Virus record (IMG/VR): IMGVR_UViG_3300045988_183881
Location: 1 to 5,655 of that record
Strand: one strand, 5' to 3'
Length of the DNA: 5,655 nucleotides
From: a virus
Shown: piece by piece, positions 1 through 5,655 of the stretch
Layout: the number at the start of each line of letters is the position of its first letter
Position numbering within the stretch: the first letter of the stretch is position 1
Notes under the pieces: generated by a model
The model's database searches: none
What the model was told of the DNA's origin: nothing
What the model saw: only the letters and a program-made list of their open reading frames with translations
Position numbers and translations under genes: made by a program

Positions 1-99
1 ATTTTTTTTTAGATCACAAAACCAGTGTCTAAAAAAAAACGTAGCCGTTGACAAAATCAGGATTTTATATACACGGGCGAACAAGCACAGCTTAGGCAA
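1..99. repeat. Terminal direct repeat, identical to 5557-5655. Most simply the overlap of a circularly assembled contig, giving a unique length of 5556 bp.
   Basis: Base-by-base comparison of 1-99 with 5557-5655 shows 99/99 identity. 99 is a common assembler k-mer size (inference). Confidence 0.85.
2..39. repeat. Long AT-rich inverted repeat T9AGA ... TCTA9 with an inner CAC/GTG extension. It forms a 15-bp stem with a one-nucleotide bulge.
   Basis: Bases 2-13 (TTTTTTTTTAGA) are the exact reverse complement of 28-39 (TCTAAAAAAAAA). CAC 15-17 pairs with GTG 25-27, leaving loop 18-24. The T9 also serves as the U-tract of the plus-strand terminator at 5523-5566. Confidence 0.6.
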
Positions 100-106
100 G
101 CTGTGC
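85..106. other. Perfect 9-bp stem / 4-nt loop hairpin (GCACAGCTT aggc AAGCTGTGC), flanked by direct repeats CGnACAAGC.
   Basis: Reverse complement of 85-93 equals 98-106. ACAAGC occurs at 81-86 and 112-117. Neither strand has a T-tract after the stem, so it is not a typical terminator. Confidence 0.5.
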
Positions 107-119
107 TCCGCACAAGCTA

Positions 120-320
120 TCACTGGTCAAACCGGAGTAAATCCTCCGCCCGGATGCCTAAACACTTCGAAAGACTAGCCGCATATTCCAAATTTAATTT
201 AGAAAATAAACGCTGGTGCTGTTCAAGTGCCCTAATAGTACGAACTGGAACACCGGACGCATTCGCAAGGCTAACTTGCGTAAATTTTTTACTTTCTCTC
301 AATTCAACAAAATTACACAT
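120..320 (-). CDS. XRE/Cro-C1 family helix-turn-helix transcriptional regulator, 66 aa.
   Basis: Translation contains a classic HTH_XRE signature: KFTQVSLANASGVPVRTIRALEQ. ATG at 320 is preceded by AAGGAGA with 8-nt spacing. TGA stop at 120-122. Confidence 0.8.
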   Translation of the reverse strand: MCNFVELRESKKFTQVSLANASGVPVRTIRALEQHQRLFSKLNLEYAASLSKCLGIRAEDLLRFDQ

Positions 321-338
321 AAAAATATCTCCTTAAAT

Positions 339-368
339 AAAACCGTGGCGCATTTACACCACGGTTTT
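339..368. terminator. Hairpin with a 10-bp stem and 10-nt loop (AAAACCGTGG / CCACGGTTTT), flanked by T-tracts on both strands. It sits between the Zot-like gene and the XRE gene.
   Basis: Reverse complement of 339-348 equals 359-368. Plus strand is followed by ATTTTATTTTTA; minus sense is followed by TTATTT and then the XRE RBS. It is also a dsDNA palindrome carrying AACCGTG / CACGGTT half-sites. Confidence 0.45.
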
Positions 369-396
369 ATTTTATTTTTAATCATTATCACGTCAA
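369..396 (-). promoter_or_regulatory. Sigma70-like promoter for the XRE gene: TTGACG, 16-nt spacer, TAAAAT on the minus strand.
   Basis: Minus-strand reading of 396-369 is TTGACGtgataatgattaaaaaTAAAAT. The predicted start falls inside the hairpin arm at about 360-362. Confidence 0.4.
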
Positions 397-425
397 AAAT
401 GGTTATATGATTTTTTAACATATCG

Positions 426-480
426 CAACGCCTGGCATCATGGCGGGGACCCCGTGCCCCACCCATTCAACCAGGCGTTG
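426..480. other. GC-rich extended hairpin overlapping the last codons of the Zot-like gene. Outer stem is 10 bp (426-435 with 471-480). Inner GC stem is 442-448 with 457-463, with one mismatch.
   Basis: Reverse complement of CAACGCCTGG (426-435) equals CCAGGCGTTG (471-480). Inner GGCGGGG/CCCCACC pairs 6 of 7. Local GC is about 65% in a genome of roughly 37% GC (estimated by eye). Confidence 0.5.
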
Positions 481-1087
481 TAAATATGTTATAAGTATCA
501 TATAAACTATAGTATTTTTTATGAGCCTTAAAGAACTGACTACCTACCTTTTCTTTCATTGGGTACCATATTTTAACCGATACAAATAGATTGCCTATAC
601 TAATCATGGACAATATTTTTCCAATCAATCCATAATTAGATACTTTTCTATGTACAAGTTCATATTCTATTAATGAGCGTATTTGTCTATCAATCATCCG
701 GTCAAACTGACTCACCAGTACAATATCATATCCGTATTTCCTATGCTGCGTAAAAAAGGATAACCACTCATTACGACCAGTACACCCCCAATCCCTCGAG
801 TTAAATAGTATCTGACATTCATCAATCACTAATAATATACTACCCTCTTTTGGTCTTTTATTTTTAAATAACTTTTGTGAGTATTCTATAAGTCTTTGGG
901 GCGTCAATTCCAAGTTATCAATATAGAAAAACGAATCATAGAATCTTTTAGCCTTTATCTTTTTATAGTTCACATGAACATCAAAATTGCAGATTGTTGG
1001 ACGCCCGGAACGGATTCTATAATACAACTTTTCCGCCAGATGTAATGATTTACCGCTACCCGGCGTACCTGAATACAATGTTATCAA
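467..1087 (-). CDS. Zot / inovirus pI-like morphogenesis ATPase (P-loop NTPase), 206 aa, with an apparent TTG start.
   Basis: N-terminal MITLYSGTPGSGKS is the Zot/pI-type Walker A. LLVIDEC is a Walker B. RBS GAGGTGA lies 7 nt upstream of TTG at 1087; the codon at 1085-1087 is TTG, not ATG. The gene is last in the pIII-pVI-pI order. A possible weak TM segment is GLIGKILSMISIGNLFVSV. Confidence 0.85.
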   Translation of the reverse strand: MITLYSGTPGSGKSLHLAEKLYYRIRSGRPTICNFDVHVNYKKIKAKRFYDSFFYIDNLELTPQRLIEYSQKLFKNKRPKEGSILLVIDECQILFNSRDWGCTGRNEWLSFFTQHRKYGYDIVLVSQFDRMIDRQIRSLIEYELVHRKVSNYGLIGKILSMISIGNLFVSVKIWYPMKEKVGSQFFKAHKKYYSLYDTYNIFTTPG

Positions 1088-1100
1088 TATATATTCACCT

Positions 1101-1328
1101 CTATTCTATTGCCCTAATCCATCTTAAAATAATTTGATACACATAAAACAAACCAATTGCCACAAGCCACGCTTCACCAATTGCAATAATCTGACTTATA
1201 GGCAAGAAGTAATTGAGATAGCCTAAGCATGGCAAATCCTGCATTTTATTTATAAATGTTATAAATGGACTTGTAGGCAAGAACTTTAATATTTTATCGA
1301 ATATGCCCGATACTGCTGAAAAATCCAT
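1101..1328 (-). CDS. Small hydrophobic membrane protein, pVI-like minor coat/assembly protein by position, 75 aa.
   Basis: ATG at 1328 with AGGAG 7 nt upstream. At least two hydrophobic segments. Located between the pIII-like and pI-like genes as in inoviruses. Confidence 0.5.
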   Translation of the reverse strand: MDFSAVSGIFDKILKFLPTSPFITFINKMQDLPCLGYLNYFLPISQIIAIGEAWLVAIGLFYVYQIILRWIRAIE

Positions 1329-1338
1329 AAAAATTCTC

Positions 1339-2955
1339 CTATCCTTTTATAATGTTTCGTGTTACCAAAATCAGACCAACAATGAATGTTAGTAATATTC
1401 CAGTTCTAAATATTGTTACCAGTGGTTGCACCTTGTCAAAATTCAGATGGAACGTATATTCAAAATTTAACGAATCAACTTTTAAAGTATATTCCCAATC
1501 CGGAGCAACAGGTTTCGCCTTTAATACCTCGAAGCACCGAACCAAGTCAAACGGTATGCAGAACGGAAAAATAGTTGTCCATCCGTCATATTTTAATTTG
1601 TTATTCTTATCATCCGTTGGCGGGTCTGGATTAGTTGTATCATCAATAACATCATCAATAGGAATATCCGTATCAATTACAACATCCCCAACCTTATCAA
1701 CCGGAGTAACACCCGGTATAGGTAAGTCAATAACTGCGTCACCTTCCGCCACTCCACCAACCGGAATATCTGACACGGGTACATCAATATCACCGGTTAT
1801 AACTTTGTTTCCTGCTTCATCCTCTCCGGCAGTTTGACCCGGTACAACAACATCATATGCATCCGGGTAAGTACCGCTATTTATTAAATCTAATATTGAA
1901 TCCGGCACAGACAGTCCACCTAATATCTTAGGAAATATAACATCCGGCGCAAGGTCACCACGGACACCATCAACCGCTACAGTTGAGTACAAAATACGCC
2001 CCTTACAATTTACGCAATCAATTAATTGCGCTATACCATATTTATTAGTAATTCCACCATTAAATAAATATGTACCTTGCATTGCTTCAATAGCTTTACT
2101 TATACCATAACTAGGCGCATAACGATAGATAGGTTTGTTGTCAGTACCTATAGCAACTTGATAAACCATACCATTCTCCGACATTGCATTAATTGTATTA
2201 TATAGCGTCCCATCCGCATTATATATATCGTAAACCAAGCCACCGGAATAATTATTATAGCCTGCATACCGCCCTTTTACAGTTGCTTTATCCGGCACAT
2301 TATAGGCAGTAATATAATAATAATATACAGTGCATGGAATGTCAGACCCAGCATATGGATATAATTTAGTTTGACTTGATTGGTATTTATAAATAGTCAA
2401 CGCGTTAAAATCCGTATCATCATACTTAGCTTTTATCTGCTCCATCTGTGCAGTGGTTAAATACGGCAATTCAATAGAAAGCGTATCTGCAATTGACCCC
2501 GGCGTTAATGTTGGATAAGCTTCGTGTGGTTTACTTCCGACCTTTGAGCCATCAGTTCCGGTAAACATATCCGCCGCCCATTCTTTCAACTTATGCCACC
2601 CATCCGAGCCGGCATCCATAACAATGCGTCCAGTTTCCTGCGCATCTTGTATTACATTATCTAACCATATATCAAATGTTTCATCTATACCATCCATTTC
2701 AGAATCAACCGCACTTTTCATGGATTCTAATATTGATTTTGCATCTTTTTCTATAACGTCTTTATTTTCATATGCTTCAGCAGCAGTCCAAGTTATTCCC
2801 AGCATACCTAAAAGCGTTCCCATAACTTCACTTAATGACCATAATGTATACGCCCATTCCGCCGCCTGCGCTTGCTGATAGTCACATACAACAGTTGATA
2901 CAGATAAATATAACGCCATAAATATCATGCATATTCTTTTAGCAATTGTTTTCAT
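1339..2955 (-). CDS. pIII-like adsorption / minor coat protein, 538 aa. It has an N-terminal signal peptide, a Tyr/Gly-rich domain, an acidic D/V/P/I-rich linker and a C-terminal membrane anchor.
   Basis: N-terminus MKTIAKRICMIFMALYLSVSTVVCDYQQAQA-AEW has an n-h-c structure with an AQA cleavage motif. The C-terminus GILLTFIVGLILV is a TM helix. AAGGAGA lies 7 nt upstream of ATG at 2955. It is the largest gene and follows the coat genes. Confidence 0.7.
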   Translation of the reverse strand: MKTIAKRICMIFMALYLSVSTVVCDYQQAQAAEWAYTLWSLSEVMGTLLGMLGITWTAAEAYENKDVIEKDAKSILESMKSAVDSEMDGIDETFDIWLDNVIQDAQETGRIVMDAGSDGWHKLKEWAADMFTGTDGSKVGSKPHEAYPTLTPGSIADTLSIELPYLTTAQMEQIKAKYDDTDFNALTIYKYQSSQTKLYPYAGSDIPCTVYYYYITAYNVPDKATVKGRYAGYNNYSGGLVYDIYNADGTLYNTINAMSENGMVYQVAIGTDNKPIYRYAPSYGISKAIEAMQGTYLFNGGITNKYGIAQLIDCVNCKGRILYSTVAVDGVRGDLAPDVIFPKILGGLSVPDSILDLINSGTYPDAYDVVVPGQTAGEDEAGNKVITGDIDVPVSDIPVGGVAEGDAVIDLPIPGVTPVDKVGDVVIDTDIPIDDVIDDTTNPDPPTDDKNNKLKYDGWTTIFPFCIPFDLVRCFEVLKAKPVAPDWEYTLKVDSLNFEYTFHLNFDKVQPLVTIFRTGILLTFIVGLILVTRNIIKG

Positions 2956-2975
2956 TATGTTATCTCCTTTAATTC

Positions 2976-3008
2976 AAAAACTGGCATGGAAAATTCATTC
3001 CATGCCAG
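2976..3008 (-). terminator. Rho-independent terminator in the minus sense, between the major coat gene and the pIII-like gene.
   Basis: CTGGCATGGAA (2981-2991) pairs with TTCCATGCCAG (2998-3008), giving an 11-bp stem and 6-nt loop. It is followed in the minus sense by TTTTTGAATT (the complement of 2971-2980). Confidence 0.6.
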
Positions 3009-3026
3009 TCAGTTGCTAAGCGCACC

Positions 3027-3191
3027 TTACGCTTTACCGGTCAGCTTTTTAAACACTTTGATGCCGAATGTAACAACCATTACAGCACCGACAACGCCTA
3101 ATGCAACAGGTAATACATTAGCAATTGCAGTATTGCAATTGGTAGCAACAGTTGTAAACGCTTCTGTTAATGCAGTCTGAATACCTTCCAT
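3027..3191 (-). CDS. Major coat protein, pVIII-like, 54 aa: MEGIQTALTEAFTTVATNCNTAIANVLPVALGVVGAVMVVTFGIKVFKKLTGKA.
   Basis: Not in the ORF track because it is under 60 aa. Translated by hand from the reverse complement. It has an amphipathic acidic N-terminus, a hydrophobic core and a basic C-terminus. The genome's strongest RBS, GAGGAGGG, lies 7 nt upstream of ATG at 3191. It is followed by the terminator. Confidence 0.75.
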   Translation of the reverse strand: MEGIQTALTEAFTTVATNCNTAIANVLPVALGVVGAVMVVTFGIKVFKKLTGKA

Positions 3192-3206
3192 TGTTATTCC
3201 CTCCTC

Positions 3207-3341
3207 TCATGCTTTTTTAAAAATCTTTATAATTCCACCGATTGCAAATGATATAACTTCACATGAGCAACCGAATAGAAAACCGCCTATAATACCCATT
3301 CCGAAGATTGTAATTGCACCATAAATATCATATGTTTGCAT
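3207..3341 (-). CDS. Second small coat-like protein, 44 aa: MQTYDIYGAITIFGMGIIGGFLFGCSCEVISFAIGGIIKIFKKA.
   Basis: Hand translation. RBS GGTGAGG lies upstream of ATG at 3341. It is hydrophobic with a basic C-terminus IKIFKKA resembling IKVFKKL of the 54-aa coat. The TGA stop at 3207-3209 is embedded in the RBS of the next gene. Confidence 0.55.
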   Translation of the reverse strand: MQTYDIYGAITIFGMGIIGGFLFGCSCEVISFAIGGIIKIFKKA

Positions 3342-3342
3342 C

Positions 3343-3516
3343 TTAATACCTCACCTTATTAAACAATATTCTTGCGATAACCAGTCCACACAATACACCG
3401 ATTCCAAACAATACACATATAAGCAATACTTCCATATTCCCGGCATGAGTAATTAAATCACTAGATGCAACTTCTGCAATTGTATCTGGCACTTCTGTAG
3501 TTATTACGCTCTCCAT
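3343..3516 (-). CDS. Small membrane protein, 57 aa: MESVITTEVPDTIAEVASSDLITHAGNMEVLLICVLFGIGVLCGLVIARILFNKVRY. It is a pVII/pIX-like or coat-like candidate.
   Basis: Hand translation. It has an acidic N-terminus, one TM segment and a basic C-terminus. The start is 7 nt after the upstream gene's stop, so coupling is possible, but the SD is weak. An alternative start is at M28, about 3435. Confidence 0.45.
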   Translation of the reverse strand: MESVITTEVPDTIAEVASSDLITHAGNMEVLLICVLFGIGVLCGLVIARILFNKVRY

Positions 3517-3523
3517 AGCAGAC

Positions 3524-3751
3524 CTACTTTACCACAACATCAGCAACATAAGCCTTGCCATTATAGCCGCAACTATAACTGACAATAACCTCATGTCCAA
3601 CAGAATCCGGCTTTATTTTTTGTGACAAATCATCAAATAAAAAAATCTTATCAGTTGCTTTACCAACGCAACCGGAAACACCATCCTGTTCCACAAAGAG
3701 TATCTTTCCAACTTTCTTTTTCATCTCTACATATCCGACTAATTTAACCAT
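3524..3751 (-). CDS. Hypothetical beta-rich 75-aa protein at the gV position. Possibly an ssDNA-binding protein; this is a positional guess only.
   Basis: ATG at 3751 is preceded by AGGAGAGGAG. It sits between the rep and coat genes, as gV does in Ff phages. I recognise no diagnostic motif. Confidence 0.45.
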   Translation of the reverse strand: MVKLVGYVEMKKKVGKILFVEQDGVSGCVGKATDKIFLFDDLSQKIKPDSVGHEVIVSYSCGYNGKAYVADVVVK

Positions 3752-3755
3752 CCTT

Positions 3756-3920
3756 TTACTGCTCCTCTCCTAATTCAATAATATCTTTTTTGTACTTTTC
3801 CAATACTGCGGCAATCTCCGGTATAACGACCGCCTCAATAAATACCGCCTGCGATTGAGATTTTGAAGTTACAACAACCTCAAATGCCGCCATTTTTTCT
3901 TTTTCTTCACTGTTTGCCAT
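3756..3920 (-). CDS. Hypothetical acidic helical 54-aa protein: MANSEEKEKMAAFEVVVTSKSQSQAVFIEAVVIPEIAAVLEKYKKDIIELGEEQ. The track's longer 77-aa form starts at 3989, inside rep.
   Basis: ATG at 3920 has GGAG 12 nt upstream and overlaps the last four codons of rep in another frame. A third candidate start at 3893 lies just after the rep stop. Confidence 0.35.
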   Translation of the reverse strand: MANSEEKEKMAAFEVVVTSKSQSQAVFIEAVVIPEIAAVLEKYKKDIIELGEEQ

Positions 3921-4851
3921 TCTCTTTCTTTTCTCCTTTTTGACATTTTTTAAAATATTTATAGTTAACATCCAAGTAACCGCTAACATCCTTTTGATAC
4001 TCTAAATCAGCACCGTAAGAATCAGCTACTTCTTGAATAAAACTATCTACTTCATCCGAGTCTATTAATGCAGTAAATGTTTTCGGTTTTGGAATCGACT
4101 TTGATACAAAATACCGTTGTTTTCCCGGAGTAACAGCACACAAATCTTTTGTTATATATTTAGTTATATAATTAGATACTTTATATGTATCAGTAACTTC
4201 TGTAGCAGTTGAAAAGCCTAGTTTCCAATCATTCAAGTTATAGACAATTTTTCCGTTATATCTTTTTCCGGAATCAGTAAACGTTAAGCCAATAGTATTA
4301 CATAACAATCCGTGTATATGCCAAGCACCATCCTCATGCTGTTCAGGAACAAGCAGATATAATAAGTCATTTGCTTTACGCAGTTTACAATGATTAATCC
4401 ATACGCGGACTCTTTTCATACATATTAAAAAATCGTAACGGTTTTCTATCTTATCTGGCGAATAGGTCAACGTAATAAAATATTCCCATTTACATTGTCT
4501 AGCGTACATATATAATGCCGAACGTGTACGATTGAGAGAACTATAGAGAGAATGCTCTTTCTTACGTTCAATAGCTTTTTCATCAATATCCGTATAAACA
4601 CGTTGAATCTTTTCAGTAAACGGATTATAACAATATTCCGCATCATCAATACGAGGAATAAAACGACCTTGTCCGGTCTTTTCATCAATAACATAAGATG
4701 CAAACCGCCACGCTAATGCATCAGCATTTTTATCAATCATATCAGCACGATAAGAACTTTCACCGTCCAACATTGTATAAACACCTTGTTTATACGTTGC
4801 AACCTCTAACTGACCATTAGCATATTCAGTAATTTTCACATTGTAAGCCAT
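3907..4851 (-). CDS. Rolling-circle replication initiator (HUH endonuclease, superfamily I with two catalytic Tyr, phiX174 gpA / inovirus gII-like), 314 aa.
   Basis: Motif I is YFITLTY, motif II is WHIHGLL (HUH) and motif III is YITKYITK (YxxKYxxK). They are spaced about 50 aa apart. ATG at 4851 is preceded by AGGGA. Confidence 0.85.
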   Translation of the reverse strand: MAYNVKITEYANGQLEVATYKQGVYTMLDGESSYRADMIDKNADALAWRFASYVIDEKTGQGRFIPRIDDAEYCYNPFTEKIQRVYTDIDEKAIERKKEHSLYSSLNRTRSALYMYARQCKWEYFITLTYSPDKIENRYDFLICMKRVRVWINHCKLRKANDLLYLLVPEQHEDGAWHIHGLLCNTIGLTFTDSGKRYNGKIVYNLNDWKLGFSTATEVTDTYKVSNYITKYITKDLCAVTPGKQRYFVSKSIPKPKTFTALIDSDEVDSFIQEVADSYGADLEYQKDVSGYLDVNYKYFKKCQKGEKKENGKQ

Positions 4852-4874
4852 ATTTTTTCCCTAATGGTTGAAAT

Positions 4875-4902
4875 GTGTTGCCATAGTCAAGTAGGGCAAC
4901 AC
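4875..4902. other. Hairpin with a perfect 8-bp stem (GTGTTGCC / GGCAACAC) and 12-nt loop, lying 24-51 nt upstream of the rep start codon.
   Basis: Reverse complement of 4875-4882 equals 4895-4902. There is no flanking T-tract. It lies in the rep leader next to the RBS. Confidence 0.5.
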
Positions 4903-4942
4903 CCTATCACCCGGAACTAACTATTAAAATTGGGTATAAAAA

Positions 4943-4988
4943 AAATAGATAGTTCATAACCTTTCTTTTTGTTATAAACTATCTATTT
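4943..4988 (-). terminator. Extended hairpin plus U8 tract in the minus sense. It is a candidate attenuator/terminator in the rep leader.
   Basis: Outer arms AAATAGATAGTT (4943-4954) and AACTATCTATTT (4977-4988) are perfect. In minus-sense RNA the inner TATAAC/GTTATG pairs with one G-U, giving an 18-bp stem and 10-nt loop. It is followed in the minus sense by TTTTTTTTATA, the complement of 4932-4942. Confidence 0.5.
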
Positions 4989-5049
4989 ATTTTTGTATTG
5001 CACATTAATCTATTCAGCAAAACACCCATTTTGCAAATAGTTTGTAACC

Positions 5050-5086
5050 GCCATGCTCAAAGATAGGAATTCAAATATCGCATGGC
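5050..5086. other. Hairpin with a 7-bp stem (GCCATGC / GCATGGC) and 23-nt loop.
   Basis: Reverse complement of 5050-5056 equals 5080-5086. Confidence 0.35.
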
Positions 5087-5118
5087 ACAAACTACCATTC
5101 CGGCGTTGCCTACATTTT

Positions 5119-5143
5119 CGCAAAACTACGAGCGAGTTTTACG
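5119..5143. other. Imperfect hairpin (CGCAAAACT acgagcg AGTTTTACG), 8 of 9 bp paired.
   Basis: One C-A mismatch. It contains CTACGA, which recurs at 5256-5261. Confidence 0.3.
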
Positions 5144-5163
5144 AATAGATAGCCTATACCCTA

Positions 5164-5192
5164 TATATACCATACTAACACACGGAAGTCAA
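5164..5192 (-). promoter_or_regulatory. Strong sigma70-like promoter on the minus strand: TTGACT, 17-nt spacer, TATATA, with a TGn extended -10. It is directed toward rep.
   Basis: The complement of 5187-5192 is TTGACT. The complement of 5164-5169 is TATATA, preceded by TGg. The spacer is exactly 17 nt, and it contains CACACGG (5179-5185), which resembles the 5368-5374 half-site. Confidence 0.45.
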
Positions 5193-5321
5193 CTTTTTTT
5201 TATCTAGCACACATAAAACAGCGTGTAAACTCTTTTATTCGCAGATAAAAACAATCTACGAATAAAACTTTTGTTTCACAAAAGCAAGGAGTTGACGCAC
5301 TTTTTTATATGCGCAAAGGTA

Positions 5322-5343
5322 GGGAAAATCCGGGGATTTTCCC
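5322..5343. promoter_or_regulatory. Perfect palindrome GGGAAAATCC gg GGATTTTCCC: 10-bp arms with a 2-bp centre. It could be an operator-type site or a hairpin with a 9-bp stem and 4-nt loop.
   Basis: The reverse complement of 5322-5331 equals 5334-5343. Confidence 0.5.
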
Positions 5344-5350
5344 ATAATAG

Positions 5351-5374
5351 AACCGTGTGCATCTGCACACGGTT
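5351..5374. promoter_or_regulatory. Perfect palindrome AACCGTGTGCA tc TGCACACGGTT: 11-bp arms with a 2-bp centre. It shares the AACCGTG / CACGGTT half-site with the hairpin at 339-368.
   Basis: The reverse complement of 5351-5361 equals 5364-5374. It lies 8 nt from the previous palindrome, between divergent promoters. Confidence 0.5.
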
Positions 5375-5414
5375 GAAACTCATCATATAATTATTGGTTA
5401 CTCGCTACCAGTAA

Positions 5415-5443
5415 TTGACCACCACAAGAGACAATTGTATTAT
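5415..5443 (+). promoter_or_regulatory. Sigma70-like promoter on the plus strand: TTGACC, 17-nt spacer, TATTAT. It is the only convincing plus-strand transcription signal.
   Basis: TTGACC at 5415-5420, TATTAT at 5438-5443, with an exact 17-nt spacer. Confidence 0.45.
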
Positions 5444-5449
5444 CTTTTT

Positions 5450-5566
5450 TGGATGCAAGCTATCCCACATATCAGAAAAAATTGTTGCTAGCTCCTGATG
5501 GGCGAGCTACTTCTTACATAAAAACCGAATTTAGTAAACGGTCAACCATTCGGTTGATTTTTTTTT
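5450..5566 (+). ncRNA. Candidate noncoding RNA of about 110 nt on the plus strand, running from the 5415-5443 promoter to the 5523-5566 terminator. Alternatively it is the complementary-strand primer-RNA region of the origin.
   Basis: No ORF longer than 12 codons and no SD within it. It is bounded by the promoter and the hairpin plus T9. Confidence 0.3.
5523..5566 (+). terminator. Intrinsic terminator on the plus strand. It is a hairpin followed by T9, using either stem AACCGAAT/ATTCGGTT or the shorter CAACC attc GGTTG. It is weaker in the minus sense (UUUUUAU).
   Basis: Reverse complement of 5523-5530 equals 5548-5555. 5543-5547 pairs with 5552-5556. T9 runs 5558-5566, which equals window positions 2-10. 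Confidence 0.55.
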
Positions 5567-5655
5567 AGATCACAAAACCAGTGTCTAAAAAAAAACGTAG
5601 CCGTTGACAAAATCAGGATTTTATATACACGGGCGAACAAGCACAGCTTAGGCAA
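5557..5655. repeat. Second copy of the 99-bp terminal repeat (duplicate of 1-99).
   Basis: Identical to 1-99. Confidence 0.85.

What the first reader, a model, noticed from the sequence alone, without database searches (positions are those of the whole stretch)
4852..5192. Promoter, then a 220-nt structured leader, then an 18-bp hairpin plus U8, then rep: a possible transcription-attenuation control of the replication initiator
The strong minus-strand promoter at 5164-5192 points at rep. About 220 nt downstream is an extended hairpin whose inner stem pairs only in the minus-sense RNA (G-U instead of C-A). It is followed by 8 U. No good promoter is visible in the 90 bp between this terminator and rep, so rep expression may depend on read-through. 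That would be attenuation, reminiscent of antisense or attenuator control of Rep in RCR plasmids.
Basis: partly seen in the sequence, partly recalled or inferred. Interest (0 to 1): 0.6.

Follow-up and report, generated by a model that had tools for sequence, protein, structure and literature searches.

The report
Inovirus control region: attP, terminator, origin
The stretch upstream of rep in this 5.6-kb gut filamentous phage holds a promoter, a CTXphi-like folded attachment site, a conserved terminator-like hairpin and the replication nick hairpin, so it is not the regulated RNA attenuator that was proposed.

Summary
The window is a circular 5,556-bp inovirus genome. Its relatives are prophages beside dtd in Roseburia. 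The described features are real. TTGACT-17-TATATA (5192-5164) keeps its hexamers and spacing in 16 relatives while the spacer drifts. The A-run/17-bp hairpin/T-run (4993-4938) is present in 25 of 25 relatives, with compensatory changes and 7-11 T. No conserved promoter lies between it and rep.

The interpretation needs revision in three ways.

1. Most of the "220-nt structured leader" (5151-5009) is a forked hairpin of the packaged strand, built from two inverted att-like sites. It rebuilds a duplex copy of a 36-bp host palindrome that lies about 1.3 kb from an XerS-like recombinase gene. Prophage junctions and three compensated base pairs between two phage lineages support this. It is a CTXphi-type attP.

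2. Integration separates the -35 box from rep.

3. The hairpin next to rep (4902-4875; loop CTACTTGACTAT, invariant in close relatives and near-identical down to 38% Rep identity) is the probable Rep nick site.

The hairpin plus T-run is best read as a leaky intrinsic terminator that insulates the origin and rep. I found no conserved antiterminator, no antisense promoter and no conserved Cop-like partner, so regulated attenuation is unsupported.

The parts
5187..5192 (-). -35 box TTGACT of the candidate rep promoter P. It lies just outside the segment shared with the host, so it ends up at the far (attR) end of the prophage.
   Evidence: Sequence. TTGAC(T/A) is present in 16 of 16 phage right ends. 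It is absent from host-side attL and from the empty site.
5164..5172 (-). TGG plus the -10-like hexamer TATATA of P. It lacks the consensus T at position 6 and lies inside the roughly 48-bp segment shared with host DNA downstream of dtd.
5136..5151 (-). att arm A (TATCTATTCGTAAAAC). The strand-exchange boundary is between 5136 and 5135.
   Evidence: attL/attR/attP comparison. In lineage 1 relatives arm A (TATCTATTCGCAAAAC) equals the host left arm 16/16; the window's copy differs at one base (T for C at 5141). It pairs with B' and the pairing covaries.
5114..5126 (-). att segment A' (GTTTTGCGAAAAT). It is separated from A by a 9-11-nt spacer and pairs with B.
5038..5094 (-). Large hairpin (TAGTTTGT GCCATGC ... 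GCATGGC .. ACAAACTA) at the tip of the fork. Its stems are invariant and its loop is variable.
5028..5037 (-). att segment B (TTTGCAAAAT), which pairs with A'.
   Evidence: 10 pairs, 100% paired, with G.T wobbles only in this strand.
5009..5023 (-). att segment B' (GTTTTGC[T]GAATAGA), which pairs with arm A as a 14-bp stem with one bulged base.
   Evidence: compensatory changes at 3 pairs between the two phage lineages.
4938..4993 (-). A-run, 17-bp AU-rich hairpin and T8: an intrinsic-terminator-like element, bidirectional in most relatives.
4915..4924 (-). Third copy of the ATAGWTAGYT repeat, at a fixed 12 nt from the origin stem. It is a candidate Rep-binding element of the origin.
   Evidence: The insertions in L033 and L040 fall upstream of it.
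4875..4902 (-). Probable double-strand origin: an 8-bp stem GTGTTGCC/GGCAACAC with the loop CTACTTGACTAT, which carries a CTTGA nick-like motif.
   Evidence: Compensatory stem variants GTGTCCCC/GGGGACAC and GTGTCCTC/GAGGACAC with an invariant loop. Conserved in the 38%-Rep clade and beyond. CTTGATA is the Rep_1/pC194 dso nick motif (PMC10378824).
4849..4862 (-). Shine-Dalgarno-like AGGGA, an A-rich spacer and the rep start codon.
3907..4851 (-). rep: an HUH rolling-circle initiator with the motifs HIHG and YITKYITK.
   Evidence: PF23343 at 8e-16 and phrog_3419 at 4e-21. Weak match to CRESS Rep endonuclease domains covering HUH and Tyr.

Best explanation
Region 4852-5192 is the cis-acting control region of a temperate, integrase-less filamentous phage of Roseburia. 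Read in the rep sense, it contains five elements.

1. A sigma-A-type promoter P.
2. A forked-hairpin attachment site, attP(+). In the packaged (+) single strand, two inverted att-like sites anneal (A with B', A' with B) around a large hairpin. This rebuilds a duplex copy of a 36-bp host palindrome with a mismatched centre. A host tyrosine recombinase, probably the XerS-like enzyme encoded about 1.3 kb from that palindrome, then exchanges strands at the arm/centre boundary, as XerCD does for CTXphi.
3. An AU-rich hairpin with a U-run that acts as a partly efficient intrinsic terminator.
4. A repeat plus a nick hairpin that together form the rolling-circle origin.
5. rep.

In the circular replicative form, rep is made from the fraction of P transcripts that read through the terminator. 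After integration, P goes to the other prophage end. The same terminator then shields the origin and rep from transcription entering from the host gene dtd.

Shown by sequence comparison: the junctions, the attP pairing and its covariation, conservation of P, of the hairpin plus T-run and of the origin hairpin, and the absence of attenuator accessories.

Inferred only: that P fires, that the hairpin terminates, that Rep nicks in the loop, and that the XerS-like enzyme is the recombinase.
For: Replicon type:
- Circular 5,556-bp genome with Rep, a Gp8-like coat protein, Zot/pI and HTH genes, all on one strand.
- No recombinase domain in any scanned ORF.

Host:
- The flanking dtd protein is identical to a Roseburia protein.

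Attachment site:
- L015 carries the phage between dtd and host DNA, with window 5183..5136 duplicated at both ends.
- 25 relatives lose similarity to the window at this point, in two host contexts that are reverse complements of each other.
- L066 holds the unoccupied palindrome TATCTATTCGCAAAAC-ACAG-CTTTTACGAATAA next to dtd.
- The phage-borne arm A equals the left host arm in lineage 1 and the reverse complement of the right host arm in lineage 2, and B' changes with it.
- Forked structure: 99.6% of cells paired, 3 pairs changed on both sides, 0 of 500 shuffles reach the covariation score. The local hairpins give 94.3% paired and no compensated pair.
- An independent RNAalifold run proposed the same long-range pairing.
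- G.T wobbles occur only in the coding (packaged) strand.
- The geometry matches CTXphi. Central regions are 11 and 6 nt, the sites are about 85 nt apart and the structure spans 141 nt. For CTXphi the figures are 12 and 7 nt, about 90 nt and about 150 nt (PMC3089051).
- The host ORF L066 8702-9784 is a 360-aa tyrosine recombinase whose best match is XerS (2e-59). Gene orientation and GC skew both switch near the site.

Promoter:
- Hexamers and spacing are conserved while the spacer varies.

Terminator:
- z = -7.6.
- Present in 25 of 25 relatives with a T-run of 7-11 nt. L046 keeps the T-run but lacks the A-run.
- Compensatory pairs.
- It forms in every full-length fold.
- Natural insertions in L033 and L040 separate it from the repeat-plus-origin unit, so it does not depend on spacing.
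- The tRNA-Ser behind it in L040 has no promoter of its own.

Origin:
-.
Against: - No transcript data exist. The -10 of P (TATATA) lacks the nearly invariant T at its last position, and it lies in DNA shared with the host, so its conservation could reflect att function.
- The hairpin stem has only 3-4 G-C pairs and a 10-nt loop, and the terminator scan did not call it.
- Its arms are two of four copies of a repeat confined to this region. It could therefore be a protein-binding inverted repeat or a signal in the single-stranded DNA.
- The attP covariation rests on only two lineages, which is essentially one evolutionary split.
- Thermodynamic folding of the window's single strand prefers the local hairpins.
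- The host palindrome has not been shown to be a dimer-resolution site. The XerS-like gene is 1.3 kb away rather than adjacent, and it scores below the XerS equivalog cutoff (201 bits against 267).
- Only 14 kb of host context was available for the skew analysis.
Confidence: 0.55

Rival explanations
1. Regulated transcription attenuation of rep. The hairpin plus U-run is switched on or off by an antisense RNA, a protein or an alternative leader fold, and this sets Rep level and copy number as in pT181 or pIP501.
For: - The layout resembles pIP501-type replicons: a long leader, an inverted repeat plus poly(T) just 5' of rep, and a small XRE-HTH gene in the window (PMC5703833).
- No conserved promoter lies downstream of the hairpin.
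- In the window and 5 relatives, the 5' arm can also pair with upstream ACAAACTAT or with CTATCTAT.
Against: - No conserved counter-transcript promoter in the leader.
- The best antisense promoter-like site, inside rep, drifts at synonymous positions.
- The upstream partner of the 5' arm differs between sequences, and the terminator forms in the minimum-energy fold of all 25 full-length leaders.
- The alternative pairing seen in the window has 4 mismatches in the 19 sequences that carry the other arm type (alignment).
- The HTH gene is intact only in the window and L038.
- The leader's structure is accounted for by attP.
Confidence: 0.12
2. The hairpin is a DNA-level signal and not a terminator. 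It could be the packaging signal or the minus-strand origin in the single-stranded genome, or an inverted pair of binding sites for Rep or the recombinase. The flanking A and T runs would then merely extend the stem.
For: - The whole 705-nt intergenic region is strongly structured as a single strand (z = -13), as expected for inovirus origins and packaging signals.
- The arms are copies of ATAGWTAGYT. A third copy sits 12 nt from the origin stem, and a fourth overlaps att arm A.
- Part of the loop (GAAAGG) is conserved.
- Both strands fold equally well.
Against: - The T-run immediately 3' of the stem is kept at 7-11 nt in 25 of 25 relatives, even where the complementary A-run is lost (L046).
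- Insertions of 90-120 nt between the hairpin and the origin unit are tolerated.
- The 38%-Rep clade keeps the origin hairpin but has no such element near it.
Confidence: 0.22
3. The hairpin is only the end-of-circle or boundary terminator, and rep has its own promoter that bypasses it. One candidate has its -10 in the hairpin's 5' arm (CATAAT in 18 relatives, TATAAC in the window) and would start in the loop. The other is TTGCAA-18-TAGATT, about 30 nt upstream.
For: - Relaxed scan: GwGAGA-18-CATAAT in 18 of 25 sequences and TTGCAA-18-TAnATT in 21 of 25 sequences.
- The HTH gene shows a comparable design, with TTGACG-16-TAAAAT ending 4 nt before a terminator-like hairpin.
Against: - Scores are only 8-9 of 12.
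- The -35 of the first candidate is not in register, because the A-run length varies.
- In the window itself its -10 lacks the final T.
- The -35 of the second candidate mutates to TCGCAA in L015, L040 and L047.
- Such matches occur at chance frequency in this AT-rich DNA.
Confidence: 0.11

Closest known systems
CTXphi attP(+) and other Xer-exploiting integrative elements (IMEX) of Vibrio
   Same: - A filamentous phage with no recombinase gene.
- Two inverted att-like sites about 90 nt apart, with unequal central regions, that anneal in the (+) single strand into a forked hairpin mimicking the host site.
- Strand exchange at one arm/centre boundary.
- Integration regenerates a host-type site on one side, which allows arrays (PMC3089051).
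   Different: - The host is a Gram-positive gut anaerobe.
- The target is a 36-bp near-perfect palindrome with A/T-rich inner arms, unlike the 28-bp XerCD dif. It resembles single-recombinase sites and lies near an XerS-like gene.
- Because the target is palindromic, two phage lineages use opposite arms and insert in opposite orientations.
- The sites are themselves palindromic, so local hairpins compete with the fork.
- attP lies between the rep promoter and rep.
pT181 / pIP501 antisense-RNA-driven attenuation of rep
   Same: A long untranslated rep leader that ends in an inverted repeat plus poly(U) shortly before the rep start. pIP501 also has a small XRE-HTH protein (PMC5703833).
   Different: - No conserved counter-transcript promoter and no pre-emptor pairing.
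- The HTH gene is not conserved.
- The hairpin lies about 85 nt before the start codon, with the origin in between, and it does not include the ribosome-binding site.
Ff (M13/f1/fd) intergenic region
   Same: - A non-coding region before the replication gene that holds the hairpins of the (+) origin, other single-strand signals and a terminator.
- The nick lies in a short loop closed by an 8-bp stem (my own knowledge of f1 hairpin D).
- Nick position and gIIp footprint are taken from PMC5405960.
- An intrinsic terminator after the coat gene is also present here (3010-2979).
   Different: - In Ff the gene II promoter lies downstream of the origin, and gene II is controlled at translation through its 5' UTR (PMC5405960).
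- Here only 23 nt separate the origin hairpin from the rep start codon, so the origin is part of the rep 5' UTR.
- Ff does not integrate.
pC194 / phiX174-type double-strand origin
   Same: A CTTGA(T/C)A-type motif in a hairpin loop next to rep. Distant relatives carry the exact CTTGATA. Rep has HUH and two tyrosines spaced Y-x3-Y (PMC10378824).
   Different: The Rep belongs to Pfam REP_ORF2-G2P, not Rep_1. The window has CTTGACT. Nicking has not been tested.
XerS/difSL single-recombinase module of streptococci and lactococci
   Same: A tyrosine recombinase of about 356-360 aa encoded near a dif-like palindrome with inner arms of the type ...CGAAAA / TTTTC... (PMC5357621 and PMC1914069).
   Different: - The site is not immediately upstream of the gene, since dtd and a ttcA-like gene intervene.
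- The protein scores below the XerS equivalog cutoff.
- Its function in dimer resolution is unknown.

Membership tests
pT181/pIP501-type antisense-RNA transcription attenuation of rep | Terminator-like inverted repeat plus poly(U) in the rep leader, shortly 5' of rep | tested here: met
   Hairpin 4944-4987 plus T8, present in 25 of 25 relatives.
pT181/pIP501-type antisense-RNA transcription attenuation of rep | Counter-transcribed small RNA from a promoter inside the leader or the 5' end of rep | tested here: not met
   No antisense promoter-like site of at least 9/12 is conserved in the leader. The TTTACA-16-TATAAT site inside rep is not conserved. This is prediction only, since no RNA data exist.
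pT181/pIP501-type antisense-RNA transcription attenuation of rep | Pre-emptor (antiterminator) pairing that competes with the terminator's 5' arm | tested here: not met
   Partners of the 5' arm before the 3' arm is made differ among the 25 sequences. The terminator is in the minimum-energy fold of all of them.
pT181/pIP501-type antisense-RNA transcription attenuation of rep | Small XRE-HTH Cop repressor (pIP501 branch) | tested here: inconclusive
   A 66-aa HTH_3 protein is encoded in the window, but it is intact in only one of about 30 close relatives.
Intrinsic (Rho-independent) terminator | Stable stem-loop immediately followed by a U-tract on the transcribed strand | tested here: met
   dG -16 to -20 kcal/mol (L046 -12.4 kcal/mol). 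U-tract of 7-11 nt directly after the stem in 25 of 25 relatives.
Intrinsic (Rho-independent) terminator | G+C-rich stem and a short loop | tested here: not met
   3-4 G-C pairs out of 17 and a 10-nt loop. The terminator scan did not call it.
Intrinsic (Rho-independent) terminator | Transcripts end in the U-tract | not testable with these tools
   This needs Term-seq, 3'-RACE or in vitro transcription.
CTXphi-type IMEX with a folded single-strand attP | No phage-encoded recombinase | tested here: met
   Eight ORFs were scanned against Pfam and PHROGs, and none has an integrase, resolvase or transposase domain.
CTXphi-type IMEX with a folded single-strand attP | Two inverted att-like sites that anneal in the (+) strand to form a duplex mimic of the host site with a mismatched centre | tested here: met
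   A:B' and A':B pairing gives 99.6% of cells paired and 3 compensated pairs. Wobble pairs occur only in the (+) strand. Central regions are 11 and 6 nt. Caveat: only two lineages.
CTXphi-type IMEX with a folded single-strand attP | Prophage junctions at the arm/centre boundary, with a host-type site regenerated on one side | tested here: met
   attL, attR and the empty site were compared. Head-to-head double insertions occur in L029, L041 and L040/L064.
CTXphi-type IMEX with a folded single-strand attP | The target is the chromosome dimer-resolution site and catalysis is by the host Xer recombinase | tested here: inconclusive
   An XerS-like gene lies 1.3 kb away. GC skew and gene orientation switch near the site within the 14 kb available. 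Neither dif function nor catalysis has been shown.
Rolling-circle double-strand origin (pC194/phiX174-like nick site) | Conserved nick motif in a hairpin loop next to rep, co-conserved with the Rep family | tested here: met
   The loop CTACTTGACTAT is invariant and the stem shows compensatory changes. It is retained at 38% Rep identity and in more distant loci, some with CTTGATA.
Rolling-circle double-strand origin (pC194/phiX174-like nick site) | Rep cleaves at the motif | not testable with these tools
   This needs a nicking assay.

The most novel reading that the evidence does not exclude
These gut inoviruses may run a repressor-free lysogeny switch built into the geometry of integration. 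The rep promoter and rep lie on opposite sides of a CTXphi-like folded attP. A host XerS-like recombinase inserts the single-stranded genome into a palindromic dif-like site, in either orientation depending on which arm the phage lineage copies. Integration then cuts rep off from its promoter, and the leader terminator blocks host read-through. The whole phage operon would be transcribed only from the circular form. This would be the first single-recombinase, Gram-positive counterpart of CTXphi integration, and it would also identify the unknown dimer-resolution site of a major butyrate-producing gut genus.
Probability: 0.25. Interest if true: 0.7.

Novelty: new variant of a known kind. Interest (0 to 1): 0.55.

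Why it matters
- Filamentous phages of Gram-positive gut commensals are almost uncharacterised, yet this Rep's 90% cluster alone has more than 1,000 members in public data.
- The analysis gives testable coordinates for four elements: promoter, attachment site, terminator and origin.
- It suggests that the CTXphi trick of integrating a folded single strand through a host dimer-resolution recombinase also operates in Lachnospiraceae, with an XerS-like enzyme and a palindromic target.
- It points to a candidate dif-like site and recombinase for Roseburia.
- It offers a simple structural reason why such prophages can be silent without a conserved repressor.
- For the original claim, it shows that a structured leader in a single-stranded DNA phage should first be tested as a DNA signal.

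Tried and rejected
- **Rfam.** Nothing reached gathering scores in the window or in the L033 insertion.
- **Exact-pattern search** for the hairpin in viral contigs: no hits.
- **Annotated phage records.** Only distant Zot-gene similarity to Dulem and bajarodino viruses.
- **Species-representative genomes.** No close relative of the Rep, only relatives of 43% identity or less in Bacillota. The host was identified through the flanking dtd protein instead.
- **Antisense promoter inside rep** (the best consensus match in the window). Rejected because both hexamers drift.
- **Classical 1-2-3-4 attenuator.** The window's 5' arm can pair with ACAAACTAT of the large hairpin. Rejected because 19 of 25 sequences carry 4 mismatches there and no common partner exists.
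- **Local att hairpin A:A'** as the relevant structure. Rejected in favour of the fork, because the lineage-2 changes break it but are compensated in B'.
- **Promoter with TTGACT of the origin loop as -35.** The partner at 18 nt is CATTAG, CATTAA or CATCTA, and the start would fall after the Shine-Dalgarno sequence, so it was rejected.
- **Rep-mediated integration at the nick hairpin.** Rejected for the intact prophages, because their junctions are at att arm A and not in the origin loop.
- **XerCD-type 28-bp dif.** I saw no resemblance to my recalled B. subtilis and E. coli dif sequences (my own inspection).
- **Small ORFs in the leader.** They are not conserved, because T-run length changes shift the frame.
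Full report
**What the window is**

Bases 1-99 repeat at 5557-5655, so the window is a circular 5,556-bp genome. All long ORFs lie on the minus strand:
- an HUH rolling-circle Rep (4851..3907; PF23343, phrog_3419; motifs HIHG and YITKYITK);
- several small membrane proteins, including a Gp8-like major coat protein;
- a 538-aa protein;
- a Zot/pI ATPase;
- a 66-aa XRE-type HTH protein.

This is a small inovirus. Only distant DNA similarity exists to annotated phage records. No ORF has a recombinase domain. In inoviruses the packaged strand is the coding strand, which here is the window's minus strand. A hairpin that pairs in the minus sense can therefore be a DNA signal as easily as an RNA one.

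**The observation**

- TTGACT (5192-5187), a 17-nt spacer ending in TGG, and TATATA (5169-5164);
- about 220 nt further on, an A-run, a 17-bp AU-rich stem (4944-4960 / 4971-4987) with a 10-nt loop, and T8 (4945-4938);
- the rep ATG at 4851.

The hairpin folds far better than shuffles (z = -7.6).

The consensus scanner did not call the promoter, because its -10 lacks the terminal T. Promoter-like sites in the window are no more frequent than in shuffles (26 against 24.4). Only conservation can therefore decide.

The claim that the stem pairs only in the minus sense does not hold. Both strands fold equally well (-20.7 and -20.8 kcal/mol). In addition, 17 of 25 relatives have an A.C mismatch in the minus sense that would be G.U in the plus sense.

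**Relatives**

Rep searches gave 14 viral, 79 metagenomic and 49 genomic loci. About 25 human-gut loci have Rep at 77-93% identity. One clade sits at about 38%, and more distant relatives are prophages almost entirely in Bacillota.

Alignment of the 300-450 nt upstream of rep shows that similarity to the window runs from rep through the hairpin and the leader. In most loci it then stops inside the claimed promoter.

**The leader contains the attachment site**

- In L015, a host dtd gene is followed by phage DNA equal to window 5183..394. The phage's other end (window 5462..5136) follows, and then host DNA, so window 5183..5136 is present at both ends.
- The dtd protein is identical to a Roseburia protein.
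- Left junctions fall into two classes that are reverse complements of the two flanks of one host site.
- L066, from a 1.07-Mb contig, shows that site unoccupied next to dtd: TATCTATTCGCAAAAC-ACAG-CTTTTACGAATAA. No phage genes lie nearby except a decayed origin-plus-rep fragment.
- The exchange point is at the boundary between the 16-nt arm (window 5151-5136) and what follows it.
- The -35 box lies just outside the shared segment. It therefore ends up at the opposite prophage end, pointing into host DNA, and all 16 phage right ends that I recovered carry it.

**The leader's structure is a forked attP**

A consensus fold that was not derived from the window paired the att arm with a segment about 120 nt downstream, on the far side of the large hairpin. 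At attL the arm is host-derived, so I rebuilt each phage's own attP from its attR arm and its attL remainder.

Two lineages emerge:
- Lineage 1: arm A = TATCTATTCGCAAAAC, identical to the left host arm, and B' = GTTTTGC[T]GAATAGA.
- Lineage 2: arm A = TATTTATTCGTAAAAG, the reverse complement of the right host arm, and B' = CTTTTACGA[T]ATAAA.

Both form a 14-bp stem with one bulged base. Segments A' and B are invariant and pair with each other.

| Structure | Cells paired | Pairs changed on both sides | Other |
|---|---|---|---|
| Forked (A:B' + A':B) | 99.6% | 3 | 0 of 500 shuffles reach the covariation score |
| Local hairpins (A:A' + B:B') | 94.3% | 0 | two positions broken in lineage 2 |

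The geometry is that described for CTXphi attP(+) (PMC3089051):
- two palindromic sites, with central regions of 11 and 6 nt (CTXphi: 12 and 7 nt);
- about 85 nt apart (CTXphi: about 90 nt);
- 141 nt in all (CTXphi: about 150 nt).

A 360-aa tyrosine recombinase gene lies 1.3 kb from the host site. Its best match is XerS (2e-59, full-length alignment, below the equivalog cutoff). Gene orientation and GC skew change sign near the site within the 14 kb available. Single-recombinase Xer systems characteristically have the site near the gene, and their sites have ...GAAAA/TTTTC... inner arms (PMC5357621 and PMC1914069).

Caveats:
- There are only two lineages.
- The window's own minimum-energy fold prefers the local hairpins.
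- No functional evidence shows that the palindrome is a dif site.

**The 90 bp before rep hold the probable origin**

- Hairpin 4902-4875 has an invariant loop, CTACTTGACTAT. Its stem varies by compensatory changes, from GTGTTGCC/GGCAACAC to GTGTCCCC/GGGGACAC or GTGTCCTC/GAGGACAC.
- It persists in the 38%-Rep clade (loop TACTTGACAAT) and in still more distant loci, some with the exact CTTGATA. CTTGATA is the conserved nick motif of Rep_1/pC194-type origins (PMC10378824).
- A repeat, ATAGWTAGYT, sits a fixed 12 nt upstream of the stem in 24 of 25 sequences.
- Only 23 nt separate this hairpin from the rep start codon, so the origin is part of the rep 5' UTR. This differs from M13, where the gene II promoter lies downstream of the origin (PMC5405960).

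**The hairpin plus T-run**

It is present in all 25 close relatives:
- the T-run is 7-11 nt and always abuts the stem;
- L046 has lost the A-run but keeps T8;
- pairs 190-216 and 189-217 change on both sides;
- hairpin dG is -16 to -20 kcal/mol (L046 -12.4).

Two natural insertions fall between the T-run and the repeat-plus-origin unit: about 85 nt in L033, and a tRNA-Ser(GCU) gene in L040. The hairpin's role is therefore not spacing-dependent, which argues against it being an integral origin component. The tRNA has no promoter of its own within the 25 nt behind the T-run, which suggests that transcription does pass the hairpin.

The features that would make it a regulated attenuator were sought and not found:
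- No conserved antisense promoter.
- No conserved antiterminator, and the terminator forms in every full-length fold.
- The HTH gene is intact only in the window and L038.
- No promoter-like site is shared between the hairpin and rep.
- Two weak sense-strand candidates, upstream of or inside the hairpin, are not consistently placed.
- The 38% clade lacks the element. It has instead a 24-codon ORF with a strong ribosome-binding site that spans the origin hairpin and stops 7 nt before rep.

**Most likely mechanism**

In the circular replicative form, P starts transcription at about 5157. RNA polymerase crosses attP and meets an AU-rich terminator with a good U-tract that stops a large fraction of transcripts. 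The remainder continue through the origin hairpin into rep and the downstream genes.

After integration of the folded single strand, P is moved about 5.4 kb away to attR. In lineage 1 the host gene dtd then reads towards rep, and the hairpin is the first terminator-like structure in its path.

The junctions, the pairing and the conservation are shown. Promoter activity, termination, nicking and the identity of the recombinase are inferred.

**Verdict**

The attenuation reading is only partly supported. The region is better described as promoter, folded attP, terminator/insulator, origin and rep. This is a new variant of known kinds (CTXphi-type IMEX, inovirus intergenic region, leader terminator) in an unstudied group of gut phages.

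Noticed in passing
L040:6814-6899: A tRNA-Ser(GCU) gene, in the rep orientation, is inserted between the T-run and the origin repeat of a 5.5-kb inovirus prophage. No promoter-like sequence lies in the 25 nt upstream of it.
   Followed up: partly
L033:2606-2695: An insertion of about 85 nt at the same spot as the L040 tRNA. It is strongly structured (-33 kcal/mol), has no Rfam match and does not occur in any other fetched locus.
   Followed up: partly
L066:6947-7330; L015:6082-6148; L039:700-764: Next to the host palindrome there is a decayed phage left end: the origin hairpin, the ribosome-binding site and 16 to 330 nt of rep. The remnants in L015 and L066 end at the same right-hand breakpoint (CTATAAAAAGCTC). 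In L039 a full prophage starts directly at this hairpin, without leader or terminator, probably through recombination with such a remnant.
   Followed up: partly
L029, L041, L040/L064: Two prophages of different lineages sit head-to-head, sharing the host palindrome. This is as expected if each integration regenerates a usable site.
   Followed up: partly
window 336-396 (minus strand): The HTH gene has the same design as rep. TTGACG-16-TAAAAT ends 4 nt before a terminator-like hairpin (AAAACCGTGG...CCACGGTTTT plus TTTTATTT), which precedes the ribosome-binding site. This hairpin may also terminate the Zot operon.
   Followed up: no
window 120-320 compared with relatives: The XRE-HTH gene is accessory. 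It is intact only in the window and L038, other relatives keep only its last 20-25 codons, and L015 has unrelated DNA in its place.
   Followed up: partly
L017-L019, L052-L062 (about 90 nt before rep): In the 38%-Rep clade a 24-codon ORF with a strong ribosome-binding site (AAGGAGGTCTTAAATG) runs through the origin hairpin and stops 7 nt before a rep start that has no Shine-Dalgarno sequence. This suggests translational coupling.
   Followed up: no
window 5322-5343 and 5351-5374: Two perfect palindromes with 2-nt centres (GGGAAAATCC CC GGATTTTCCC and AACCGTGTGCA GA TGCACACGGTT) lie upstream of P. They look like operators or cruciform sites, and their function is unknown.
   Followed up: no
window 4915-4924, 4945-4954, 4977-4986, 5145-5154: The 10-mer ATAGWTAGYT occurs exactly only in this control region (8 matches with up to 1 mismatch against 2.3 expected). 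It forms both arms of the terminator hairpin and overlaps the outer part of att arm A (TATCTATT). Whether the recombinase or Rep binds it is unexplained.
   Followed up: partly
window 2979-3010 (minus strand): A canonical G+C-rich intrinsic terminator lies directly after the major coat gene. This is the same position as the central terminator of Ff phages.
   Followed up: no
window 5415-5568 (plus strand): On the non-coding strand, TTGACC-17-TATTAT is followed about 100 nt later by a hairpin plus T9. This could give a small plus-strand transcript, but the region is not conserved in L015.
   Followed up: no
L066:8702-9784: The host has a 360-aa XerS-like tyrosine recombinase gene 1.3 kb from the palindrome, with dtd and a ttcA-like gene in between. 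GC skew and gene orientation flip nearby, which makes this a candidate dimer-resolution module of Roseburia.
   Followed up: partly

What the first reader, a model, noticed from the sequence alone, without database searches (positions are those of the whole stretch)
5164..5443. Back-to-back divergent promoters flanking two different perfect palindromes
A minus-strand promoter TTGACT-17-TATATA with TGn (5164-5192) and a plus-strand promoter TTGACC-17-TATTAT (5415-5443) face away from each other. Between them, 8 bp apart, lie two perfect palindromes with 2-bp centres: GGGAAAATCC/GGATTTTCCC and AACCGTGTGCA/TGCACACGGTT. This is the layout of a genetic switch or operator cluster. In a filamentous phage it could equally be the pair of ssDNA hairpins that form the complementary-strand origin. 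Both readings are interesting and can be told apart.
Basis: partly seen in the sequence, partly recalled or inferred. Interest (0 to 1): 0.6.

Follow-up and report, generated by a model that had tools for sequence, protein, structure and literature searches.

The report
Hairpin cluster in filamentous phage intergenic region
The two perfect palindromes are real, conserved hairpin-forming sequences in the non-coding control region of a small filamentous phage of human-gut bacteria; they most likely act when the DNA is single-stranded and not as repressor binding sites, which is an ordinary feature for this kind of phage.

Summary
The window is a complete circular 5,556-nt inovirus genome (99-nt terminal repeat) with all genes on the minus strand. 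Perfect palindromes of this size are about 100 times more frequent than chance and all lie in the 824-nt non-coding region. In about 20 relatives (Rep 83-93% identical), pal2 keeps its pairing through compensatory changes. Pal1 is nearly invariant, with a YNCG loop on the coding strand.

Both belong to a roughly 210-nt multi-hairpin domain (5204-5417). Its largest hairpin covaries and has G·T wobbles only on the coding (virion-sense) strand.

The genetic-switch reading fails:
- The only HTH gene is missing from most relatives that keep the palindromes.
- The palindromes do not overlap either proposed promoter.
- The plus-strand promoter's -35 is not conserved.

The minus-strand promoter is conserved. 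A dif-like attP lies between it and rep, so every prophage separates the two.

Best reading (0.45): virion-strand ssDNA signals, most likely the complementary-strand origin. Main rival (0.3): pal2 is an intrinsic terminator that overlaps a conserved plus-strand promoter. This is an ordinary feature; the function remains unproven.

The parts
5351..5374 (-). pal2: perfect palindrome AACCGTGTGCA-NN-TGCACACGGTT, the apical stem of an extended hairpin
   Evidence: Conserved in relatives with compensatory A-T to G-C (L064/L077) and C-G to T-A (L002, L074) changes and a GA/TC centre flip. Flagged as terminator-like on the rep-sense strand in the circular relative L082.
5344..5350 (-). 7-nt spacer between the palindromes (rep-sense CTATTAT in the window; TTATTAT in 14 of 15 aligned sequences). 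It is the T-rich tail of pal2 and the 3' half of pal2's lower stem.
   Evidence: 98% identity; pairs with 5380-5386 in the consensus fold.
5380..5386 (-). 5' half of the pal2 lower stem (rep-sense ATGATGA; ATAATGA in most relatives)
   Evidence: Consensus fold, columns 74-80 with 110-116. One invariant G·U and one variable G·U on the rep-sense strand.
5322..5343 (-). pal1: GGGAAAATC-[YNCG]-GATTTTCCC hairpin, inside the most conserved block of the non-coding region (5315-5350)
   Evidence: Eight of 9 pairs never vary. Loops are TTCG, TCCG, CCCG or CACG on the rep-sense strand. Identity 95-98%. Motif found only in this phage lineage.
5207..5314 (-). Large three-way branched hairpin: basal arms 5207-5235 / 5286-5314 enclosing hairpins 5233-5267 and about 5270-5285
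   Evidence: Eight pairs with compensatory change. 67 G·T cells against 0 A·C cells on the rep-sense strand. The basal stems are lost when the plus strand is folded.
5390..5415 (.). Hairpin H3 (arms 5390-5398 / 5407-5415; 8-nt loop containing TAGCGA on the rep-sense strand)
   Evidence: The strand of folding is ambiguous: 8 of 13 sequences have a T·G wobble on the plus strand. TAGCGW occurs at chance frequency in the genome.
5164..5203 (-). P(-): A-tract (5193-5203), -35 TTGACT (5192..5187), 17-nt spacer, TGn, -10 TATATA (5169..5164). Candidate main promoter, reading towards rep.
   Evidence: The -35 and A-tract are kept in all aligned relatives and in all seven deletion variants. Not listed by the scan because the last -10 base is A.
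5415..5443 (+).
   Evidence: 10/12. The -35 is conserved in only 3 of 13 aligned relatives and the spacer length varies. Not flagged in L082.
5364..5391 (+). Alternative plus-strand promoter-like site TGCACA-16-TATAAT; its -35 lies in the right arm of pal2
   Evidence: Flagged in the window and in the circular relative L082. TATAAT is kept in all 13 aligned sequences.
5540..5568 (+). Plus-strand intrinsic terminator-like hairpin plus T9 run
   Evidence: The equivalent site is flagged in L082. Relatives have different hairpins but always a T-run.
5115..5147 (.). attP: dif-like palindrome TTTTCGCAAAA-CTACGAGCGAG-TTTTACGAATA, lying between P(-) and rep
   Evidence: Prophage junctions in L001 and about 20 other loci. 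Near-empty host site in L101.

Best explanation
The two palindromes are hairpin-forming elements of a roughly 210-nt structured domain (window 5204-5417) in the non-coding region of a circular inovirus. On the virion-sense strand (window minus strand) the domain reads, 5' to 3': H3, pal2 with its lower stem, pal1, and a three-way large hairpin.

I infer that the domain works while the genome is single-stranded. Its most likely role is the complementary (minus)-strand origin, where host enzymes prime conversion of the incoming or displaced virion strand into the double-stranded replicative form. A packaging signal is the second possibility of the same kind.

Shown:
- The elements are real, far beyond chance and conserved.
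- pal2 and the large hairpin keep pairing through compensatory changes.
- The large hairpin is strand-specific for the virion-sense strand.
- The domain is dispensable for persistence as a prophage.

Inferred:
- The virion strand is the coding strand, as in all characterised inoviruses.
- The domain lies just 5' of the probable nick site, a hairpin at 4875-4902 with the invariant loop TACTTGACTAT. It would therefore be the last part of the strand displaced during rolling-circle replication, which is where single-strand origins of rolling-circle replicons sit.
- pal1 and its flanks are constrained at the sequence level, so something recognises them specifically.

The minus-strand promoter next to the domain is probably the real promoter for the rep operon. 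The dif-like attP (5115-5147) lies between it and rep, so promoter and operon are joined only in the circular form.
For: - Circular inovirus with Zot, Gp8-type coat and REP_ORF2-G2P Rep, all genes on the minus strand.
- Palindrome excess: 3 observed against 0.008 expected in the non-coding region.
- ssDNA fold of 5159-5457, minus strand: -49.9 kcal/mol, z = -7.4. pal1 and pal2 form separate hairpins flanked by H3 and the large hairpin.
- Consensus fold of 13 relatives: -76.6 kcal/mol on the rep-sense strand against -60.6 on the opposite strand.
- Pairing statistics: 99% of cells paired, 9 pairs with changes on both sides, covariation 0.138 against 0.089 in shuffles and 0.02-0.05 in slid controls.
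- Large hairpin: 67 G·T cells and 0 A·C cells on the rep-sense strand.
- pal2 lower stem: an invariant G·U on the rep-sense strand.
- pal1 with its flanks is the most conserved block, 95-98% identical, while the large hairpin drops to 71% between clades and compensates.
- Both circular, unintegrated genomes (the window and L082) keep the whole domain.
- Seven prophage copies carry deletions with different end points (L068 and L085 may share one event). Every one removes at least half of pal1 and the left base of the large hairpin, and every one keeps P(-).
- pal1 and pal2 occur with all three alternative accessory-gene modules, so they go with the conserved replication and morphogenesis core and not with a regulator.
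- The likely nick-site hairpin is elsewhere, at 4875-4902. Its loop is invariant in 23 sequences, its stem covaries, and the same 10-mer lies 40-50 nt upstream of rep in two Rep lineages of 33-36% identity.
Against: - No direct evidence of origin or packaging activity exists.
- pal1 shows no covariation, because it hardly varies.
- pal2 gives conflicting wobble evidence: G·T on the rep-sense strand in L064b, T·G on the plus strand in L143. The strand assignment therefore rests on the neighbouring hairpin.
- The known ssoA origin signature is not met. The RSB element is absent, and TAGCGA in the H3 loop is at chance frequency.
- No convincing promoter mimic was found in the stems, unlike the Ff minus origin.
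- pal1's loops (UUCG, UCCG, CCCG, CACG, closed by C-G) fit the stable RNA tetraloop pattern YNMG. That hints at an RNA-level role.
- pal2 with its T-rich tail fits an intrinsic terminator in 14 of 15 aligned sequences.
- Two deletion variants (L068, L085) lack the whole domain with near-identical break points but are integrated in opposite orientations. If they share one deletion event, a phage without the domain was still mobile.
Confidence: 0.45

Rival explanations
1. Transcription signals in the double-stranded form. pal2 is the stem of a rho-independent terminator that stops rep-sense transcription from running round the circle into the main promoter. pal1 is a second, very stable RNA hairpin (cUUCGg-type) that backs up termination or protects the 3' end. 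The right arm of pal2 also supplies the -35 of a conserved plus-strand promoter (TGCACA-16-TATAAT). That promoter would give a 110-170-nt RNA ending at the plus-strand terminator at 5540-5568.
For: - pal2 is followed by TTTTATTAT in 14 of 15 aligned sequences.
- The scan flags pal2 as terminator-like on the rep-sense strand in the circular relative L082: 10 pairs, 6 G-C, loop of 4.
- The RNA fold of pal2 is -17.8 to -19.5 kcal/mol, comparable with the coat-gene terminator at -23.2.
- A terminator-like hairpin just upstream of the XRE gene (356..331) shares AACCGTG...CACGGTTTTATT with pal2.
- pal1 loops are YNCG on the rep-sense strand only.
- TGCACA-16-TATAAT is flagged in both the window and L082, and TATAAT is invariant.
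- The plus-strand terminator is flagged in both.
- The high sequence-level conservation of the block fits recognition by RNA polymerase.
Against: - In the window itself the T-tract is interrupted (TTCTATTAT), and the scan does not flag pal2.
- In most relatives (module b) the gene just upstream in the circle is on the opposite strand, and no rep-sense promoter-like site was found between it and pal2. It is therefore unclear which transcript pal2 would terminate.
- pal1 has no U-tract.
- The large hairpin next to the palindromes is strand-specific for the rep-sense strand yet lies upstream of P(-). That is easier to explain for ssDNA than for RNA.
- The -35 TGCACA matches only 4 of 6 consensus positions and degrades to GGCACA or TACACA in some relatives.
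- A transcript from that promoter would start inside H3.
Confidence: 0.3
2. Operator cluster or genetic switch. Each palindrome is the binding site of a dimeric DNA-binding protein (phage or host) that controls the divergent promoters.
For: - Perfect dyad symmetry and strong sequence-level conservation of pal1 and its flanks.
- pal2 overlaps the -35 of the conserved plus-strand promoter-like site, and pal1 is centred about 65 bp upstream of its expected start.
- Compensatory change in pal2 is also what symmetric half-sites would show.
Against: - The only HTH protein (XRE) is absent from about 18 of 20 relatives that keep the palindromes.
- No other recognisable DNA-binding regulator was found in the conserved core. 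The 54-aa ORF gave only an uninformative single-helix model.
- The two palindromes are unrelated to each other and have no further copies.
- Variation at the centre of pal1 is asymmetric: positions 1-2 vary and positions 3-4 are always CG. That fits a hairpin loop better than a dyad spacer.
- No LexA-type box is present.
Confidence: 0.1
3. Part of the plus-strand (double-strand) origin: Rep binding or nicking sites.
For: - Rep is the one sequence-specific DNA protein conserved in all relatives.
- The recurrent loss of pal1 in prophages could reflect selection for copies that cannot replicate.
Against: - A much better nick-site candidate exists 450 nt away, directly upstream of rep. It is a covarying hairpin with an invariant 11-nt loop, TACTTGACTAT, which resembles the CTTGAT nick cores I recall for phiX174 and pC194. 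The loop 10-mer is shared with distant Rep lineages.
- pal1 and pal2 have loops of only 2-4 nt, too small to present a nick site.
- The pal1 motif is confined to the close lineage.
Confidence: 0.05

Closest known systems
Intergenic region of Ff phages (f1/M13/fd): packaging hairpin A, minus-origin hairpins B and C, plus-origin hairpins D and E
   Same: - A several-hundred-nt non-coding region between the last morphogenesis gene and the replication gene, packed with hairpins on the virion (coding-sense) strand.
- A candidate nick site in the loop of a short hairpin next to the rep gene.
- The structured domain lies 5' of that nick site.
- Rep carries the same Pfam domain as Ff gene II protein (PF23343).
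   Different: - No sequence similarity.
- The hairpins are short perfect palindromes (9-11 bp) plus one three-way structure, not two long imperfect hairpins.
- No -35/-10 mimic is recognisable in the stems.
- An attachment site and a promoter sit between the structured domain and the nick site.
- The host is a Gram-positive gut bacterium.
Single-strand origins (ssoA type) of rolling-circle plasmids of Bacillota (pMV158/pLS1, pE194)
   Same: - A structured region of about 200 nt on the displaced strand, a few hundred nt upstream of the nick site.
- A TAGCGA hexamer, matching CS-6 (TAGCGT/A), in a hairpin loop on the correct strand.
   Different: - The RSB element (TTATGCCGAGAAAATTT; PMC4598088) is absent even with 3 mismatches.
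- The CS-6-like hexamer occurs at chance frequency and varies among relatives (TAGTGA, TGGTGA).
- The architecture is several short hairpins, not one long one.
Rho-independent terminators and bidirectional terminator-promoter junctions
   Same: pal2 has a 10-11-bp G+C-rich stem, a 4-nt effective loop and a T-rich tail. An A-rich 5' flank pairs with the tail.
   Different: The T-tract is interrupted in the window. No transcription unit clearly ends there in most relatives. pal1 has no T-tract.
Xer-exploiting integrative elements (IMEX) such as CTXphi, VGJphi and TLCphi
   Same: - A small filamentous phage without an integrase.
- It is integrated at an 11-6-11 palindromic host site, where local GC skew and gene orientation switch.
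- The locus holds inverted tail-to-tail copies and old remnants.
- The central regions of attP and attB are not homologous, as in CTXphi.
   Different: - This concerns the neighbouring att site, not the palindromes.
- The arms (TATTCGCAAAA) differ from the known XerCD, XerS and XerH sites.
- The attP centre is 10-11 bp.
- The recombinase is unknown.

Membership tests
Filamentous-phage minus-strand origin (Ff type) | Lies in the non-coding intergenic region and folds into hairpins on the virion (coding-sense) strand | tested here: met
   Fold z = -7.4. The consensus fold is 16 kcal/mol better on the rep-sense strand. G·T wobbles occur on that strand only in the adjoining large hairpin. For pal1 and pal2 themselves the strand cannot be told.
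Filamentous-phage minus-strand origin (Ff type) | Hairpin stems present a -35/-10-like promoter mimic that RNA polymerase uses to make the primer | tested here: inconclusive
   By inspection only. TTTACA-17-TAGA(TA/AT/AC) lies on the 3' arm of the large hairpin, and TGCACA lies in the pal2 stem. Their spacing in the folded form does not mimic a promoter.
Filamentous-phage minus-strand origin (Ff type) | Supports rifampicin-sensitive priming of ssDNA-to-replicative-form conversion | not testable with these tools
   Needs an in vitro or in vivo replication assay.
ssoA single-strand origin | Conserved RSB element (TTATGCCGAGAAAATTT) | tested here: not met
   No match with up to 3 mismatches on either strand. 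Consensus taken from PMC4598088.
ssoA single-strand origin | CS-6 (TAGCGT/A) in the terminal loop of the hairpin | tested here: inconclusive
   TAGCGA lies in the H3 loop at 5402-5407 on the minus strand. Genome-wide there are 4 matches against 3.9 expected. Relatives vary: TAGTGA, TGGTGA.
Rho-independent terminator (pal2, rep-sense strand) | G+C-rich stem, short loop, then a U-rich tract | tested here: met
   Met in 14 of 15 aligned sequences and flagged in L082. In the window the tail is CTATTATG, and the site is not flagged.
Rho-independent terminator (pal2, rep-sense strand) | Lies at the end of a transcription unit on that strand; transcripts end there | tested here: inconclusive
   In the window it lies about 300 nt downstream of the XRE stop. 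In most relatives the preceding gene is on the other strand. No transcript data are available.
Operator cluster of a phage genetic switch (CI/Cro type) | Cognate repressor gene adjacent to, and conserved together with, the operators | tested here: not met
   The XRE gene is not adjacent. It is present in only the window and L073, while pal1 and pal2 occur with all three alternative modules.
Operator cluster of a phage genetic switch (CI/Cro type) | Several related operator sites overlapping the core promoters | tested here: not met
   The two palindromes are unrelated and have no further copies. They lie upstream of both proposed -35 boxes. Only pal2 overlaps the -35 of the alternative site at 5364-5391.
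Sigma-70/SigA promoter (minus-strand promoter 5192..5164) | -35 and -10 hexamers 16-18 nt apart, conserved among relatives | tested here: met
   TTGAC[A/T], 17-18 nt spacer, TATATA, usually with TGn and an upstream A-tract, in all aligned relatives and all deletion variants. The -10 lacks the consensus final T. The start site cannot be tested here.
Sigma-70/SigA promoter (plus-strand promoter 5415-5443) | -35 and -10 hexamers conserved among relatives | tested here: not met
   The -35 is TTGACC in 3 of 13 sequences and otherwise TCTGCC, TCAGCC, TCAACC, TCGACC or TTTACC. The -10 varies (CGTTAT, TGCTAT, GATTAT) and so does the spacer length.

The most novel reading that the evidence does not exclude
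The nearly invariant pal1 block (5315-5350) and its neighbours form a previously undescribed type of complementary-strand origin or packaging signal for integrase-less inoviruses of gut Bacillota. Hosts repeatedly disable these phages by deleting exactly this block. In addition, the phage's main promoter is joined to rep only after excision from a dif-like site, which would make expression depend on circularisation.
Probability: 0.2. Interest if true: 0.55.

Novelty: new member of a known kind. Interest (0 to 1): 0.33.

Why it matters
Cis-acting signals of Gram-positive filamentous phages (origins, packaging signal, attachment site) are essentially uncharacterised, although such phages are common in the human gut. 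This lineage offers three things:
- A defined set of candidate elements with natural deletion variants.
- A candidate nick site shared with distant Rep lineages.
- A dif-like attachment site that splits the main promoter from the replication operon.

These are testable handles for building vectors or for understanding chronic phage carriage. The palindromes themselves are what one expects in an inovirus intergenic region.

Tried and rejected
- XRE operators: rejected. The XRE gene is missing from most relatives that keep both palindromes.
- ssoA membership: rejected. RSB is absent and the CS-6-like hexamer is at chance frequency.
- LexA/SOS box (GAAC-N4-GTTC): none in the non-coding region.
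- Rfam: nothing at gathering thresholds in the window, L001 or L002. Only weak sub-threshold hits in permissive mode.
- tRNA-based attachment site: no tRNA at the junctions.
- Palindromes as widespread motifs: pal1 occurs only in this lineage in IMG/VR. The relaxed 16-base pal2 pattern gave 36 scattered hits that I did not follow up and take to be mostly chance.
- A conserved small regulator in the phage core: Pfam and PHROGs found nothing for the 54/77-aa ORF. A single-sequence AlphaFold model was one long helix and uninformative.
- A promoter for rep between attP and rep: no conserved -35/-10 pair. The invariant TTGACT lies in a hairpin loop with no usable -10.
- Deciding the folded strand from pal1 and pal2 alone: not possible. 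pal1 is invariant, and pal2 has one wobble on each strand.
- Annotated phage records: similarity is limited to the Zot gene of Dulem and bajarodino viruses.
Full report
**What the window is.** The first 99 bases are repeated exactly at the end, so the window is a circular genome of 5,556 nt with 36% G+C. All credible genes are on the minus strand:
- a rolling-circle Rep at 4851..3907 (PF23343 REP_ORF2-G2P; HUH motif HIHGLL and YITKYITK read from the translation);
- several small proteins;
- a Gp8-type major coat protein at 3191..3027;
- a 538-aa adsorption-type protein;
- a Zot/pI-type ATPase at 1087..467;
- a 66-aa XRE-type HTH protein at 320..120.

This is a filamentous phage (inovirus). In all characterised inoviruses the packaged strand has the sense of the mRNAs. 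The virion strand is therefore taken to be the window's minus strand, called "rep-sense" below. The finding lies in the 824-nt non-coding stretch between rep and the XRE gene across the circle junction.

**Checking the observation.** All four elements are present at the stated coordinates.
- The spacer between the palindromes is 7 bp, not 8.
- Perfect palindromes with arms of at least 10 and a loop of at most 4 occur three times in the genome: pal1, pal2 and a third at 84-107. All three are in the non-coding region. Dinucleotide shuffles gave a mean of 0.04 for the genome and 0.008 for the non-coding region.
- Promoter-like hexamer pairs are not enriched: 26 found against 24.4 +/- 4.6 expected. 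The promoters have to be judged by conservation.

**Relatives.** Searching public collections with Rep gave about 25 close relatives (Rep 77-93% identical) from human-gut metagenomes and IMG/VR. More distant relatives (about 40% identity) came from Lachnospiraceae and other Bacillota genomes, so sigma-A-type promoters are a reasonable model. One relative, L082, is also a closed circle with a 127-nt terminal repeat. Nearly all the others are integrated prophages.

**Conservation of the palindromes.**

pal2:
- Pairing is kept in 15 copies from 13 loci that carry the whole domain, and pal2 alone is also kept in L002.
- Compensatory changes occur: A-T to G-C in L064/L077 and C-G to T-A in L002/L074.
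- The 2-nt centre is found as GA or as its reverse complement TC, as expected for loop inversion in a hairpin-forming sequence.
- In the consensus fold pal2 is extended by a 7-bp lower stem (5380-5386 with 5344-5350).

pal1:
- Eight of its 9 pairs never vary.
- Only the central 4 nt vary, and asymmetrically. On the rep-sense strand the centre is TTCG (8 sequences), TCCG, CCCG or CACG. The first two positions vary and the last two are always CG.

The spacer, pal1 and the 7 nt after it (5315-5350) form the most conserved block of the region, 95-98% identical.

**The structural context.** pal1 and pal2 are not isolated. On the rep-sense strand the order is H3 (5415..5390), pal2, pal1, then a 108-nt three-way hairpin (5314..5207), then an A-tract and the minus-strand promoter.
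- As ssDNA, the minus strand of 5159-5457 folds at -49.9 kcal/mol against -24.4 +/- 3.4 for shuffles, z = -7.4. The plus strand gives z = -6.8.
- Across 13 relatives the consensus fold is -76.6 kcal/mol with 80 pairs on the rep-sense strand, against -60.6 kcal/mol with 67 pairs on the other strand.
- With the structure fixed, 99.0% of cells are paired and 9 pairs show changes on both sides. The covariation score is 0.138, against 0.089 in shuffles and 0.02-0.05 in slid controls. Most compensatory events come from one divergent clade (L064/L076/L077), so they represent few independent events.
- The large hairpin has 67 G·T cells and no A·C cells on the rep-sense strand. Its basal stems disappear when the other strand is folded. 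For this hairpin the folded strand is the virion/mRNA-sense strand.
- For pal1 and pal2 themselves the data are silent. pal1 does not vary. pal2 has one terminal G·T on the rep-sense strand (L064b) and one T·G on the plus strand (L143).

**The switch reading.** The gene module between Zot and the non-coding region differs among relatives:
- an XRE gene on the rep-sense strand, in the window and L073 only;
- a 55-aa membrane protein on the opposite strand, in ten loci;
- an 85-123-aa membrane protein, in nine loci.

pal1 and pal2 occur with all three modules, so they are not XRE operators. No other recognisable DNA-binding regulator is encoded in the conserved core. A single-sequence model of the 54-aa ORF downstream of rep was uninformative. 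The palindromes are unrelated to each other, have no other copies, and lie upstream of both proposed -35 boxes. No LexA-type box is present.

A different plus-strand site, TGCACA-16-TATAAT (5364-5391), is conserved. It is flagged in both the window and L082, and its -35 lies in the right arm of pal2. Together with the conserved plus-strand terminator (5540-5568) it could define a 110-170-nt RNA.

**The minus-strand promoter and the attachment site.** TTGAC[A/T], a 17-18-nt spacer and TATATA, usually with TGn and an A-tract immediately upstream, are kept in every relative, including all deletion variants. This is probably a real promoter.

Comparing prophage junctions with a nearly empty host site in L101 shows where the phage recombines.
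- The phage site is the palindrome at 5115-5147. In rep-sense orientation it reads TATTCGTAAAA-CTCGCTCGTAG-TTTTGCGAAAA.
- The host site has 11-6-11 geometry, TATTCGCAAAA-CACAGC-TTTTACGAATA, next to the 3' end of a D-aminoacyl-tRNA deacylase (dtd) gene.
- Phages are found inserted in both orientations.
- In L101, GC skew and gene orientation switch at this site, so it may be the chromosomal dif.
- The attP lies between the promoter and rep. In every prophage the promoter ends up at one end, pointing outwards, and rep at the other end. They are adjacent only in the circular form. This last point is an inference about expression, not a demonstration.

**Where the plus origin probably is.** The hairpin at 4875-4902, 25-50 nt upstream of the rep start, has a covarying stem: GTGTTGCC/GGCAACAC, GTGTCCC/GGGGACAC and GTGTCCT/GAGGACAC. 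Its loop, TACTTGACTAT, is invariant in 23 sequences. The 10-mer ACTTGACTAT also lies 40-50 nt upstream of rep, on the same strand, in two lineages whose Rep is only 33-36% identical. From memory, it resembles the CTTGAT nick cores of phiX174 and pC194 and the loop-embedded nick site of Ff hairpin D. This makes the palindromes unlikely to be the Rep nick site. It also places the structured domain just 5' of the nick, the usual position of a single-strand origin.

**Natural deletions.** Seven prophage copies lack part of the domain: L002, L068, L078, L079, L085, L099a and L103. Their end points differ, often fall inside hairpins, and always remove at least half of pal1 and the left base of the large hairpin (intersection about 5283-5336). 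The promoter and the other hairpins are kept. L068 and L085 may share one event. Both free circular genomes are intact. The domain is therefore dispensable for persistence as a prophage. Whether it is needed for the infectious cycle cannot be told. L068 and L085 have near-identical break points but opposite integration orientations, which may mean that a domain-less phage remained mobile.

**Weighing the explanations.**
- ssDNA-stage role (complementary-strand origin first, packaging signal second), 0.45. It fits the position, the strand-specific neighbouring hairpin, the association with the replication and morphogenesis core, and the dispensability in prophages. It is not an ssoA: RSB is absent, and the CS-6-like TAGCGA in the H3 loop is at chance frequency.
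- Transcriptional signals, 0.3. pal2 plus TTTTATTAT meets terminator criteria in 14 of 15 aligned sequences and is flagged in L082. Its base resembles the terminator-like hairpin upstream of the XRE gene. pal1's YNCG loops fit stable RNA tetraloops. The block's sequence-level conservation would suit a promoter.
- Operators, 0.1.
- Plus origin, 0.05.

The readings are not mutually exclusive. As I recall it, an Ff intergenic hairpin serves both as a packaging signal and as a terminator.

**Novelty.** Hairpin-rich intergenic regions that carry origins and packaging signals are textbook features of filamentous phages. This is a new example in an uncharacterised Gram-positive gut lineage, with no sequence similarity to known elements. 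Interest is moderate to low for the palindromes themselves. It is somewhat higher for the dif-like attP that splits promoter from rep and for the recurrent deletions.

Noticed in passing
window 5115-5147; L001 461-508 and 5920-5968; L101 7330-7452: Dif-like attachment site. The phage palindrome is TTTTCGCAAAA-CTACGAGCGAG-TTTTACGAATA. The host site is 11-6-11, TATTCGCAAAA-CACAGC-TTTTACGAATA, next to the 3' end of dtd. Prophages are inserted in both orientations, sometimes tail to tail (L064; L075/L099 on one contig). The phage has no integrase. GC skew and gene orientation switch at the site in L101. The central regions of attP and attB are not homologous.
   Followed up: partly
window 4875-4902 (loop 4883-4893); L129 23-32; L139 2072-2081: Hairpin with a covarying stem and an invariant loop, TACTTGACTAT, on the coding strand, 25-50 nt upstream of rep. 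The same 10-mer sits in the same position in two Rep lineages of 33-36% identity. It is a candidate Rep nick site (plus origin).
   Followed up: partly
window 4938-4993: A/T-rich 23-bp hairpin flanked by an A-run and a T8-run, lying between the conserved minus-strand promoter and rep. On the coding strand it looks like a terminator or attenuator in the rep leader. In prophages it would also block read-through from dtd.
   Followed up: partly
window 107-394 versus L001 5256-5498, L069 7432-7686 and others: The segment between Zot and the non-coding region is a swappable module: an XRE gene (window, L073), a 55-aa membrane protein on the opposite strand (ten loci), or an 85-123-aa membrane protein together with a different Zot type (nine loci).
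   Followed up: partly
window 331-356 (minus strand): Terminator-like hairpin, AACCGTGG-N10-CCACGGTT followed by TTTATTT, just upstream of the XRE ribosome-binding site. It shares AACCGTG...CACGGTT(T)TATT with pal2. It is conserved with changes in L073.
   Followed up: partly
window 84-107 and 5558-5595 (the latter equals 2-39 of the circle): Two more conserved hairpins. One is a third perfect palindrome, AGCACAGCTT-N4-AAGCTGTGCT, right after the XRE stop; in some relatives it is 12+12 with no spacer. The other has a T9/A9 stem with a covarying inner stem (CAC/GTG to CGC/GCG).
   Followed up: partly
window 5364-5568 (plus strand): Possible small plus-strand transcription unit: TGCACA-16-TATAAT, then hairpins, then an intrinsic terminator with a T9 run. 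The window carries an insertion of about 50 nt (roughly 5462-5510) relative to most relatives. No conserved ORF.
   Followed up: partly
L075 6814-6899: A tRNA-Ser(GCT) gene is inserted in the rep leader of one relative, between the A/T-rich hairpin and the nick-site hairpin. L068 has a different insertion of about 100 nt at the same point.
   Followed up: no
L002, L068, L078, L079, L085, L099 (12265-12640), L103: Seven prophage copies carry deletions or replacements in the hairpin domain, with different end points (L068 and L085 may share one event). All remove at least half of pal1 and the left base of the large hairpin, and all have a full-length rep where it is visible.
   Followed up: partly
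L101 7001-7330; L001 5956-6150: The host locus carries an old truncated rep remnant (about the first 110 codons, or only the first 5) with its upstream hairpin, next to the att site. This shows repeated past integrations.
   Followed up: no
window 5362-5363: The 2-nt centre of pal2 is GA in some relatives and its reverse complement TC in others on the same strand. That is a flip of the hairpin loop and not an ordinary substitution.
   Followed up: partly
L003-L005 (for example L004 117-154 and 299-324): The lineage with 38% Rep identity has its own perfect palindromes upstream of rep: AAAAGGTATCATCGA-N8-TCGATGATACCTTTT and TTTTCGACC-N8-GGTCGAAAA. The architecture may be analogous.
   Followed up: no
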